Positions 1-64,000 of a DNA stretch of 64,000 nt are shown here, in pieces. The number at the start of each line of letters is the position of its first letter. Positions within the stretch are counted from its first letter, which is position 1. Source of the stretch: a virus; the IMG/VR virus record IMGVR_UViG_3300017766_003354, positions 32,001 through 96,000 of that record. One strand, written 5' to 3'. The position numbers were made by a program, and so were the translations under genes. The notes under the pieces were generated by a model, which searched no databases, was not told the origin of the DNA, and saw only the letters and a program-made list of their open reading frames with translations.

Positions 1-4
1 CGCC

Positions 5-220
5 ATGAAAGACCGATACTCTGTAGGATTTAAAGATCCCGAAACCCGTTGCGCCGCAACTGAACTTTATCCAGAATTGACTCCAATTGTTGATAATCGG
101 ATGTTCGTGAATGGGAGTGTTATTGCTTTTTGTCTCTCAAAATATGAGGCCGAAGTTCTGGCCGAAAGGTTGCAACTTTTGGAGGACTATAAGGACCGAG
201 GTTTTCCAGTAGAGAAGTAA
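5..220 (+). CDS. hypothetical protein
   Basis: ORF in tightly packed + strand early gene run. Confidence 0.6.
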   Translation: MKDRYSVGFKDPETRCAATELYPELTPIVDNRMFVNGSVIAFCLSKYEAEVLAERLQLLEDYKDRGFPVEK

Positions 221-223
221 ATT

Positions 224-418
224 ATGACTAAATATCAAATCTCCTTTCTTCTTTATCACGAATCTTTCGGTGGTCGCGATCACTGTGATGGGTGGCATGA
301 TTTTTTCGTCAACGCAAAGAACGAGAAACTAGCTATTGATAAGGCTAAAAAATTGGTCCCTTTTGGTCATTGGATTAAGGATACGACTGTTTTTAACAGA
401 GCAAAGAAAAACTCATGA
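224..418 (+). CDS. hypothetical protein
   Basis: ORF; ATGA overlap with next gene. Confidence 0.65.
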   Translation: MTKYQISFLLYHESFGGRDHCDGWHDFFVNAKNEKLAIDKAKKLVPFGHWIKDTTVFNRAKKNS

Positions 419-882
419 ACGAAGAAAACGAAATCGAATATTCTGTATTTGTTAAACGCTGCTATGATGGCAGGGACCGAGACAATTACCCTAAGACTTA
501 TGTCGCAGAAGACTATTTAATTTCTGCCGACTCTCTTGACAATTTGTATGAGAGAATGGCAAAAGAATACGTCGATTGGAAGCTAAAAGGAGAAAAGAGA
601 ATCAAAGTTACTCCATCTTGGTCAGACGACCCGCACGATCTTGACGGTTATTTTGTTGAATTTGGCGATATTCATGTCATTATTGAAGAATATTCTGAGG
701 CCAAAATGAAAGCCACCGAAACTTACAAAAATAAAGCCCAAACTCGCGACGAATTTCTGGCCAAACAAAAAATCCTAGAAGCGGCAAAAAAGAAAGCAGA
801 ACAAGAACGCTCTAAAAAATACAAAGAACAACAAGAAAGAGAAGAATATTTGAGACTCAAGAAAAAATTCGAAAAACAATGA
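415..882 (+). CDS. hypothetical protein with C-terminal charged coiled coil
   Basis: 155 aa ORF, ATGA overlaps on both sides. Confidence 0.75.
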   Translation: MNEENEIEYSVFVKRCYDGRDRDNYPKTYVAEDYLISADSLDNLYERMAKEYVDWKLKGEKRIKVTPSWSDDPHDLDGYFVEFGDIHVIIEEYSEAKMKATETYKNKAQTRDEFLAKQKILEAAKKKAEQERSKKYKEQQEREEYLRLKKKFEKQ

Positions 883-1100
883 AAATTCGCCCAAACGGTC
901 TGCATTGGTGGTTTGGCATCTCTAATGAAAAAGATGTAAATGGCAGACTAATTGTTTGGCCGAAGTGGCATGTTGTCCACTGTTGGTCTGAAAAACGAGA
1001 AGGGTATGCTACAGGAGCACATTTTGAAAACACCATGAACCAACGTGAAATGGTTGATGGTGTTTGGGGTGAAGAAATAATTCCTCCAAAAATACCTTGA
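879..1100 (+). CDS. hypothetical protein
   Basis: ORF coupled to upstream gene. Confidence 0.6.
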   Translation: MKIRPNGLHWWFGISNEKDVNGRLIVWPKWHVVHCWSEKREGYATGAHFENTMNQREMVDGVWGEEIIPPKIP

Positions 1101-1131
1101 CGCGAACCCAATTTTAAATTACTCTCCCGCC
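1097..1131 (+). promoter_or_regulatory. sigma70-type promoter, near-leaderless start
   Basis: TTGACG-N17-TACTCT then 6 nt to ATG 1132. Confidence 0.65.
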
Positions 1132-2067
1132 ATGCGAAACCAAGTCTTTGACGAAATCATTGGGCAATCCTCCGTTATCTCTACGCTTTCCCTTTATCTG
1201 GATGCGTTCAAGGAAACGGAACGTCTGCCATTCATTAACTTCCAAGCATCGCGAGGATCTGGAAAGAGCCATATTGCCCGCGCATTCCGTTCTGGTCTGC
1301 GCCGTAAAGATGGATCGAAGGTTCCCATGCTTGAAGTAAACTGCGCCTCCATCAAGGGGACTAATCAATTTTTCGAGCAGATTGTCCCTATGTGGGTTAA
1401 TAACGATGCCTTGCTCTTCCTAGACGAACTCCACAACTGTCCCAAAGGACTACAACAGATTTTTCTCTCTCTTTTTAATGTGGATCGCTCTCCGATTCGT
1501 GAAGTAACGCATGAAGGAATTCCTTATGTTTTCGATTTTACCAAGATTTCCTTCTTGGGAGCGTCCACTGACCACCAACGACTTGTAGAACCATTGCGTG
1601 ATCGTCTCCGCAATATTGCCCTAGAAGAATACACTCCTGATCAACTCTTCGAAATCTTCCTTAATAACCTCGAAAATCGAGTAAATATTGAAGCCTCAGC
1701 CAAACCAGCAATCATTTCAACCTTCAGGGGAAATCCCCGTGATGCTGTCGTGAAGGCCGAAGACCTCAAGACTTACATTGCGGCCCAAAGTTCTAAAAAT
1801 ATTTGTGAGGTTGGCTGGGACGCCTTCTGTAGAACGATGGGGATTCTTCCTTTGGGACTTAGTTTTTCGGAAATGCAGCTAATTAAAGCTTTGGGTAAGA
1901 ACGGAGATTGTTCGTTGAATATGCTTTCTTCGGTTACGGGGTTTGAACGTTCTGCCATCCAAAATGACTACGAAAAGCTTCTTTTTAGGAAGGGGTTGCT
2001 GGTCGTGGATTCCAAGAGGAAATTAACGGCTGATGGCGTCAGGTTCTACCATCAATATTGCAAATAA
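1132..2067 (+). CDS. ruvB: RuvB-like AAA+ ATPase
   Basis: FDEIIGQ, Walker A-like ASRGSGKS, LFLDELH, GASTD..L..PLRDR, RGNPR, C-terminal winged-helix-like end. Confidence 0.85.
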   Translation: MRNQVFDEIIGQSSVISTLSLYLDAFKETERLPFINFQASRGSGKSHIARAFRSGLRRKDGSKVPMLEVNCASIKGTNQFFEQIVPMWVNNDALLFLDELHNCPKGLQQIFLSLFNVDRSPIREVTHEGIPYVFDFTKISFLGASTDHQRLVEPLRDRLRNIALEEYTPDQLFEIFLNNLENRVNIEASAKPAIISTFRGNPRDAVVKAEDLKTYIAAQSSKNICEVGWDAFCRTMGILPLGLSFSEMQLIKALGKNGDCSLNMLSSVTGFERSAIQNDYEKLLFRKGLLVVDSKRKLTADGVRFYHQYCK

Positions 2068-2106
2068 TATATTGACACCCACTCCAAATTAAATTAACCT
2101 CCGCTC

Positions 2107-2529
2107 ATGCAAATTATAAATCAACTAAACGACACAGACTTTGTAATCCGCGTGCAACCGAAGAAAAGAAACGGAACGCACATTGTAGTCGCCCATGATT
2201 ATGTCAACTTTTTTGGAGAAATGGGTCTTTATACAGATATAGACGTTTACAACAAATCAATTACAGGTCCAAACGCTTTATGCTCTAATGTCGTTAGCGT
2301 TCCTATGAATGTTCAGGTTCCTATTCGTTCTTTTGTAAATGGAATTCTTCCTATGTTGAACGAGTACAAATATTGTCAAAAAGAACACGCAGACAGTTAT
2401 TCCTTACATGGCCACAACATTACTTTCTATAGGGAAGACGGCGTAAAAATGATTACAGTCTGCGAAAAAGGCGAAGAACCTCAGACCATAACTTATTCTC
2501 TATACGAAAAACTTAATCAAAAATCATGA
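2107..2529 (+). CDS. hypothetical protein
   Basis: 140 aa ORF preceded by TTGACA-N17-TAACCT. Confidence 0.75.
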   Translation: MQIINQLNDTDFVIRVQPKKRNGTHIVVAHDYVNFFGEMGLYTDIDVYNKSITGPNALCSNVVSVPMNVQVPIRSFVNGILPMLNEYKYCQKEHADSYSLHGHNITFYREDGVKMITVCEKGEEPQTITYSLYEKLNQKS

Positions 2530-2747
2530 AAACTGATATTCAATTCGACACCGACGCTACTACAGGCGACGATTGCGTTATTCTTTTTGCCGCTTCGGGA
2601 TCTAAAGAAGCTATTCGAGAAAAACTTCTCTTAATGGCTCTCGAAATTAACGACGAGGAATACCCAAAACCAATCCAAGGAATAATTTCTTCTTTTTCTT
2701 TAACTTCTCACGTAATTACTCCAATCTGGGGAGGAAAAGAATATTAA
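2526..2747 (+). CDS. hypothetical protein
   Basis: ATGA-coupled ORF. Confidence 0.6.
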   Translation: MKTDIQFDTDATTGDDCVILFAASGSKEAIREKLLLMALEINDEEYPKPIQGIISSFSLTSHVITPIWGGKEY

Positions 2748-2748
2748 T

Positions 2749-2925
2749 ATGTGGCCATTCAAGAAAAAATTCTGGAAAGAAATCAGCCGCGAATATTTAA
2801 GGACAGAGTATGATTCTTTTTATTCATTTGATGATTACTTTGAAGTTTACGCCATTACTTACCAAGACATCAATTCCGACAAAAGGAAAATAAAAGAAGT
2901 ATGGATATTAAAAGAAACTCCTTGA
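2749..2925 (+). CDS. small hypothetical protein (MWPFKKKFWK...)
   Basis: 58 aa ORF read manually, fills the gap. Confidence 0.55.
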   Translation: MWPFKKKFWKEISREYLRTEYDSFYSFDDYFEVYAITYQDINSDKRKIKEVWILKETP

Positions 2926-2956
2926 CAGAAGCTCGAATTTTAAATACCCTTCGGCC

Positions 2957-3214
2957 ATGAAATTCTAAATCAGCTACGACGAAAACGGCAACCCCGCTTA
3001 TGTAACCAAAGATACTGGTTTTTGCCTTTCTAGTGGTCCTTTTCGACCAGAAGAAGACGGCTGGATGCTTGATCAACTCGATCCCATGGACTTCCCCGCA
3101 ATTCAAACTGGCAGGGATATGGAATATCTTGTGGCCGAAGTAAATAGTCTTCGCCGCCAACTTTTCCACGAAAAACAAACGAGCGGCCTCTATCGCAATT
3201 CAGTGGGATTTTAA
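2957..3214 (+). pseudogene. hypothetical gene with in-frame TAA at codon 4
   Basis: Promoter TTGACA-N17-TACCCT, then ATG AAA TTC TAA and an open frame to TAA 3212-3214. Confidence 0.6.
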
Positions 3215-3251
3215 TCTTGACAGGCAACTAACTTTAAACTACTCTACGCAC

Positions 3252-3533
3252 ATGAACAACTTCCTCTCTCCCAAAAGAGACTCTGCTAATAATACACAAC
3301 CATTCTCTTGGTCTTCTCGCAATGGTTCTCAATTTTATTGTGACAGAAAAGACTTTGGTTCGAAAATCTTTGTCTCATGTTCTCCAGAAAAGAAAGAACG
3401 ACTGAGCCAAGATATTGCCGAAATGATTGCTATGCACGCTCTTGAAATTTGGCCAACCCTTAATGGATTTTCTGGATATGATTGTTTAAACTTTGAATTC
3501 TCAGAAAAAAGCTTGACAGCAACGGAAATTTAA
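3252..3533 (+). CDS. hypothetical protein
   Basis: ORF with own TTGACA-N17-TACTCT promoter. Confidence 0.7.
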   Translation: MNNFLSPKRDSANNTQPFSWSSRNGSQFYCDRKDFGSKIFVSCSPEKKERLSQDIAEMIAMHALEIWPTLNGFSGYDCLNFEFSEKSLTATEI

Positions 3534-3547
3534 TTCAACCTACGCCC

Positions 3548-3709
3548 ATGAAAGCAACACTAATAATTGACGGCGAAACCTTCGAAGCTGAAGGCTGGTC
3601 TTTCGAGGAAGCCATGCAGGAGCTCGGGCGCAAGGCTAAGCTAATCAAAAAGAGCGAAACAATTAAAATCCTAAGCCCCGCTCAACTTCAGGGCGCGGAA
3701 CATGTCTAA
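3548..3709 (+). CDS. small hypothetical protein (MKATLIIDGETFEAEG...)
   Basis: Manually read 53 aa ORF after TTGACA promoter. Confidence 0.6.
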   Translation: MKATLIIDGETFEAEGWSFEEAMQELGRKAKLIKKSETIKILSPAQLQGAEHV

Positions 3710-3713
3710 TATT

Positions 3714-3950
3714 ATGGAAACACAAACAAAGCGCGGGCGCGGACGCCCCAAGGGCAGCCATTCATTCCAATTGGTAACTCTGTCTGAACTAATGGCTAAA
3801 TGCGGTCCAGATACTCAAATTCCAGTTGGCCGATTGTGGCTCAACGGACGAGAAAAGCGCCAAGAAATCAGTGTGACGATTCCTGTCGTTCCCTCAGTTG
3901 AGGCTCCAGCGCCAGAAGATACAGTTGAAATGACTCTAATTATTGACTAA
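3714..3950 (+). CDS. AT-hook DNA-binding protein
   Basis: KRGRGRPKGS motif. Confidence 0.65.
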   Translation: METQTKRGRGRPKGSHSFQLVTLSELMAKCGPDTQIPVGRLWLNGREKRQEISVTIPVVPSVEAPAPEDTVEMTLIID

Positions 3951-4202
3951 ATGCAAACACTAATTTCTGCAATTGAAGAATCGGAAGATTCTACTGAAAT
4001 TGATGCCATGTTTTGCATCCTGCGGGATCGAAAAATTGGAATTAAAAAGAAACTCCTTTGCCTTGCCTTGATTCTTGGACTAGAAGACTCAGAAGTGGTC
4101 AACGAAGCTCCGAAAGATGCAAACGGCAGAATCCTTGATCATCAATCTCGGCATATCATCAGCGAATCCCTAGTAAAAGCCTCACAAAAGAACAAAAACT
4201 AA
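3951..4202 (+). CDS. hypothetical protein
   Basis: Abutting ORF. Confidence 0.65.
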   Translation: MQTLISAIEESEDSTEIDAMFCILRDRKIGIKKKLLCLALILGLEDSEVVNEAPKDANGRILDHQSRHIISESLVKASQKNKN

Positions 4203-4375
4203 TGCACTACGAAGTAAGGACAGAGAAAGGCGGATGGCGCGGTAATTACGACTGCTCCTATAACAAGGAGAACCAGCCAACCCCGCTGGCACAAGCGATC
4301 ATCAACGCGAAATCACATTTTGGTTATGTGTTTTTGGTGGATGGTGAAAAGGAGGAGCAGGTATGGCCGAAGTAA
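4202..4375 (+). CDS. small hypothetical protein (MHYEVRTEKGG...)
   Basis: Manually read, TAATG overlap. Confidence 0.55.
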   Translation: MHYEVRTEKGGWRGNYDCSYNKENQPTPLAQAIINAKSHFGYVFLVDGEKEEQVWPK

Positions 4376-4581
4376 AAATCGAAAAAGGAATCTCCATTCC
4401 TACTCGGTGGGTGGCGCAAGAGACTCTAAGCAAAATGAAAGCTGGAGATTCTGTTGTTATCAATATCCAAGATCAGGGTATTTGGCGTCACGCTTCTCTT
4501 CAGTTGCGCCATAAAATTACCACACGAAAAATTTCGAAGAGACAACTGCGACTGTGGAAACTTGATTATGCAAAAAATTAA
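4363..4581 (+). CDS. small putative DNA-binding protein (KIEKGI-IP family), paralog 1
   Basis: KIEKGISIP...LSKMKAGDSV...RK...LRLWK. Confidence 0.7.
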   Translation: MAEVKIEKGISIPTRWVAQETLSKMKAGDSVVINIQDQGIWRHASLQLRHKITTRKISKRQLRLWKLDYAKN

Positions 4582-4777
4582 AATCGAAAAGGGTATCCCT
4601 ATTCCTGAAAGCAAAAAGGGCGAAATCGTGCAAATTTTATCAAAAATGGTAAAAAATGATTCAGTTTTGATTCCTAGAAAGAAAGAAGTCCTTTGGAGGA
4701 CTACGGCATGGAAATATGGGATTAAAATTGCTGGTCGTAAAGAGTCAGAGCAAGAGTGCCGTTTGTGGAAAGTTTAA
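4568..4777 (+). CDS. small putative DNA-binding protein (KIEKGI-IP family), paralog 2
   Basis: KIEKGIPIP...LSKMVKNDSV...RK...CRLWK; start moved to ATG 4568. Confidence 0.7.
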   Translation: MQKIKIEKGIPIPESKKGEIVQILSKMVKNDSVLIPRKKEVLWRTTAWKYGIKIAGRKESEQECRLWKV

Positions 4778-4781
4778 GACA

Positions 4782-4979
4782 ATGAAAGAAAAATTCTTTG
4801 CTGTTATCAAAGCCTCTGATGGTCGGTTCGAAGTAATCGACCATCCTGATAAACTCTGCGGCTATCGGCCAAAATCGGTTTATCTGTTTGGAAACGCCGT
4901 ATCGTCAAAAGAAGAAGAATTGAGGGACAGGGCCAGAGTCCTTTATTACTATTGCGACGACTTTCACGAAATTCGTTGA
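4782..4979 (+). CDS. hypothetical protein
   Basis: ORF, start MKEKFF. Confidence 0.55.
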   Translation: MKEKFFAVIKASDGRFEVIDHPDKLCGYRPKSVYLFGNAVSSKEEELRDRARVLYYYCDDFHEIR

Positions 4980-5012
4980 TTTTAATTCTCTGGTGTAATA
5001 TAATTTAGAGAC

Positions 5013-5345
5013 ATGCGAACCATCGTAAAGAAAACCATAATCCTCGAAACTAAAAGGCACGATTTTGACAATGAGTTCGCTTATGTTGAGATCTGGACCA
5101 ATAATCACCTGAAAGACAATTACTTTGCTGAAAAAGAATCTCTCTTTTTAGACGGTTCCCTGAAACCCAAGGCGAAGAAATACTTTTATTCTCCATTCTA
5201 CGGCGAAGAAATCGAAAAAGAAATCAAGCCAGTAAAGTTGGAAAAGTTCCAGTGGTTTGATAAGCTTTACTACTTTGATGAAGAAGGTGAGATTGTCAGG
5301 ATTGATGGGGTAAAGGCTGAAGACATTGAGTATTCACTGAATTAA
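5013..5345 (+). CDS. hypothetical protein
   Basis: 110 aa ORF. Confidence 0.7.
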   Translation: MRTIVKKTIILETKRHDFDNEFAYVEIWTNNHLKDNYFAEKESLFLDGSLKPKAKKYFYSPFYGEEIEKEIKPVKLEKFQWFDKLYYFDEEGEIVRIDGVKAEDIEYSLN

Positions 5346-5348
5346 AAA

Positions 5349-5558
5349 ATGACAGAATACTTTGTTCAAGCAGCGTGGAATCAGCACGAAGTCACAGACA
5401 CCCAAACTCCAGTAAAGAAAAAAGCAATTGAAAGATATACCTCTCTTTGCGAAGAAAATCCTTACACAAAATTTAAAATTGTTAAGCGAACCATCACAGA
5501 CGAAGTAATTGCCGAATCTGAAGATGCCAGACAAGCGAGATTCGATTTTGTTTCTTGA
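5349..5558 (+). CDS. hypothetical protein
   Basis: ORF in operon. Confidence 0.6.
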   Translation: MTEYFVQAAWNQHEVTDTQTPVKKKAIERYTSLCEENPYTKFKIVKRTITDEVIAESEDARQARFDFVS

Positions 5559-5663
5559 GCCGCAATTAAAATTGCGAACCTTGTAAAAACTACTTGACCC
5601 GCGAATAAGACTGCGTTAGTCTCTTCGCACGGCGACGTTCGCCGCTCTTAAATTGCTAAAAAT

Positions 5664-7586
5664 ATGAAAATTGTTAATTCTGCTTCTCCATTAATCGTCT
5701 CTGAAGGCTTTGATGATAACGTATCTATCATGGATATGACTTCTGAAGCTGCTCTCGAAATGACGCGCCATCTTCGTGATACGGTCTATACTAATAAGGA
5801 ATTGGCTGTGGTCCGCGAATTGGGGACTAATTTGTTAGACGAACATTGCCTACACAATATTGATAAAAATGGAGAAATCGGAATCCGCGATATCAATGGA
5901 CAGTATGAGTTTTTTGCCCGCGATTTTGCCAAGGGGTTGAGCGAAGAAGGGGTTAGAAAAATCTTCGGAGCATACGGAAATTCCCAAAAAAGGCACACGA
6001 ATGTTGCCAGCGGGATGCTTGGAATTGGCTCAAAAAGTCCATTTAGTTATTCTGACACATACTATGTTATCTCATATTTCGGCGGTCAGAAAACCACTTA
6101 TACCCTTGCCTTGGGTGGTGACGAGAATGGTTCTTCCAATGGTTTTATTTATAAGACTTTCTCTGAGCCGACAAACGAAACTGGTCTGGAAGTAATCGTC
6201 CCAATTAAAAATTGCGACGTTTCCAAATTCAGTAACGAAATTCGTAATTTTGTGCATTTCTCTCCACATAAGATTATCTGTAATATTTGTGGTATTGAAT
6301 CGGAGCCTTATCCTATCGCTATTCAAGAAACTCACGATGGAATTGATTTTACTCTTTTTGCTGGTCATAGTTCACATCGTTCTGAACTGGCGAGATTGCA
6401 AATGGGTGGAGTTCAATATGAAGACTTTAACCTGCCAGAAGGGTTTAGAACAAAGGATAATCATACTCTTGTTGTCAATGTTCCTATCGGTTCTATGACG
6501 GTGGCTATGTCACGCGAATCCTTCCACGCAACACCCTCAAATCAAAATTTCAAAGCCAAAATCTCCCGCATTCTGGAAGAAATGACTCAGCGAGATTTTG
6601 CCGCTCTAAAGACAAAGCCTTTGAAGGACTTTATTGACGAAAATCTTGGAGAGCTTCATGTCAACAAGCAGGTCGAGGGATCTATTTTTAAAACCCGCAT
6701 CGCTCATGTTTATCCTGAAACGTGGAAAGTAATTGGTAATCTCTCATACATCGACTGCGGCACGGTTGTTCAAAAGAACAATAAGCCTCTGCTAATTCTA
6801 ATTCCTGATAACAAGGCAACCGACCACTGGAAATCCAAGCTTCGCGAATTTGCTAGGGCGAATGGTCAAAGTTATTATATTGCTTGTCATCACGAATTCC
6901 TTGGATTAACGCCAGAAGGGAATGCTGAAATCAATCAATATTTCCATCCGATTGGAATCAAGTCTCTAAAGTTTCCGAAGACAAAGAGGACAAAGAGTTA
7001 TGCGGTTTATAACAAAAAATCCCGCGAAGGAAGTTTTAATGCGATTGGCTTCGCTAATTGTCTGCGGACCCATTATTTTAATCTGCCAGAAGAAACCGAC
7101 GAACAAAAGATAAAAGAATGGATTGATTCTGAAAAACAGAAGGCCATTGCTACAAAAGACTCAACAAAGCTAAACAAACTGGCAATCACCGTTAGTTCTC
7201 CGAGCCGTTATACTTCTTGGTCCTGCGCTTCGGAAGAATTGGCCCAGCATATTGAAGATTTGGGGCTCTTTGTGACAGGTCGTGGAGAATATTCTAAGCA
7301 CGTTCAACTGTGGGCTACAGAGCAGGCTACCGCTCAAGCAAAACAAAACAAAATCAAAACGGCCCTAAAATCTTGGGCGACTTTTCATCCTCGCACAGTC
7401 GAGCTTGTTAAGAAGGATAAAAACGCAGAACGACTGAATAAATTCTGGGAAGCTGTAATGGCTGAGAAGACCACAAGAACCAAAATCTTCTCTCATGTTC
7501 AATCCTCCTACGAAAACTACTACGGCAACAAAAATAAATTGACAAGAGCAGAATTACGGGCTATTCTCAAGCTACAAAACGCCTAA
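5664..7586 (+). CDS. rIIA: rIIA-like protein (N-terminal GHKL/HATPase domain)
   Basis: VYTNKELAVVREL, RDFAKGLS, GMLGIGSKSPFSYSD; upstream of rIIB-like gene. Confidence 0.85.
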   Translation: MKIVNSASPLIVSEGFDDNVSIMDMTSEAALEMTRHLRDTVYTNKELAVVRELGTNLLDEHCLHNIDKNGEIGIRDINGQYEFFARDFAKGLSEEGVRKIFGAYGNSQKRHTNVASGMLGIGSKSPFSYSDTYYVISYFGGQKTTYTLALGGDENGSSNGFIYKTFSEPTNETGLEVIVPIKNCDVSKFSNEIRNFVHFSPHKIICNICGIESEPYPIAIQETHDGIDFTLFAGHSSHRSELARLQMGGVQYEDFNLPEGFRTKDNHTLVVNVPIGSMTVAMSRESFHATPSNQNFKAKISRILEEMTQRDFAALKTKPLKDFIDENLGELHVNKQVEGSIFKTRIAHVYPETWKVIGNLSYIDCGTVVQKNNKPLLILIPDNKATDHWKSKLREFARANGQSYYIACHHEFLGLTPEGNAEINQYFHPIGIKSLKFPKTKRTKSYAVYNKKSREGSFNAIGFANCLRTHYFNLPEETDEQKIKEWIDSEKQKAIATKDSTKLNKLAITVSSPSRYTSWSCASEELAQHIEDLGLFVTGRGEYSKHVQLWATEQATAQAKQNKIKTALKSWATFHPRTVELVKKDKNAERLNKFWEAVMAEKTTRTKIFSHVQSSYENYYGNKNKLTRAELRAILKLQNA

Positions 7587-7590
7587 AAAC

Positions 7591-7800
7591 ATGACAGACG
7601 CAGAAAAATATTGGTTCGACCAAGGAATAAAAGTGGGAAAAAAAGCAACCTCTCATCCAGAACAACTGATTCAAGAAGAATGGGATAAAGATATGCAAGA
7701 ATGGGCGGGCAATACTAGTCATTTTAATAACTTTTTTGTTGACTTTCTGGCTTTTGCCGAGGGAATAAAAAAAGGCTCAACCTACTACAAAAATCATTGA
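7591..7800 (+). CDS. hypothetical protein
   Basis: ORF between rIIA and rIIB. Confidence 0.6.
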   Translation: MTDAEKYWFDQGIKVGKKATSHPEQLIQEEWDKDMQEWAGNTSHFNNFFVDFLAFAEGIKKGSTYYKNH

Positions 7801-7862
7801 CAGACTCAACTCATTTGCTATAAAGCTCTCGACACAAAACAACACAAAGAAAGAACAATACA

Positions 7863-8867
7863 GTGCAATACATTTTAGGAACAAACGGTTTTACCTTCTT
7901 TTTCAAGGGGCGTCCTAAGCAGATCGCCAAGGGAACCACTCAATACGCCAAAATTCTCAAAGCCTTTGATTTGCCCGCAGATCAGCAAGATTCGGCCATT
8001 TGTGATATTCTTGATGGTGATAAGGTCGCAGTGAAAGAAGCAGAACTTGCGGGATTCTCTTTTGATGGCGGGACTGTTAAAATTGACAACGAGGTTTTGC
8101 CTGATGTTTTGGCGCGAAAGATTGAGTCTCTGAAGAAAGAGGGTTTGCCAATCACCTTATTTCTCCCATTCTGGCGCGAACTTAGGCAAAATCCAGACTA
8201 TGCAGTAGTCAATGATCGCGGGCTTTATGACTTTCTTTCTTATCGTGAATTGCCCGTCAGCGAGGATGGCTGCATCATTTCTTATCGCGGAGTTCAAAAA
8301 GATTACTGGTCACGTAGCGGTAATCCAGCTACCAAAGTCATCCAAGGAAAGACCAATAAGAGCGGCCAAATTTTTAATGGAATTGGAGAAGTTATTGAAA
8401 TTGTTCGCAATCAAGTAACTACTGATCGTTCTGTCCATTGTCATGCTGGATCATTGCATATCGGATCACTCAAATACGCAAAAGAATGGGGAGATCGAGT
8501 AATTGTTGTTAAAGTTAATCCTCGCGATGTTGTTTCTGTTGCAAGTGATTGTGAGTGTCAAAAATTGAGGGTCTGTAAATATGAAGTCATTGGAGACTTA
8601 GAAGAGGAAATTTTGGCCCCTATTACCGATTCAGTTGGCAAGCCAATCGAAGAACAAACAAAGAAAGAAGCAACTGCATTCCAAGAGCGCATTTCTAATT
8701 ACCTCAAAAAGAAAGCCTCGAAAAACTGGCATCAAGTGGATGTAAAATCCATCCAAAACATCTTTAGCCCCGAATACCCTAATAAGAAGCGGGTTTTGGC
8801 CGCTCTTGATTCTCTTGGGTATGTTTGGAAAAACGATTCTCTGAGTGGAGAAATCGTGTATCTGTAA
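7863..8867 (+). CDS. rIIB: rIIB-like protein
   Basis: FW..L..NP, LYDFL, DG.IISYRGV..DY, VKVNPRDVVSV..DC..QKLRVCKYEV. Confidence 0.88.
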   Translation: MQYILGTNGFTFFFKGRPKQIAKGTTQYAKILKAFDLPADQQDSAICDILDGDKVAVKEAELAGFSFDGGTVKIDNEVLPDVLARKIESLKKEGLPITLFLPFWRELRQNPDYAVVNDRGLYDFLSYRELPVSEDGCIISYRGVQKDYWSRSGNPATKVIQGKTNKSGQIFNGIGEVIEIVRNQVTTDRSVHCHAGSLHIGSLKYAKEWGDRVIVVKVNPRDVVSVASDCECQKLRVCKYEVIGDLEEEILAPITDSVGKPIEEQTKKEATAFQERISNYLKKKASKNWHQVDVKSIQNIFSPEYPNKKRVLAALDSLGYVWKNDSLSGEIVYL

Positions 8868-8877
8868 CCGAAAACCC

Positions 8878-8900
8878 AGCGGGGCGGGAAACCGCCCCGC
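8878..8900 (+). terminator. GC-rich hairpin
   Basis: gcggggcgg-gaaa-ccgccccgc; no strong T tract. Confidence 0.4.
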
Positions 8901-8908
8901 ATTCTATC

Positions 8909-9142
8909 ATGAATCAAGAACAAAGAAACCAAATCACAGAAAAACTTCTGCTAGCTCGCACCCGAGTCCAGAATCTTTTTGCCCAACAAGATGATATTGT
9001 TGCTGCGGTTATTGAAGAATTGGGGCTAAAGAATGCCTCAGAAGTCCTTGCCCGCTCTTATATTGAAAAAAGGGTGGATGAGAAATGGCTGATGAATGAT
9101 TTGAATCAGTTGCTTTTCCTTCTCTCTGACCTTGACGCATGA
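8909..9142 (+). CDS. hypothetical protein
   Basis: ORF from MNQEQR. Confidence 0.6.
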   Translation: MNQEQRNQITEKLLLARTRVQNLFAQQDDIVAAVIEELGLKNASEVLARSYIEKRVDEKWLMNDLNQLLFLLSDLDA

Positions 9143-9369
9143 AAAGAAAATTTCGGATAATCAAAAAAACAAGGAGAACTTCGTTTGGGCCTTTCGATGG
9201 ATACGTAATCCAAAAACAGAAAAATTTCTCTGGTCGATTAATTTGGGACGATCTAGAATTAGATGAAAAAAAATATTATAACAGTTTGGAAGCAGCCGAA
9301 TCTGCTCTTACAAATTATATAGAGCCCCCAAAACCAAGCTTCGAAGTAATCAAAGAATATGAATTCTAA
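9139..9369 (+). CDS. hypothetical protein
   Basis: ATGA-coupled ORF. Confidence 0.65.
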   Translation: MKRKFRIIKKTRRTSFGPFDGYVIQKQKNFSGRLIWDDLELDEKKYYNSLEAAESALTNYIEPPKPSFEVIKEYEF

Positions 9370-9380
9370 ATTTAAAATCA

Positions 9381-9620
9381 ATGAGCCAAAAAACAATAAT
9401 CCGCCATACCTGCGATCACTGTGGCAAAACGCAGGAAGAAGAGCAAACCAACTGGCTAAACACTGGAGGCCCGAAAAACTGGTCAGGCTGGGACATTAAA
9501 CAAAAAGGAACAGCTTCTTGTTTCTACGGAACAATGGGGCAATCTGTTGAATTTTGTTGTTATGATTGTGCAATTAAATGGATGAAAGAAAAAATCGAAT
9601 GGCAGCTACTAACGACATAA
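9381..9620 (+). CDS. putative Zn-binding protein
   Basis: CDHC...CCYDC. Confidence 0.65.
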   Translation: MSQKTIIRHTCDHCGKTQEEEQTNWLNTGGPKNWSGWDIKQKGTASCFYGTMGQSVEFCCYDCAIKWMKEKIEWQLLTT

Positions 9621-9859
9621 CAAACGCAGAAATCAAAACTTCCGCTTATTCCGATCAAGGTCGAGTCAATCATGACCGCATATTTGCAAAGAAATCCGCT
9701 TATGAATGGATGGAAGACGAAGATGGGTTTTATTGGGTTAAAAATTTCAATGGCTGGGATTGGGATGATGGAGTGACCATGGAGACTCCTATTTCTTACC
9801 AAGAATTCCAAAAACGACTCCAACACTGCATAGTTATGTGGAAAGCTCCATTTCGATAA
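9599..9859 (+). CDS. hypothetical protein
   Basis: ORF in operon. Confidence 0.6.
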   Translation: MAATNDITNAEIKTSAYSDQGRVNHDRIFAKKSAYEWMEDEDGFYWVKNFNGWDWDDGVTMETPISYQEFQKRLQHCIVMWKAPFR

Positions 9860-9863
9860 AAAT

Positions 9864-10199
9864 ATGAAAACAAAAATCAACCCCGCATCAATCTCCCTAG
9901 AACTCGACGGAGTGACTCATATTTTGTCTCTGGACAAGGCTAAAGAAGTAGTCGCCGCTCTGGGAAATGAAATCGAGGCCATCGAAGGAAAGCCTCAAAT
10001 TTCAAAGGACTTGCTTAAAGAATACGAAAAATACAAAAAAGAAAAAGAACGCCAAAATCCTTATCCAATTTGGCCAACACCTCTTCCTCCATATAACCCT
10101 CTGCATCCTCCGACATGGAATCCTATGTGTGATCCTAAAGACCCTTCTTATCCTCATATCTACTGCGGCCAACCAACTTCAACTTGCAATACACAATAA
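9864..10199 (+). CDS. hypothetical protein with Pro-rich C-terminus
   Basis: ORF. Confidence 0.65.
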   Translation: MKTKINPASISLELDGVTHILSLDKAKEVVAALGNEIEAIEGKPQISKDLLKEYEKYKKEKERQNPYPIWPTPLPPYNPLHPPTWNPMCDPKDPSYPHIYCGQPTSTCNTQ

Positions 10200-10200
10200 A

Positions 10201-10752
10201 ATGATCAACAAAATCTTTTGGGACATTGACGAAACCCTAATTTATACCTCCCTTCATCCCCCAGAACAAGAACACATTTTCTTTTCTATTGATGAAGATA
10301 TTTATTATACAATCGTGCGGCCCTGCGCAAAACGATTGATCGAATTCTCGCGAGAACTCGTAGGAGAAGAGAATGTTTTTATTCTTACCACTTCCACCCG
10401 AGAATATGCCACTAATGTAAATCGATTGGCCTTATTTGGATTTAAAGACGTTCAAATTTGGCCTCGCGAAGATATCCAGAAGCATTACTATCCCACAGCT
10501 TACGGCGGTCAGGGTGTTATTCCCCATGCTTTTGCTGATCCAGAGAATATTCTAATCGACAATCTTCCTCCGCGTTATAATGACGCAAAAATTGGAATGA
10601 TTGGAATCGGCCAAACTTACCACGAAAGGTATTTCCAATGTCGAGATTATTATGGCATTGATTTTCCGAATGATCCTTTTGAAAATGATGTAAAGAAATT
10701 TCTTACTAATTTGCACGAATATGAAACCACAAAAACTATATTCACTGACTGA
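10201..10752 (+). CDS. HAD-family (NIF/FCP1-like) phosphatase
   Basis: IFWDIDETL (DxDxT), RP, LTTS..EYA, ILIDN. Confidence 0.8.
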   Translation: MINKIFWDIDETLIYTSLHPPEQEHIFFSIDEDIYYTIVRPCAKRLIEFSRELVGEENVFILTTSTREYATNVNRLALFGFKDVQIWPREDIQKHYYPTAYGGQGVIPHAFADPENILIDNLPPRYNDAKIGMIGIGQTYHERYFQCRDYYGIDFPNDPFENDVKKFLTNLHEYETTKTIFTD

Positions 10753-11023
10753 TTTGCTGGATTATTTTCTCGGCACTCAGGGAAAAGAAATTTGGGAAGT
10801 CCGAACGGAAATCAAAGACTGGTTTTCGGACAACTATATTTGGGAGGGAGACGTTCGAGTTTGCGAACTGACGAATTACCCATATTCTAATTTTTCAGAA
10901 AAAAGCGATGCTATTTGCGCTTTTTGTGAATCGTGTCTTGAGGAATTCGGGATGTCTGATTACGAAATCAAGCCACTTGAGCCTTGTGGTGGATGGAAGT
11001 TTTTAAAAATCGTAGTAAACTAA
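10721..11023 (+). CDS. hypothetical protein
   Basis: ORF in operon. Confidence 0.6.
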   Translation: MKPQKLYSLTDLLDYFLGTQGKEIWEVRTEIKDWFSDNYIWEGDVRVCELTNYPYSNFSEKSDAICAFCESCLEEFGMSDYEIKPLEPCGGWKFLKIVVN

Positions 11024-11024
11024 T

Positions 11025-11225
11025 ATGACAAACAAACAAAAATTTATACTGACCAACGACGAAGACGGCCATTGGTATATTATCCCCGAATCTAAAAAGG
11101 ATGAATTCGACAACTGGCTGGACCTCGTTTATTCTGAAGAGGCCGATTGCGGAGATATGCCAGAATGGGCAAAATGCATTGACGGCCCGCACTCTATTAT
11201 CATTCATGAATATTCTGAAGTGTAA
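11025..11225 (+). CDS. hypothetical protein
   Basis: DEDGHWYIIP; small acidic ORF. Confidence 0.65.
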   Translation: MTNKQKFILTNDEDGHWYIIPESKKDEFDNWLDLVYSEEADCGDMPEWAKCIDGPHSIIIHEYSEV

Positions 11226-11234
11226 AAGCTTCTA

Positions 11235-11333
11235 GTGGATGATTTTAATTCAGACAGGCCAGACTACTCAAAAACCGACAAAATTATAATCTCTATTCTT
11301 GGCGCGGTGTTCTTTTTTTTCATTTTAGCTTGA
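11235..11333 (+). CDS. small membrane peptide
   Basis: GTG start 9 nt after GTGTAA; C-terminal hydrophobic IIISILGAVFFFFILA. Confidence 0.4.
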   Translation: MDDFNSDRPDYSKTDKIIISILGAVFFFFILA

Positions 11334-11363
11334 ATTGTTGGAATTTTTGGGTAAGTTTTTGGC

Positions 11364-11588
11364 ATGAAGTTACTCAACCCAAATACTGGAGAATTAGACG
11401 CCGCTCTTGCTGAATATCGGTTCTTTATAGATCAGCATTGTCGATGGGTCGATATTAAGCTTTTGAGGTCACTTTTATCTCTTGTTTATTTGGGATTTTG
11501 CGATGATACTATTTTTTGGATTCAAGATGATCAATTAAATTGCGAGACTATTTCAAAATTCAAAATCATATTTCCCCTGCAAAAATGA
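11364..11588 (+). CDS. hypothetical protein
   Basis: ORF. Confidence 0.55.
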   Translation: MKLLNPNTGELDAALAEYRFFIDQHCRWVDIKLLRSLLSLVYLGFCDDTIFWIQDDQLNCETISKFKIIFPLQK

Positions 11589-11989
11589 AAATATCAGAAC
11601 TCATTACCCTCCTACAACGCTATCAAGAATTAGAAGAGAAGAAGGCTCATCCTGAAGATTTAGAATGTGTGATTCCAATTCAAGGTTTAAGCGGCTCTCA
11701 TTCTAAAATCAAAGGTATTGCTATTGGATTTGATTGGCATAATGGTCAGTTGCTTTTTTGCCCCGAGAATAGCTTGAATACCATAGATTCAAGGTTGTTT
11801 GACTTTTATCAAAAAGAATACTTGCGAAAGAATTCTAACTTTGCTAATGTCTGTCTAAGCAAAACAAAAGTCGCTCGGTATAAAAAGAAAGAACAGGAGT
11901 TTGCCCGCCAATGGGAAGCAGAAAATTGGCTATGGCAACAACTGCAAGAAGATGAAAAACAAGGAAAAATCAAAAACGAAATCTCATGA
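11585..11989 (+). CDS. hypothetical protein
   Basis: ATGA-coupled, start MKISEL. Confidence 0.65.
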   Translation: MKISELITLLQRYQELEEKKAHPEDLECVIPIQGLSGSHSKIKGIAIGFDWHNGQLLFCPENSLNTIDSRLFDFYQKEYLRKNSNFANVCLSKTKVARYKKKEQEFARQWEAENWLWQQLQEDEKQGKIKNEIS

Positions 11990-12609
11990 AAAAACTACTA
12001 AGCCTACTCCTTATTTCCCAACTAAACGCTCAAGTTGAGCCTGTCAGGGAATTTAAAATCTATTCGTCCGATAATGTGGCAAATTTTGGCGAACCCGTCT
12101 TTTCGGGCCATGTCCCCAAGAGTAAAATTAAAGATTTCCTTTCTTTCGTTGTCTCAAATAAGGATACTATTTTACCAGTTAATCCTATTCCAGACCCCGT
12201 GATTCCTCCGACACAAGTTCCTGCTTTGCCTTTCGTAATCGCTTGGACGCCCCATATTGAGCCAAATGTCAGCTATCGAGTCACCTACTGGCAGACAGGA
12301 AAACCAGAAATCGTCCTTAATACGCCCAAAACTAAAGTCTCTGTTGAGGGTCTGGTCGCTAATACCGATTATTTCTTTAATGTTCGATCTATTAGTTCAT
12401 CGGGTTTGGTGGGTCTTCCTACAGCGAATTTAACTTATAGACAAGATTCAGCCATTCTTTCAATGCCAGTTCTTCTCCCGACAGAAAAACGTAGGATCAT
12501 CAATGTGCTCATGTCAACAGACGGTGGAACTACTTATAACTCAATCGGCAAAGTAATTTACCCAAAAATTACGGGACAAAAATACAAAACTTTAATTTCA
12601 GAAGAATAA
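11986..12609 (+). CDS. secreted protein with fibronectin type III-like domain
   Basis: Signal peptide; W.P...Y.V.Y...VEGL..NTDY.F.VRS. Confidence 0.7.
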   Translation: MKKLLSLLLISQLNAQVEPVREFKIYSSDNVANFGEPVFSGHVPKSKIKDFLSFVVSNKDTILPVNPIPDPVIPPTQVPALPFVIAWTPHIEPNVSYRVTYWQTGKPEIVLNTPKTKVSVEGLVANTDYFFNVRSISSSGLVGLPTANLTYRQDSAILSMPVLLPTEKRRIINVLMSTDGGTTYNSIGKVIYPKITGQKYKTLISEE

Positions 12610-13319
12610 TGTATAAATTTCGCGACAATCGAATTGTCCTCATTGGAGACACCCACTCTACTGATACCACTTATGAAATCTTGAATCTTCGGATTCCAGA
12701 GGGTTCAGATGTTGTTCATATTGGAGACGGCGGGTGGGGCTTCGGAAAGCCAGAATATGCGCTTGATAATGCCCGTTCTTGGAAAGAGCGAATAAACAAA
12801 CTATGTGTGAAATTAGACATTCGGCTTTTTCATCTAATTGGCAACCATGATAATCCCGCCATTTGGGAATTGCCTTCTACCGAAAATCTCATTTTCGTAA
12901 AGTCGGGAGAAGTCGCGGAGTTTCCTAATGGCAAAAAAGTTCTGCTTGTCGGTGGAGGAATCTCCGTTGATAGGTATTCAAGAAAAAAGGGAGAATCTTA
13001 TTGGATTATGGAACATACTCCATATATTAATCCAGTAGAGAAAACCAATTTTGTTTTTTCTCACGACTGCCCCGATAACTTTAATCACCCAACTGCGACA
13101 CTCCCGCGCTCTTATGGATGGTATGTAGAAAGAGATCCAACTTTAATGGATGATTGCGTTGCCCAAAGAGAAAACATGGCGAGAATCTGGCGAGAAAGTG
13201 GCGCAAAAAAATGCTTTTATGGTCATTTTCACAACTCAAAACTAGAAACAGTAGGCGAAGTTGTTGCTAGGTGCTTGGATATTAATGAGTTGTATGAGTT
13301 TAACGCGAACGAACAATGA
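12609..13319 (+). CDS. calcineurin-like metallophosphoesterase
   Basis: GDTH, GDGG, GNHD, GGG.SVDR, SHDCP, GHFH. Confidence 0.88.
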   Translation: MYKFRDNRIVLIGDTHSTDTTYEILNLRIPEGSDVVHIGDGGWGFGKPEYALDNARSWKERINKLCVKLDIRLFHLIGNHDNPAIWELPSTENLIFVKSGEVAEFPNGKKVLLVGGGISVDRYSRKKGESYWIMEHTPYINPVEKTNFVFSHDCPDNFNHPTATLPRSYGWYVERDPTLMDDCVAQRENMARIWRESGAKKCFYGHFHNSKLETVGEVVARCLDINELYEFNANEQ

Positions 13320-13546
13320 AGATCTACTACTACGAATACTCTGACGACCGAATCGACTGGTGGAAGGGTTCTCTTTCTTGGTCTGTGATGAATTGTATTG
13401 ACATGGCTCAAAAGCAGCCCTATCCTTGGCGCATCATGGAATTTGAAATGTCAAAAATTTCAAAACCTGTGAAGGAATCGGAAATCCAAGAAGCTTTAAG
13501 AGATTTGGCTATTTTTAACACCCTTTTTATAAACAAAACAAACTAA
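13316..13546 (+). CDS. hypothetical protein
   Basis: Coupled ORF. Confidence 0.6.
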   Translation: MKIYYYEYSDDRIDWWKGSLSWSVMNCIDMAQKQPYPWRIMEFEMSKISKPVKESEIQEALRDLAIFNTLFINKTN

Positions 13547-13849
13547 ATGCAAATTAAAATCGACCAAAACGACATCTTCGATTATGTAGTAGGAAATTCC
13601 AACTACGATCCAATCGAAAAATGCATCGATCCTCTTCTTTTTGAAGTCTTCGATACTTCAATCTATGACAGAAAGCGAAAAGAATTCCTTATTCAAAATG
13701 AAGAATATAAAAGTTTCTGTTCTCAAGTTTCTAATCTACGGCGCAACGCCTCGACAATGAATAGATCCGAAGTTATTAAAATTTGTGCCGAGCTAGCAGA
13801 AATCGCGCCGTCTCAAGTGAACTTGGTTGACATTCTAACATACGAGTGA
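13547..13849 (+). CDS. hypothetical protein
   Basis: Abutting ORF. Confidence 0.65.
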   Translation: MQIKIDQNDIFDYVVGNSNYDPIEKCIDPLLFEVFDTSIYDRKRKEFLIQNEEYKSFCSQVSNLRRNASTMNRSEVIKICAELAEIAPSQVNLVDILTYE

Positions 13850-13865
13850 TAGTGTAACCATAGTG

Positions 13866-14396
13866 ATGATCAGTAATATAGCTAAAAATTTAAGTTCGCA
13901 TCAACATATTAATATGTCAAGGTTTGTAGGAGAACACGGTCAAAGGAAATACTACGATTCATGTCGAACTGCGGGTCTAGACATTAAAAAAACAGGAAAA
14001 AAAGACGACATTAATCATATCGATTTCGTTGTCGATGGGAAAACCGTTGATGCCAAGGGCCTCAAAAAAACGCATAAAAAGGGCCAAATTCTGGTAGAAA
14101 TTAAGAATGTTCAGGGGAAAGATGGCTGGTGTTCTAAGTCGGGTCCTGATTTTGTGGCTTTTGATTTTGGGGCTTTTTTTCTCCATGTTAAGAATTCTGA
14201 CCTTTTATCTTTGGTTAATCGAAAGTGTGACCTCAAGAAAATCGTTTTGAAGGCCGACGACGCTCTCTATAAGGGATATTCTCGCAAAGATCGAGACGAC
14301 TTAATGACAATTGTTAGTCTAACAGATGTTATCAAAGAGTGTGAACATTGGTTTTTGCCGTCTGAGCCTTTTCACGAACCTTTCCGACTTTTGTAA
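13866..14396 (+). CDS. PD-(D/E)XK-family nuclease
   Basis: HIDF...TVDAKG...VEIKNVQGKDGW. Confidence 0.7.
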   Translation: MISNIAKNLSSHQHINMSRFVGEHGQRKYYDSCRTAGLDIKKTGKKDDINHIDFVVDGKTVDAKGLKKTHKKGQILVEIKNVQGKDGWCSKSGPDFVAFDFGAFFLHVKNSDLLSLVNRKCDLKKIVLKADDALYKGYSRKDRDDLMTIVSLTDVIKECEHWFLPSEPFHEPFRLL

Positions 14397-14398
14397 TT

Positions 14399-14596
14399 AT
14401 GGCTTATCTTTCACGAAATTGGTGTTCTTTCTGCAAAGCAGACGCCCATCATATAAATAATAAATGTAGCATTTGTGCAGACCGAATAATGAAAGAAAAG
14501 TGGCTCCTTTGGAACGCTCTTGATACAGACACAAAAATTAATCAACTGCTAGAAAGAATCGAAAAACTCGAAGCTGGACCTCCTAGATATTCATGA
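14399..14596 (+). CDS. small Cys-containing protein
   Basis: CSFC...CSIC. Confidence 0.55.
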   Translation: MAYLSRNWCSFCKADAHHINNKCSICADRIMKEKWLLWNALDTDTKINQLLERIEKLEAGPPRYS

Positions 14597-15117
14597 ATCT
14601 ACTAAAAAATACAATTGTTTATTTGGCTGGCGCTCTTGAAAACGCCACTGACGGAGAAAGTTGGAGAAACAGGCTTGCCCCTCAGTTAGAAAATCTGGGA
14701 GTCAAAGTTTTAGATCCAACAAAGCAAATGTTTTTTGCTCAATCCGCCGAAACTCCAGAAATTCGCGAGCAATTAAAAATCTGGAGGCAAGAAGGGAATT
14801 TTTCAGCCATTCATGATTTCATGAAAGAAGTAATTCGGCGTGACTTGAGGGCTGTTGATATTAGCACCTTCATTGTTTGTAAGTTGGAACCCGATATTCC
14901 TAGCTTTGGCACAATTCACGAAGTAGTTGTAGCTGCGACACAAAGAAAGCCTCTCTTGTTTATACTAGAAGACAAAAAAAAGATGCCGCTCTGGTTAATC
15001 GGAATGGTGAACATGGATTATGTTTTTGATTCTGAATGGGGGCTATTGACTTATTTAAAACTCGCTAATGACGGCCTGATTAAGCTCGACACCAAGTATT
15101 GGAAAATTTTGGCTTGA
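14593..15117 (+). CDS. nucleoside 2-deoxyribosyltransferase-like protein
   Basis: VYLAGALE, WR, LDPT, RRDL..VD, SFGTIHE. Confidence 0.82.
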   Translation: MNLLKNTIVYLAGALENATDGESWRNRLAPQLENLGVKVLDPTKQMFFAQSAETPEIREQLKIWRQEGNFSAIHDFMKEVIRRDLRAVDISTFIVCKLEPDIPSFGTIHEVVVAATQRKPLLFILEDKKKMPLWLIGMVNMDYVFDSEWGLLTYLKLANDGLIKLDTKYWKILA

Positions 15118-15148
15118 CAGTTCTTCGCTGTTGAAATAGTATTGCGGC

Positions 15149-15820
15149 ATGGCGAGTTCAAAAATAATTTGTATAGGTGATGTTCATGGAGAGCTAGAAA
15201 AGCTCAAATCTCTTTTCAGTAAACTACAATTTACAAAAGAAGATACAATCATTTTTCTTGGTGACTACATTGATCGCGGGAAAGACAGTAAGGGAGTAAT
15301 CGATTTCATCATTTCTCTAAAAGACAAATGCAATCTAATCACTCTCAAAGGCAACCACGAATCCTTCTTCCTTGAAACTCTGAAATATCCATCAGGCAAG
15401 ATGGCCGATTCTTGGATGATGAATGGGGGAATGAAGTGTCTCGAATCTTATGTCCCAATGGATAAATGGGATTCTCAAGATCCAGTTGAAGAAATGCAAA
15501 AACTCCATGGCGAATTTTTCGGAAATCTTCAATTGACTTATGAAACCGAAAACTTTATTTTTGTTCATGGTTATCTTTCTCATGAGCTTGATTTAGAAGA
15601 TCAAGAAGAGTTTTTGTGTCTTTGGGGTCGATATACAGATATTTGGCCTCATAAGTCAGTAAAGACCGTTGTTTGCGGTCACTCTATTCAAAGAGATGGG
15701 CCAACAAACGGAGGATTCAAAATATGCATAGACACAGGATCTTTTAAATCTGAAGGTTATATTACTGCTTTTGTCATTGAAGATCAAAAATCAAAATTTG
15801 TTGACAGTAGAAAACAATAA
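15149..15820 (+). CDS. Ser/Thr protein phosphatase (PPP family)
   Basis: GDVHG, GDYIDRG, GNHE, FVHG, GHS, IDTG. Confidence 0.9.
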   Translation: MASSKIICIGDVHGELEKLKSLFSKLQFTKEDTIIFLGDYIDRGKDSKGVIDFIISLKDKCNLITLKGNHESFFLETLKYPSGKMADSWMMNGGMKCLESYVPMDKWDSQDPVEEMQKLHGEFFGNLQLTYETENFIFVHGYLSHELDLEDQEEFLCLWGRYTDIWPHKSVKTVVCGHSIQRDGPTNGGFKICIDTGSFKSEGYITAFVIEDQKSKFVDSRKQ

Positions 15821-15825
15821 AATAT

Positions 15826-16035
15826 ATGGAGCAAAACCCTGATAATTATCATACCCATGCACTCGAAGACTATTCTTGGGAGGGAAGTCTTACGCTCCAA
15901 ACATTTCCGCCGAATGTCGGCCACTTTGAATTTTCTCAAATTCCAGACTTTAAAATTATGGTCAACAAAATGCCGTCTTTGTGGTTTAGGTTTTGGGTGA
16001 GGTTTTTCTTTAGGGCTAAATTTATTAAATCATGA
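15826..16035 (+). CDS. hypothetical protein
   Basis: ORF. Confidence 0.55.
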   Translation: MEQNPDNYHTHALEDYSWEGSLTLQTFPPNVGHFEFSQIPDFKIMVNKMPSLWFRFWVRFFFRAKFIKS

Positions 16036-16388
16036 AACAACTAATACTTTCTCTACTTCTCTAGTCTCTAATCTGCGCCCAAGAATACCATGCAAGAGTT
16101 ACTTACTACTGGACTGGTCACATTACCTCCTTGGGAAAGAAACCAATCGCAGGAAAGACCATTGCTGTTGATCCAAAGGTCATCCCGTATGGGTCAAAAA
16201 TTCATATCCCACGTATGGGAAAGACGTATATTTCTGGAGATACTGGCCCAGCCGTTGTATCCAAAACCGCTTCCAAGGGAAAAACAATTGTAGTCGATAT
16301 TTATTGCTCTTCAAAAGCAGAAGCCCAAAAGCTTATTAAAAAATACCCAATGTATATGAAAATCAAAGTAGAGAAACCAAATCAATGA
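16032..16388 (+). CDS. secreted 3D-domain (peptidoglycan-related) protein with in-frame TAG at codon 11
   Basis: MKQLILSLLL*SLICAQEYHARVTYY...TIAVDPKVIPYGS...GDTG...VDIY; ATGA-coupled start. Confidence 0.75.
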
Positions 16389-16660
16389 ACGAATTCCGAG
16401 AAATCTTACTAGTAGGAGAATACGCTAATGATGGCAAATTATACCCAGCAGCAAAAATCGTCTCCAAAGAGCCTATTGATTTTAATGTAATTTGGCTTGC
16501 TGGCATGTGTGTTACGGTATATGATACTTTCGAATCGAGTCTCGAAGAAGATAAAAAGCCCTTATTTTATAAAGCTTTTAATGAAGTTTTCCAAAACATG
16601 ATGGAAACCCGCGATAAGTATTCTTTCAAAGTAGCGGAAGTTCCCAAAAATGAGCCTTGA
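16385..16660 (+). CDS. hypothetical protein
   Basis: Coupled ORF. Confidence 0.6.
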   Translation: MNEFREILLVGEYANDGKLYPAAKIVSKEPIDFNVIWLAGMCVTVYDTFESSLEEDKKPLFYKAFNEVFQNMMETRDKYSFKVAEVPKNEP

Positions 16661-16802
16661 ATCTTTCACCGTAGGATGCTCGATGATCCTGTATTTTATC
16701 ACTGGATCAAGCTTCGCCTTTCGAGGAGAATTTTCGTGGGCGCTTGTCTGGTATGCTTATGGGGTTGCTAATTTAGGGCTAATTTTGGCCGCAAAACAAT
16801 AA
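16650..16802 (+). CDS. small two-TM membrane protein
   Basis: Manually read MSLESFTVGCSMILYFITG...ALVWYAYGVANLGLILAAKQ. Confidence 0.55.
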   Translation: MSLESFTVGCSMILYFITGSSFAFRGEFSWALVWYAYGVANLGLILAAKQ

Positions 16803-16807
16803 AAAAT

Positions 16808-17323
16808 ATGACAACACACTACGAAAAAATGCGTTCATTTTGCACTTCTTGGACTGACGACCATATTAAAGGGTTCTTTGGGTGGAGTGCTGATGAATAT
16901 GGGTTTCTAAGTAATTTCCATCGCTGCGATGTAGTCTTTGAAGGAGAGCTTTACCCTTCTTCAGAAAACGCATATATGGCGGCAAAAACAACCGATGAAA
17001 ATATTCGAATTAAATTCCAAGACTGGAACTTTTCTTCTGCTGAAGCTAAGAAATTGGGACAGTCTATTCAATTGAGACCCCATTGGGAAGAATTGAAGTT
17101 GGAGATTATGAGTTCTATTGTAGAAGACAAGTTCCGCCGCAATTTAGATATCCAACAAAGGCTTTTAGATACTGGCGATAAATACTTGGAAGAAACAAAC
17201 TGGTGGAATGACCGATTTTGGGGTGTTGACTATCGCAGTGGCGAAGGAGAAAATCACTTGGGCAAAATTTTAATGAAAGTAAGGAAAAAGATCCGAAATG
17301 AACTACAAGAAAGAACAATTTGA
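16808..17323 (+). CDS. NADAR/YbiA family protein
   Basis: YGFLSNF, YPSSENAYMAAK, AKKLG, LRPHW, KF, LL.TGD..LEE.NWWND.FWGV, GENHLGKILM.VR. Confidence 0.92.
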   Translation: MTTHYEKMRSFCTSWTDDHIKGFFGWSADEYGFLSNFHRCDVVFEGELYPSSENAYMAAKTTDENIRIKFQDWNFSSAEAKKLGQSIQLRPHWEELKLEIMSSIVEDKFRRNLDIQQRLLDTGDKYLEETNWWNDRFWGVDYRSGEGENHLGKILMKVRKKIRNELQERTI

Positions 17324-17438
17324 CTTCCGATTGAAGCACCTATATTCTGAACTCCGAGCAGCAAACCTCGGTGATAAGCATTTTTGGGTGCATCAGATTA
17401 ATTTGTTTTTAGATTCAGCACCGAAATTTTAAAAAAAT

Positions 17439-17612
17439 ATGAAAGACGAAGAAAAAATAGAAATACTGGCCGATCTTCTTAATCAATGTCTTGAGTGTTG
17501 CAACCAAGAACGAAGTTTCGAAGTGAAGGGAATAATTGATGGCAAATTTGTTGTTGCTTTTGATATTGTTGAAATTAAAGAAGACGATTATATTGGATTC
17601 GCTGGATATTAA
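17439..17612 (+). CDS. small acidic protein, paralog of 23721..23933
   Basis: Manually read MKDEEKIEILADLLNQCLECCNQERSFEVKG...FDIVEI...FAGY. Confidence 0.7.
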   Translation: MKDEEKIEILADLLNQCLECCNQERSFEVKGIIDGKFVVAFDIVEIKEDDYIGFAGY

Positions 17613-17616
17613 AATT

Positions 17617-17883
17617 ATGAAACCAAAACAATCGCCCTTATCTTTCGTTGAGAGCGGCAAATATTTGCCTGAATTTATGCGAGATTTTCACGATCAAAAA
17701 AATCTCTTTAAACTGATTCACAATACCTATTCTCAAGACAACAAAAACGCTAACTTATATCCTGACTGGATTAAAGCTCATTGTTATACGATTGATTGGT
17801 TTTTGTGGTTTATGGGTCAAAGGGGCTATACGCTTCAGAAAAATAGATCGAATGTCGAATTTAAGCCTTTGCTTTTGAAATAA
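17617..17883 (+). CDS. hypothetical phage protein
   Basis: YLPEFMRDFHDQK.LFK...HCYTIDWFLWFM..RGYTLQK; start corrected to 17617. Confidence 0.75.
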   Translation: MKPKQSPLSFVESGKYLPEFMRDFHDQKNLFKLIHNTYSQDNKNANLYPDWIKAHCYTIDWFLWFMGQRGYTLQKNRSNVEFKPLLLK

Positions 17884-17884
17884 T

Positions 17885-18196
17885 ATGGACAACTTGAATG
17901 ACTTAGAACAAATCCTCGATACGATGATTTCCAAGCAGAAAGAAAAGAAGACAAAAACTTTTGTTGCCCGTTATAAGGGGAAAAACTTGATAATGCGCTC
18001 TGGCAAAAGTAGTTGGAAGCAAACAAATTACGCCAAATCTTCAATTATTCAGCATTTTTGCGGCCCTGAAAGGCGTTATGTTTATCCTGTAGATTGGAAT
18101 AAATTGGGTGAAACCGCAGAAGACCGTAAAAAAAGAAAAGAAGAATTCCGAAAAAAGCTTTTTGAATTGATTGAAATTGTAGAATTAACAGAATGA
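17885..18196 (+). CDS. hypothetical protein
   Basis: ORF. Confidence 0.65.
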   Translation: MDNLNDLEQILDTMISKQKEKKTKTFVARYKGKNLIMRSGKSSWKQTNYAKSSIIQHFCGPERRYVYPVDWNKLGETAEDRKKRKEEFRKKLFELIEIVELTE

Positions 18197-18390
18197 CAAC
18201 AAAACAATTAAAACTATCTCTTGATTTGGAAGTTCTTGAATATGCAATCGAAATTTGTCAACTCAGCAAGAGTAACCTTAAAAAAGACGGCTGGAATGCC
18301 GCTTGTGAAAATATTGAGTGTTTTCTCCAAGCGGCAAAAGAAAGATTGCAAATGGGCCTTGATCTTCGGGATTATGCCGTGACTCAATAA
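18193..18390 (+). CDS. hypothetical protein
   Basis: Coupled ORF. Confidence 0.6.
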   Translation: MTTKQLKLSLDLEVLEYAIEICQLSKSNLKKDGWNAACENIECFLQAAKERLQMGLDLRDYAVTQ

Positions 18391-18395
18391 TTAAT

Positions 18396-18968
18396 ATGAA
18401 CGCAGTAACCGCAAACACAAAAACAACTTTGCTTCTTAATAATGCTTGGCAGCCAATTACGGTTGTCACGGCACGGGCGGCATTTCAGCATTTGCACAAG
18501 AGAAGAATCTCTGCATTGGATAAAGACAGCAATATCTTTCATTCTTTGGACTCTTGGAATACTTTGGGGGTTTATTACGATGATCAGCCGTTTCTAAGAA
18601 GTGCTCATGCTGCTTGGCCGATTCCTACTGTAATCGTAGTAAATAGTAAATTCTTCAGAAAGCCGAAAAAGAGCAAACTAACTCTTTTTGATCTAGCGAA
18701 ACTGTGCGATTATACTTGCCAGTATTGCTTTGAAAAGTTTCCGATCAAGCAATTAAGTATTGACCACGTAAACCCTCGATCACGCGGAGGCGAAGACACT
18801 CATGATAACCGCGTGCTATCGTGTGTGCGCTGTAATCGCGCAAAAAGTAATTTTACTCCATGGCTAGATAAAAACGGCAAAATTCCAACCCCACCGTCGA
18901 TCCCCGCGTTGATGTTGAATGCGGAAAAAATTCGTCCCGAATGGAATAGTTTTGTGAATAATCATTAA
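18396..18968 (+). CDS. HNH endonuclease (McrA-like)
   Basis: TLLLNNAWQPI, CQYC, SIDHVNPRSRGG, N.V.SC..CN..K. Confidence 0.9.
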   Translation: MNAVTANTKTTLLLNNAWQPITVVTARAAFQHLHKRRISALDKDSNIFHSLDSWNTLGVYYDDQPFLRSAHAAWPIPTVIVVNSKFFRKPKKSKLTLFDLAKLCDYTCQYCFEKFPIKQLSIDHVNPRSRGGEDTHDNRVLSCVRCNRAKSNFTPWLDKNGKIPTPPSIPALMLNAEKIRPEWNSFVNNH

Positions 18969-19021
18969 TTTATTGAATTTTATTTTTCCCATTTGATAAT
19001 CCTGTGTAAGAAACAAAGAAC

Positions 19022-19084
19022 ATGCGATATTTTATTTCAACACTCTGCCCGAAATCCGCCCAAAATTGGGAGGATGGAGTGTAA
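19022..19084 (+). CDS. attenuator leader peptide MRYFISTLCPKSAQNWEDGV (19 different amino acids)
   Basis: Read directly; follows GTGTAA at 19004 and overlaps alternative hairpins. Confidence 0.8.
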   Translation: MRYFISTLCPKSAQNWEDGV

Positions 19085-19143
19085 GTTGGGGTCAAATAAA
19101 GTTTTCTTCTTTTTGGCCCAGCACTCAAAACGCTGGGTTTTTT
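19040..19143 (+). promoter_or_regulatory. ribosome-dependent transcription attenuator
   Basis: acactc/gagtgt hairpin; gagtg+gttggggtcaaa pairing with tttggcccagcactc; cccagc/gctggg plus T tract. Confidence 0.75.
19117..19143 (+). terminator. intrinsic terminator of the attenuator
   Basis: cccagc-actcaaaac-gctggg-tttttt. Confidence 0.8.
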
Positions 19144-19172
19144 GTTAATCTGAAAAATTTCTCAAAAACAGG

Positions 19173-19200
19173 TTGACAAAATCCGAAAATCAAGTAAGTT
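19173..19200 (+). promoter_or_regulatory. sigma70-type promoter
   Basis: TTGACA...TAAGTT. Confidence 0.45.
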
Positions 19201-19239
19201 CCTCTCAGACAAAACAAATCCGCTCGCAAGACGAAAGTT

Positions 19240-19378
19240 TTAAGAGTGGCCGTGACGGTGGAAATGGTTCGGCCCCACCCCTTGAGGTTTAAAAAGCCTT
19301 CGGGATCGAGATTTTCTCTGGCAATCTTTCCGCTTGCCAATCGAGGAGCCATCCTTGAGAAAGTTTTATTCTTCTTGA
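19240..19378 (+). ncRNA. unassigned multi-stem RNA
   Basis: Closing tggc/gcca; internal ggtgg/ccacc, gaggt/gcctt, tggcaa/ttgcca. Confidence 0.45.
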
Positions 19379-19533
19379 GTCTTCACAAATTCGAAGAAAA
19401 GACAGCGGATCGGTTTTTGGCTCTTGACAATAGCTGGTGATTCGGCAACGATACGGAACCTTAGCGAACACTGGCGGAACTAGACGAATTAATCACTCGT
19501 TATAACTGCTGGTTAGTAGCTTAAATTTTCAAT

Positions 19534-19608
19534 GGTGCTATAGTTTAAAAGTAAGAACTCCTGACTTTCAATCAGAGGATCTCGGAGCGTTACCGAGTAG
19601 CACTTCCA
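19534..19608 (+). tRNA. tRNA-Glu(TTC)
   Basis: ctga-ctTTCaa-tcag; CCA. Confidence 0.85.
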
Positions 19609-19616
19609 TTTTTTAT

Positions 19617-19692
19617 CAGGGTATGGTGTAACTTGGTAGCACGATACATTTGGGATGTATTAGTTTCGGCTCAAATCCGAATATCCTGACCA
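19617..19692 (+). tRNA. tRNA-Pro(TGG)
   Basis: ataca-ttTGGga-tgtat; CCA. Confidence 0.9.
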
Positions 19693-19703
19693 ATTTATAA
19701 ATT

Positions 19704-19882
19704 CAGACAAAGGGGCAGTTCGAATCTGCGGTATTCCTTGAGGATATAAGGTGTAATGGATGCACGTTGTCGCAAATTCTTGAGGATCGGTTCGATTCCG
19801 ATATTGGTGTAACGGTAGCACGCAAGCAACACCCTAAGAACGGTTCGATTCCGTATAAATAGTGTAACGGCAGCACGGGGGC
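19704..19882 (+). ncRNA. three tandem permuted tRNA-elbow (T arm then D arm) modules, YrlA/Y-RNA-like
   Basis: GGTTCGA-type T arms each followed by a GTGTAA(T/C)GG..GCAC D arm; closing stems gacaa/ttgtc, cttg/caag, ccct/gggg. Confidence 0.7.
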
Positions 19883-19892
19883 AATTTTCAAT

Positions 19893-19969
19893 AGCGCGGA
19901 GGACAAGAAGGTTAGTCACTAGGCTCATAACCTAGGTTCTGGTGGATTCGAGCGCCACCTGCGCAACCA
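19893..19969 (+). tRNA. tRNA-Met(CAT), initiator-like
   Basis: ctagg-ctCATaa-cctag; 1-72 mismatch; CCA. Confidence 0.85.
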
Positions 19970-19977
19970 TTTTCAAT

Positions 19978-20053
19978 TGGACAGCAAGCATATAAGTGTG
20001 CAAGAGTCTCATACGCTCTCATCGTATCGGTGCAATTCCGATCTGTCCTACCA
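19978..20053 (+). tRNA. tRNA-Met/Ile2(CAT)
   Basis: agagt-ctCATac-gctct; CCA. Confidence 0.8.
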
Positions 20054-20058
20054 ATTTT

Positions 20059-20143
20059 CGCTGCATATCAATAAACGAATTCGCGATTAGTTTTTTGAGA
20101 AGGTGGAATGGGTTGGGCTAAAGCAAATGACCAACCGCAGCGA
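20059..20143 (+). ncRNA. unassigned structured RNA
   Basis: tcgctgc/gcagcga terminal stem, ggttgg/ccaacc. Confidence 0.4.
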
Positions 20144-20153
20144 TTAATTCAAA

Positions 20154-20206
20154 CGCCTCCTGCTGGCTAGCGCATCGGGATCATGACCTGATATGGGAGG
20201 CGACCA
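20154..20206 (+). ncRNA. 53-nt T-armless mini-tRNA with CAT loop and CCA
   Basis: cgcctcc/ggaggcg-A-CCA; tcggg-atCATga-cctga. Confidence 0.6.
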
Positions 20207-20218
20207 ATTTATACATCT

Positions 20219-20290
20219 TGAAGAAGACTGGTTCGAATCCAGCGCAACTACCCGTAGGTGGGCGCGTAGTGTAATGGCAGCACACTTCTA
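20219..20290 (+). ncRNA. fourth permuted tRNA-elbow module (YrlA-like)
   Basis: gaag...ctggttcgaatccag, loop-closed stem, tagtgtaatggcagcac, cttc. Confidence 0.65.
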
Positions 20291-20300
20291 TTGTTTTTAT

Positions 20301-20383
20301 GTGAGTCTAAAGCTAGTGGCTCTAGCAAGAAGTCTGTAAAACTTCTCCTTCGGGGCGAGGATCGAAACCTCAGACTCACACCA
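20301..20383 (+). tRNA. tRNA-Tyr(GTA)
   Basis: gaagt-ctGTAaa-acttc; V arm; CCA. Confidence 0.9.
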
Positions 20384-20387
20384 CTTT

Positions 20388-20521
20388 TTGCTAAAGCATC
20401 TTTGGCTTGATGCTGTCCCACAGGACTATATCGCATAACCTACGAACAAAGGCCAAGTTCTATAGGGGTATAGCGGGAAACCCGATCAAGTCGGGTGAGG
20501 CGGTTCAATTCCGCAGGCAAA
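20388..20521 (+). ncRNA. enlarged tRNA-like RNA with T arm and no recognisable anticodon
   Basis: agcatc/gatgct, acccga/tcgggt, gcgg-ttcaatt-ccgc. Confidence 0.5.
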
Positions 20522-20530
20522 ATTTTTAAT

Positions 20531-20605
20531 GGCCCGTTCGTTTAGTGTAAAGGACCGCGTGCTTCTAACGCGCAGACAGAGGTTAGATTCCTCTACGGGC
20601 TACCA
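20531..20605 (+). tRNA. tRNA-Arg(TCT)
   Basis: gcgtg-ctTCTaa-cgcgc; CCA. Confidence 0.9.
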
Positions 20606-20611
20606 ATTTAT

Positions 20612-20699
20612 GGAACATTAACCCCTGAGCTTGGGGCGTGTCTTGGAAAGACAATGGCGGCTGAAAGGTCGTGGGCTTGGAGTGCTCAGTGTTCCTCCA
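20612..20699 (+). tRNA. tRNA-Ser(GGA)
   Basis: tgtc-ttGGAaa-gaca; long V arm; CCA. Confidence 0.8.
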
Positions 20700-20704
20700 C
20701 TTTT

Positions 20705-20795
20705 GGATTGTTAATTCAGACGGCTCTGAACGCTGTTTCGAAAGCAGTTGGTTCCGCAAAAACGGGATAGGGATCGACCCCCTAGCAATCCTCCA
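20705..20795 (+). tRNA. tRNA-Ser(CGA)
   Basis: ctgt-ttCGAaa-gcag; V arm; CCA. Confidence 0.85.
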
Positions 20796-20797
20796 AT

Positions 20798-20889
20798 GGG
20801 TAATTTATCGCAACGGCTTGCGACTCTGCTTTGAAACCAGATGATGGGGTTAGTAGCCTCATAGGGATCGACACCCTAGTTGCCCTCCA
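20798..20889 (+). tRNA. tRNA-Ser(TGA)
   Basis: ttTGAaa loop; V arm; CCA. Confidence 0.85.
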
Positions 20890-20920
20890 CTTTTAGCCAG
20901 TAAAACCGTCAAAAAAGTCA

Positions 20921-20949
20921 TTGACAAAATCGTGACAAGCGACTAGGAT
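20921..20949 (+). promoter_or_regulatory. internal sigma70-type promoter in tRNA array
   Basis: TTGACA-N17-TAGGAT. Confidence 0.6.
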
Positions 20950-20987
20950 TGTGGCGCAACGCAAGACTAGCTGGTTAATTCTTCAAA

Positions 20988-21064
20988 ACACCATCAGACT
21001 GTGGGCAAGTCGAGAACCCTCCAAAAGTTCTGCTTAAAGGATTCGATTTCCTTGTGGTGTGCCA
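20988..21064 (+). tRNA. tRNA-Trp(CCA), atypical anticodon arm
   Basis: agaac-c-ctCCAaa-a-gttct; G73; CCA. Confidence 0.75.
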
Positions 21065-21072
21065 ATTTTAAT

Positions 21073-21143
21073 GACCTGATGATGTAACGACAGCATACTG
21101 CGCGGGAGCGTAGAAGAGGGGCTAGAATCCCCAACGGTCGCTA
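21073..21143 (+). pseudogene. tRNA-like element with GGGA tetraloop in place of an anticodon loop
   Basis: D and T arms present; ctgcgc-ggga-gcgtag; weak acceptor; ends CTA. Confidence 0.5.
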
Positions 21144-21152
21144 ATTTTCAAT

Positions 21153-21237
21153 GGGCGTGTGAGAGAATGGTTATCTAGCGGTCTTTTAAACCGAGGGCGA
21201 AAGCCCAACGTGGGTTCAATCCCCACCGCGCCTACCA
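21153..21237 (+). tRNA. tRNA-Lys(TTT) with long variable arm
   Basis: cggt-ctTTTaa-accg; gggc-gaaa-gccc; CCA. Confidence 0.85.
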
Positions 21238-21243
21238 ATTTTA

Positions 21244-21330
21244 GCAAGTGTGACAGAATGATCATGTATCCGTCTCTTAAACGGCAGAGAGAAATCTCTA
21301 ATGTGGGTTTGAATCCCACCGCTTGCACCA
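21244..21330 (+). tRNA. tRNA-Lys(CTT) with long variable arm
   Basis: ccgt-ctCTTaa-acgg; agaga-gaaa-tctct; CCA. Confidence 0.85.
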
Positions 21331-21341
21331 AAATTTTTCAT

Positions 21342-21431
21342 AGTATAGTGGCGGAATTGGAAGACGCGCTCGCCTGTTAAGTGAGAGTTCCGAAAGGACA
21401 CCTGTAGGATCGTGGCCTACCTATACTGCCA
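21342..21431 (+). tRNA. tRNA-Asn(GTT) with long variable arm and Leu-like D arm
   Basis: ctcgc-ctGTTaa-gtgag; tcc-gaaa-gga; G73; CCA. Confidence 0.85.
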
Positions 21432-21437
21432 ATTTTT

Positions 21438-21513
21438 CCTGTCTGAGCAAGTCTGGTGATTGCGCTTGGTTGAAGCCCAAGTTAATCGTGTTCGATCCAC
21501 GGAGACAGGACCA
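21438..21513 (+). tRNA. tRNA-Phe(GAA)
   Basis: cttgg-ttGAAgc-ccaag; CCA. Confidence 0.85.
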
Positions 21514-21519
21514 TTTCAA

Positions 21520-21610
21520 TGAGCGGCGTATGACAGCCTTTCAACGCTTAAATCATATCTGCGTTGGAGCCCAAGAAAATAAGCTGAATAACTACGAGGT
21601 ATCCCGCTCA
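21520..21610 (+). ncRNA. unassigned structured RNA
   Basis: tgagcgg/ccgctca, cagc/gctg, caacgc/gcgttg. Confidence 0.45.
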
Positions 21611-21635
21611 CCCTTTTCTAGCAAGTGTCGCATAG

Positions 21636-22133
21636 TCATTTGCGTTTACCTGAAAACGTCAAAGTTTGCGAATGACAATTTGGACAAAGAAACCTTAAAT
21701 TACTCAAGCGATTATCATTATTAATTCCATTGATGTGATCTAATTGTAGAGAAAGCGGTTTATTATTGTAGGTTCCTTGATTGCCGCATTCAGCGCATTC
21801 ATACTTCCAACCAAAATCTTGTAATAAACGACTTTTTATATTGTTGCCACTAACATAAGAAGAGTTTTCCACAAAAATATCTTCATTGTCTCGCTTGTTA
21901 ATTGGGCTTAACTTCTTTGCTTGTTCTTGTTTAAAGTTCTTCTTGTTGGCAGTAAAAAGAGTTAAGTCAAAATTTTCTTCCTTGATTCGTTTTTTAATTG
22001 TCCTGTGGTTTCCATTATAACCACCAAAACCTAATTTCTTTAAAATTTCGACAATAGACGAGCTTTCATTTAATAACCTTTGAAAATCATCGAAACTCGT
22101 TGTCCACACTATACTTTTTCTCGTAATCTTCAT
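21636..22133 (-). CDS. HNH homing-type endonuclease inserted in tRNA array
   Basis: CAECG...LQLDHINGINNDNRLSNLRFLCPNCHSQT; start MKITRK 8 nt after GTGTAA. Confidence 0.9.
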   Translation of the reverse strand: MKITRKSIVWTTSFDDFQRLLNESSSIVEILKKLGFGGYNGNHRTIKKRIKEENFDLTLFTANKKNFKQEQAKKLSPINKRDNEDIFVENSSYVSGNNIKSRLLQDFGWKYECAECGNQGTYNNKPLSLQLDHINGINNDNRLSNLRFLCPNCHSQTLTFSGKRK

Positions 22134-22174
22134 GTGGTATATTACACATAAAGACACAATACGGGACTTTTCAT

Positions 22175-22250
22175 GCGTCATTCGCCTAATGGTATGGCAC
22201 TTCGCTTCCAACGAAGAACAGCATCAGTTCGATTCTGATATGGCGCACCA
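22175..22250 (+). tRNA. tRNA-Gly(TCC)
   Basis: cttcg-ctTCCaa-cgaag; A73; CCA. Confidence 0.88.
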
Positions 22251-22254
22251 ATTT

Positions 22255-22437
22255 TCTATCAAAACCCTGAAAAGGTGGCGAAGTTTGTAAGCCAGTCATG
22301 GAAAGGCGCTAGGTGGGTCAAAGAATAAAGTTGGGAAACCTTAATCGGCGTGAAACCCGAACGTGCCTAGTAGCCCATGCGGAGTCACTATCTAAACCTC
22401 ACTCTGTCAAGAGTAAGTTGCGGACTCTATTGATAGA
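22255..22437 (+). ncRNA. unassigned ~180 nt multibranch RNA
   Basis: tctatcaa/ttgataga closing stem; ctagg/cctag, catg, gagtc/gactc stems. Confidence 0.5.
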
Positions 22438-22445
22438 ATTTTTAT

Positions 22446-22522
22446 CCGAGAGTAGATTTAACTGGCAAAATCCCTCCCTGTGAAGGAGCCTAATGCGGGT
22501 TCGACTCCCGCCTCGCGGACCA
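22446..22522 (+). tRNA. tRNA-His(GTG), lacks G-1/C73
   Basis: ctcc-ctGTGaa-ggag; A73; CCA. Confidence 0.82.
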
Positions 22523-22588
22523 TTTCTTTCTTGACAGTCGATTGGACGCCTCTTAATATGCGAACCAGCCAATCGCTTCCCTTTTAAT

Positions 22589-22765
22589 ATGAACACCCCA
22601 AACAACAAAGCCCTAGAAGTGCGCCGAACAAATCAAAAATTCCGCCGACTTTTCAATAGCTCGAAAGACATTGGGGGCAAGCTTTCTTCTTTGCACGTCA
22701 ATCGCGCCCATTGGGGCTCTGGATACAGTAAAAAAGACTTGCCAAAAGATTCGGATATGCAATAA
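22589..22765 (+). CDS. small basic protein
   Basis: Manually read MNTPNNKALEVRRTNQKFRR...; TTGACA promoter at 22531. Confidence 0.45.
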   Translation: MNTPNNKALEVRRTNQKFRRLFNSSKDIGGKLSSLHVNRAHWGSGYSKKDLPKDSDMQ

Positions 22766-22770
22766 TTTCA

Positions 22771-22845
22771 ATCGGGGTGGAGCAGTAAGGTAGATGCAAC
22801 CTGCTCATAACGGGTAAATAGCGGGTTCGAGTCCCGTCGCCCCCA
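22771..22845 (+). pseudogene. chimeric/disrupted tRNA-Met(CAT)
   Basis: Initiator-like 5' half, acceptor unpaired, no CCA; 3' half overlaps HNH gene end. Confidence 0.65.
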
Positions 22846-23200
22846 TTAAGCTCGTATCATGTATTTCCATGTGGCAATTAGAACAAAGAAGATCACATTT
22901 CTTAAACTCCAACAAAATCTTCTCCCAGCCTTGATTTGATAATTTTCTCAAATCTAAAGTAAAAGACTTTTCTTTTGGATTCCTATGGTGAAAACATAAA
23001 GCCCTCAAGCTTTTTGAGTATCCACAAATTTGACATCCTCCACCAGACATTTCAATCAAAAGCCTTTTTCTTTCGTTACCTTTTTTGTTTTGGTTTGCGT
23101 AATTTTGATGGTTCTTATTGGATAAGTGATTTTTACATTTTTGAGAACACCATTTTCTTTGACCTCCAGTTAATTCTTTATTACAGTTTTGACAGTTCAT
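22805..23200 (-). CDS. HNH endonuclease with N-terminal Zn ribbon
   Basis: CQNC...WCS.KC; CQICG...LCFHHRNP..K...CDLLCSNCHMEIH. Confidence 0.88.
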   Translation of the reverse strand: MNCQNCNKELTGGQRKWCSQKCKNHLSNKNHQNYANQNKKGNERKRLLIEMSGGGCQICGYSKSLRALCFHHRNPKEKSFTLDLRKLSNQGWEKILLEFKKCDLLCSNCHMEIHDTSLMGATGLEPAIYPL

Positions 23201-23252
23201 ATTAAATGATTACACTCAGATTATGAATATAGTCATAATCTTTTATTTTTAT

Positions 23253-23332
23253 GCAGCAGTATTCCCTCTCCCTACGAAGGAGGTGAAAGGATAATTGGAT
23301 ACATGTAGGTTCGATGCCTATCTGCTGCACCA
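23253..23332 (+). tRNA. tRNA-Arg(ACG)-like with displaced D arm
   Basis: gcagcag/ctgctgc-A-CCA; ctcc-ctACGaa-ggag; no D arm 5' of anticodon. Confidence 0.7.
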
Positions 23333-23342
23333 ATTTTCAAAT

Positions 23343-23418
23343 GGCCCTATAGCTGAGTAGGATTTAGCACATGCTTGATAAGCGTGAGACACAGGTTCAA
23401 TCCCTGTTAGGGCTACCA
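23343..23418 (+). tRNA. tRNA-Ile(GAT)
   Basis: catgc-ttGATaa-gcgtg; CCA. Confidence 0.9.
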
Positions 23419-23498
23419 TTTTTACTTATTACGAAGAATCTAAAATAGCTGGCATTGTGACCGCTTGAAGTAGTCGGTAGTAAGTAACTAATTTTTAT

Positions 23499-23592
23499 GG
23501 GTCATGGGGCTGCTTGGGGTGGCCATCTCACTTGCAATGAGAAGACATATCGAAAGATATACAGTTGGGTTCAAATCCCAAATGATCCACCA
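23499..23592 (+). tRNA. tRNA-Ala(TGC) with long variable arm
   Basis: G3:U70; tctca-ctTGCaa-tgaga; atatc-gaaa-gatat; CCA. Confidence 0.85.
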
Positions 23593-23602
23593 GTTTCAAA
23601 AA

Positions 23603-23678
23603 GCATCGTTGGCTCGACTGTTTAGGCGGGTTCCTGCAAAGTTCCTTTAAGGGGGTTAGATTCCCTCACGATGCTCCA
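23603..23678 (+). tRNA. tRNA-Cys(GCA)
   Basis: ctGCAaa loop; U73; CCA. Confidence 0.82.
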
Positions 23679-23720
23679 ATTTTCTCTTGACTTTCTCTGT
23701 TCTTTTGCTAAAAACAAAAC

Positions 23721-23933
23721 ATGACAGCAGAACATCTACAAGAACAAGACGAAATGCACGAAGCGCAGAAACAACAAGTGATCATCGAATCTCTTTCTTC
23801 TCTGCTAAGTGAATGTTTAGAATCAATGAACCAAGATAACTCGTTCAAAGTTCTCGGTATTGAAAATAACAAGTTGATTGTTGAATTTGATATTGTGGAA
23901 ATTGATGATGAGTTTATGTTTCAAGGATATTAA
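23721..23933 (+). CDS. small acidic protein, paralog of 17439..17612
   Basis: LL.ECLE..NQ..SF.V.GI...K..V.FDIVEI...F.GY; own promoter at 23687. Confidence 0.7.
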   Translation: MTAEHLQEQDEMHEAQKQQVIIESLSSLLSECLESMNQDNSFKVLGIENNKLIVEFDIVEIDDEFMFQGY

Positions 23934-23941
23934 TTTCAAAT

Positions 23942-24031
23942 AATGAGCGCCCAAAAGCAAAACGGACTATTTGTGCATCTAGGCACAGGATCGGGGTCTT
24001 GGCGACTTACTCGCCAGTAGTATTGCTCATT
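23942..24031 (+). ncRNA. unassigned structured RNA
   Basis: aatgagc/gctcatt, tgtgc/gcaca, tggcga/tcgcca. Confidence 0.45.
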
Positions 24032-24042
24032 GCCTTTTTAAT

Positions 24043-24116
24043 GGGGGATTGATGTAATGGTAGCCTGACTGATTTACATTCAGTTTGCGGGGATTCGACT
24101 TCCTCATCCCCTACCA
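24043..24116 (+). tRNA. tRNA-Val(TAC)
   Basis: actga-ttTACat-tcagt; CCA. Confidence 0.88.
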
Positions 24117-24124
24117 ATTTTTAT

Positions 24125-24209
24125 GGTAACGAAGCCGAAGTGGTTTCAGGCGCTACCCTGTCAAGGTAGGAACGAAAGTTCATAGCGAGTTCGATCCTCG
24201 TCGTTACCG
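24125..24209 (+). tRNA. tRNA-Asp(GTC) with long variable arm
   Basis: ctacc-ctGTCaa-ggtag; gaac-gaaa-gttc; G73; ends CCC. Confidence 0.82.
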
Positions 24210-24219
24210 CCCTTTTCAT

Positions 24220-24297
24220 GCATCAGTATGCTATTGGTATCGCAGCAACGTCGAGAGCGTTGTGTTTTTGTCGGTTCGACTCCGATCTGATGCACCA
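24220..24297 (+). tRNA. tRNA-Leu(GAG)-like, short V region, C33
   Basis: caacg-tcGAGag-cgttg; CCA. Confidence 0.65.
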
Positions 24298-24306
24298 AAT
24301 TTTTAT

Positions 24307-24391
24307 CGGCGCGTGGGTTAATCGAGAACGGCAGATCACAGATACTTAGAATATCTGACCCTTGGAGGTTCAATTCCTCTCGCGCCGACCA
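24307..24391 (+). tRNA. tRNA-Leu(TAG), non-canonical fold
   Basis: agata-ctTAGaa-tatct; no V hairpin; CCA. Confidence 0.8.
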
Positions 24392-24398
24392 TTTTTTA

Positions 24399-24480
24399 CG
24401 GCATGTGGGTTAATCGGGAATAGCAGACTACACTTACTCAAAATAAGTGACCCTTGAAGGTGCAAGTCCTTTCATGCCGA
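24399..24480 (+). tRNA. tRNA-Leu(CAA), non-canonical fold
   Basis: actta-ctCAAaa-taagt; no V hairpin; no encoded CCA. Confidence 0.78.
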
Positions 24481-24491
24481 CTTTTTTTAAT

Positions 24492-24577
24492 GGTATAGTG
24501 GATAAGCGAAATTGGCGACAAGCGAAAGATTTAAAATCTTTTATCCTCTGTGGGTTCGAATCCCACCTATACTACCA
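24492..24577 (+). tRNA. tRNA-Leu(TAA), non-canonical fold
   Basis: aaaga-ttTAAaa-tcttt; no V hairpin; CCA. Confidence 0.8.
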
Positions 24578-24583
24578 ATTCAT

Positions 24584-24669
24584 GGATCGTAAATCAACAA
24601 GGCGTTGACTCTTCCTGCTAAGAAGGTGGAGGTTTAAAAAACCTTTCAGTTCAAATCTGATGCGATCCT
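24584..24669 (+). tRNA. tRNA-Ser(GCT)
   Basis: cttc-ctGCTaa-gaag; V arm; no encoded CCA. Confidence 0.78.
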
Positions 24670-24706
24670 CTCTTCCCTCTCTTGACTCATTCGTGTAAAG
24701 AGAAAT

Positions 24707-25117
24707 GTGACTGTAAATGATAAAGGAAATATTGGGTTGACTAAAGTAATGTCTGATTTAACTGAAAAGGGTTATTCGGTTTTTTTACCGATAGCAGATA
24801 CTAGTTGCGTAGATTTAATTGCGGCTGACGAAGGAATGAATATAAAAAAGATACAAATTAAATATCGCAAAGTTAATAAATTCGGAGTGATTTGTGTTCA
24901 AACTCGCTCTGTTGTCAACGGAAAAAGTATCCCCATTCCTTTAGAACAAATTGATCTTTGGGCTATCTATTGCCCCGATACAAAGCAAATTTATTATTTA
25001 TCTTCTGATATTTTGAAAGGAAAGTCTGTTCTTTCTTTGCGGGTAGATAAAGAAGTAAGAAAATGCGAACAAACAACTTTCGCAGACCAATTCACCGATA
25101 TTAAGAAAGTTTGGTGA
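24707..25117 (+). CDS. PD-(D/E)XK homing-type endonuclease
   Basis: KGNIG...GY.VF.P..D...DLI...KKIQIKYR...ID.WAIYCPDT. Confidence 0.82.
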   Translation: MTVNDKGNIGLTKVMSDLTEKGYSVFLPIADTSCVDLIAADEGMNIKKIQIKYRKVNKFGVICVQTRSVVNGKSIPIPLEQIDLWAIYCPDTKQIYYLSSDILKGKSVLSLRVDKEVRKCEQTTFADQFTDIKKVW

Positions 25118-25143
25118 TTGTCATTAAAACTTTAAATTTCCCA

Positions 25144-25217
25144 GCCTTCATAGTTCAATGGTAGAACTTCAGTTTTGTAATCTGAAAACCCCAGTTCGAT
25201 TCTGGGTGTCGGCTCCA
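25144..25217 (+). tRNA. tRNA-Thr(TGT)
   Basis: ttTGTaa loop; CCA; two acceptor mismatches. Confidence 0.8.
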
Positions 25218-25223
25218 CTTTCT

Positions 25224-25297
25224 GGTCTATTCGTCTAGTGATAGGACTCTCCCCTCGTAAGGTAGAAGCGGGTGTTTGATCCACCCATAGACCTCCA
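25224..25297 (+). tRNA. tRNA-Thr(CGT)
   Basis: ctCGTaa loop; ggtctat/atagacc; CCA. Confidence 0.78.
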
Positions 25298-25303
25298 GTT
25301 TTA

Positions 25304-25382
25304 GCGAATGTCGCATAGTGGCCTATTGCACTACATTGCCAATGTAGAATAAACGCAGGTTCAAATCCTGTCATTCGCACCA
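25304..25382 (+). tRNA. tRNA-Gly(GCC)
   Basis: ctaca-ttGCCaa-tgtag; A73; CCA. Confidence 0.88.
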
Positions 25383-25390
25383 ATTTCAAC

Positions 25391-25465
25391 GGACCATAAG
25401 CTTTGATGTTGAAGCCCTTCTTGGTATGAAGGAAGAACGCAGTTAGAATCTGCGGTGGTCCTCCA
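25391..25465 (+). tRNA. tRNA-Thr(GGT)
   Basis: ccttc-ttGGTat-gaagg; CCA. Confidence 0.8.
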
Positions 25466-25517
25466 CTTTCTAGAAATTTTCTGTTGACTCATTGATAAAA
25501 ATCCCTATACTGCTGCC

Positions 25518-26723
25518 ATGCAAGTAATAAAAAACATCCCTGTCTGGGGAGAAGTTCAAGAAAATGCGGTTGATCAAATGGCTAACGCTCTTAATTGTGG
25601 AGCTTATAAGGCTGCTTTGATGGGGGATCATCATTTGGGCTATTCTGTTCCTGTAGGGGGAGTTATCGCTTATAAGAATGCTATTTCTCCTTCTGGTGTT
25701 GGATTTGATATTGCTTGCGGCAATAAAGCAGTTCTTACTGATGCTTTTCTTCCTGACGTTCTTCCATTTATTGAAAAAATAATGGATGATGTTTTTCGCA
25801 ACATTTCTTTCGGAATTGGAAGAGTTTCAAACTCAAAACATATTGTTGGTCAAAAAGACCCAAGTGATCACCCCTTGTTTAATGACGAAGCTTGGAATAT
25901 TCCTGCAATTTCTGGATACAAAGACTTGGCCCGAAATCAACTAGGAACAGTTGGTTCTGGCAATCACTATGTTGATATATTTGCCGATAATTTTGGTCGT
26001 ATTTGGATTGGAGTCCACTTTGGTTCTCGCGGATTAGGACACAAAACAGCTTCTCATTACATTAAAGAAGGCGGTGGAACAGACGGAATGTTTGTTAATC
26101 CTGTTGTTCTTGATGCTGATTCAGAATTGGGTAAAGAATATATTGCTGCAATGAATCTTGCTGGACGATATGCCTATGCTGGTCGTGATTGGGTTTGCGA
26201 AGAAGTCGCTCGTATCTTGGGGGCTAATATTTTAGACTCTGTTCATAATCATCATAACTTCGCTTGGCTCGAAAACCATGAAGGAGAAGATCTGTGGGTA
26301 GTCCGCAAAGGAGCAACTCCAGCTTTCCCAAATCAAAAAGGATTCGTTGGAGGAACGATGGGCGAAAATTCTGTAATCTTAGAAGGAATTAATCATCTAG
26401 AATGCAAAACTTCTTTATATTCTACTGTCCACGGAGCAGGTCGCGTTATGTCACGAACTGAAGCTGCGGGCAAATCAAAATGGAAACAAGGAAAGAAAAC
26501 CCGTATTTCTGAAGGCAAAGTTTCTCAAGAAATGATGAATGATTGGATTTCTAAAAAGGGAGTCTGCCTTCGTGGCGCGGGGGTTGATGAATCTCCTCAT
26601 TGCTATAAAAGACTTGACGAAGTTCTTGAAGCCCACACAAATACAATTAAAATCTTACATAGTCTGACTCCTATCGGTGTCGCAATGGCAGGAAATGAAG
26701 TTTTCGACCCATATAAAGATTAG
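25518..26723 (+). CDS. rtcB: RtcB RNA 3'-phosphate/5'-OH ligase
   Basis: MGDHHLGY, GVGFDIACG, LGTVGSGNHY, VHFGSRGLG, HNHHNFAW, RKGATPA, HGAGRVMSR, DESP..YK. Confidence 0.95.
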   Translation: MQVIKNIPVWGEVQENAVDQMANALNCGAYKAALMGDHHLGYSVPVGGVIAYKNAISPSGVGFDIACGNKAVLTDAFLPDVLPFIEKIMDDVFRNISFGIGRVSNSKHIVGQKDPSDHPLFNDEAWNIPAISGYKDLARNQLGTVGSGNHYVDIFADNFGRIWIGVHFGSRGLGHKTASHYIKEGGGTDGMFVNPVVLDADSELGKEYIAAMNLAGRYAYAGRDWVCEEVARILGANILDSVHNHHNFAWLENHEGEDLWVVRKGATPAFPNQKGFVGGTMGENSVILEGINHLECKTSLYSTVHGAGRVMSRTEAAGKSKWKQGKKTRISEGKVSQEMMNDWISKKGVCLRGAGVDESPHCYKRLDEVLEAHTNTIKILHSLTPIGVAMAGNEVFDPYKD

Positions 26724-26742
26724 TCTAGTTAAAACACCCATA

Positions 26743-26796
26743 GCCCCGCAGCTTTATTCTTCTACGGAGGATTAAACGCTCGCGGGGCATTTTTTA
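26743..26796 (+). terminator. intrinsic terminator after rtcB
   Basis: gccccgc...gcggggc plus T tract. Confidence 0.65.
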
Positions 26797-26845
26797 TTGA
26801 AAATTCAATAAATTTCGGGTGTAAGAAAGGGTAGTTCTCCTTAAA

Positions 26846-27358
26846 ATGACTTCCCCCGAATTAAACGACATAATCATTACTGTTGCCTCTCAACTTCTTA
26901 TCGTTGGAACTGGATTAATCGCGGCTTATTTTAAATTGCGATCAGAAGTCCAAGCAAAAATCAGCGAAGTCAAAACTCATACCGATGTCACCCTTCAAAA
27001 ATTAAATGGAATGTTGACTTACGTTATCCATTCCTTTGACCGTCCTGCTTGGATTAAAATTGCCACGCAGAGACAAGACGGAGAAGTAGAATTTAGAATG
27101 CTAGAGTTGAATGACTTATATACCGAAACATTTGGGATTTCTCGACACGACTATTTGGGTAAAACAGATTTAGAAGTTGGATGGGATAAAGCGACTTCTG
27201 AAAGAATGAGGAATCACGATTTGCAAGTTTGGGCTTCTGGAGAACCAGCAACTTTTGAAGAGCAAGTTTCTGGAAACAATCTTAAATTCCGAAAAATTCG
27301 TGTTCAATCTCCAAACGGAACTTTAAAAGGTGTTATGGGATATTGCGTGAATTCTTGA
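26846..27358 (+). CDS. membrane-anchored PAS-fold protein
   Basis: N-terminal TM; PAWIK...N..Y...FG.S..DYLGKTD.E...D.QV..SG. Confidence 0.75.
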   Translation: MTSPELNDIIITVASQLLIVGTGLIAAYFKLRSEVQAKISEVKTHTDVTLQKLNGMLTYVIHSFDRPAWIKIATQRQDGEVEFRMLELNDLYTETFGISRHDYLGKTDLEVGWDKATSERMRNHDLQVWASGEPATFEEQVSGNNLKFRKIRVQSPNGTLKGVMGYCVNS

Positions 27359-27399
27359 TTTTATCTTGACAATAGAAGGCTTCAGAAGTAAAAACAAGT

Positions 27400-27933
27400 A
27401 TGACAATTTCCTCATACTCCAATTCCACTTTCTCTTATAGAGACGATTCTGGAAAAGATATTTCTGTTAAAAATCCTACTGAAGAGCAGCGATCCTTACT
27501 TCTTGAAATCTGCACGAATCAAGACGAAAAATGGAAGAACCCAGAATACGACCTTCATGCGCTTTGGCATTCTATTCCTCAATATGAAAAAGGAATGGGA
27601 GGCTATGTTTATAGCGGCCTTCTCGAAAAATGGGCCGAAGATAAACCCCAAGTAAAAACCTTTAGGTTCGATGATGCTATGTTCATGGGCTCTGTAGGAT
27701 TTCTTATTCCTAGCGCCAATAAGTATGAAAAAATGGGTCTAAACGTAATTCTTTGCCCGCAATGTGGAGATCCTTTTGATTTCTTCTGCTACCCTTCTCA
27801 CCTTGAGTCTTTGTTGAAAGCTTTTGGATCTGCGGAATATGATCTTCGAGAAATCCCAGATAGAGATAATAGCTCCCCAATTTTTTTAAAACACGAAGAG
27901 CTGAAGGCTAAACTTCTCAAGACAATCCAATGA
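27400..27933 (+). CDS. hypothetical protein
   Basis: 177 aa ORF with own TTGACA promoter. Confidence 0.7.
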   Translation: MTISSYSNSTFSYRDDSGKDISVKNPTEEQRSLLLEICTNQDEKWKNPEYDLHALWHSIPQYEKGMGGYVYSGLLEKWAEDKPQVKTFRFDDAMFMGSVGFLIPSANKYEKMGLNVILCPQCGDPFDFFCYPSHLESLLKAFGSAEYDLREIPDRDNSSPIFLKHEELKAKLLKTIQ

Positions 27934-28100
27934 AAAAAACTCTCTCGTTGAGCCGCGAAGACCTTTCGCAGTCCAAAAAGAATCTGCCATTTGAGGAAAT
28001 TAAATTGGCGGATTTTGTGGCTATTTTTCACTTGACTGTTGATTATGATAAGGTTATCTTCCGAGACGGCAAGCAGGAAAAAACCCTAAAAAACAAATGA
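27930..28100 (+). CDS. small hypothetical protein
   Basis: Manually read; ATGA overlaps at both ends. Confidence 0.55.
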   Translation: MKKTLSLSREDLSQSKKNLPFEEIKLADFVAIFHLTVDYDKVIFRDGKQEKTLKNK

Positions 28101-28348
28101 AAATTCGAGCTTTTCAAAATGTCGAAGTAGAAATCTCTAAATCTACACGAAAATCCTTGGCTCTGGAATATTTTTTAGAGAAAATGGATTGGAAATTGGA
28201 ATATTTTATTTCTGAAGACGGATTTGTAAAAGAAAAAAAAGCTTTGCATTCTTCTCATTCTTTTGAAATGGAATCTTGTGTCCGAATAGCGAGAGAAGTA
28301 GATCATTCTGTGGCCGCCGTTCTTCCCGTTTTATTAGCTACCCCTTAA
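28097..28348 (+). CDS. hypothetical protein
   Basis: Coupled ORF. Confidence 0.6.
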   Translation: MKIRAFQNVEVEISKSTRKSLALEYFLEKMDWKLEYFISEDGFVKEKKALHSSHSFEMESCVRIAREVDHSVAAVLPVLLATP

Positions 28349-28366
28349 ACCAGTGTAAAGTTCAGT

Positions 28367-29020
28367 GTGAACAAAAAAAACCTCCTCAAAAAATGTTCCC
28401 CAAATTTTGTTCTCTTTTTTGAGTGGGCGGAAGAATACCTCCGAAAGAACAATAAAAAAATTATAATTGTCAACGCTCGAAAAATAAAATTCGACGGAGG
28501 TTTTTGCGGAGGCTGGTGCGACGGTAAAGAAATTGTGATCGCTGGCAGGGGGCTCTTATTTGAAGAAACTTTTGTTCATGAATTCTCTCACATGATGCAG
28601 GCTATTGAAAAGTCTCCATTTTGGACAAAATCAACTACATTTTGGGATGATCTAGAGAAACAAGAGATTAATATCCAATCTTGGAAATCTGTAATTAAAA
28701 TTATTGCTTTAGAAAGAGATTGTGAAAGAAGAGCTTTGGCGCTATCTAAAAAATGGGAGTTATTCGATAACGAGATTTACGCCCAAAGAGCTAATATTTA
28801 TTTGTTTTACTATCATTTGGTTTTTCTTAGAGGAGAATGGATTGACTCTACTGGCCTTTATAATTCTCCGCAATTGAACAAATTGATGCCAAAAACTCTA
28901 GCCCCAATGTCTGCGCTTGAGGCTATTAATATGGATTTGATGGTTATTTTTGACCAGTGCGTGGGAAAAAAGAGAAAAAAGGGTAAAAAAAACTTGCCAA
29001 AGCCCGCCACTTTATCGTAA
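28367..29020 (+). CDS. zincin-like metallopeptidase
   Basis: FVHEFSHMMQ (HExxH) and downstream ERDCE. Confidence 0.7.
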   Translation: MNKKNLLKKCSPNFVLFFEWAEEYLRKNNKKIIIVNARKIKFDGGFCGGWCDGKEIVIAGRGLLFEETFVHEFSHMMQAIEKSPFWTKSTTFWDDLEKQEINIQSWKSVIKIIALERDCERRALALSKKWELFDNEIYAQRANIYLFYYHLVFLRGEWIDSTGLYNSPQLNKLMPKTLAPMSALEAINMDLMVIFDQCVGKKRKKGKKNLPKPATLS

Positions 29021-29029
29021 AATCCGCCC

Positions 29030-29551
29030 ATGTCAGTATATTTTCTAGGCTGCGCCCATTTGGGGCATAATAATATTGGAAAGTTTCGGCCCTTTGTTAA
29101 AGACGGGTCAGACAATATTGATCTAATTCAAGAAGATTGGAATAGAACAATCAATAAAAAAGATCTTATCTTCTGCCTTGGCGATGTTGCTTTTTCTAAA
29201 GAAGGTTTAGATGTTATTGGAAATGCAAAAGGCAGAAAGGTCCTTATTGGAGGAAACCATGATAACCTAGTGTCTTTTCAAGATAAATGCGCTGTCTTTG
29301 AGGAAATCCATGGGATTCTCCGATATAAAAAAATGTGGCTAACTCATTGCCCCATTCACCCAGATGAAATGAGAAAATGTATTGGCAACGTCCATGCTCA
29401 TATCCATAGTCACAAATTAACGGTAAGGAACTGGTATGGAAGAAAAATTCCAGACAAAAGGTATCTTAATGCTTGTGTTGATGTCGTTTATCCAAAATAT
29501 CGGAATGTTTTCCTGACTTTAGATCAAGCAAAAAACCATTTCAATCTGTAA
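29030..29551 (+). CDS. calcineurin-like phosphoesterase
   Basis: HLGH.NI, WN..I...D, LGD, GNHD, THCPIHP, HAHIH. Confidence 0.88.
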   Translation: MSVYFLGCAHLGHNNIGKFRPFVKDGSDNIDLIQEDWNRTINKKDLIFCLGDVAFSKEGLDVIGNAKGRKVLIGGNHDNLVSFQDKCAVFEEIHGILRYKKMWLTHCPIHPDEMRKCIGNVHAHIHSHKLTVRNWYGRKIPDKRYLNACVDVVYPKYRNVFLTLDQAKNHFNL

Positions 29552-29576
29552 AACCATTTACGTGTAAATAAAAAAT

Positions 29577-29966
29577 ATGAAACAAAAATTTCTAATCTCC
29601 GAAGCTTCCAGTAAAGCCGCGCTTGAAGATGCTAAAAACTTCAACCTCTCAGCTACACTAGAGAAAGAAGACGATCAACTCTTTATTGCTTACGAATCTA
29701 AAGCTTATTGCGACACGCCAACTCCTCCAGCTAATCCTACTTGGGATGATTATTATGCTTTGTCAAAAAGTATGTATTCTGAAATGCAGTATCAGATGAA
29801 GTGGATTAGAGAAGATTATCAATATCTTTCTCAGGCTTTTCGTGATCATGAAGTCGGCCATTTGCCAAAAATTTTGGACGGCGGTAAAATGCAAGCGGCG
29901 ATTGATACTTTGGGAATGGGGGACTCGTATCAAGTCCGCAAAGCGGATGTTTATGTTCAATACTAA
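29577..29966 (+). CDS. hypothetical protein
   Basis: 129 aa ORF after GTGTAA motif. Confidence 0.7.
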   Translation: MKQKFLISEASSKAALEDAKNFNLSATLEKEDDQLFIAYESKAYCDTPTPPANPTWDDYYALSKSMYSEMQYQMKWIREDYQYLSQAFRDHEVGHLPKILDGGKMQAAIDTLGMGDSYQVRKADVYVQY

Positions 29967-29992
29967 TCAAGGCAAATAATCCAATACTCTAA

Positions 29993-30024
29993 AAGCGGAT
30001 GGCTTAATTGCTGTCTGCTTTTTT
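29993..30024 (+). terminator. intrinsic terminator
   Basis: aaagcggatggc-ttaatt-gctgtctgcttt plus T tract. Confidence 0.6.
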
Positions 30025-30038
30025 GTGTAATATTTGTT

Positions 30039-30725
30039 ATGGATTATAAGAAAATTCACGACTCTTTAATTGAAAGAGCTAAAAATAGGGTAATCGAAGA
30101 ATATACAGAAAAGCATCACATTATTCCAAGATGCATGGGAGGAGGCAACGAAAAAGAAAATATTGTTCGCTTGACTCCCGAAGAACATTTCTTGGTCCAC
30201 CAATTGCTGATAAAAATATATCCAAACAATCACCGACTAACTTTTGCGGTTGATATGATGTGCGCTAGTAGCAGTAATCACAGCGGGCGTAGGGTAAATA
30301 ACAAAAGATTTGGGTGGTTGAGAAGAAGGGTATCTGAATCTCTCAAAAAAGAAAACATTGACCCTCAGACGCTTATTGCAAGATCGAACTCTTTAAAAGG
30401 AAGAATAATTTCTCCAGAAGCAAGGGCAAAATTGTCAGAAATAAACAAAAAAGAAAATCTTAGCCCAGAAACCTTGGCAAAAAGAGCTAAAGCAAACGAT
30501 GCGCGAAAAGGAAAAAAATTATCTGAAGAAACTAAAATGCGAATGTCTGCTTCGTCCAATCGAAAAAGGTCAGTCTTTCAATATTCAAAAGATGGAGAGT
30601 TTCTTCGGAAGTGGGATAGTCTTACTGACGCAGCAAAAGCCGTTGGAATTCCTGTGACGAATATATCGGCCCACATTCGCGGAAGAGGTTTTTCTGCGGG
30701 AAATTCTTTATGGAAGTATGTATAA
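30039..30725 (+). CDS. free-standing HNH homing endonuclease with NUMOD3/NUMOD1 repeats
   Basis: YTEKHHIIPRCMGG...N.V.LTPEEHF..H; S.E...K repeats; VFQYSKDG. Confidence 0.9.
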   Translation: MDYKKIHDSLIERAKNRVIEEYTEKHHIIPRCMGGGNEKENIVRLTPEEHFLVHQLLIKIYPNNHRLTFAVDMMCASSSNHSGRRVNNKRFGWLRRRVSESLKKENIDPQTLIARSNSLKGRIISPEARAKLSEINKKENLSPETLAKRAKANDARKGKKLSEETKMRMSASSNRKRSVFQYSKDGEFLRKWDSLTDAAKAVGIPVTNISAHIRGRGFSAGNSLWKYV

Positions 30726-30784
30726 CTGAATCGTCAAAAAAAGCAGAAGTTTACGTCACCTACTAAAGAAACTCAAAAAAAAGA

Positions 30785-30809
30785 AGCCCGCCAATTACGG
30801 CGGGCTTTT
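30785..30809. terminator. bidirectional terminator between convergent genes
   Basis: agcccgcc-aattac-ggcgggct-ttt, A-rich on the other side. Confidence 0.7.
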
Positions 30810-30819
30810 GTTTGAATAA

Positions 30820-32610
30820 TTAGTATTTCAGCCATTGAGTCGCTCCGTTCGATGTAACGGTTATACTTTGATATTGTCCAGTAAGATCCACGCTTGAAAC
30901 TCCCTCAATGTTGTCTCCTGCTTGCGCAGAAAGTCTAATAATATCCGCTGTCGCATCGGTTTTTTTGAGTTTGTATGTCTTCCCCGCTGCGCTAGCAGCC
31001 AATGGTAAAACAAAATTAATTGTTCCTGCTCCTCCTATCCCATATAAAGCCGAGTCAGTCAATTTTATTGTATAAGTGCCAGATACAGCGGCTTGTATTT
31101 TTGGGTAATAATCAAAGCTTTGGCTTCGAATAGTTTCATCTTCTACTAGAACTATTCCGAGTTGATAAATATCGACAGTCCCATGACCCAAAAAATTACA
31201 CCATATCTCCATCGTAGATCCGTTTGCAGCGTTAGAGGTAGTTATAATCGGAGTCGTAAGTGTTCCCTCAAAACTTGTCAAATCTAAAGAGTTTTCTGCG
31301 GGGAATCCCGAATTTTGGGACGTTTGTGCTATAGTCCCAAGATTCGCGATTACATAAAAACTAATATTGGAAAATCCAGACCCTTTAATTCTAGCTACAA
31401 CTCTATATTTTCGTCCAGAAATAATTCCTTGTGTAGCTAACGGAACTTTAAGGCCAAATGCCCCGAAACGGTCACTGCCAGTTACGACTATTCTTTGCGC
31501 AATTTGGTTATTAGCATCTACAATTTTTGAATAAACAGCGGTATTACCTGCTGCGTTCGCCGCTGCTGTCCAACTTGTAGGAATGTTCCCACTATATCCA
31601 GAACCACTAACCGCAGAACTTCCTGTGCAATAAGGGTTGGCTGTGATCCAAGCCGCATCACTAGGCATCGGAATTGGAATAGAAGATTTAGAAATTAAAT
31701 CGTCAATCTCTACGGCGACCGCTTCTCCCAATGTTTTTGCCCCGAGGGTATTTGGATGAAGCCCATCTCTAAAATATCCAGTTGTGGGGACTCCCGCCGT
31801 CTTCAAAATTGCTGGATATGGAATCCACTTAATGCCCAGAGCCGCAGCGTCAGCTTCATTAATCGCATTTACGTTGTCTGCTTGTGTTGTTTGTAGCCCA
31901 GCATCGAATGCAGTAAATCTTGGCAAGATGGCTACAGCAACAAGCTTCGAAGGGTGTATCCCTCCCGCAATCAACTCTTCCCACAATGCTCTTCGTCGGG
32001 CCGCAATCGGGGCAGCAGGGACAAATGGATCGGCAATATCATTAGCCCCCGATAACTCTACGATTAAGACATCCTTTCCTGCCGAACGAGAAAGCAGTTG
32101 GGCCAACGGGCCGTTTGAACGCTGAACCACGTATCCTATTCTAGCTGTCGTATTAGTATAATCAACAGTCGTTCCATCGGCAGTCAAAACCCCCCGTATA
32201 TCATTAATCTTATATCCAGAATACCCAAAAGTTTGATCTGAAAATGTTGAGCTTTTTTGCAAGAACTCAAATCTAGCATTTAAAGCAAATCTCACCCATG
32301 TTGGATAACCGTTTCCGACAAAACTCGCTGATTGCACTCCCGCAGCAGAAGTCGTGGCGCTTGAAGCAGCAGCGGTAATAGAGTCTCCTAAAAAAGCGAC
32401 AATAGAAGTTTTTGTTATTCCAAGAGCATCTTGGCTAGCCGCTTCGTCTTCGGCAAGAGCTAAATTAATAGAATCATTATCTGTGCTAATCACTTTTGCA
32501 TCCGCCCCACTTTCACCAGCTTCAATAGCATAAAATAAATCATTATCAGAAGCCTTTAATAGCCTTGAATTAGCTTGAACAGGAAGAGCGAGAATTTGTG
32601 TCGAGGTCAT
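30820..32610 (-). CDS. virion/tail-associated SGNH esterase with CBM-like domain
   Basis: FLGDSIT, G.SG, SGAND, DGLHPN..G; tail-like C-terminus. Confidence 0.8.
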   Translation of the reverse strand: MTSTQILALPVQANSRLLKASDNDLFYAIEAGESGADAKVISTDNDSINLALAEDEAASQDALGITKTSIVAFLGDSITAAASSATTSAAGVQSASFVGNGYPTWVRFALNARFEFLQKSSTFSDQTFGYSGYKINDIRGVLTADGTTVDYTNTTARIGYVVQRSNGPLAQLLSRSAGKDVLIVELSGANDIADPFVPAAPIAARRRALWEELIAGGIHPSKLVAVAILPRFTAFDAGLQTTQADNVNAINEADAAALGIKWIPYPAILKTAGVPTTGYFRDGLHPNTLGAKTLGEAVAVEIDDLISKSSIPIPMPSDAAWITANPYCTGSSAVSGSGYSGNIPTSWTAAANAAGNTAVYSKIVDANNQIAQRIVVTGSDRFGAFGLKVPLATQGIISGRKYRVVARIKGSGFSNISFYVIANLGTIAQTSQNSGFPAENSLDLTSFEGTLTTPIITTSNAANGSTMEIWCNFLGHGTVDIYQLGIVLVEDETIRSQSFDYYPKIQAAVSGTYTIKLTDSALYGIGGAGTINFVLPLAASAAGKTYKLKKTDATADIIRLSAQAGDNIEGVSSVDLTGQYQSITVTSNGATQWLKY

Positions 32611-32611
32611 A

Positions 32612-32923
32612 TTAACTTAATACTGAATTATAATTAGAATCAAAAACTGATTGAGAGTCTGTATCTAGGACAATATTTGAGGCTATAAGTTCTTCATCTC
32701 CACTCATATACCTAAACCCGCCATCATAAGGAGAAAACGCCAAATCATTAAACCCAAAAGTTATAACTTTGCGGTTGAATTCTCTGACTAAATGGCCGTC
32801 ATATAAATGAGCGTGATCCAAAGGCTCTAAGACAGCTTCAATCTGCAAACGAATTGCGGCCCAAAAGCTGGAATCTCCAGTAAAGGTCGAATGAATTTCT
32901 GATTGTAGCCAATATGGTCCCAC
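32612..32923 (-). CDS. hypothetical protein
   Basis: GTG start 8 nt after GTGTAA (32932-32937); avoids overlap with the + gene. Confidence 0.6.
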   Translation of the reverse strand: MGPYWLQSEIHSTFTGDSSFWAAIRLQIEAVLEPLDHAHLYDGHLVREFNRKVITFGFNDLAFSPYDGGFRYMSGDEELIASNIVLDTDSQSVFDSNYNSVLS

Positions 32924-32985
32924 GGAATGTTTTACACATAATTTTAGGATTTTCAGTGTAAGAAAAGAAGAACCCCAAAAATAAA

Positions 32986-33831
32986 ATGTCAATCGACTTA
33001 GGCTCCTCTCCGACTCCTCCAAACGCGGCCCCTACAGAAGCCGAGAAAACCCAAATAAGAAATTCTCTTTCAACAAGCAACAAATCTTGGATTATTGGAG
33101 ATTTCAATACTTTAAATAGTGGAGACGCTTCTTTAATTTGTGGCTATAGCAACTCAAATAATAGAGGCAACTATAGTATCGTCGGAGGATATAATAATGA
33201 CTACAATTTAGGAGAATCTTCGTTGTTATGCGGAAATAGCAATGGCCCAAATTATGGAGCTAGCAGCCTTATCATGGGAAGCGCGAATGGCTTAAATTCT
33301 GGCTATTCTGCGCTTGTGGCTGGAGAAAATAATGAGGGTAACGCAGGGTCTTGCTCTTTGATTTTCGGAGAATATGCGGCGTATAATAAATTTGGAGACG
33401 CTTTAATTCAAGGTGGAGGAATGTCGGCGCGACGAGTCTCTGCTATTTTGACGAAACAAACACTCGATAATACTCCAACTCCTCTTACTATTGGAGGAGC
33501 GGCAGAAAACGCTTCTAATAGGCTTTTTATAGAAAATAATACAGCGTGGGCGTTTACCATTAACGCCATCGCCGCTAATGCAAATAAAAGCTCTGTCCAA
33601 TCATTTACTCGTAGAGGACTCATTACTAATAATAATGGATCGACTATACTTGTTGGCTCAGAATCTATCGGCACAGATTTTTCATATAATGGGTTGAGCG
33701 GGGCTATTATTCTTTCCGCTGATAATACATACGATACTTTAGTTGTTACTGCTAGTGGTATCGCAACTACTTTGGACTGGACGGCGAGCGTTGATTTGGT
33801 TCAAGTGGGTCTTCATTCTACGCCAGAATAA
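32986..33831 (+). CDS. tail fibre/adhesin-like protein with G/N-rich repeats
   Basis: Repeated SL..G..N units; C-terminal beta domain. Confidence 0.65.
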   Translation: MSIDLGSSPTPPNAAPTEAEKTQIRNSLSTSNKSWIIGDFNTLNSGDASLICGYSNSNNRGNYSIVGGYNNDYNLGESSLLCGNSNGPNYGASSLIMGSANGLNSGYSALVAGENNEGNAGSCSLIFGEYAAYNKFGDALIQGGGMSARRVSAILTKQTLDNTPTPLTIGGAAENASNRLFIENNTAWAFTINAIAANANKSSVQSFTRRGLITNNNGSTILVGSESIGTDFSYNGLSGAIILSADNTYDTLVVTASGIATTLDWTASVDLVQVGLHSTPE

Positions 33832-33865
33832 AACTTGTTATTCCGATTCTCATACTTAGCTAAAA

Positions 33866-34480
33866 ATGAACTTTCCAGAACGTGAAACCCTAGTTAAATC
33901 TGTGCAAAAATTCCTTGGACTCAATCAAGACGGAAAGGACGGCAAATTGACTTGGAGTGCTATCATAGAAGAATTGGGAATTAAAAATCCAGAACCTTCT
34001 CAAAAAAAAATCTGGCCAAAACGCGATTATTCAGATTTAGTTAATTTTTATGGAGAAGTCGGAACGAATCAAACAATTTTGGTTTTGCCATATAAGATGA
34101 GGCTTGCTTAGGATCTTGATACAGAGATTTCAAAAATTAGCTGCCACACCAAAGTAAAAGATTCTCTTGAAAGAATTTTTCAAAAAACTTTAAATCATTA
34201 TGGTTTGGAGAAAATCAAAGAATTGCGGCTTGATCTATTCGGCGGGTGTCTCAACGTAAGAAAGATGCGCGGAGGCTCTTCGTGGAGCATGCATAGCTGG
34301 GGAATAGCTGTCGATCTTGATCCAGATAAAAATCAATTAACGTGGGGCAAAGATAGGGCTTCTTTCGCTAAATCAGAGTATGATCCTTTCTGGAAAATTG
34401 TGGCCGACGAGGGTTGGACTTCTTTGGGCAAAGCCGAGAATAGGGATTGGATGCATTTCGAGGCCACAAGTGGCAAATAA
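33866..34480 (+). CDS. endolysin, M15-family peptidase with PG-binding N-terminus; in-frame TAG at 34109-34111
   Basis: VQK.LGL..DG..G..TW; R.MRGG...SMHSWGIAVDLD; DWMHFE; both halves in one frame. Confidence 0.88.
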
Positions 34481-34517
34481 AGCTTGACTTTCCCTTGCAA
34501 GGGATTAAATTAGGTGC

Positions 34518-34775
34518 ATGAAAATTAAACACTTGCTTGCCCTTTCATTTCTCGCCGTGGTTCCATTGGATGCCAGAGAAAAAATCCCAGAAAAGCGCGA
34601 ATATTCAAAAGACCAAAAGGTTTTAAACCTTTCGGCCTCTAGCTTAATCTCCTACGAAGACGCTATGACCAAGTTTTCGCTGTCAAAACCAGACGGCTAC
34701 GTTATCGAATCTATCCGCTATCACATGCAGGGCCGAACTTATGTAGTCGCCGTGACGCTACGCAAGTCTTCTTAA
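34518..34775 (+). CDS. secreted hypothetical protein
   Basis: Signal peptide; own TTGACT promoter. Confidence 0.65.
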   Translation: MKIKHLLALSFLAVVPLDAREKIPEKREYSKDQKVLNLSASSLISYEDAMTKFSLSKPDGYVIESIRYHMQGRTYVVAVTLRKSS

Positions 34776-35558
34776 AACTAATTTCATTCGATCCTCGCAA
34801 CTTTTCGCATCGGGCTTTCCAAGTCCAAAATTACAAACTAGATTTTCTTTTCGGAGAGAGTCTAGTTTTTCTTTTAGCCCATCATCAGTAACCCAATACT
34901 CTCCGCGCCAAAATCCTTTAACCTCAGATTCGCCAAAATACTTTTTTGCCAAAAACCAAAAACTATAGTCTTCTAAAATTAGAAACTTTTTTAGATTTGC
35001 CGTTCTTTTGATTCTATTCAAAAACTTCTCTTCGTGCAAAGCTTTGCTCAGATAACCAACAAAAGAAGACTCAAAAAGATAAATCCCGCCATAAGGAAAT
35101 CCATTTTTCGACAAAGCAAACATCGCTTTTGATTCCTTCAAATAATCGGCCCAATTGGAATTTAAAATTAGACAATCAGGATCTATTTTAGCGATATATT
35201 TTGAGCCTGAAATTTCGGTCATTTGAGCGTAATTTTCGGTCATTCCTTTAATGCAAGGTTCTCCAATTAGATTCCCGCATCTGTGATAATCGGTATCCAA
35301 CACTACACAGCCTAAGTTTTCTAAAACTCTATGAATCTTCAGACTAATAGGAAAGAAAGAATCGTTCCAGATAAAAATCCATCCATCAAAAAACCTACGA
35401 ATAGACTTAACACAAAAAACTGTTTTATTTTCGTCTTTACCGTATGTCCAAATATTAAACGCTAGGTCGGTGTGCTTTGAGGTAGAAAGCTTTATTGCTC
35501 TCGTATTGTTCTCTGGCATAACGCTTAAATCGGCCAACATGGTTCTTTCGGATTCCAT
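34758..35558 (-). CDS. glycosyltransferase-like protein (start uncertain)
   Basis: KIDPD (DxD), GGIY, ED. Confidence 0.5.
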   Translation of the reverse strand: MESERTMLADLSVMPENNTRAIKLSTSKHTDLAFNIWTYGKDENKTVFCVKSIRRFFDGWIFIWNDSFFPISLKIHRVLENLGCVVLDTDYHRCGNLIGEPCIKGMTENYAQMTEISGSKYIAKIDPDCLILNSNWADYLKESKAMFALSKNGFPYGGIYLFESSFVGYLSKALHEEKFLNRIKRTANLKKFLILEDYSFWFLAKKYFGESEVKGFWRGEYWVTDDGLKEKLDSLRKENLVCNFGLGKPDAKSCEDRMKLVLRRLA

Positions 35559-36489
35559 AAATGAAAACTTTGACTGACTTCGGGCGAAAGAGATTTTTTA
35601 CTTTGATTTGAAGGTTGGCCCCCAAAACGTTTGCTGTGGCTCGGCAGGGTTTATCCACGCCTTGAACAGAAACCACTGAAATCGACCCTTTCTCGCAAGA
35701 ATGAAGGATTTCGGGTGAAAGTCTGTAATTCGTTCTGCGGCCCGTAATTGGCACCTCTATGATGTCAAAGAACCACGCTTCTGGACTTTCCATGCAAACC
35801 CAGCCAATATATTCGTTCTGAAATGGAACAATCGCTGTTTTGCTTCCACTATCGTCAGAAACTCCAGTTGAACTGGATTCTCCCCCAGAAATAAAAAGGG
35901 TCCCGCCATCTCCCCAAACAGAAACGTTTCCGACTCCGCTGACACTTCTGAATTTTACAGAAGGGTTGCCAGCATTAAAAATGCTAGAATCTTGGCCCCA
36001 AGAATAAAGAATCGGTTCTCCATAACCGATATTTTCGTAATTGTTTTTTTGCCAATGGATATTCTCGCGCAAATAAATATTAGTCAAACCACCAAGACTA
36101 TCAAAATCACAAAGAGGAATAAAAAATTCTCCTTCTCCATTGCTATATACGTCGCTACCATTTGGAAGGTCGCGGGCAGAATAATGAAAATTATAAGAAC
36201 CAGAGGCCCCTTCTGTAATCTGCGCCGATGAAATGGCTGAGTTATCGGTAGGCGTTTGGACTTTTACAAAAAATCTTTTCCCAGCAACTTGATATTCTTG
36301 GTCGCAGCCTTGAATTGTTACTTTGCTTATTGCTCCGTCTGTCTGAGACTGAAAATCAAAAACATATCCTTGGTTAAAGGACATGCGCGTATTCGGACCT
36401 TCGCCCGAAATAACATAAGGGTAAAGAGGCTGAGGATTAGGGACATTAATTCCCTGATAAGGAAACCCGAATGCAGAAATATCGGACAT
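35455..36489 (-). CDS. tail-associated protein
   Basis: In tail gene run; C-terminal CMESPEAWFFD segment. Confidence 0.55.
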   Translation of the reverse strand: MSDISAFGFPYQGINVPNPQPLYPYVISGEGPNTRMSFNQGYVFDFQSQTDGAISKVTIQGCDQEYQVAGKRFFVKVQTPTDNSAISSAQITEGASGSYNFHYSARDLPNGSDVYSNGEGEFFIPLCDFDSLGGLTNIYLRENIHWQKNNYENIGYGEPILYSWGQDSSIFNAGNPSVKFRSVSGVGNVSVWGDGGTLFISGGESSSTGVSDDSGSKTAIVPFQNEYIGWVCMESPEAWFFDIIEVPITGRRTNYRLSPEILHSCEKGSISVVSVQGVDKPCRATANVLGANLQIKVKNLFRPKSVKVFIYGIRKNHVGRFKRYAREQYESNKAFYLKAHRPSV

Positions 36490-36491
36490 AA

Positions 36492-37841
36492 TTAAAAACT
36501 AGACAAAAATGTTCTACCCCAACCTGAACCCGCTGTGCCAGTGCAAATATAAAGGCCAGAACCACTGGCTTTCATCTCTCCAAAGCTCCCAGCCTGATTG
36601 GACGCGCCAGTAAATTGCGGCAACCTGAAAAATACTCCACTAGCGAAATCCAAAGAAAGAGTATGAGCGCCTTTAGATAAGTGGTTTCTATCTTGGCCGT
36701 CTCCCAAAATAGAAGCTCCGCTATGGCCCGAAGCGATCAAACACCTTCTACCTCCGAGAATTGAAGAATACGCCCCAGAAGCCGTATTAAATGTCCCACC
36801 TGCGACAACGGCGTATGGTCCACGCACATAGTTACTCGCCCCACCACCAATAAAACCAAATTCTCCGTCAACACTCGCCGCATTACTGGTTCCTCCGACT
36901 ACCGTAGAATACTGCGCATAGCAATAATTCCCAAGGCCGCCGCCAATAAAACTATATTCGGCAAGAGCTTGATTTGTTAATCCTCCGACAATACAGGAAT
37001 AATCTCCAGTGCTTACATTGGAAGCTCCCCCTCCAATAAAAGTGTGGCTACTGGCGCTTACATTATCTTGACCGCCAGCAATAGAAGAATATGAATGAGA
37101 AGCTGTATTATTAATTCCCCCTCCAACATAAGAAGCATAGCCTGACGCTGTATTAAAATAGCCGCCAGCAATAGCAGACATTTCACCCACGAAATTAATA
37201 TTTCCGCCACCAATAAAGGAATTCATACCCGATGAAATATTCCCATTGCCGCCTACAACCGAGCTGTAACCAAGAGCAACTTGGTTGTTTAATCCTCCTC
37301 CAATAAAAGTATAACCATTAGAACAAGTGTTTCCTTGTCCACCACCAATAACGCTAACGTGGGAACTAATAGTGTTCGCTGATCCGCCACCAATTACGCC
37401 AACATATCCAGTGATATTGTTATTCGAACCAGCCCCAATAAAACAACCATAATAATCTACAAATGGCCCAACCTTCATTCCAATGGAATTGGTCGAACCC
37501 GCCCCAATCATGGACTGGCTGGCAATAACATAATTTCCCGTTCCAGCGCCAATAGCTGAATTATCGTGAGTAACGATTAAATTCTGATCGCCGCCACCAA
37601 TAAAAGAACAATCTCCTCCAACTCCGCCACTTGTTCCTCCAGCTATTGAGCTGTTGATAGCATAAGTTGAATTGCCAGTCCCACCACCAATAAAAGAATT
37701 AGCCCCAATGGCTTCATTAGAGTCACCCGCAGAAACAAAAGATTTCGCCCCAGTAAATTCATTAAACGACGCTCTATAATGAGCGCCAGATAAAACGGCG
37801 TCAATTTCGGCTGCTGTATTTGATAACGAGTATTCGGACAT
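36492..37841 (-). CDS. Gly-rich repeat tail fibre/adhesin
   Basis: Over 20 repeats of about 15 aa, S.IGGG..N. Confidence 0.75.
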   Translation of the reverse strand: MSEYSLSNTAAEIDAVLSGAHYRASFNEFTGAKSFVSAGDSNEAIGANSFIGGGTGNSTYAINSSIAGGTSGGVGGDCSFIGGGDQNLIVTHDNSAIGAGTGNYVIASQSMIGAGSTNSIGMKVGPFVDYYGCFIGAGSNNNITGYVGVIGGGSANTISSHVSVIGGGQGNTCSNGYTFIGGGLNNQVALGYSSVVGGNGNISSGMNSFIGGGNINFVGEMSAIAGGYFNTASGYASYVGGGINNTASHSYSSIAGGQDNVSASSHTFIGGGASNVSTGDYSCIVGGLTNQALAEYSFIGGGLGNYCYAQYSTVVGGTSNAASVDGEFGFIGGGASNYVRGPYAVVAGGTFNTASGAYSSILGGRRCLIASGHSGASILGDGQDRNHLSKGAHTLSLDFASGVFFRLPQFTGASNQAGSFGEMKASGSGLYICTGTAGSGWGRTFLSSF

Positions 37842-37886
37842 CTAGTTTAATTTACACGTTTTCTTCTACTGGAGCCGCAACGAGAA

Positions 37887-38675
37887 TTAAACACCAGCAC
37901 CGACAGACTCCGCATAAGACTGAATAATAGAATAAAGACTGGCGTGTTGTGTCGGCGTTAATGACGACGAAACATATCCAGCCGCTTGTCTTCGTAAAGA
38001 AGAACCTACTACTCCTGCATTATTATATCCGCACAAATAAAAAGTAAAATTTGGCAAATTTGTGCTAACTATAGAACGAAAGCCAATGATTTGGCCGTTT
38101 TTATATGCTTGTATCGCTAGGGAATCGCTTCTATTGGCCGCATAAAACCCAAGAGAACTGGAAACATTTGCTGTAATCGTCGTGCTGCTGGTGTTGCACA
38201 AAAACGTTGCTGTCGATGAATTGTTTGAGGCTATTCTATTTTGACCGAGCAAACCGCTTCCTTTTACCCCGCAATCATAAGACGCGCCACTGGAAGAAGT
38301 AATAATATAAGTTCCGAAACTAATGCTATTGCTTTGGGCGTTTGTCGCATTGAGCAAATTAACTCCTGTGTTAATCGCTCTTCCAACTCCTCCCGCAAAA
38401 CCACGATCAGTTACAAATGTTGGGGTGCTAACTTTGGTTGCCGCTATTTGTGTTTTCCAGTTAAGAAGTCCAGCCTGTTCTGAATGCGCTGCAAGCATCC
38501 ACAAACCGTCCAATTTTGACCATATTCCCGCAGTTTTTAAATTCTTGACAGTCGTATTGATTAAAGATTGGCGTGTTATATCTGGTTGAATAACCATTGT
38601 TGAGATAATAGCCTGAGCATCAATATCGAAAGATCCCCTTCTGCGGCTCGAAGCAATAACATTTAAAAGACTCAT
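37887..38675 (-). CDS. virion protein, lectin/LamG-like fold
   Basis: LK.AGIWSKLD...; AYKNG; LT..Q...LY. Confidence 0.6.
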   Translation of the reverse strand: MSLLNVIASSRRRGSFDIDAQAIISTMVIQPDITRQSLINTTVKNLKTAGIWSKLDGLWMLAAHSEQAGLLNWKTQIAATKVSTPTFVTDRGFAGGVGRAINTGVNLLNATNAQSNSISFGTYIITSSSGASYDCGVKGSGLLGQNRIASNNSSTATFLCNTSSTTITANVSSSLGFYAANRSDSLAIQAYKNGQIIGFRSIVSTNLPNFTFYLCGYNNAGVVGSSLRRQAAGYVSSSLTPTQHASLYSIIQSYAESVGAGV

Positions 38676-39166
38676 ATAAAGTCCCAGCTATTTGTCGAAC
38701 CCAATTTCTTTACGGCAAAAACGCCCCCGCCGCCAACATCAGCAACCGCATTATCGTTCGGCACAATATTTCCAGAAGAGGAAGAAAAAGAAATTAAACC
38801 AGCATTTGTCTCACGGCGAAAATAACAAGTCGAATCATCTGGCCAAGAAACGCCAGACGGCAAAATCAAAAGACATCCAGATGAATTCGTCAGTCTCCTA
38901 TAATTCCAAACATCAGAAAGCCCTACAGTATAAACAGAATCAGAAATATCTAAAGAATTGGCTACAACTCCAATCATCGACCCACGAATATAACCAGAAC
39001 TCGACCCACCCGACTCACTCGGCCCAACGGCAACTATTAAAGAGTTTCCTGTGTTGGCCGTTACTGTCAAGGCCCTGTCTGCGTCAGAAGTTACAGTCAG
39101 CACTCTTCCTGTATCGGCGGTGATGTAGATGCTAGCCGCCGCATCTGGAATAACGGTAACAGACAT
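38672..39166 (-). CDS. tail fibre-associated protein
   Basis: C-terminal LILP...VKK...N.W. Confidence 0.55.
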   Translation of the reverse strand: MSVTVIPDAAASIYITADTGRVLTVTSDADRALTVTANTGNSLIVAVGPSESGGSSSGYIRGSMIGVVANSLDISDSVYTVGLSDVWNYRRLTNSSGCLLILPSGVSWPDDSTCYFRRETNAGLISFSSSSGNIVPNDNAVADVGGGGVFAVKKLGSTNSWDFI

Positions 39167-39167
39167 A

Positions 39168-39512
39168 TTAGCAGCTTGTATTTAAGGTCGCTTTTTCTGA
39201 GGTAGAAATTGTTCCCATAAGAAGCCTTTCTGTGACTCCAGTAACATTTAAAATCGTGTCATAATAACACTCGCCAAATGGCAAAACATCAGTCCCCTCC
39301 TTTGACAAAGATAAACGAACTCCACTAGGTAAATTCTCTGTAATGGTAAAACCTGTAATCGGATCTAACCCATAAAACTCCACAATCTCTGACTTGACGC
39401 AAACGCCAGTGTCCGAAAGGTCGATATAACTTCCGTCGCTTCTCTGCAAGACTAACGAAAGAGAAAAATCGACTCCTTTTTCAATCGAAAAATTGTAAAT
39501 TGCGGCTGACAT
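39168..39512 (-). CDS. BppU-like baseplate/adaptor protein
   Basis: IEKG.DF...D...IDLS...YYD...ERLL.G. Confidence 0.65.
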   Translation of the reverse strand: MSAAIYNFSIEKGVDFSLSLVLQRSDGSYIDLSDTGVCVKSEIVEFYGLDPITGFTITENLPSGVRLSLSKEGTDVLPFGECYYDTILNVTGVTERLLMGTISTSEKATLNTSC

Positions 39513-39532
39513 TTCTTCTGTTTACACGGAAA

Positions 39533-39561
39533 AAGCCGCCCGAGTTTCCCCGAGCGGCTTT
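39533..39561 (-). terminator. intrinsic terminator
   Basis: aagccgc...gcggctt with A/T tracts. Confidence 0.6.
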
Positions 39562-39583
39562 ATTTCAACGGAGGTTGAATTTT

Positions 39584-39769
39584 TTACTTTTGCTTGGCGC
39601 GACCCACATTCAATGCCAACATATCAATAACAGAGTAGAGTTTGGCTTGCCAACCACTTTTTGGCGTTTTTGTTACGGCAGCAATAGCTGAAGCCAGCGT
39701 GACAACAGCGGTGAACACCTGAAACCAAGGGTTATCAGCAAACGGAGCGAGAATTTGAATAAAGTCCAT
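39584..39769 (-). CDS. small membrane protein, holin-like
   Basis: VVTLASAIAAVTKTP...IDMLALNVGRAK. Confidence 0.65.
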   Translation of the reverse strand: MDFIQILAPFADNPWFQVFTAVVTLASAIAAVTKTPKSGWQAKLYSVIDMLALNVGRAKQK

Positions 39770-39777
39770 ACCTTCTA

Positions 39778-39996
39778 TTACACTTCTTCATCTTCTTGGG
39801 AATCGGAAGATTCTGAATTAGGAAAAAGCTTATTATAAAAGTCCTGTTTTTGCTCTTCTGTAAGCCTTGAGATACTTTCCTTGGCGGAAGATTCAATTGC
39901 CCCCTGAATAATATTCAAAGCTTCACTCAGGCTTAAATCTGCGGCGATTTTTTGACAGGATTTTTGAAAAATTTGGCGCTCTTGGTCTTCTGTCAT
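39778..39996 (-). CDS. hypothetical protein
   Basis: ORF. Confidence 0.6.
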   Translation of the reverse strand: MTEDQERQIFQKSCQKIAADLSLSEALNIIQGAIESSAKESISRLTEEQKQDFYNKLFPNSESSDSQEDEEV

Positions 39997-40226
39997 TCGA
40001 AACCTCCGTTGTTTTCTTGCTTATTGCGCGGGCTTTCCCTGTAAACTCGAACGTCAGGCTCCTTGTCGTTCTTTTTGTTTGAATTGGCATAAGCAACAAG
40101 CTTGATGACCTCGCCGTTTACTTTAACATGCCCGCTGTAGTATTGAAGGCCGCCAGAAGAAGTCTCCCTCCACAATGCTCCCAATTCTCGATTCTTCCAG
40201 TCTGCTTTCTTTTCTTCGTCTGTCAT
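39993..40226 (-). CDS. DUF736-like ssDNA-binding protein
   Basis: ELGALW...G..YYSG...N..K...K.PD.RVY. Confidence 0.7.
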   Translation of the reverse strand: MTDEEKKADWKNRELGALWRETSSGGLQYYSGHVKVNGEVIKLVAYANSNKKNDKEPDVRVYRESPRNKQENNGGFE

Positions 40227-40229
40227 AAT

Positions 40230-40406
40230 TTAATTAAATCCGTTGGTTGCAAATTCTAGTTGCTCCATAAAATAAGCCTTCTTAGGCTCAGGAGTAGCCG
40301 AATACATTTTCTTAAAGCGCCGATAGAGGCGTTTTTGAATGGGGTTCGGGTTTTTGAAATCGAATCCAATCATTTTGCGAATTGCTCTTGCTTTGATATT
40401 TCTCAT
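40230..40406 (-). CDS. small basic protein
   Basis: Manually read MRNIKARAIRK...KRLYRRFKKMY. Confidence 0.55.
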   Translation of the reverse strand: MRNIKARAIRKMIGFDFKNPNPIQKRLYRRFKKMYSATPEPKKAYFMEQLEFATNGFN

Positions 40407-40442
40407 AAAAGTGTGGCGGGGGATTGCTCCCCCGCTTTAGGA

Positions 40443-40646
40443 TTAGCCAACCGAGGCAATGCTAGTCTTAGCGAACTTACGATTTCGATAGTTGTTGCGG
40501 TCATAGACCCGAACATACGAATCAGTCTCACCACGGAACTGAGCATTCAGAACCTCTCCACCAGTAGTCTTCAAGCCAAAAAATCGGCCCTTCGAATTGC
40601 GGATAATGTTCAATGCGTCGATTTGCTTTTGTGTCATACGTTTCAT
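40443..40646 (-). CDS. small hypothetical protein
   Basis: ORF with own TTGACT promoter and downstream hairpin. Confidence 0.65.
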   Translation of the reverse strand: MKRMTQKQIDALNIIRNSKGRFFGLKTTGGEVLNAQFRGETDSYVRVYDRNNYRNRKFAKTSIASVG

Positions 40647-40680
40647 AAGTCCCTGTATATTAATGAATTAACCACCAAAG

Positions 40681-43002
40681 TCAAGAGAAAAGTTGAATTT
40701 TCTTCTCTCCATTTAAAATTCGTTTGGAAAGATCGGGAATGAGTTTTTTCTCAATAGAATCGTTCAAAACTTTAACGGAACCCTCTTCTTTAAAATTCTC
40801 GTCCACAAACCTCTTTAAGAACGGAAAGTTAAAAGAGAAATGACAATTTTGCAAATTAGCAGAAGCTTGCACTAATTTTAGTTTGTTGAACAATATTCTC
40901 CTCAAGCCCGCTTTATTCAAGGGAGAAAGAGGAAATTTATATTCAATCAGCCCAACAAGATCTTTGCTTGCATTAGAGTCGGAGGAAGATTCGTTTTTAT
41001 GAAAACCCATTGAAACGCCAGTTTTCGCCCCTGAAGTTAAAAATATCTTACAGTTCGAAAAATCAGCGATATCTCCATTGGCCATTTGGACCTTTCCCTC
41101 TTTAAAAATTTGAGAAAGTAGGCCATCACAAGACCAATGAACCTTTTCAAAGTCGTCAATAATAATGACGCTATTAGGGTAAATTAAAACCTTCTCGGCC
41201 AAACTTGTGTTATTATTTTGCGGAGAAACAATTTTATATGGACCATAAGAATCTGAAAATTCAGTTCCATTATAGCTCAAGACATTGGCTCCAATTTTCT
41301 CCAATGAATTCCGAAGAGTTTGACAAAGTAGGGTTTTGCCTGTTGACCCTTCTCCGCTTACTAAAAAAACATCAGGGGCCGCAGGATTGTGTTTGTGGCT
41401 GATTCCCAAAGTAGAAGTTTTGAGCTTCTCGAAAAGGGATATAAGGCTCTTTTTGTTTCCGATAAATGATGACTTAATATCCTGACTAATCGCGCTGATT
41501 GTTGAGATTTTGTTCAATGGATTGCCTTTAGTTTCGAAGAAAGATTTCAAGTGATTTAAAGTTACCTCTGCATTGCTCTCCATGATCTTTTCCTCCCAAG
41601 CCACGATTTTCTCATTCAAATTTTCAAGTTCGGCATTAGGCACGGAGCCATTTTGTTCGACCGATTGCATAATTGATTTTTGTTGCTCTTTTACCTCTTG
41701 GTCCATTTCCCAAAATTTCACCTTAGCTTGTGCTCCGCAATGATCAATAACGTCGATAGCTTTATCGGGGTAATTCCTGTTGGGCATAAAGCGTTCACAA
41801 AAATCGACAACGTTAGAAATAAATTCTTGAGAATATTTCACGCCATGAAACTCTTCATAGTATTCGAGAATATCTGGCAGAATTTCTTGCATCTTGAACT
41901 TGGATGGAGCGCGAACAATAACCCTCTCAAAACGACGATCTAGTGCGGCGTCTCGTTTAATTGTGTGCGTATATTCATTAATAGTGGTCGCGCCGATACA
42001 AGAAATAGAGCCATCGGCGAGTGCTGGCTTGAGAATATTAGAAGCTTCAAGAGATGAGGAACTCCCTCCACCAGCACCAACTAGCGTATGAATTTCATCG
42101 ATAAAAAGAATCAAGTTCGAGTATTTCTTTGCCTCTACAATGAATTCTTCAAGCCTTTTTTCAAACTGCCCTCTATACTGAGTTCCTGCGACCATGGAAG
42201 AAAGATTTAGGGAATAAATGACTTTATTACAAAGAAGGTCTGGGCTTTCTCCTTTAACGATCTTTTCGGCCAAAGCTTGGGCTAGACTGGTCTTTCCTCC
42301 ACCAGCAACCCCAACGAGAATAACATTGGGTTTTTTCTTTCGGCAAAGAATAGTCGAAATTTCCTCTACCTTATTATCAAAATCGACAAATTTATCGAAT
42401 TCCCCATTGGCCGCTTTGATATTCAAATTCTCTGCGAATTTAGATAGGATAGGATTATCCTCGAACATGGAAATCCAATCGGAAGGCCCATCGTCTTTTT
42501 CTTCTTGGGCGAATATTCCTCCACCATTTTCTAAAATTTCCTCCTTATCTTTGATAACGGCTGTAATTCTTTCAAAAAGTTTTTGAATAGTCGGATCACT
42601 AACGATTTCTTCTGTTGTTTTAACAGAAAAGAAAGATTTAATAGCTTTTGGGATATGCTCGTCAGAGAAGAAGGCTAAAAAAAGAATTTCGGGCGAAAGA
42701 TAGTCTTGTTGAAATTGATCGACGGCTAACTGTTCAGCAAAGTCTAGAATACTTCGGGTCTTTTTAGAAAGATTATCGGAGCTTTTGGCTTTTTGTTTAT
42801 ATTGGATATATTTATTTGATTCTTCCCATAAGCCCTCCGCTTTAATTCCACACTTCTCTAAAGCATTAGAACAAGTCATGCTTATTTCAGACATGAAAGA
42901 GTTAAAAAATAAATCTTCTCCGACGCTTGGATGATTCAAGCTCAAAGCGGCAGACTTGGCCTTATTGAGAATTCCTTCTAGATGGGGTGTTAATTTAATC
43001 AT
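40681..43002 (-). CDS. ClpA/ClpB-family AAA+ ATPase
   Basis: LCRKKKPN.ILVG.AG.GKT, VAGT.YRG.FE.RL, LFIDEIHTLVGAG, DAALDRRF, PDKAID; degenerate second NBD. Confidence 0.9.
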   Translation of the reverse strand: MIKLTPHLEGILNKAKSAALSLNHPSVGEDLFFNSFMSEISMTCSNALEKCGIKAEGLWEESNKYIQYKQKAKSSDNLSKKTRSILDFAEQLAVDQFQQDYLSPEILFLAFFSDEHIPKAIKSFFSVKTTEEIVSDPTIQKLFERITAVIKDKEEILENGGGIFAQEEKDDGPSDWISMFEDNPILSKFAENLNIKAANGEFDKFVDFDNKVEEISTILCRKKKPNVILVGVAGGGKTSLAQALAEKIVKGESPDLLCNKVIYSLNLSSMVAGTQYRGQFEKRLEEFIVEAKKYSNLILFIDEIHTLVGAGGGSSSSLEASNILKPALADGSISCIGATTINEYTHTIKRDAALDRRFERVIVRAPSKFKMQEILPDILEYYEEFHGVKYSQEFISNVVDFCERFMPNRNYPDKAIDVIDHCGAQAKVKFWEMDQEVKEQQKSIMQSVEQNGSVPNAELENLNEKIVAWEEKIMESNAEVTLNHLKSFFETKGNPLNKISTISAISQDIKSSFIGNKKSLISLFEKLKTSTLGISHKHNPAAPDVFLVSGEGSTGKTLLCQTLRNSLEKIGANVLSYNGTEFSDSYGPYKIVSPQNNNTSLAEKVLIYPNSVIIIDDFEKVHWSCDGLLSQIFKEGKVQMANGDIADFSNCKIFLTSGAKTGVSMGFHKNESSSDSNASKDLVGLIEYKFPLSPLNKAGLRRILFNKLKLVQASANLQNCHFSFNFPFLKRFVDENFKEEGSVKVLNDSIEKKLIPDLSKRILNGEKKIQLFS

Positions 43003-45568
43003 TTTTAGTTTTCTTAATATCTCCGCTCCTCATATAAATGCTACAATCAACAATGTCAATAGAATCTACAAAAAATGTGTCGCCACTCTTTGAGCCATTG
43101 ACAATGATTATGTCCTTCTTTGTCAACTTTTTCTCTTCCAAGAAGTTAGTTAGATTGGCCGCTCTACGGTTATCCATCAGTAGAAACTTTTGGGTAGCCT
43201 TGTTGTCGGAAACTGTCACTGACATATATTTATTCCCAGCGGCAGAAGTCTTGATATAAAAGTCGTCAACTTGGCCCGCCGTCTTAAATTTCTGTTGATC
43301 AGGAAGATCAGCAATCTCTTTGATATCCTGAAGAACGCCAAAATGATCCGTAAAGCAGTCCTTCAGTTCATGAGAATAGCTATATCCCAAAAGGCTCGTT
43401 TCGTAATACCATTTTGCAAATTTGTCGTGTTTACGATTTTGCTTATAGATGTCTCGATATTTCGCATAGTCTTTCTTGAATGTAACGAATCTCTTCTCTG
43501 AAATGATTGGCTTGTTGTCGTCTCCTAGTATTTTTTTCTCCACTACTTCGGCAATTGTATTGAGAAGATCGAAGCCAAAGCGTTCGCCTCCTTTTGTGAA
43601 GTTGCGTTTTTCGCGTTCTGTCAATAGGTTGAACGATTGCGCTTCTAGAACCATTTTGCTTCGATCATTCCCAGAGGAATCCATTGTTCCTGCTTGAATC
43701 AGTGCTGCTAGAACAGAGATATTAATGCCAGCCACTTTTGCTGCTACGAAAATTTCATACTTATTAGCGAGCCTCTTTCCCCTAAAGTCAACCAATGCTT
43801 CAAGAGCTTTAGAAGAGACTCCTTTGATTGTCGATAGGCCATAACGAATATTCTCTCCTTCGATAGAAAAGGTCATTTCGGACTTTTCTAGTGATGGAGG
43901 AAGGAGTTTAATTCCAAAGTCACAAAGTTCTTTGCTAATGGCTGAAATTTCAGCAAGAGGTTCGGGTTCAAATTCGGCAGACTCCAAAAGAGAAATGAAG
44001 AATTGTTGGGGATATTTATATTTTAGGTAAACCGTTTTTGCTGCAAGAGTCGCGTATGCCAAACTGTGCGATTTATTGAAGCCATACGATGCACTAGCCT
44101 CCACCACGGTCCAAAAATAATCGGCTACTTTTACGTCTAAGGTTTTGCTTCTTGCCGCAGAATAAATTTTTTCCTTCCACTCTCCAACTTCTTCCACCTT
44201 CTTTTTAGCAAGGCAGCGTCGAAGTTGTTCGGCTTCCTCCAGCGTAAATCCAAATACTCTGTTGGCAGCTTGTAGAGTATGCTCTTGGAACAGCATTACA
44301 TTTTTAGAACTAGCCAAAATAGCGTCTAATTCTTCGTGAAGACCAAGTGATTGGGGTGTCTTCTTTTGCTCTTTATAGTCCGATACAAACTGAAGCGAGC
44401 TAGGCCGTGCTAAAGCGATGACATCAGAAAGTTCTTGAATATCAACAGGCTTGACTTCTCTACAGACCTTGTAATTAGTCTCTGCCGAAATTTGAAAAAG
44501 ACCCATCGGTGAATTAAGATCCTGCAAAACTTGATAGATAAATGGATCAAGTGGGTCAATATCTTCCAGCTTTATTCCAAGTTTTTTACAAGTATTGTGT
44601 GCGACGGTTAGTGTCCTAAGTCCCAAAATATCGAACTTTACCATTAGATCAGATACGCCATTCATATCGTAGCCCGAAATCAATTCCCCCTCTTTCGTCC
44701 TCTGTAGCGGAATAAGATTTCCAATCGGTTCTGCGCTAATGGCCAGACCTGAAGGATGAACTCCAGAGTTCTTGTTAAGATTTTCTACCTTTAGTGCATT
44801 TTGATATGCGAGCGGATTCTTATCCGCCCATTCTTTGAATCTGGGAACTTCATTATAAGCTACTTCAAGGTCAGCAACAATACCATGCGACTTGGGAATT
44901 AAGTCACTAATGGCGCTAGCCTCAGATTCGTTATACTCACAAAAATATTTTGCAGCTTCTCGAATGCACAACTTGGAACTAAACGTATTAAAGGTTAAAA
45001 TTTTCGAAGTTCTGCCTTTATGCTTATCTTTGATATATTTAATTACCAAGTGTCGTTTTTCATAGGAAATATCAGTATCTACGTCAGGAAGCAAACTTCC
45101 AACAAGGAACTCTTCGCCACTCTTTGAATACATTTTCTTCGCCCGAGACTTGGATACAAATCTCTCGAAAAACAAAGCATTAGGAATCGGATCAATGCCC
45201 GTTACACCTAACAAAAATAGCACTAATGAGCCGCAGCAACTCCCTCTACCATCCCCACTAGGAATGTCCTCGCGCTTACAAAAACTCAAAATATCCCAAT
45301 TCAACAACACATAATCAGTAAACCCCAACTCCTCGAAAGTGTCTAATTCTTGTTTGGCGCGATCATAATAGTCTTGGCGGTTAGGCCATTTGTTTATTCC
45401 TTTTTCAAGAATTCCTTTGCGAACCAATGCTTTAAGAATATCAAAAGACGACGAAGATTCAGATAATCCAGAATCAATAGCCGCGAGTTCTTCTTTTGAG
45501 ACAGAAATTTTGGGCAAACGAACGCCCACGTTCTCGGGTTCGCTGTATGGAATAAAGTCGTCAAACAT
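42995..45568 (-). CDS. dnaE: DNA polymerase III alpha catalytic core (no PHP domain)
   Basis: GRGS..GSLV, LFFERF, PDVDTD, HPSG, KFDILGL, YGFNKSH, C-terminal OB fold. Confidence 0.93.
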   Translation of the reverse strand: MFDDFIPYSEPENVGVRLPKISVSKEELAAIDSGLSESSSSFDILKALVRKGILEKGINKWPNRQDYYDRAKQELDTFEELGFTDYVLLNWDILSFCKREDIPSGDGRGSCCGSLVLFLLGVTGIDPIPNALFFERFVSKSRAKKMYSKSGEEFLVGSLLPDVDTDISYEKRHLVIKYIKDKHKGRTSKILTFNTFSSKLCIREAAKYFCEYNESEASAISDLIPKSHGIVADLEVAYNEVPRFKEWADKNPLAYQNALKVENLNKNSGVHPSGLAISAEPIGNLIPLQRTKEGELISGYDMNGVSDLMVKFDILGLRTLTVAHNTCKKLGIKLEDIDPLDPFIYQVLQDLNSPMGLFQISAETNYKVCREVKPVDIQELSDVIALARPSSLQFVSDYKEQKKTPQSLGLHEELDAILASSKNVMLFQEHTLQAANRVFGFTLEEAEQLRRCLAKKKVEEVGEWKEKIYSAARSKTLDVKVADYFWTVVEASASYGFNKSHSLAYATLAAKTVYLKYKYPQQFFISLLESAEFEPEPLAEISAISKELCDFGIKLLPPSLEKSEMTFSIEGENIRYGLSTIKGVSSKALEALVDFRGKRLANKYEIFVAAKVAGINISVLAALIQAGTMDSSGNDRSKMVLEAQSFNLLTEREKRNFTKGGERFGFDLLNTIAEVVEKKILGDDNKPIISEKRFVTFKKDYAKYRDIYKQNRKHDKFAKWYYETSLLGYSYSHELKDCFTDHFGVLQDIKEIADLPDQQKFKTAGQVDDFYIKTSAAGNKYMSVTVSDNKATQKFLLMDNRRAANLTNFLEEKKLTKKDIIIVNGSKSGDTFFVDSIDIVDCSIYMRSGDIKKTKND

Positions 45569-46188
45569 TAGAGATTTAGTTTTTTCTTTAGTTCTTGGAA
45601 AATTTTGAAGGTCATTTCGCAATCGTAGCTTGCCGAATGAAGCGAGGCTTCGTCAAATGTAATGCCAAAGTGTTTCAACTGAGCCAACTGAGAAACTTTA
45701 GCCTTGAGAGTTCTGTCATTTAGGATCTTATATTGCCAACTTAACAGATCGCCGCTTTTTGGCCTCTCTAGGTTTTCCCTATAGGCTTTTCCTAGCGTTC
45801 GGGTATCATAGAGGCGCTTCAGATACGAGTAGTCTGGAGTCTTTCCACAAAGCTTCTGCAAGTGCGCCAAAACGAAAACATCGAAGTGGATGATGTTTTG
45901 GCCAATATTAATGTATTCAGGATTATACAAATATTTTTCGAATTTCGCCAAAACTTCCTGCGGGGGTCTTTTGCGTCGATTATATTCAGAATAAGAAAAA
46001 CCAGTCAATTTAATAATAAAATCGCTTACTTGAAAATCTGGCCAATCTAGGTATTCGTCGTAGGATTTGACTAGACGATTTCCTTCATAGACATTCCAAG
46101 CCAATTGCCAAGGCAGAACATTACAAAGATTGAGGGAGTCTGTTTCAAAATCCCAAGAGATTGATTTTTGATTATAAGGAAGGCTCAT
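45568..46188 (-). CDS. DEDDh 3'-5' exonuclease (DnaQ-like)
   Basis: WDFETD, N...FD, DT, LH.A.YD. Confidence 0.85.
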   Translation of the reverse strand: MSLPYNQKSISWDFETDSLNLCNVLPWQLAWNVYEGNRLVKSYDEYLDWPDFQVSDFIIKLTGFSYSEYNRRKRPPQEVLAKFEKYLYNPEYINIGQNIIHFDVFVLAHLQKLCGKTPDYSYLKRLYDTRTLGKAYRENLERPKSGDLLSWQYKILNDRTLKAKVSQLAQLKHFGITFDEASLHSASYDCEMTFKIFQELKKKLNL

Positions 46189-46877
46189 TTATTTAGTAGA
46201 TAAGATTCCCAGCAAAATTCATTAGAGCAAAAATGATCTAACATCGGATTCCCATAGTTTGGGCTTTTCCCGCCGCTGCGATTGGTCGTAGATTTATAGA
46301 ATTGAAAGGCATCAAAATCATCATAATTCTCATAATAGATCGACTTCCCCATTTGCCTCTCAACACCCAAGCTATCCAACCCTTCGGAAATCAAAAAATC
46401 AAAAGGATGATTATTCTTTTCTTCAATATAAAAGTGATCGAATCCTTTGAGTTTTAGATCCGACATTCCAAAGTGGAAAATATTATTGAAAATGAACGAA
46501 TCATAGAATGGGACAGCAATTCTAATATTCTTCAAATCGGCAGGTTTCAACTCTCCAAAGATTAAAAGTCCATCATCGCTACAATGTGTTCGCGTGAACA
46601 GTTTTTTGATATCCAAGACTCCAGCATCATTTTTGGCAAAGAAGACCAGCTTACTCGGCTTTTCTTCCTTAGACGACTGAACAACTGGCAAGCGAATCCC
46701 AAAGATCATCTGTATTCCAGAATTATCAAAAAGCTGAAAAGTCTTCCTAAATCCAGCTAGCGAATCCTCAATAAAAATTACTTGAGAGAGTTCTCGGGTT
46801 TTCGCTATTTCTAAAATTCGTTCAGGCCGCATAATACTGCGGCCAATAGAATAATGAGTCTTCCAAAAGGCTTCCAT
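46185..46877 (-). CDS. stand-alone PHP domain of Pol III alpha
   Basis: KTHYS, F...GI..IFG, LVFFAKN..G...I.KL. Confidence 0.75.
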   Translation of the reverse strand: MEAFWKTHYSIGRSIMRPERILEIAKTRELSQVIFIEDSLAGFRKTFQLFDNSGIQMIFGIRLPVVQSSKEEKPSKLVFFAKNDAGVLDIKKLFTRTHCSDDGLLIFGELKPADLKNIRIAVPFYDSFIFNNIFHFGMSDLKLKGFDHFYIEEKNNHPFDFLISEGLDSLGVERQMGKSIYYENYDDFDAFQFYKSTTNRSGGKSPNYGNPMLDHFCSNEFCWESYLLNK

Positions 46878-46886
46878 TGGCTTACC

Positions 46887-48092
46887 TTACAAAAGACTAT
46901 GCGGTTTGTCAACCTTTTTCTTCCCAGCTTCTTCAATTTCATCCTTATAGGCGGCGAAGTCAATTAATTCGAGGGTTCTATGAACCCATTTATCCTCATA
47001 AATATAAACATCCAGCCCTTCAATCGTCCACCCGTGTTTCTTTAAAATTGAAGCGTAGAAACTCAACTGCAAAGCATACTTCGTTAATTTATTTGCTGGC
47101 AAATGAGAGAATGGAGCTTTGGGTTTACTGTGAGCTTCTTCTTTTTCCGCGCCGATGTTTACTTTATAGTCTTGGACTCGGGCGATTTTCTTTTTCTTAT
47201 CAATAATAACCAATCGGTCAATCAAGCCTCCCCAACCAGTAGCCGAATCAGTTACGAGAGCTTCAGCCACAACTTCTTCTGCGCCATATTTTCTATCTAG
47301 CTTGTTGGTCAGTTTATTGAGGTCGGTGATTGTCTTTTTGAGAAATGGATGCTTCGGCATGGCATAATTGCCATCAACGTCCTTGCCAGAGGCTTTACGG
47401 GTGTCTGTGATCGTTTGGCCCGCTTTTTGGAAGTTAATATAATGTTCTAAAGCCAAATGCACGCAAGATCCGAACAGGCCAGCTACAGCTCCATTAGACG
47501 CCCACATATCTTCAATATCTTGTGCAGGAACGCCCCAATACTTTGAGCACTGTCTAGCGATCTTCTTAGAGTCAAAAGGATCATAAAAACGCTTAATAAA
47601 TGTCGTCCCACCTTTGAGAACTTTACAACCTCCATTCCAGCGCATGTTATAAATATGCCGAGTCTCGTTAAAATCGACTACAACATCTGGCTCAGAAAAA
47701 GAATTCTTTGTGATGATTACGTCATAGTCCGACTCGTTTCGAAGAGGAATCTCAAACTTAACATAAATACCCACCAATTCGCAACCCTCAGAGTATTCAA
47801 AAGTAGTTTGGTTGTCTTTTTGATACCAAACTTGATCGACATGCGCCGAAACAGTCTTCAAATTATCTTCACACCAAGATTGAACACTAAAATCCAATCC
47901 TTCTTTCTTCCTTGGAACGTAGCCTATTTTAATTCCATGGTATTCTAGGCGAATCGCTTTTGGGTCATAAGTATTCTCGGGTTCTGCCGTAACAGAAAGT
48001 TTTTCGCCGCCTTTGATTTCAAGGGTTTTTAAACTTGGATTTTCTTTAATGGCGAAAGAAATACCTGCTACGCTTGCTGTGATTTTATTCAT
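46887..48092 (-). CDS. HIRAN domain plus PD-(D/E)XK (RecB/Cas4-like) exonuclease
   Basis: EPEN.YDPKAI...IGYVPR; G..VH..LE, G.IDRL, DYK, Y.LQLSFY. Confidence 0.82.
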   Translation of the reverse strand: MNKITASVAGISFAIKENPSLKTLEIKGGEKLSVTAEPENTYDPKAIRLEYHGIKIGYVPRKKEGLDFSVQSWCEDNLKTVSAHVDQVWYQKDNQTTFEYSEGCELVGIYVKFEIPLRNESDYDVIITKNSFSEPDVVVDFNETRHIYNMRWNGGCKVLKGGTTFIKRFYDPFDSKKIARQCSKYWGVPAQDIEDMWASNGAVAGLFGSCVHLALEHYINFQKAGQTITDTRKASGKDVDGNYAMPKHPFLKKTITDLNKLTNKLDRKYGAEEVVAEALVTDSATGWGGLIDRLVIIDKKKKIARVQDYKVNIGAEKEEAHSKPKAPFSHLPANKLTKYALQLSFYASILKKHGWTIEGLDVYIYEDKWVHRTLELIDFAAYKDEIEEAGKKKVDKPHSLL

Positions 48093-49140
48093 ATAGGAAA
48101 TTGTATTTTTTGATGAACTTTTTGAGAGAAGAGGAAAAAGAAGGATTCGGCTTGTTGAGTTGTTTTTCTATGAATCGAGCTTCTTCGATTACTTTTTTAC
48201 AAGAGTCTTTATGAGAGAGATTGTCGAAGCTCTTCAAATAGACGGCCACATCTTCCTTATTCATAAGCCCGAAGTCATTTTTATGGGGAAGGCATAAGTA
48301 AAGCCTCTGGATGTCTATTACTTCAGATAACTTGAGGATAGCCTTGACTGCCCCAATTAGCCCTCTATTTTTTTCTGATTCAAAATCATTATTGAGCGCG
48401 ACAACAATCTTCTCAACGGGCAAAGAAGAAAGTCGAGCAATGAATCTAGGAGAAAGAGAAAGACCGAAAGTAACCAAATTTTCTTCAACCTCTTTGTCAT
48501 AAAGAGAAAGCGAATCACCGATTGACTCCACCAGAAAAACTCGTTTAGTATTTTTGATAGCATAAGAAGTAAGCTTTGTTGTATAATACGGGTAAAAATA
48601 ATTCGAACTTTTGCCTTTATGCAGCCACTTTGGTTTATCGTTGTCTTCCAACATTTTGCGACCAGAGAAGCCGTGAATTTTGCCGTCTTGTCTGAAAATC
48701 GGGAAAACTAACCTTTGATACATTGCCCCTGAAGTCGCAAGCCCGCATTTGTAGTCTTTTAGTGTCTCGTAGGAAATTGATTTTGGCGCTCTGGTATAGA
48801 AATCATAATGTGGTAGAAGCTTTGAAAGACAAGACTTATCGAAAGCTTTTTCTTCGGTGAGTAGTTGTTTTTTGGGTGTGCGAGGTTCAGTGTTTTTGGA
48901 GCCATTTATGATGCTTTGGACTAAGCCGTTATCACTTGTCCCACAAGTAAGTTTTACTAATTCTTCAAACCTTTGAAAAGGTGTATCCTCTACATGATCC
49001 TTCCATGCGCCAGAATCTTTGTAGATTTGCAGAGCAGTTGGATTATCCCCGTCTCTATAGACGGCGGCAGCTTGCCAAAAATTGCCGCAATCTTTGAGTT
49101 TGTAGTTGAGGTTTTCTAGGATTTGTTGGTAGTTCGTCAT
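48085..49140 (-). CDS. DNA primase (TOPRIM)
   Basis: RLVFPI...G.I.GFSGR, KW, VFLVES.GD.LSL. Confidence 0.85.
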   Translation of the reverse strand: MTNYQQILENLNYKLKDCGNFWQAAAVYRDGDNPTALQIYKDSGAWKDHVEDTPFQRFEELVKLTCGTSDNGLVQSIINGSKNTEPRTPKKQLLTEEKAFDKSCLSKLLPHYDFYTRAPKSISYETLKDYKCGLATSGAMYQRLVFPIFRQDGKIHGFSGRKMLEDNDKPKWLHKGKSSNYFYPYYTTKLTSYAIKNTKRVFLVESIGDSLSLYDKEVEENLVTFGLSLSPRFIARLSSLPVEKIVVALNNDFESEKNRGLIGAVKAILKLSEVIDIQRLYLCLPHKNDFGLMNKEDVAVYLKSFDNLSHKDSCKKVIEEARFIEKQLNKPNPSFSSSLKKFIKKYNFLYE

Positions 49141-49142
49141 AT

Positions 49143-49340
49143 CTATCTATCTCCACACCACAACGCATTTTCTATACCGATCTTAATAAAAGTATTTCGC
49201 GCCTCTATTGCTATTTTATCCGCCTCTTCTTGAGATTCTGCCCTCCAAATATTTTCAAGAACTTCGCAAATCCACGTTCCTTTTGGAGCGAGTTTACCTA
49301 AAGACGAGCTAAGTTTTTTTAATTGTTCTTCTGGTGTCAT
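49143..49340 (-). CDS. hypothetical protein
   Basis: ORF. Confidence 0.55.
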   Translation of the reverse strand: MTPEEQLKKLSSSLGKLAPKGTWICEVLENIWRAESQEEADKIAIEARNTFIKIGIENALWCGDR

Positions 49341-49759
49341 TTAAATAGTTCTGGATTTTCAAAAATGTTGCCGCAGACGACCCAATAAGTCCAATCGGCC
49401 AGATTTACAAAATTATCATGAAGAGGATTTGGCGGCCCGTGTAAATTGGACACGTTATTATAAACAAAACAACACTCTTTTTCGTGCCAAGATACTACTA
49501 TCTTGCAAAATGACCCAGAACCTCCGACCCTTTCGAGTATGTCTCCTTCGAAGATCCTTTTACCATTATTATCAATAAGTCCAGTAAATTGTTGAATGGT
49601 GTATCTATTTTCACAATCATTAATAAGACAATCTAACGCCTCATTTAAATTAGACCGTGGCGGGCAATAAATTTCGACCGCATCATTATGCCAGTTTTCG
49701 TTAGAATCCTCAAAGTTTTTCAAAAGATTATCCCATACCCGAAATTTAATTGTTCTCAT
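49337..49759 (-). CDS. YopX family protein
   Basis: IKFRVWD, QQFTGL.D.NG..IFEGDIL, GNIFENPEL. Confidence 0.9.
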   Translation of the reverse strand: MRTIKFRVWDNLLKNFEDSNENWHNDAVEIYCPPRSNLNEALDCLINDCENRYTIQQFTGLIDNNGKRIFEGDILERVGGSGSFCKIVVSWHEKECCFVYNNVSNLHGPPNPLHDNFVNLADWTYWVVCGNIFENPELFK

Positions 49760-49946
49760 AGATTATTCTATATTCTTTGATTTTGCCTTCAAACTCGGTA
49801 AAAAACCTAGTCCAAACATCGCCCTTGGCTTCATATACCGAATGGCTATTAGGGTTTATATACACAGAAACAGTTTGTTGAATTCCATCAGTGCCAAGAA
49901 GATAAAAGACATATTTATCTGTCGGGTTTATAAATTTAATCTTCAT
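49746..49946 (-). CDS. hypothetical protein
   Basis: ORF. Confidence 0.55.
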   Translation of the reverse strand: MKIKFINPTDKYVFYLLGTDGIQQTVSVYINPNSHSVYEAKGDVWTRFFTEFEGKIKEYRIIYENN

Positions 49947-51483
49947 CTCGTAAAATCATGGGAATCCCTTCCATGTCATTTTCTTCGACGCTAATTGTAT
50001 TGTTATTCATGGCGTCAACCATGTCTTGGAGATCTCCTTTTTCAATAATGCTGAAATTCTTGAAATCCAAATTAATGAAATTATTCTTCTGTGTCCCATC
50101 AGGCATCACAACAGGGTTAATTGCCCTCATAGGATCACTTCCAAGGTGTCGCGCAGCCAAATTGATCAGTTTGTGTGTCCCGAATCTATCGCCCTCTGTA
50201 TGAAGCTCCTCAAGCAGCTTCTTGCGCAATAAGAAAAGCTGAGAACAGAATTGAGTAATGTTGTCTGAAAGACTTACCACGCTTTCATCTTCAACGATGT
50301 TTTCTGATGTTCTATTCGTTGTAATACCTAGCCTGTTTGATTGAACAGAAGACAACATCGAAACTGGTCTATGTCCGTCAAAACAAAGTTCCTTGTGGAT
50401 GCATTGTTTAAATTTATGGACCATGTTCCCAACTTGTTGCCAACCATCGCCCTTACCAATATTCCCGAAATCACTTTTAATATAGTCAAAGCTAAAAATC
50501 ATTTCGTTGCCTCGACCTACTTTCGAATAATAGAAGCGTTTCAAAAGAGAAACCATTTCATCAACAGAAAGACCAGCTACGTTTTCGTAGTAGAACTTCA
50601 TTCCCTTGATCTTGGAGAAAGTATGGCGAACTAAATCAACCACTTCCTTTGGAGACATATTCTTGTATGAAGAGGTTCGCCATTTGCCAGTTTCCAAAAG
50701 GTGGCTGGGCAGTCCTGTCAAAGCAGACATTTGCCGATAGATAAGTTCTTCCTCGCTCATTTCTCCGTTGTCAAAGTGAAGAACTGGAACGTTATTATTC
50801 ATCGCAGAAACCTTGGTGCAGAAGTCCATGGCAAATTGGCTTTTGCCAACCTTTGCGCGAGCAACAACAACCGTAATATTGCCACCTCTGAGAAGCGACC
50901 CATAAAGTTGATTGATCCGAGGATGCGGACCCATAAGACCAAAATTTTCAATAGGATTATTCCCACGTTCTTCAATCATAGGCTCCATAATCTCAAAAAG
51001 ATTAACTGGCCCTTTTTCGCTCATCTCAAAATCTCGAATCGTCTTATTGTAAAGCTGGTCAGCCTTTTCTACGATTTCAGAGTATTTTAAATTGGGGTCT
51101 GTCTTTTTAACAAATTGAGCAACTTCTTTGCATGATTCGTAAATTTGCCGTCTGGCAGAGAATTTCTTTAACTCCTTAACAGAAGAAAGAAATACTTCTT
51201 CGCTGATCTTAAAAAATGCCAAACTAAAGACATACTCCGAAACGTCAATACAATCGGGGAAGGTTACTTTCAGTTGTTGAATTCTTTGAATAAGAATTGT
51301 TTCGTCAATTGACTCCGCATTATCGAGGGCGTGACGCAGCAACTTAAAAATCGAAATATTGATTTTCGAATCTTCAGAATAGAAGTCAGACTCTTTGATA
51401 AATGCCGCAATTTCCTCCCACTTGTGTTGATGTTGGAGGATTCCGCAGAGGACCTGTTTTTCGATTTCGTATGAAAATATCAT
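49936..51483 (-). CDS. dnaB: replicative DNA helicase (DnaB family)
   Basis: E..VL..IL N-domain; ARAKVGKS; EMS.EEL..R; DY; Q.NR. Confidence 0.88.
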   Translation of the reverse strand: MIFSYEIEKQVLCGILQHQHKWEEIAAFIKESDFYSEDSKINISIFKLLRHALDNAESIDETILIQRIQQLKVTFPDCIDVSEYVFSLAFFKISEEVFLSSVKELKKFSARRQIYESCKEVAQFVKKTDPNLKYSEIVEKADQLYNKTIRDFEMSEKGPVNLFEIMEPMIEERGNNPIENFGLMGPHPRINQLYGSLLRGGNITVVVARAKVGKSQFAMDFCTKVSAMNNNVPVLHFDNGEMSEEELIYRQMSALTGLPSHLLETGKWRTSSYKNMSPKEVVDLVRHTFSKIKGMKFYYENVAGLSVDEMVSLLKRFYYSKVGRGNEMIFSFDYIKSDFGNIGKGDGWQQVGNMVHKFKQCIHKELCFDGHRPVSMLSSVQSNRLGITTNRTSENIVEDESVVSLSDNITQFCSQLFLLRKKLLEELHTEGDRFGTHKLINLAARHLGSDPMRAINPVVMPDGTQKNNFINLDFKNFSIIEKGDLQDMVDAMNNNTISVEENDMEGIPMILRDED

Positions 51484-51692
51484 TGATTGATTGCGTTTTC
51501 TTCAGCGTCTAGGAATAACTCCATCGCCCTTCTAAGGGCAAAATGGACACAGGAATTTTCTACCCGAGAAAGAATGGTCGGATCTCCTTTGTCGTTTACG
51601 GCGAGAAGGATAAAACCCTTATTCGCTCCAGAAGAAGAACCAGTTGCGTCATAAAGTTTAGACAGCAGAGATTCGGGGATTGTGTTTTTCAT
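51480..51692 (-). CDS. hypothetical protein
   Basis: Coupled ORF. Confidence 0.6.
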   Translation of the reverse strand: MKNTIPESLLSKLYDATGSSSGANKGFILLAVNDKGDPTILSRVENSCVHFALRRAMELFLDAEENAINQ

Positions 51693-52099
51693 ATAATTTT
51701 TAGTGATTTCAGCAGTTTTATATTAATATCTTCCGATTCCAGCACTCTAATAAGAGTAATTCCATTTCTCTCACAGAAATCCTCTTTCATTTGGTCCCTA
51801 TGGAGTTGCCCAAGGAACTTCTGGCGATTCCCGCCATGGAAGAATGGGTTGTATTGGTAATGTTGATTGCCATCGACTTCAAGAGCAATCTGCCTGTTAG
51901 AATTGAAAAAGTCAAGCGTTAATCTTGTCCCAAGCACAGGAAATTCCTCGAAAACTATATCCGCAAACCAATAGGGATACAACAACTGCTTAACGCGGGA
52001 CTGAATCTTAGAGCGGCATTTCCCGTTCCACTTGATTAGATATTTGGTCGCGTGTTTTAATTTTGCTGGCTTGCCTGATTTTGCGGAGATAAAAATCAT
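51689..52099 (-). CDS. Vsr/DUF559-like endonuclease
   Basis: EEF....LTLDFF....ALEVDG.QH...RD..K..FC..NGI.LIR. Confidence 0.8.
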   Translation of the reverse strand: MIFISAKSGKPAKLKHATKYLIKWNGKCRSKIQSRVKQLLYPYWFADIVFEEFPVLGTRLTLDFFNSNRQIALEVDGNQHYQYNPFFHGGNRQKFLGQLHRDQMKEDFCERNGITLIRVLESEDINIKLLKSLKII

Positions 52100-52494
52100 A
52101 AGTTCAGCTTCTCCTTTATTTTCAATTCATTCTTCAAATCATCGTCATCAATCTCTATATATTCAAACCCATTCAAAACCACCCAATCCATTTTCTTGAA
52201 ATCGCGTTTTGCGCTGGCAAGGAAGTTTGGCCGATTCTTGTGGAAGAATTGATTAAATTGGTGACTACCCTTGGGAGAAATCTCTACTACAATTCCGAGA
52301 GTAAAGTTGATCAAATCAATCCTCATTTTCGAAGAAGGAATATAAAACTCCTCACAAACAGAATGGCCCGCCCAATATGGGCGCAAAATATCTTTTACAA
52401 CCTTCTGAGGATTGCTGACTTTTTTATCCCAATCTATGGAATACTTTGAGGTATTGATTGAGACTTCTCGGCCATATAGATTTTTAATTTTCAA
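52096..52494 (-). CDS. Vsr/DUF559-like endonuclease paralog
   Basis: EEF...MRIDLIN....VVE.....H...FFH.....F...RD..K. Confidence 0.75.
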   Translation of the reverse strand: MKIKNLYGREVSINTSKYSIDWDKKVSNPQKVVKDILRPYWAGHSVCEEFYIPSSKMRIDLINFTLGIVVEISPKGSHQFNQFFHKNRPNFLASAKRDFKKMDWVVLNGFEYIEIDDDDLKNELKIKEKLNL

Positions 52495-53593
52495 GGAAAA
52501 GTTTTAGGAATTTTTGGTATAGATAGTTCGTAATTTCTGGATTAGACTCCAGCCAATCTTTTAATTTAGCCAAACCTTGCAATTGAAAATCATCATCGCC
52601 GAGGTCAAACTTCGCCGCTTTGAGTTCTGATATAAAATCAGAATCAAATTTAAGCCAAGAACCTCTTTTCTCGATATATCCCCAAGTGACAAGAAGATCG
52701 GCAATTTCATATTCTTTCCAGACAGATTTACCCTTCTTTTCTCCATGTTTAACTGGATATTTAACGATGATGTCGATTCTTTCTTTTACCCCTTTAGACA
52801 AACCTACCTCGCAATAATGTCCAACAACTTTGCCCCCTTCTTCAATATTTTTATCTTTTGTTCGACCCTTGAAGTTCCACACTTGGTTTACTCCGTGAGT
52901 AAGGGCATTCGAGCCGCCTCCACCAACGGTTTTATTTTGGTTTTTGGGAGTATATTGACCCTCGACAGATGCTCTCATTTGACTCAAAACAAAGAGACAG
53001 TGACCTAGTTTATTGAGGATTGCTCCAGCCTTCTTAAAGAGAAGAGACATCAACAGTCCGCCAGCGGCGACCTTTTCTCCCTCTGCGGTAACTTTGTCGT
53101 CGTCGTCTCTGCGAATTAGAGCGTCCGCAGAATCAATACCAATCAAATATCTGAATTTGTTTTCGTTGTTCTTTACGAGATCGTTAATCATGTCAATGAT
53201 TAACTCATAAATATGACTCTCAACAACAAAAATTGTTCCGACCTCCCAATCTTCAGGGGTATAAACAAATGTAGCGTCAATACGATCTACCGCTTCTAAA
53301 TGTCGCCCTTCAGCATCAAACCACACTCCTTTTGAATTTTCGATTGTCTTGAGTCCATTAGCGATACAAGTTAGAACGCAATGAGTTTTTCCGCCAAAGC
53401 TTGCCCCATTGACTTTAATCCCGCCAGCCTTAAATCCTCCACCGAGTTCTGCATCAAATTGCAAAGATCCTGTAGAAGCCTTCCATTTTACTGTTTCTTG
53501 GAAATTAAGGTGATCGCCTTTGAATTTTTGCATCAAAAGCTCCATTTGTTTTTTGGAGGTATCGCCTAAATCTTCTTTTTTCTTTGCTGCCAT
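52484..53593 (-). CDS. recA: RecA/UvsX-like recombinase
   Basis: STGS..FD..LGGG, G....GKT, FDAEG, IDS, SQ.R, GG.AL.H. Confidence 0.88.
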   Translation of the reverse strand: MAAKKKEDLGDTSKKQMELLMQKFKGDHLNFQETVKWKASTGSLQFDAELGGGFKAGGIKVNGASFGGKTHCVLTCIANGLKTIENSKGVWFDAEGRHLEAVDRIDATFVYTPEDWEVGTIFVVESHIYELIIDMINDLVKNNENKFRYLIGIDSADALIRRDDDDKVTAEGEKVAAGGLLMSLLFKKAGAILNKLGHCLFVLSQMRASVEGQYTPKNQNKTVGGGGSNALTHGVNQVWNFKGRTKDKNIEEGGKVVGHYCEVGLSKGVKERIDIIVKYPVKHGEKKGKSVWKEYEIADLLVTWGYIEKRGSWLKFDSDFISELKAAKFDLGDDDFQLQGLAKLKDWLESNPEITNYLYQKFLKLFLEN

Positions 53594-53597
53594 ATTG

Positions 53598-53966
53598 TTA
53601 GTCTAAAAATTTCCTAATGCTGAGAACCTTAATGTTCGACTTATCATCGCCAGATTTAACTCCCGTGTCCACGGGTTTTTCATATTCTTCGATCTTATAG
53701 TGGAATTCTCGAAGTTTTTTGGCCAAATATTTTTTGCCGTCTTCAGTCTTAAACCACAAAATGTTGTTCAATTTAAATGGTGGTGGGCCGACCTTCGCCA
53801 TAAAATCAATCTCTTCTGGATACCAAGAGAAGATTTCGTGGACTGTAATTATGTCCACTTTATTGGCCTTGAATTCGTTGCCAACCCGCAACATGCGCCT
53901 CAAGAATGCTCGCTTACTGAGCATCGAGTGTTTCGGTGGCTTGATTTTTTTAGCGCGTGTCGCCAT
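53598..53966 (-). CDS. hypothetical protein
   Basis: ORF with own TTGACA promoter at about 54002. Confidence 0.65.
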   Translation of the reverse strand: MATRAKKIKPPKHSMLSKRAFLRRMLRVGNEFKANKVDIITVHEIFSWYPEEIDFMAKVGPPPFKLNNILWFKTEDGKKYLAKKLREFHYKIEEYEKPVDTGVKSGDDKSNIKVLSIRKFLD

Positions 53967-53998
53967 GTAAGCGACTCTATTTCAATGGGTTGAAAATG

Positions 53999-55057
53999 TC
54001 AAGGAGTTTTTTTAAGCCCTTGAATATCCCATGCGACCATCTGACGAACCAATTCTTTAAAATTGACTTTTGGTTGCCAATTTAATTCTTTTTTAATCAA
54101 GCTATTATCTCCAAGCAGGGGGCTAGACTTCGATCTAACCAAAGAAGAATCTACTGTAACTAGCTTCTGACTGGCGAATTCAGCAAAGTCCGCCAAATAA
54201 TTAGGAAGAATATAATATTCATTGAGTTTTTCTCCAACCCAAGTTCCTTCGATTCCCGCTGCTTGAAACGCTTGTTCAACAAATTCTTTTACTGTATGGC
54301 TCTCTCCTGAAGAAATGATATAGTCTTTGGGAACGGCGGCCTGCGTCATCAAAAATGCCGCCTCAACACCATCACCAGCAAAAGACCAATCCTTCTCAGT
54401 ATTTAAATCCCCCAATTGAATTGGCTCAAAAGCTTCTCCTTTTTCCAAAGCTTTTTTAATTCTGGCTACTCCTCTAGTGATTTTTCGAGTAACATAAACA
54501 GGAGATCTTTCAGTTGATTCTTGATTATAAAATATTCCGCTCACAGCAAAAAGATTATATTTTTGTCGATAAGTGTCTATAATTTCCCTAGCAGAATTCT
54601 TAGAGACTCCGTAAATTGAATTGGGGTGTTTTGAAGTATTTTCGGTCTGCGGGTATTCGCCGCAATTACCAAAAATTTCAGAAGAACAAGCATTAAAAAA
54701 ACGACATTCTGGACACAAACGCAAAATAGCATCAAGCATATTAAGAACCGATATGGTATTAATAGACATTGTAGCGACAGGCCAATTCCAACAATCAGGA
54801 ACAAACGCACTGCCAGCAAAATTAAAAAAGTAATCTGGTCGCTCTTTTTCTATTAGGCTAAAAATACTTGCCTGATCGGTGACATCTAAATGGACTGATT
54901 TAAAATTAGGATTCTTATTTAGATAATGACTTGCAGAGGACCCTTTCTCCACAAATTCTGCCCCGACCACTTCAAACCCATAAGAAAGAAGAAGCTCGGC
55001 CATATAACTTCCGAGATTCCCAGAAGTTCCTGTTACAATACATTTTAAAGGATTCAT
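53999..55057 (-). CDS. gmd: GDP-mannose 4,6-dehydratase-like SDR
   Basis: VTG..G..GSY.AELLL..G, SSE.FG, PQ.E, YG.SK, VTRKIT, LG.L...DW, W.P...F.EL..MV..D. Confidence 0.88.
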   Translation of the reverse strand: MNPLKCIVTGTSGNLGSYMAELLLSYGFEVVGAEFVEKGSSASHYLNKNPNFKSVHLDVTDQASIFSLIEKERPDYFFNFAGSAFVPDCWNWPVATMSINTISVLNMLDAILRLCPECRFFNACSSEIFGNCGEYPQTENTSKHPNSIYGVSKNSAREIIDTYRQKYNLFAVSGIFYNQESTERSPVYVTRKITRGVARIKKALEKGEAFEPIQLGDLNTEKDWSFAGDGVEAAFLMTQAAVPKDYIISSGESHTVKEFVEQAFQAAGIEGTWVGEKLNEYYILPNYLADFAEFASQKLVTVDSSLVRSKSSPLLGDNSLIKKELNWQPKVNFKELVRQMVAWDIQGLKKTP

Positions 55058-55581
55058 ATTTTAATAAAGAAAGAGTTGAGGCCATCATCTGTGGTTGTCT
55101 GCAACTGCAAATTATGCTCCAAGCAAAACTCATCTACAGCATCACAAACCTCAAAAAACTGCTCTCTATTATAGTCATGACCAGCTATAATTCCACCGCT
55201 CTTTATTACCCTAAGTGATTCGGCCAATTCTTTCTTTGTGTGTTCGTATTGGTGGCTTGAATCTATGTAAATGAAGTCAAAATAGCCCTCTGGAAAACTT
55301 TTTAAAAATTCGACAGAATCACTCTTTTTTATAAAAACATTTTCGGTATTAGAAAATTTACCCTCAACCATTCTAAGAAGCTTGCCTCCATGATAAATTT
55401 CAATATTATTTCCATTAACATCGCCGCTCTGAACGATCCCGTCAAAAAGATCAACAAGATATAGCTCTTTTGGTTGGCAGAGATTATATATCTCCTGAGA
55501 GAACTCTCCTTTAAAGACTCCCAACTCTGCAATAATAAGATCCTTATTTAAGGACTTCAGTAATTCTATTCTTGTTTTCAT
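55054..55581 (-). CDS. class I SAM-dependent methyltransferase
   Basis: ELGVFKG, VD.F, FDFIYIDS.H.YE, GGII.GHDY. Confidence 0.88.
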   Translation of the reverse strand: MKTRIELLKSLNKDLIIAELGVFKGEFSQEIYNLCQPKELYLVDLFDGIVQSGDVNGNNIEIYHGGKLLRMVEGKFSNTENVFIKKSDSVEFLKSFPEGYFDFIYIDSSHQYEHTKKELAESLRVIKSGGIIAGHDYNREQFFEVCDAVDEFCLEHNLQLQTTTDDGLNSFFIKI

Positions 55582-56275
55582 TTAGAAATTTTTCCATTTT
55601 CTGTTTTTTGCCGAACATTGCGTTTTCAAATCCGCAAAAGTGATAAAGCTTTCGAAAGGCCGTAAAACAATTTTTGTGAGCATCGAAAACAGTTAAATAA
55701 GTAAAATTCAAAGCTTTATTGAGATCGAATCTAGTCTCCTGAAGAACGGCGTAATTAAAGCTAGACTGCTCAAGAATAGCATTCTCCATAACGCTTTGGC
55801 TCTTACAATTCTCAAATAGCTTTCTGACTCTGGCTAAAAACTCAATATTCTTAAAGGCAAACGACCCAGCATTGATTCCAAAAAAATGAGAGATCTTATC
55901 TGAGTATCCTTGCGTAATGTCAAACGGATATTTAAACCAGTATCTTCCTTGCTCGCATGGAGCATTCATTAGCTTAGATTCTTGAGTTATAGATAATGGG
56001 CGATCATCGAAAAGAAGTCCCAAATCTCCAAAAAACAAAATATCAGAATCTAAATAAATATACTGATCGTAGCCTTCTGGAATTTGATCTGAGTATTTCA
56101 GGAAACCAATATAATTACCGCAAGAATCATCAACATATACTTTATGTCCACAATCACAATCCTTATCAGAAATAATGGCAAAATCGAACTCTCCATCAAT
56201 ATGAGATAACATCATATCAATACATTCAATAGAACCATCCTTGAAATCAGAAACGGTATAAAGAAGAGTTTTCAT
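55544..56275 (-). CDS. GT-A glycosyltransferase (GT8-like)
   Basis: YIYLDSDILF, INAG, EQ..FN, HF. Confidence 0.78.
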   Translation of the reverse strand: MKTLLYTVSDFKDGSIECIDMMLSHIDGEFDFAIISDKDCDCGHKVYVDDSCGNYIGFLKYSDQIPEGYDQYIYLDSDILFFGDLGLLFDDRPLSITQESKLMNAPCEQGRYWFKYPFDITQGYSDKISHFFGINAGSFAFKNIEFLARVRKLFENCKSQSVMENAILEQSSFNYAVLQETRFDLNKALNFTYLTVFDAHKNCFTAFRKLYHFCGFENAMFGKKQKMEKFLNENKNRITEVLK

Positions 56276-56892
56276 CGAAGAAGTGATGAGATTTCATTTT
56301 GAGCCGTTCTTTGATAAACGGCCAGAATAGACCAATAGACCTTTAAATCGAGATCTTGAATTGCATAATTAAGCTGCCAGTCAAAGGGTGCGACTGGAGT
56401 TAAAGTATGATCAAAGATTTTCTGAGCAGATTTCGGATTCACCATATAGCAATGAGCATATCGGCTCGTCATCCATGGTGCTGTTTGAATAATAGTTGAC
56501 CCCTGAATGTCTGCTTCTGGATAAGAACCAATAAATAACAAATCTCCATCGCCATCCAAAAAGTCTTCTGCGGCCAAATTGCAGAACTCTTTAAAATTGA
56601 AAAAAGGCTCCTTAATATCATCTTCTAGAATAACCCCTATGTTTTTTCGGGCACAAATTCTTTTTATAGCCTCTTGTTGTTTGAGATAGAGGGATATTTC
56701 AGCTTCATTTAAATATGAGCCATTTGCAGAATGCGGGCAAAAGGTTCTTTGGAAATTTTTTACTTCGGGGCTTTCTGGTAAAAATGATTCGATCCAATCA
56801 GCCTTGATTCTTTCTCGACTAAAGAAAGCCTCCATATATTCTGCTCTCTCTACAGCGGGCAGATGGTGCAAACAATAAAAGTCAATATCCAT
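56272..56892 (-). CDS. glycosyltransferase family 25-like
   Basis: ER..M, EI...L, ILEDD, HCY.V....A.K, P.D. Confidence 0.78.
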   Translation of the reverse strand: MDIDFYCLHHLPAVERAEYMEAFFSRERIKADWIESFLPESPEVKNFQRTFCPHSANGSYLNEAEISLYLKQQEAIKRICARKNIGVILEDDIKEPFFNFKEFCNLAAEDFLDGDGDLLFIGSYPEADIQGSTIIQTAPWMTSRYAHCYMVNPKSAQKIFDHTLTPVAPFDWQLNYAIQDLDLKVYWSILAVYQRTAQNEISSLLR

Positions 56893-57668
56893 TAGATTGC
56901 AAGATTATGTTTAATAGCTAAGGCGTCAAAATCCTCCAAAGAACGATGAACCTTATGTGGCGGCGGAACACCGCCCGACTCCAAGAGCCAATGCTTGGCC
57001 CAGAAGTTTTCATTTCTCAAAAGTCTCGCGTCTAAATTAACGTATCCTTCATGAACGACAAACGGAAAATTGCCGCTCTGCAAGTCTTCTAGCTTTTTTG
57101 AAAATTGAGTAGATCTTGCTATATACCCGTTCGCATCGATCAGTTCACAAGAATCACTAACTTGAGTATTTATTGTTCCGTCTGGCTTTCTTGCATAATT
57201 CACAGGCCCACGAAACAAACCATCTTTGTGAATATACCATTTAGGAGTAATTGAGAAATAATGGTCTTTGTCTTTATATAAATTAATAGACGGAACCATA
57301 TAGCAGTCAAAAAAATATTCCCCCAAAAGACCATAAGCCATCGTTGTCCACATGGGTTTTTGCCATTGTGGAATGTATTCGTCCATATCTAAACCAACCT
57401 TTATCTCGGATGTCGTAGATTGGAGGGCATTATTTTTGATTTTACCGTCAAGCCATGGATCTTTATAAGAATAATGAGATTCGACAATAACCAAATTTGA
57501 GAATTCTTCTTTTAGTTTTTTTAATTCCTCAAGAGTCCCATCTTCGCTAGTGTTTACGCAAATTACAACCTCGTCAGCGAAAGCGCAGAACCTATTTATC
57601 GACTTTTTATAGTCGAATCCGTTTTTGATCAAATTAAATGCGCTGGAATAAATAGAAATCATTGCCAT
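56892..57668 (-). CDS. glycosyltransferase family 2
   Basis: ADEVVI....SEDGT, LDMDE. Confidence 0.8.
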   Translation of the reverse strand: MAMISIYSSAFNLIKNGFDYKKSINRFCAFADEVVICVNTSEDGTLEELKKLKEEFSNLVIVESHYSYKDPWLDGKIKNNALQSTTSEIKVGLDMDEYIPQWQKPMWTTMAYGLLGEYFFDCYMVPSINLYKDKDHYFSITPKWYIHKDGLFRGPVNYARKPDGTINTQVSDSCELIDANGYIARSTQFSKKLEDLQSGNFPFVVHEGYVNLDARLLRNENFWAKHWLLESGGVPPPHKVHRSLEDFDALAIKHNLAI

Positions 57669-58471
57669 ATAAAATCGTAATAAGCTTTCTGTCTTGCACC
57701 AATTTCTCGGCAAGAATCCATATTCAAACGACTCAAATCAAGATCAACTCTGACAACTGAATTCGGAATGATGTAAATTTGGCCTTTTCTGGAAATTTGA
57801 TAACACATATTACAGTGGTCACAATTAACATCTGCGCTCCATCTTACGGCATTGAAAACATTACTCTTAATAAGAGCAAACCCGCCGAACGCCGAAAGAA
57901 CCTTAATTGGCTTGCCGCTCTTCCAATCTTCTTGGTCTTGTTTTAAAAATGATGGACAGTCTGTGAAATAGATTCCTTTATTGCCAAAATTATCCCTATA
58001 TGCGTAAACATCATAATAAGAATCAGGCCCGCCAAATGTTAAATCCTCAATTGGTTGGCGCACATTTGGAGTCACCATTACGGCGTCTTCAAGTGTGTCA
58101 AGCGATAAAAGCTGAATCATGAAGTTCAACTTATTGAAACGAATATCAGAATCAATCAAAAGAGAGTAATCAGATTTATTTTCTCCAGCCAAATCTTTAC
58201 ATTTATTGCGGCACTCGCAGAGGAATCTCATTCTTTCTGGATCGGTCACAGAGCCGAATTTCTTTGCGCCGAGATCTTCATATAAAAATTCACCTTTTCG
58301 AGAAGAAAGCCAATTTTTAATTAGTTCTCTGGTATTATCTTTCGAATCATTCTCATAAAAGAAATAAGAAAACTCAATTCTATGACTATCTTCAATACTT
58401 TCCAACTGAGAAAAAAGCCTTGGAAGACTTTCTTCAGAATCTCGAAAGATGCAAAAAACAGAGACTTTCAT
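57659..58471 (-). CDS. GT-A glycosyltransferase
   Basis: YENDS.D.T, L..CRN, IDSDI, YYD.YA, V.SAFGGFA. Confidence 0.78.
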   Translation of the reverse strand: MKVSVFCIFRDSEESLPRLFSQLESIEDSHRIEFSYFFYENDSKDNTRELIKNWLSSRKGEFLYEDLGAKKFGSVTDPERMRFLCECRNKCKDLAGENKSDYSLLIDSDIRFNKLNFMIQLLSLDTLEDAVMVTPNVRQPIEDLTFGGPDSYYDVYAYRDNFGNKGIYFTDCPSFLKQDQEDWKSGKPIKVLSAFGGFALIKSNVFNAVRWSADVNCDHCNMCYQISRKGQIYIIPNSVVRVDLDLSRLNMDSCREIGARQKAYYDFIWQ

Positions 58472-58656
58472 TAGAAAGGTTGTTCCCAGATTGGACCATG
58501 ATTTGCCGCCTCTAGGATAGCGATTGCTTGTCTAAAGTCAGCGGCGTTGCTCGCCTCTAAGTCTGCTTGAGATTCGTCCCCTCGGGCGCGATTGATGGGT
58601 TCATTAGTTTCACATACTTCGAGTGCTATTTTTAGTTGGTCGATTGACGCTTTCAT
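58471..58656 (-). CDS. hypothetical protein
   Basis: ORF. Confidence 0.55.
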   Translation of the reverse strand: MKASIDQLKIALEVCETNEPINRARGDESQADLEASNAADFRQAIAILEAANHGPIWEQPF

Positions 58657-58678
58657 GTTGTTATTATAGATTCGCCAT

Positions 58679-58873
58679 CTAAATTTTCAAGAAATTCTCA
58701 AACTCTGTTTCTCCTGTCTCAATCATTTTCAAAACATAAGGAACGCAATACTGACATTTTGAACAGCAGAGGTTCTTTTCTTTTAGTTCTTCTAGGGACT
58801 CTTTTTGGAGAAGAATTTGGATTTCCGAGAATGAAATATTATGGCAGATACACTTCTTTATCTGAGAGGGCAT
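58679..58873 (-). CDS. BFD-like [2Fe-2S]-binding protein
   Basis: CICHNISF.EI...C..C. Confidence 0.65.
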   Translation of the reverse strand: MPSQIKKCICHNISFSEIQILLQKESLEELKEKNLCCSKCQYCVPYVLKMIETGETEFENFLKI

Positions 58874-60861
58874 GCGCCATTTTCACACTCCAGTCCATCA
58901 ATCAATTCCGAACCAACATCAAACATAGAATCAATAGGCTTGACTCTTTTGATTTGTCGGTTGTATTCCTCTTCCGAGATTTCTTCCAAAGGAGCTTGGA
59001 CGAACCCGTGCTTGGAGTGCATTAGGAAGCTGAGAGTCTTCATATTTTTATCATAATTCTCGCTCATCCATGTCTTAATCGCGCCAAGCTCTTCTGGCTT
59101 ATAATAAACCGTTACCGAAACAGAATTATCTGCCCAAATTTTCTGAAGCTTTTTGGTAAGTTCGAGTTGATCTACTGCCCCCATTTGATCAGCCGTAATT
59201 GTGGAAGGTTCAAATTCGCACGGGAATTCAATAACAGTCATTCCATAATCTTCACTGCTGTCAAAGCGCCGAACGTATTCGGTCTTGTAGCCAGCGTCAC
59301 GACAAAGTTTAACCAAAGGATCAGAACTGGCCATTCTCACCCTACGAATGAGATAACGAGAATAGGCGGGATGAACCCCAGAAGTCGCCCCTCCAAGAAG
59401 GGATAGTGTGCCAGAAGGTTTCACTGTCGTCAATTTGATGCTTTCGGGGATCGCTAATTGCATGCTCCAAGACTTATCGAACATTTTAAGCTCTCTGTAG
59501 CACTCGTCCAACCACTCCAACTTATCCAAAGCCTGACAAACACCAGTAACTCCTAGGCCAATGCGGCGATTCTTTTTGACAATTTTATCTGTCTTTTCGT
59601 AAAGCGCGGGCAAATTCCATACGGCTTTTTGAGTCTTATAGAGAAGTTTGGCGCAATCAATTAACTGTTCTTTTGACTCGATATTATTGAGATACAATTC
59701 TGAAAGATTGCAGGCTTCTCCGTCTGCCAAAGTAATTTCAGCGCATGGATTTACGCCCTCACAGTTGTCCTTTTTCTCTTCTCCAATTCTGCCAAATTTT
59801 TGGCAAAGTTTCATATTGATGAATCCGTAAGGTTCTCCCTTAGCCATTCCAGTTTTTGGATCAATAGTATATCCATTCTCCCAAACCTCATTGCTGATAT
59901 GCGCGTAAGAATCAGCCTCAATGCTATTGTTTGATTTGCCTCTCCAATTTGGGATATCTCCATCGCTCCACTTTTTGGCCCTTAAATAAAGGTAGTCGTC
60001 AGGATCGCCAATTGCTATCTCTGCGCTACGTCTGACATTTCCCGCGACAACAATATCTCCAATGATATTATTAATATCCAAGACATCAACAGATCTTAGC
60101 TTCTTGCCTTCGCGATTGGTCAAAACTCCAGCAATAGATTCAAGACCCTCTACTAGAATTTGTGGACCGCTGGCCGTTCCTCCAAATCCTTGAATTGGTT
60201 CTCCAGCGCCTCTAACCAAAATAGTAGAATACGAAAACGACTTGCCTGTAACAAAGAACGACTGAATAACCTTTCTAAGCAATTCCACCCATCCTTGTCG
60301 AGAGTCTGGGACAATAAAATCTGCGTCTTTTTCTTTATTATGGGTAATGTGAACGCCGCGTTTTACTCTCGGAAGTTCGTGGATGTCTTCGCGGCGAACG
60401 GAAAAGCCAACTCCTCCACCAAGCATTAAATGTTCAAATACAAAACAAAAATCCTCGATCTCTCTCATCGAGACATACCAGCAATTAAGAAGGGACGCAA
60501 GGCCAAACCTATCCACCGTAGAGGTCCCCAACTGCCACAGCATTCGGCCAGCAAAATTACACTTGAGATTAAAGACCAAATCAAAGAGTCTTTGAGCTTC
60601 TTCTGGAGAATATTTTGCGCCAATCTTTTGTGCTCCATTAATACAACGGGCAACTGTCTGCCACCATTCTTCGCTTACTCCATCACAAATCTTTCTCGCA
60701 TAAGTCCTCTTATAAACAATATAGCCTAGTCCATTGAATCCCCATTTAGGGTTTGTTCCTTCATAAGGAGCAAGAAATTCCCTTGGCAGGATCTCTGAAT
60801 AACAATGCTTGTCCTTATATGCCCGCTCCTCTTGTAAAACCTCGTCCTTGATCATAGTCAT
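58858..60861 (-). CDS. nrdJ: class II (adenosylcobalamin) ribonucleotide reductase
   Basis: YKRTYAR, GRMLW, LLNC, VVAGNVRRSA, NPCAE, CNL, TTVKPSGT, C-terminal C...AC. Confidence 0.93.
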   Translation of the reverse strand: MTMIKDEVLQEERAYKDKHCYSEILPREFLAPYEGTNPKWGFNGLGYIVYKRTYARKICDGVSEEWWQTVARCINGAQKIGAKYSPEEAQRLFDLVFNLKCNFAGRMLWQLGTSTVDRFGLASLLNCWYVSMREIEDFCFVFEHLMLGGGVGFSVRREDIHELPRVKRGVHITHNKEKDADFIVPDSRQGWVELLRKVIQSFFVTGKSFSYSTILVRGAGEPIQGFGGTASGPQILVEGLESIAGVLTNREGKKLRSVDVLDINNIIGDIVVAGNVRRSAEIAIGDPDDYLYLRAKKWSDGDIPNWRGKSNNSIEADSYAHISNEVWENGYTIDPKTGMAKGEPYGFINMKLCQKFGRIGEEKKDNCEGVNPCAEITLADGEACNLSELYLNNIESKEQLIDCAKLLYKTQKAVWNLPALYEKTDKIVKKNRRIGLGVTGVCQALDKLEWLDECYRELKMFDKSWSMQLAIPESIKLTTVKPSGTLSLLGGATSGVHPAYSRYLIRRVRMASSDPLVKLCRDAGYKTEYVRRFDSSEDYGMTVIEFPCEFEPSTITADQMGAVDQLELTKKLQKIWADNSVSVTVYYKPEELGAIKTWMSENYDKNMKTLSFLMHSKHGFVQAPLEEISEEEYNRQIKRVKPIDSMFDVGSELIDGLECENGACPLR

Positions 60862-60889
60862 GTCTTTTACACATTCTAAGGCAAGAAAA

Positions 60890-61230
60890 AGATTTTAGCA
60901 AGAACTTTCTCAAAGAAAATTCTCGTCTGCGCCAGCCTACTATATGAAATCGAGCATCGCGAGATTTCACACATTGTAAACGCGCAACTGCATCGTATTT
61001 ACAGAGTCAATTGTTGTAGAATTTAATAAAGAATAGCTGAGTCTAATTATTCTGGAATGGAGAAATCAAACGAAACTTTTGCGAATCCTGATTTCGCAAT
61101 GCAAGGATAATTAGCGAAGCTTGCGTAGAACAAACGAAACTTTGGTTTACTGCTGTTCAAGCAAATTGGAAAGGCGAAACGGTAATTTAAATCGGGACAG
61201 GCGAAACTTTTGCGCATCCGTCCCGCTTCT
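60890..61230 (-). repeat. non-coding region with repeated motif-bearing hairpins
   Basis: CGAAACTTT at 61071, 61135 and 61202, each within a different inverted repeat. Confidence 0.6.
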
Positions 61231-61236
61231 GTTTCA

Positions 61237-61264
61237 ATTATACAGACAATTTATTTCGTGTCAA
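61237..61264 (-). promoter_or_regulatory. consensus sigma70-type promoter
   Basis: TTGACA-N16-TATAAT on - strand. Confidence 0.75.
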
Positions 61265-61427
61265 GCTTTTTTTTTCAAAAATCTTCCATTATTTTCATTT
61301 CGCCGTCTTCCTTCTTAAATCTTCCACAAAATAAAGATTATACTGGGCGACCCAACGACTGTTTGAATCGCTTGTTATAGTGTAAAAAAGACTTGACTTT
61401 TCATAACTCGTTGACTATTATAGCACA

Positions 61428-61862
61428 ATGTTGACGGCAACCGTTTCAAACCTTGATGGAATTCGACCTCCCGCGCACGCGGGCGATGTTGGATTTGACC
61501 TTATCGCAGCTTCGGAACCTCGATTCGTTGGCAATCCTCCGTCTATTCAATATGTTGAATATGATACAGAAGTAAGAATTAAGCCTCCAAAGGGCCACTT
61601 CTCTCTAATTTTCCCACGATCATCTATTTCTAATTATACTTTAGCTCTAGCTAATAGCGTCGGAGTTATTGATGAAGGCTATCGTGGAAACATAATAATT
61701 AGATTTCGCGTAGTCTATCAAACTGGAGAATTGAAATTTTATAAAAAGGGAGACAAAATTGCCCAACTGGTGTTTATGCCATCAGTTATCCCTACTCTTG
61801 TTGAGGGGGACGTAGATGAAACAGAACGAGGAACTGGTGCTTTTGGAAGCACGGGAAACTAA
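61428..61862 (+). CDS. dut: trimeric dUTPase
   Basis: GFDL, PRSS, NSVGVIDEGYRG, GDKIAQL, RG.GAFGSTG. Confidence 0.93.
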   Translation: MLTATVSNLDGIRPPAHAGDVGFDLIAASEPRFVGNPPSIQYVEYDTEVRIKPPKGHFSLIFPRSSISNYTLALANSVGVIDEGYRGNIIIRFRVVYQTGELKFYKKGDKIAQLVFMPSVIPTLVEGDVDETERGTGAFGSTGN

Positions 61863-61874
61863 TATTACAGTAAT

Positions 61875-62075
61875 ATGATTGGAAATCTAATAAGCAAAAC
61901 AATTAAAATAGTAACCCTACCTCTCGACGCAGCGAATGTCGGTCTAGACATCGCAACTGGAGGGAGCGGCTCAAAACGCAGCCGAACAAACTATAACGAC
62001 TGTAGCCCACTAGGAGATCTCGAACGCTTGCGTGACAAAATTGCAGAAGCGGCCAAAGAAATTGACGACAACTGA
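61875..62075 (+). CDS. hypothetical protein
   Basis: ORF. Confidence 0.6.
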   Translation: MIGNLISKTIKIVTLPLDAANVGLDIATGGSGSKRSRTNYNDCSPLGDLERLRDKIAEAAKEIDDN

Positions 62076-62078
62076 ATT

Positions 62079-62681
62079 ATGGAAATTATCGCTGTATCAG
62101 GAATCGCCCGTTCTGGCAAAGACACATTCGCAGATTGCCTTGCGAAAGAAGTTTCCGACATGTTCCCCAACCTTAAAGTCCGAAGGGAGAGTCTAGCTTC
62201 CTTTCTCAAAGATGAAATGGCTGGGTTCTTGATGGAGAAATTCAATAAAGACATTTACTCGCTAGAAGGAGAAGAGAAGGAAAAGTTTCGACCTTTGCTT
62301 GTGGCGTATGGATTCGCAAAACGGTTGGATACAAAAGGAACCTACTTTACTTCTCTTCTCCAAAAAAAGATGGAGACGGAGAACGCTGACATATATATCA
62401 TTTCTGATCTTCGATATGCAGAATCAGAATCAGATGAACTTTCGTGGTTAAAGAATCAAGGAGGCAAGCTTATCCATATTCGTCGCTACAATATAAAAAA
62501 CGGCCAAAAACAATACATCAAACCCCCAAATTCTGACGAAAAGAAGAACGATCCTCTTCTCGAAAAGAATGCCGACTTCCATATTGATTGGGAATCTGCT
62601 TCTTCTCCACAAGAACTAAATAAAGAGGCTTCTAGATATTGCCAAAACTTCATCCATCAGAACATCAAGCTTTTCCTATGA
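62079..62681 (+). CDS. dNMP kinase-like P-loop protein
   Basis: SG.ARSGKDT, SLA..LK, R.LL..G, ISDLRY. Confidence 0.8.
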   Translation: MEIIAVSGIARSGKDTFADCLAKEVSDMFPNLKVRRESLASFLKDEMAGFLMEKFNKDIYSLEGEEKEKFRPLLVAYGFAKRLDTKGTYFTSLLQKKMETENADIYIISDLRYAESESDELSWLKNQGGKLIHIRRYNIKNGQKQYIKPPNSDEKKNDPLLEKNADFHIDWESASSPQELNKEASRYCQNFIHQNIKLFL

Positions 62682-63271
62682 GCGAATCAACCGATACAGA
62701 ACTAGCTTTCAAAGTTCAAAAGGTAAACGACGAAGAGGCCCTTGGGGAGTTGATTTCTAGGCATTCTGGTATATACGTTGATATGATTCGAAAGTTTGGT
62801 GGGAAGTCTCTTACTGAGAATCAGGTTGCAGATTTAATGGGAGAAAAGGATTTTAATATCTATAAAGCCGCGATTGAGTATAACCCAGATAAAAGCAAAT
62901 TCTCTACTTTCCTTGCCATCAAGACGAAGTATCTTTGCCTTACTAGCAAGACCGTAAATAAAAAAACTAACCACTTCGTTGACTTTGACGAAGAAAGCTT
63001 CCGATTAGCCTCGAACTCGGTTCCTCCAGACGAAGCCTCTGCTGATAATGAAATTATCGCAAAACTTTATTCAATAATTGACCGCCATCCAGATAAGCTC
63101 GTTAGGCAAATTTTCGAAGAGAGATACTTTTCAGGAAAGAACAACAAACTAAAATCTTGGAAAGAGATTTCCAAATCAGTGGGGCTTTCTATCCAAGGGG
63201 TAATTAACATTCACAACAGAACTCTTCCAGAATTTCAAAAACAACTACAACATGCAGAAATTACATTTTGA
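62678..63271 (+). CDS. phage sigma70-family sigma factor
   Basis: ALGELI..H, A...Y.P.K.KFSTFL, C-terminal HTH W.EI...G.S.Q. Confidence 0.82.
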   Translation: MSESTDTELAFKVQKVNDEEALGELISRHSGIYVDMIRKFGGKSLTENQVADLMGEKDFNIYKAAIEYNPDKSKFSTFLAIKTKYLCLTSKTVNKKTNHFVDFDEESFRLASNSVPPDEASADNEIIAKLYSIIDRHPDKLVRQIFEERYFSGKNNKLKSWKEISKSVGLSIQGVINIHNRTLPEFQKQLQHAEITF

Positions 63272-64000
63272 TGGGCCGATCAATCCTCTGAGCTTGGGGA
63301 ATGTATCGTTTAATCTTCTCCGTGAAATGCGGAGAAAGAATATGGATATCGTTCTTTTCCCCACTGGAAATACGGCAAATTTTGAAGCCTTTGATAAGGC
63401 CGACCCAAAGTTGATTGACTGGATCAAGCAGAGCGGCTTTTCTCGCCTCAAGAGAATCGATAAGGACGCTCCGACTCTCAAGAACTGGCACATTAATGGT
63501 TCAGAGTCTAGGGTCGCTCCTAGACAGTTTCTATACACCTACTACGAAACAGACTCTCCCACCGAAGAAGAAGTTGCTCTAGTAAAAGCCCAAAACCACG
63601 TATTCTTTTCTTCTTCTTTTGCGGCGGATTGTTTTGAAAAAGCTGGTTGTGAGAATGTAAGTTTTGTTCCTCTCGGATTTGACGAGGACTTTCACATTAC
63701 AGGAAAGAAATTTCCAGATGAAGTTATTCATTTCGGGCTAATTGGCAAATTCGAACGGCGAAAAAATACTCGTCAAATCATTCAAACTTGGCTTAAAAAA
63801 TACGGCAACAATAACAAGTATCTTCTTACTTGCCTAGTCAATAATCCCTTCTTCAAACAAGAAGACTACCAAAAAATCATTTCTGATACTTTGGGCGGAA
63901 AGACTTGGAGTAATATTAACTTTCTCCCGACATTAGCTAAAAACTCAGAAGTAAATGAAGTTTTGAATGCTATTGATATTGATTTATCTGGATATAGCAA
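63252..64000 (+). CDS. glycosyltransferase family 4 (truncated by window end)
   Basis: MQKLHFDGPINPLSLGNV..., FVPLGFD, GKFERRKN; open to window end. Confidence 0.75.
   Translation, partial: MQKLHFDGPINPLSLGNVSFNLLREMRRKNMDIVLFPTGNTANFEAFDKADPKLIDWIKQSGFSRLKRIDKDAPTLKNWHINGSESRVAPRQFLYTYYETDSPTEEEVALVKAQNHVFFSSSFAADCFEKAGCENVSFVPLGFDEDFHITGKKFPDEVIHFGLIGKFERRKNTRQIIQTWLKKYGNNNKYLLTCLVNNPFFKQEDYQKIISDTLGGKTWSNINFLPTLAKNSEVNEVLNAIDIDLSGYS

Follow-up and report, generated by a model that had tools for sequence, protein, structure and literature searches.

A conserved phage cassette upstream of a tRNA array, read as a leader-peptide attenuator with near-maximal amino acid variety

A cassette located between an HNH-domain gene and a large tRNA array in the genome of an uncultured phage is best explained, with a probability that we put at roughly 0.6, as a ribosome-mediated leader-peptide transcription attenuator that would gauge the decoding of nearly all amino acids. 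As a part of this explanation, the best reading of the leader is that it has been selected for as many different amino acids as its 20–22 codons allow. An attenuator was already proposed in the first-pass annotation of this DNA, and that interpretation is now supported computationally by the conservation of the cassette, the covariation of its mutually exclusive pairings, a folding model in which a ribosome masks part of the RNA, and a residue diversity that is specific to one reading frame.

The stretch of DNA analyzed here (the window, 64,000 nucleotides) corresponds to bases 32001–96000 of a phage record that is 146,905 bp long, has direct terminal repeats, and was obtained from a freshwater metagenome. 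Genes of rIIA/rIIB, of a DnaE-type polymerase, of a UvsX-like recombinase, and of ribonucleotide reductase are present; no cultured relative of the phage was found. The elements of the locus described below are all on the plus strand. The HNH-domain gene (18396–18968, assigned by Pfam) is the conserved upstream neighbor of both the cassette and the tRNA array. The array itself (19534–25465) contains 18 genes according to ARAGORN with default settings and about 32 with relaxed (85%) thresholds, so that many of its tRNAs are non-canonical. Although the leader has a Gln codon, tRNA-Gln was not found in the array, either with ARAGORN or by BLAST with the tRNA-Gln genes of relatives. Two wastewater runs labelled metagenomic RNA-Seq include contigs of ~143 nt that cover window positions 19746–19895 with 1–4 mismatches; the RNA in this part of the array is thus conserved in relatives and may be expressed. 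The gene of the RNA ligase RtcB (25518–26723) is located 3′ of the array. Its control by the attenuator, which formed part of the original proposal, is unsupported, since a further promoter-like site is present before it, at 25484.

The cassette begins with P1, a sigma-70-like promoter candidate identified in a consensus scan (18973–19000; TTGAAT, 16 nt, GATAAT; 9 of 12 matches), which can be read with TTGAAA and TATAAT- or TATTAT-type hexamers in relatives L111, L113, L118, L119–L121, L124, L127, and L129. The hexamer GTGTAA follows at 19004–19009, 12 nt before the ATG of the leader, and is kept in most relatives. Genome-wide, this hexamer has the distribution of a gene-start motif, with 26 of its 54 copies found 5–14 nt (mostly 8–10) before the start of an ORF of at least 50 residues, compared with 5% for permuted hexamers in that position and no enrichment of its one-mismatch variants. 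The chance of its presence at a random ATG, estimated from its genomic frequency, is about 2e-3. Shine-Dalgarno sites are almost unused by this phage, and no −35 partner of GTGTAA was found. Copies before such ORF starts include those at window positions 24693, 28353, 29562, and 30025 on the plus strand and 22147, 23215, 37857, and 60872 on the minus strand. The motif often occupies gaps of 2–30 nt between genes. Its candidate roles are those of an unusual signal for ribosome binding and of a compact signal for promotion or processing of transcripts. A role as a stop-codon or reinitiation signal was considered and rejected, its TAA closing an upstream long frame in a few cases only.

A second promoter-like element, P2 (19173–19200; TTGACA, 16 nt, TAAGTT), was read from the sequence about 30 nt past the terminator of the cassette. 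Its TTGACA hexamer and the surrounding context are conserved in all relatives, including the leaderless ones, from which it follows that the array can be transcribed without the attenuator and that only transcripts from the upstream promoter P1 would be gated. The first-pass annotation had pointed to this site as a possible bypass, a caution that its conservation in every relative bears out. Conserved together with P2 are the 200–450 nt that separate it from the first tRNA (19173–19533 in the window; also in L122, L165, L166, L170, and L130), the distance from the terminator to the first tRNA being 390 nt in the window. Between P2 and the first tRNA, many relatives, even leaderless ones, have in common the motif ggcagcgagcgccagaag ... 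ggtccgaaagggagatt. Judged by its sequence, this conserved stretch could represent an unknown RNA or a 5′ leader that is processed. It is matched at 19251–19315 and 19415–19523 by short contigs of relatives from another sequencing run. In three runs, such contigs cover stretches neighboring 18970–19250, for which no match was found among them; the leader is covered in the probable source run only, with no RNA run among those listed.

The leader ORF (19022–19084) starts with ATG at 19022 and ends with TAA at 19082–19084, and its 20 codons encode the peptide MRYFISTLCPKSAQNWEDGV. Translation confirms the earlier count of 19 different residues, with Ser present twice (TCA and TCC) and His absent, so that no residue occurs more than twice. 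The probability of about 4e-6 given at that time for a uniform model is arithmetically right (4.4e-6); with the real composition of the window, the probability of at least 19 different residues in 20 codons with Met first is 1.2e-6 per ORF. Among 52,813 stop-free 20-codon windows in six frames, only the one that matches this ATG-to-stop ORF exactly has 19 different residues, whereas 18 are found in three; in 1.26 Mb of other phage DNA, no 20-codon window with 19 different residues is present. The array includes tRNAs that can read at least 16 of the 20 codons of the leader. It had also been stated that the two Ser codons match different tRNAs of the array; the codons are as described, but tRNA-Ser(TGA) at 20798 and tRNA-Ser(GGA) at 20612 are detected only at the relaxed ARAGORN threshold. 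Matching of codons with anticodons was dropped as evidence for a link between the leader and the array, since it has no discriminating power when the array is nearly complete.

The RNA of the cassette can adopt several mutually exclusive structures. In the untranslated RNA, region 1 (19028–19046) pairs with 19075–19101 in an extended helix (−22 kcal/mol) that is 87% paired in seven sequences. Its 19040–19046/19075–19081 part encloses an inner hairpin (19054–19075), located inside the ORF at codons 11–18. The antiterminator, formed by regions 2 and 3 (19077–19126, −16.7 kcal/mol), with a core in which 19089–19096 pairs with 19112–19119, starts within the last codons and the stop codon of the leader and sequesters the 5′ arm of the terminator. 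The intrinsic terminator, formed in turn by regions 3 and 4 (19115–19143, −12 kcal/mol), consists of the stem 19115–19122/19132–19139 with a 9-nt loop and is completed by a run of six T. All of the alternative helices named in the first-pass annotation were recovered by folding, including CCCAGC (19117–19122) with GCTGGG (19132–19137), although the position of the T run had to be corrected to 19138–19143. A pairing of 19012–19021 with the T run that appeared in the first minimum free energy fold is not conserved (28% paired) and was taken as an A/U artefact. Rfam places no family at the leader, and it gives no T-box or cis-regulatory match at E up to 1 within 18000–27000, where there are only weak chance hits on tRNA genes.

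To model the presence of a ribosome, the RNA was deleted as far as 13 nt beyond the first base of the codon in the A-site. With the A-site at any of codons 1–18, the probability of the antiterminator is 0.84–1.0, whereas with the A-site at codon 19, codon 20, or the stop codon, the terminator forms with a probability of at least 0.98. The naked RNA, in which region 1 is paired with 19075–19101, also favors the terminator (0.97). The constrained folding that had been suggested as a check therefore yields a three-state logic. When the terminator was kept and 19022–19114 was dinucleotide-shuffled (n = 400), the first two states were obtained in two cases and all three in none. The shuffles bear on the notion that the leader is merely a fortuitous ORF at the terminator of the upstream operon, a notion to which the position of the terminator, 150 nt past the HNH stop codon, would lend itself, and for which it could be argued that with very many windows examined a 1e-6 event is expected somewhere. 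With 0 of 400 shuffles reproducing the behavior of the cassette, and with frame, motif, promoter, and diversity all conserved in relatives, as described below, we consider that explanation hardly credible.

A search of a phage collection with the cassette DNA gave no match, and exact-pattern scans of viral contigs identified one relative only. Searches with RtcB (80 loci), NADAR (26 loci), and DNA polymerase (one locus, 41%) led to relatives that are not syntenic, and the six RtcB loci with tRNA arrays have no comparable leader. Relatives that carry the cassette were reached via the HNH gene, yielding 15 peptide variants and 17 DNA variants from uncultured aquatic phages of ~140 kb, in all of which the cassette is flanked by the HNH gene on one side and the array on the other. 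The HNH protein has 100 relatives at 28–87% identity (88 of them at 53% or above), many on contigs of 85–146 kb. In the loci fetched, the HNH gene is usually located just upstream of the tRNA array, and its usual position directly 5′ of the array in more than 40 related contigs (53–87% identity), which is not that of a roaming homing gene, suggests on sequence grounds that it may be functionally tied to the array. Genes of GIY-YIG/NUMOD3-type endonucleases are inserted beside it in L166 (3097–3783) and L109 (7832–8659), one such insertion separating the HNH gene from the leader cassette, and the region is a hot spot of insertion.

The same succession of P1, GTGTAA, an ORF of 20–22 codons, a hairpin, the terminator, P2, and 200–450 nt before tRNA-Glu follows the HNH gene in a subclade of relatives whose HNH identity is at least about 60%, whereas in more distant relatives P2 directly follows the HNH gene and the leader is absent. 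The leader ORFs are located at 9609–9671 in L113, 3607–3669 in L118, 9607–9669 in L111, 3622–3687 in L127, 3618–3683 in L122, 3108–3173 in L163, 9757–9822 in L109, 3780–3845 in L123, 3148–3216 in L164, 3145–3210 in L165, 3834–3899 in L166, 3128–3190 in L172, 3960–4022 in L129, and 3461–3526 in L167. The leader of L109 has no ATG and could start only with GTG or TTG. In L109 (9610–9753) and L123 (3609–3779), lipoprotein-like ORFs of 47 and 56 residues, with a signal peptide and a lipobox, are found between P1/GTGTAA and the leader. The frame of the leader is open in all 15 peptide variants, with stops in the other two frames in most of the diverged ones, and the lengths of 20, 21, or 22 codons mean that insertions and deletions come in threes.

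The alternative pairings are conserved as well. In 17 aligned DNA variants (alignment A3), which are not independent samples, the core of the antiterminator is 83% paired, compared with 16–63% when the partner is slid; double changes are seen in four of its six pairs, and none of 500 shuffles reaches its covariation score. The terminator is 98% paired in the same 17 sequences, with double changes in three pairs. The two structures share columns 131–135, so that the same bases have two conserved partners. In the inner hairpin, compensatory double changes are found in two pairs, one of which converts Trp to Cys in relatives. At equilibrium, 7 of the 17 variants clearly show the logic of stall and stop and 3 show it in part, whereas in the other 7 (L119, L109, L172, L164, L165, L129, and L167) it is absent and the antiterminator is not favored; the terminator is stronger in five of these, and in L119 the helix is weakened. 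A switch in these seven would have to be kinetic, and the trp attenuator also works kinetically. If the nascent RNA is cut before the 3′ arm of the terminator, a hairpin of −10 to −16 kcal/mol, beginning 0–7 nt past the stop codon and sequestering the terminator arm, is predicted in all 17 variants, and in the model it is mostly lost when a ribosome occupies the stop codon. The T run starts 51–59 nt past the stop codon in all relatives.

Conserved hairpins behind a promoter and before a terminator also form the classic architecture of small RNA genes, and P1 might, together with the terminator and a structured RNA of ~135 nt, constitute an independent, possibly dual-function sRNA gene, with the array driven by P2, which is conserved immediately downstream and on which the distant relatives manage alone. 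A plain terminator, however, needs no covarying alternative partner for its 5′ arm, nor would such a gene account for a stop codon fixed 0–7 nt before the hairpin, for the frame that is open in every variant with its indels in threes, or for a diversity that depends on the frame. Together with the lack of any matching Rfam family, these features make an sRNA gene improbable.

The attenuator reading is in turn strengthened by the composition of the leaders. The 15 variants contain 19, 18, 17, 16, 16, 18, 17, 17, 17, 19, 19, 17, 17, 14, and 12 different residues (mean 16.9), with 16–19 in the 13 variants of the main clade and ordinary values, 14 and 12, in the two most distant ones, L129 and L167. 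Diverse but poorly conserved short ORFs, for which a search of related loci had been recommended, are thus found there as parts of the same cassette, with those two exceptions. In frames +1 and +2, these nucleotides encode 12.6 and 13.3 different residues on average, compared with a random expectation of 12.4 ± 1.4, and the difference between in-frame and out-of-frame diversity has a Wilcoxon P of about 5e-4, although the variants are not independent. Since the diversity is specific to the frame, it is a property of the encoded peptide and not of base composition or RNA structure. It is also retained while the residues themselves turn over. The leaders of L164 and L165 share only 6–7 residues with that of the window, yet each has 19 different ones, for which the probability, if the changed positions were random, is 2e-5 to 5e-5; the corresponding values are 1.6e-3 for L122 and 0.013 for L172. 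Enrichment of codons for a sensed amino acid is the opposite of what is seen in most variants, with no residue present more than three times in 12 of the 15. In a signature scan of 2.3 Mb of phage DNA with 7,981 ATG ORFs of 18–24 codons, 131 ORFs have at least 16 different residues and 20 of these also precede a terminator; all but one of the 20, namely 19, belong to this cassette family, each 282–1076 nt before a tRNA.

A different role for a conserved ORF with its own promoter and start motif would be to encode a functional micro-protein of 20 residues, with the terminator merely ending its gene. The N terminus is indeed semi-conserved (Met, a basic residue that is Arg, His, or Lys in most variants, Tyr, and Ser or Phe), and an Asn-Cys/Trp-Glu patch is conserved. 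These conserved residues, however, coincide with paired RNA, and the replacement of Trp by Cys is the compensatory change noted above. The identity among the leader peptides falls to 30–50%, and their variable sites (4/2/7 and 14/11/13 by codon position) have no clear third-position bias, so that the peptide sequence is weakly constrained. Near-maximal residue diversity is, to our knowledge, not a property of small proteins, and we regard a micro-protein as highly improbable.

The proposed attenuator would operate as follows. Transcription would begin at P1 (18973–19000), and the 20-codon ORF would be translated while RNA polymerase moves on. A ribosome arriving early enough at the last codons or at the stop codon would cover 19077–19097, preventing the formation of the antiterminator, so that the terminator (19115–19143) would form and the transcript would end. 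A ribosome delayed anywhere within roughly the first 18 codons would instead allow the antiterminator (19077–19126) to form first and to hold the 5′ arm of the terminator, and transcription would then run past P2 into the tRNA genes. If the RNA were not translated at all, region 1 would fold onto region 2, again leading to termination. With nearly every amino acid represented in the leader, the switch would report slow decoding of almost any codon class, and through it transcription from P1 would supplement the basal transcription of the array from P2. Translation of the ORF, its coupling to RNA polymerase, the direction of the regulation, and its physiological trigger are what we infer from the arrangement of these elements.

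We can further speculate, at somewhat less than even odds, that the leader serves as a minimal test strip for the tRNA pool, with one codon of each kind and a residue set kept near its maximum by selection, such that any single stalled codon would open P1 transcription into the near-complete tRNA set of the phage. Possible causes of a stall would include attack by host anticodon nucleases, phage-induced decay of host tRNAs, and starvation. If this were true, tRNAs would be replaced on demand, and the recovery of decoding would shut the supply off again by feedback. Compensation of codon usage, replacement of decayed host tRNAs, and escape from tRNA-cleaving defences are the current ideas on the purpose and control of tRNA arrays in large phages; a gauge that ties transcription of the array to failure of decoding would join them in one mutable switch.

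The same attenuator could, however, gauge the overall traffic of ribosomes or inhibition of translation instead of the supply of individual tRNAs, responding to a shortage of ribosomes, to attack on elongation factors, or to ribosome-targeting toxins or antibiotics, in which case a leader with each kind of codon present once would not respond to any single amino acid. As would suit such a gauge, the leader shows no enrichment of any codon class, and the residue sets of the leaders do not mirror the tRNA sets of the arrays, the amino acids missing from the former not tracking the tRNAs missing from the latter. Most leaders, for example, have no His, yet tRNA-His is present in the arrays, and the leader of L111 has no Ala, Asp, His, or Trp codons although its array has those tRNAs. 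The uORF of whiB7 is believed to be triggered by general translational stalling and is the basis of a response to antibiotics (PMC10274678). In that leader, single codons nevertheless bring about sensing that is specific for one amino acid (PMC10274678). A pure gauge of speed would need no set composition, whereas the diversity seen here is specific to the frame and is kept through turnover, and the genes regulated are tRNAs. A response to ribosome traffic alone consequently appears unlikely to us, and the gauge of decoding remains the preferred reading.

Comparison of the cassette with known regulatory leaders supports its description as a case of leader-peptide attenuation with codon variety in place of codon runs. 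The trpL, hisL, leuL, pheL, and thrL leaders, as well as the multivalent leader of ilvGMEDA, contain codon runs that correspond to the products of the controlled operon, one to three amino acids. The phage cassette has the same 1:2/2:3/3:4 logic, our models reproducing both the masking of region 2 by a ribosome at the stop codon and the termination of RNA that is not translated; unlike these leaders, that of the phage avoids repeats, the regulated genes are tRNAs, and there is no match to a leader in Rfam. The erm, vmlR, bmrCD, and lmo0919 leaders likewise combine a short ORF with a terminator switch, responding to slowed ribosomes irrespective of the supply of amino acids. Stalling in erm leaders, however, needs a particular nascent peptide and a drug, whereas the phage leader has no conserved peptide signature. 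T-boxes work independently of translation, through direct binding of a single uncharged tRNA. A switch between terminator and antiterminator that links the status of tRNA to genes of the translation apparatus is common to T-boxes and the phage cassette, but no specifier loop or T-box match is present in the latter (18000–27000).

Searches of the literature yielded no description of attenuators ahead of phage tRNA genes, or of phage leaders with all amino acids. The closest likeness is to the whiB7/wblC attenuator of mycobacteria and other actinobacteria, in which a short uORF that includes most amino acids is followed by an antiterminator/terminator pair, and stalling leads to read-through in whiB7 (PMC10274678). 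Reported for whiB7 are induction upon loss of many amino acids, tRNAs, and tRNA synthetases, with knock-downs tied to 18 of the 20 amino acids having this effect, a strongly reduced response to Trp deprivation upon removal of the single Trp codon, and an abolished response to His deprivation upon removal of three His codons (PMC10274678). The results for single codons answer the objection that such codons would sense too weakly. In contrast to the phage cassette, whiB7 is bacterial and controls a transcription factor of drug resistance, and its uORF varies in length by species and is enriched in Ala (PMC10274678), whereas the phage leader has 20–22 codons with almost no repeats and precedes tRNA genes. 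No sequence relationship to the whiB7 leader and no WhiB7-family gene downstream were found, the downstream genes being tRNAs, and the likeness is therefore one of logic only. With its ~170 nt, sigma-70-type promoters, and intrinsic terminator, the cassette should be testable in laboratory bacteria. If the proposed reading is true, leader-peptide attenuation would be used here inversely, with maximal variety of codons as opposed to runs of them, and the principle of single-codon sensing found in whiB7 would extend to viruses and to tRNA genes.

Follow-up and report, generated by a model that had tools for sequence, protein, structure and literature searches.

The locus and its leucine tRNA genes

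For bacterial-type tRNAs, the cloverleaf with its one four-way junction is regarded as universal. Whether it also describes three consecutive leucine tRNA genes of an uncultured phage, which have no variable hairpin and carry surplus bases behind the 5' strand of the acceptor stem, is the question raised by the locus analysed here; in a passage of one source (PMC11551756), the cloverleaf is said to be adopted by all known bacterial tRNAs. The window, a stretch of 64,000 nucleotides (positions 32,001 to 96,000 of IMG/VR record IMGVR_UViG_3300017766_003354, a complete virus record of 146.9 kb with terminal repeats), includes a dense tRNA array that spans roughly 19.5-25.5 kb on the plus strand and, after it, a gene for RtcB RNA ligase, which was used as bait for fetching related loci.

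Read from the sequence, tRNA-Leu genes with the anticodons UAG, CAA and UAA (genes A, B and C) stand in tandem at 24307-24577 (Table 1). Each has a perfect acceptor stem of 7 bp, an anticodon stem of 5 bp with a 7-nt loop (U33, A37), a T stem of 5 bp with a 7-nt loop, abutting the 3' strand of the acceptor stem, and the discriminator base A73 together with a leucine anticodon. Genes A and B are 88% identical; where their acceptor, anticodon and T stems differ, the changes compensate each other, as expected for RNA genes selected for structure. Gene B is followed at 24481-24491 by CUUUUUUUAAU in place of the CCA that A and C encode, and a CCA-adding enzyme would thus be required. The fourth leucine isoacceptor, tRNA-Leu(GAG), has a 5' region of normal length (19 nt) and a U-rich variable loop of 7 nt, with neither an insert nor the additional helix described below, and fits the type I (short-loop) tRNA-Leu; its anticodon loop has C33, where U33 is near-universal.

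A fifth helix between the connector and the variable region

The variable regions of A, B and C comprise 7, 7 and 8 nt and show no self-pairing; as the sequence-only reading of this DNA had stated, they contain no hairpin. The stretch from the acceptor stem to the anticodon stem is 26 nt long in all three genes, versus 18-21 nt in about 230 ordinary tRNAs of the related loci: five or six surplus bases follow U8, giving a connector of 7-8 nt instead of the usual two bases (8 and 9), and the insert has no complementarity to itself. Nucleotides 9-13 complement the first five variable bases, so that the pairing partners named in the earlier reading (GGGUU with GACCC in two genes, GGAUA with UAUCC in the third) were found again as a gap-free helix of 5 bp, here called the fifth helix, with four Watson-Crick pairs and one G.U pair in A and B and five Watson-Crick pairs in C. 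The chance of a five-of-five match at a fixed register is about 0.007 per gene. With the three standard stems enforced, the predicted pair probability of the helix is about 0.8 in each of the three genes; in gene B, pairs one to four have values of 0.78-0.87. By nearest-neighbour energies the helix is favoured only in A, B and C, not in five relatives (G035, G005, L197, L233 and L319). None of the three genes fits a cloverleaf with a two-base connector and a single four-way junction.

Table 1. Features of the leucine tRNA genes and of associated genes (positions in the window)
Feature	Position	Strand	Remarks
tRNA-Arg(ACG), rewired	23253-23329		7 nt only between acceptor and anticodon stems
tRNA-Leu(GAG), fourth Leu isoacceptor	24220-24297	+	ARAGORN; Rfam 36.5 bits
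Gene A, tRNA-Leu(UAG)	24307-24388, CCA to 24391	+	82 nt plus encoded CCA; fifth-helix type
Gene A, fifth helix, 5' strand GGGUU (nt 9-13)	24315-24319	+	complements 24357-24361
Gene A, anticodon UAG	24347-24349	+	from sequence
Gene A, fifth helix, 3' strand GACCC	24357-24361	+	adjoins anticodon stem; followed by UU and T stem
Gene A, 18-55 sites compared	24330-24331 and 24369-24371	+	from sequence
Gene B, tRNA-Leu(CAA)	24399-24480	+	82 nt, CCA not encoded; fifth-helix type
Gene B, fifth helix, 5' strand GGGUU	24407-24411	+	complements 24449-24453
Gene B, anticodon CAA	24439-24441	+	from sequence
Gene B, fifth helix, 3' strand GACCC	24449-24453	+	from sequence
Gene B, 18-55 sites compared	24422-24423 and 24461-24463	+	from sequence
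Gene C, tRNA-Leu(UAA)	24492-24574, CCA to 24577	+	83 nt plus encoded CCA; fifth-helix type
Gene C, fifth helix, 5' strand GGAUA	24500-24504	+	complements 24542-24546
Gene C, anticodon UAA	24532-24534	+	from sequence
Gene C, fifth helix, 3' strand UAUCC	24542-24546	+	followed by UCU and T stem
RtcB RNA ligase gene	25518-26723	+	Pfam PF01139, E 3.5e-64; directly after tRNA array

Relatives in other phages

The class is defined here by a leucine anticodon, A73, a 5' region of 24-28 nt starting with UG, a variable region of 6-8 nt, and a helix of at least 3 bp linking nt 9 onward with the beginning of the variable region, all of which are features of A, B and C. The first relatives came from RtcB-linked loci and from whole-record searches with a covariance model lacking the helix, and further ones from scans with T-arm patterns followed by a structural parser; these patterns specified some bases of the variable strand in advance (CCYTT or TTT). 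At least 25 distinct genes of this build, on at least 17 viral contigs, were found among the matches listed, and all 25 that were collected have a leucine anticodon, A73, a 5' region of 24-28 nt and a variable region of 6-8 nt. In 19 of the 25, the helix has 3-5 bp without gaps and is bounded by nt 9 and the first variable base, and in the other six it has 3-4 bp from nt 9 and starts 1-2 nt past the anticodon stem. Its strands come in 13 different versions, all of them complementary (GGCU/AGCU, GGGA/UCCU, GGGC/GCCU, GGCC/GGCU, GACC/GGUU and GGAUA/UAUCC are examples), three members having GGG/CCU alone. The tRNA-Leu(UAA) of G035 has GGACG/UGUCC, which with respect to gene C represents a compensating change of U-A to C-G, and the tRNA-Leu(CAA) of L399 has a helix identical to that of gene C; the second gene obtained with the helix-free covariance model, in G005, is a tRNA-Leu(CAG). 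Two or three isoacceptors of this build are present in each of L402, L439, L399 and L319. The build with the expanded connector was seen with leucine anticodons only, in about 1,350 tRNA candidates with perfect acceptor stems from all fetched loci.

Members were not detected in the RtcB neighbourhoods of metagenome contigs, and two were detected, through whole-record searches, in those of viral contigs. DNA polymerase III alpha, used as a marker for relatives of the phage, led to one distant locus and is absent from G035 and G005; phages with this type of tRNA are therefore not closely related overall. The array had no megablast match among GenBank phages, and its blastn matches among cultured phages were partial hits to ordinary short tRNA-Leu genes only (T5-like, Vibrio and Acinetobacter phages); a search with a D-loop word returned two chance matches, both outside tRNA genes. 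The related phage contig L169 (G035; 132 kb) also encodes a tmRNA at 10843-11243 (Rfam, 79.9 bits), close to its tRNA array.

Covariation of the helix

Gene C and the canonical genes of equal length were mis-registered by MAFFT, and model-based alignments and alignment-free counts were used instead. In alignment A11 (28 rows, model-based and, like A9, fitted to a helix-containing model), 85.6% of the cells of the fifth helix pair, versus 67.0 +/- 2.8% in shuffles, a background that is high because one strand is G-rich and the other C/U-rich. The cells with double changes number 28, versus 10.9 +/- 2.9 in shuffles; neither value was reached in any of 500 shuffles, counts that are not to be read as probabilities because the sequences are related. 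The third pair is G-C in 11 rows, C-G in seven and A-U in four, and the fourth is C-G in nine, U-A in nine and A-U in one, while the fifth is poorly conserved (11 of 25 cells unpaired). Pairing in the three standard stems of the family alignment amounts to 99.5% of cells (acceptor), 98.4% (anticodon) and 99.3% (T). Covariation across phage homologs, which the earlier reading had named as a check, was found on this alignment, and the comparative evidence gives good support to a non-cloverleaf helix between connector and variable region.

That the complementarity arose by chance or as a by-product of base composition is very hard to credit. Composition-keeping shuffles of single genes, with pairing allowed in any register, do return weak p-values (0.03-0.9), but 13 different complementary strand pairs occupy the same place, the cognate pairs outscore all 1854 of 1854 non-cognate re-pairings (seven lineages), and the 500 shuffles fall short of the observed covariation.

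A different proposal is that A and B are ordinary cloverleafs: nucleotides G10-U13 would form a 4-bp D stem with GAUC or GACU, the D loop would be oversized at 14 nt, the variable loop would have 7 nt, and the complementarity to the variable strand would be an unused relic of the former GGG:CCC variable stem. Rfam aligns both genes in this way; the RNAfold minimum of gene A uses this GGUU/GAUC stem and is slightly more stable than the fold with the fifth helix (-25.4 versus -23.8 kcal/mol); the 3' strand of the stem varies among A, B and L197 by pairing-keeping transitions only (GAUC, GACU, AGCU); and A14, A15 and A21 would lie at their canonical places. The stem is impossible in gene C and in G035, however, and it would leave L197 without a base 9 and require D loops of 14-15 nt that contain a recognisable normal Leu-type D arm. 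Its positions pair in 41.7% of cells (nine sequences) or 38.1% (28 sequences, versus 39.9% in shuffles), which is background, with no excess covariation. The ordinary cloverleaf is therefore improbable for A and B, and the non-cloverleaf fold put forward by the sequence-only reading is supported: its helix covaries over 25 phage tRNA-Leu genes, and the D stem of the cloverleaf alternative does not.

Elbow and D arm

The D loop and T loop vary in concert. Genes A and C combine GG in the D loop with UUC in the T loop, and gene B combines AG with UGC; across the D regions and T loops of the 25 members, the same exchange of G18-U55 for A18-G55 is found in all three with a UGC T loop (gene B, G035 and G005). 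Covariation of positions 18 and 55 is also seen in L169, L171 and L179, and among all fetched phage tRNA candidates there are 305 with U55/GG and 40 with G55/AG, versus 12 with G55/GG, many of which are false parses. Because positions 18 and 55 covary, the elbow appears to be preserved: the D loop probably still docks on the T loop, and an L shape with a normal elbow would be kept. The inner D stem is weak, with two or three pairs.

Probable origin from a class II variable arm

A search of bacterial genomes with a word spanning the variable region and T arm of gene A returned only canonical class II tRNA-Leu genes of 82 nt (in Methylotetracoccus, Omnitrophota, Verrucomicrobiae and others), in which a variable arm of the form U-GGG-GNGA-CCC-UU precedes the same T arm. 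The phage genes share with them the leucine anticodons, A73 and overall length, a T arm that is near-identical to that of gene A, a Leu-type D loop and, from the variable arm, GACCCUU as its 3' half. Since U-GGG-GNGA-CCC-UU is found in bacterial tRNA-Leu of equal length, GACCCUU in A and B looks like the end of the loop and the retained 3' strand of the old variable stem. Its GGG partner would now lie behind U8, and the old variable stem, differently connected, probably persists as the fifth helix.

The phage genes differ from class II tRNA-Leu in having no variable arm of at least 10 nt with a hairpin. The G-rich strand follows the anticodon stem in class II tRNA-Leu and U8 in the phage tRNAs, and the helix encloses the D and anticodon arms, whereas the class II variable stem caps a loop. 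At a length equal to that of the bacterial 82-nt genes, the D and anticodon arms are located about 6 nt further 3'. Class II tRNA-Leu is likely to be the ancestor of the phage fifth-helix tRNA-Leu. The earlier suggestion of a rebuilding from two distant strands has some backing in the arm found in the equal-length bacterial genes; its second part, that the helix rebuilds the shape recognised by LeuRS, is not supported, as discussed below.

Proposed fold

In the proposed fold, the ordinary variable hairpin would have been lost and the D and anticodon arms shifted about 6 nt in the 3' direction with the length of the tRNA body unchanged, and four or five of the surplus bases after U8 would pair with the short strand between the anticodon and T stems. 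Strands 8-9 and 44-48, the connectors of the cloverleaf core, would thereby be zipped into a fifth helix, and the four-way junction would be resolved into two three-way junctions, one of acceptor stem, helix and T arm and the other of helix, D arm and anticodon arm. The helix may lie beside the weakened 2-3-bp D stem or replace it, and would bridge the same distance from anticodon stem to elbow as the normal core, so that LeuRS, EF-Tu and the ribosome would still have access to the L shape, the contact of D loop and T loop, and A73. Five pairs stacked on the 5-bp anticodon stem would approximate the length of an anticodon stem, base 26 and D stem, which would allow the distance from anticodon to elbow to be preserved.

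At one end, the helix would be tied to U8 and, across a spacer of two or three U/C nucleotides, to the T stem; at the other, it would be tied to the D arm and, without a spacer, to the anticodon stem. The helix would then run from the acceptor/T junction to the D/anticodon junction, as do the side-by-side connectors 8-9 and 44-48 of normal tRNA. An orientation resembling a protruding variable arm was considered and is ruled out by this connectivity: with both ends tethered to the core, the helix must be located inside it.

Aminoacylation and function

With its ends tied to the core, the helix could hardly restore a protruding arm for LeuRS, and E. coli LeuRS does not need one. Leucine identity in E. 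coli consists of A73 and the D/T elbow, not of the variable arm, and minimal substrates without the arm are charged (PMC9976931). The LeuRS of Streptomyces charges a natural short-loop tRNA-Leu, loop length being of greater importance than loop sequence (PMC6614811). This literature, and the lack of both arm and insert in tRNA-Leu(GAG) of the same array, make it unlikely that LeuRS needs the helix as a handle. Leucylation of A, B and C by LeuRS would be expected from A73, the elbow that they appear to keep, and the same two studies (PMC9976931, PMC6614811). It is more likely that the helix serves to stabilize a class II-type core after the loss of the hairpin than that it serves as a handle; possibly, it allows the tRNA to shed an arm that other proteins grip.

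A, B and C are probably working phage leucine tRNAs of a distinct, Leu-specific architecture that includes the fifth helix. They might instead act outside translation as decoys or regulators, for example as baits for host tRNA-cleaving defence nucleases or as substrates of RtcB; this has only a slight likelihood. Several clearly non-standard tRNA-like RNAs do occur in the array, with RtcB adjoining, ARAGORN rejects the genes, and interactions between phage tRNAs and anticodon nucleases are known (PMC10264068, PMC11464382). Against such a role, the anticodons of A, B, C and tRNA-Leu(GAG) cover all six leucine codons, the genes retain A73, U33, purine 37 and, in A and C, CCA, together with the covariation of positions 18 and 55, and the sets of two or three isoacceptors in four of the related phages are as expected of decoding sets.

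Whether a natural, translation-competent tRNA fold with five helices, specific to leucine in large phages, has arisen by rewiring of a class II variable stem is evenly balanced on present evidence. If it has, then phages explore non-cloverleaf tRNA topologies both in these genes and in the rewired tRNA-Arg of the same array, and a possible reason would be that compatibility with LeuRS and the ribosome is kept while a protruding arm that host tRNA-directed nucleases or non-cognate synthetases could grip is shed. A fifth helix that covaries and is widespread in phage tRNA-Leu would constitute a natural exception to the cloverleaf; it would test how far a rewired core is tolerated by LeuRS, EF-Tu, RNase P, the CCA-adding enzyme and the ribosome, and would offer a ready scaffold for the design of orthogonal tRNAs.

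Comparison with other unusual tRNAs

Type I tRNA-Leu, with a short variable loop, occurs in animal mitochondria. It is also represented by tRNA-Leu(CAA) of Streptomyces coelicolor (PMC6614811) and by many annotated phage tRNA-Leu genes of 74-80 nt (T5-like, Vibrio and Acinetobacter phages). Both type I and the fifth-helix type lack the long variable arm and have leucine anticodons and A73, and both are presumably charged by bacterial LeuRS that does not need the arm. Type I tRNA-Leu has a two-base 8-9 connector and an unpaired variable loop of 5-9 nt, whereas the phage fifth-helix tRNA-Leu has a connector of 7-9 nt paired with the variable strand. A, B and C do not have the unpaired loop of 4-5 nt, or up to about 9 nt, of type I, their first four or five variable bases being paired.

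E-loop tRNAs and allo-tRNAs (PMC5389517, PMC7609411) resemble the phage tRNAs in the position of the insert, in their occurrence in metagenomes and phages, and in being missed by standard finders. Their insert is drawn as a hairpin of its own, with an 8/4 acceptor/T branch and a long variable arm (PMC5389517), and charging by E. coli enzymes was not seen (Mukai et al. 2017, PMC5389517). A, B and C have a 7/5 branch, and neither an 8/4 or 9/3 branch, nor a long variable arm, nor an extra hairpin. In the D-armless mitochondrial tRNA-Ser(AGY) (type III, PMC7609411), too, the connector between acceptor and anticodon stems contacts the variable region and builds the core. This tRNA is organellar and its D arm is wholly absent (PMC7609411), whereas the phage tRNA-Leu keeps a D hairpin with G18G19, and its contact is a regular Watson-Crick helix.

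The nearest parallel in the window is the rewired tRNA-Arg(ACG), in which the 5' linker UAUUC pairs with GGAUA within a variable region of 21 nt to form the sole D-stem-like helix, a D-loop-like AAUUGG following on the 3' side of the helix. Arginine tRNAs of similar build are encoded by L020 (UCU) and L043 (CCU and CCG). These tRNA-Arg genes, like the leucine genes, belong to phage tRNA arrays and have a connector-to-variable helix that encloses the anticodon arm, but the helix of tRNA-Arg replaces the D stem, while a separate D hairpin is retained on the 5' side in the leucine tRNAs. Thus, a connector-variable helix can apparently take the place of the D stem in these phages. No account of a connector-to-variable helix was found in the literature searched. 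The fifth-helix genes make up a new structural variant among tRNA-Leu, three members of which are from this window.

Detection by gene finders and other genes of the array

ARAGORN called no tRNA between 24297 and 25144, so that A, B and C were all missed, and it found none of 22 among the 25 collected members and mis-named the remaining three. Because it misses or mis-names these genes, the tRNA counts and the leucine-decoding capacity of large phages are under-annotated. All three genes passed the gathering cut-off (29 bits) of the Rfam tRNA model RF00005 (A 32.3, B 32.2 and C 32.4 bits), the alignment of gene C having its acceptor stem in the wrong register. The custom model R2 scored A, B and C at 97.3, 96.8 and 48.1 bits, and the model R3, built from nine members, scored A at 88.7 and C at 74.3 bits over the correct ends (range for A to C, 74-89 bits).

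At 24584-24668 there is a tRNA-Ser(GCU)-like gene with an acceptor stem of 8 bp, a T stem of 4 bp and a variable hairpin (fold z-score -2.9), which was called by neither ARAGORN nor Rfam; the 8/4 type has been described for phage tRNA-Ser (PMC5389517). A canonical-looking tRNA-Val(UAC) at 24043-24113 (Rfam, 53.9 bits) is not in the ARAGORN list either. Class I tRNAs with inserted variable hairpins (Lys UUU, Lys CUU, Asn, Ala and Asp GUC) are found at 21153-21431, 23499-23592 and 24125-24209; the three inserts inspected are capped by GAAA, according to the Rfam alignments in both tRNA-Lys and to the sequence in tRNA-Asp, and the tRNA-Asp gene was missed by ARAGORN and scored 43.2 bits with Rfam.

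Small open reading frames for PD-(D/E)XK (PF11645) and HNH endonucleases lie within the tRNA array at 24707-25117, 18396-18968 and 21636-22211, and look like free-standing homing endonucleases. The possibility that the helix is an intron or splicing motif acted on by the PD-(D/E)XK nuclease and RtcB was considered and rejected: with the D and anticodon arms enclosed by the helix, the tRNA would not survive excision, and the PF11645 nuclease, like the HNH proteins of the array, resembles a free-standing homing endonuclease.
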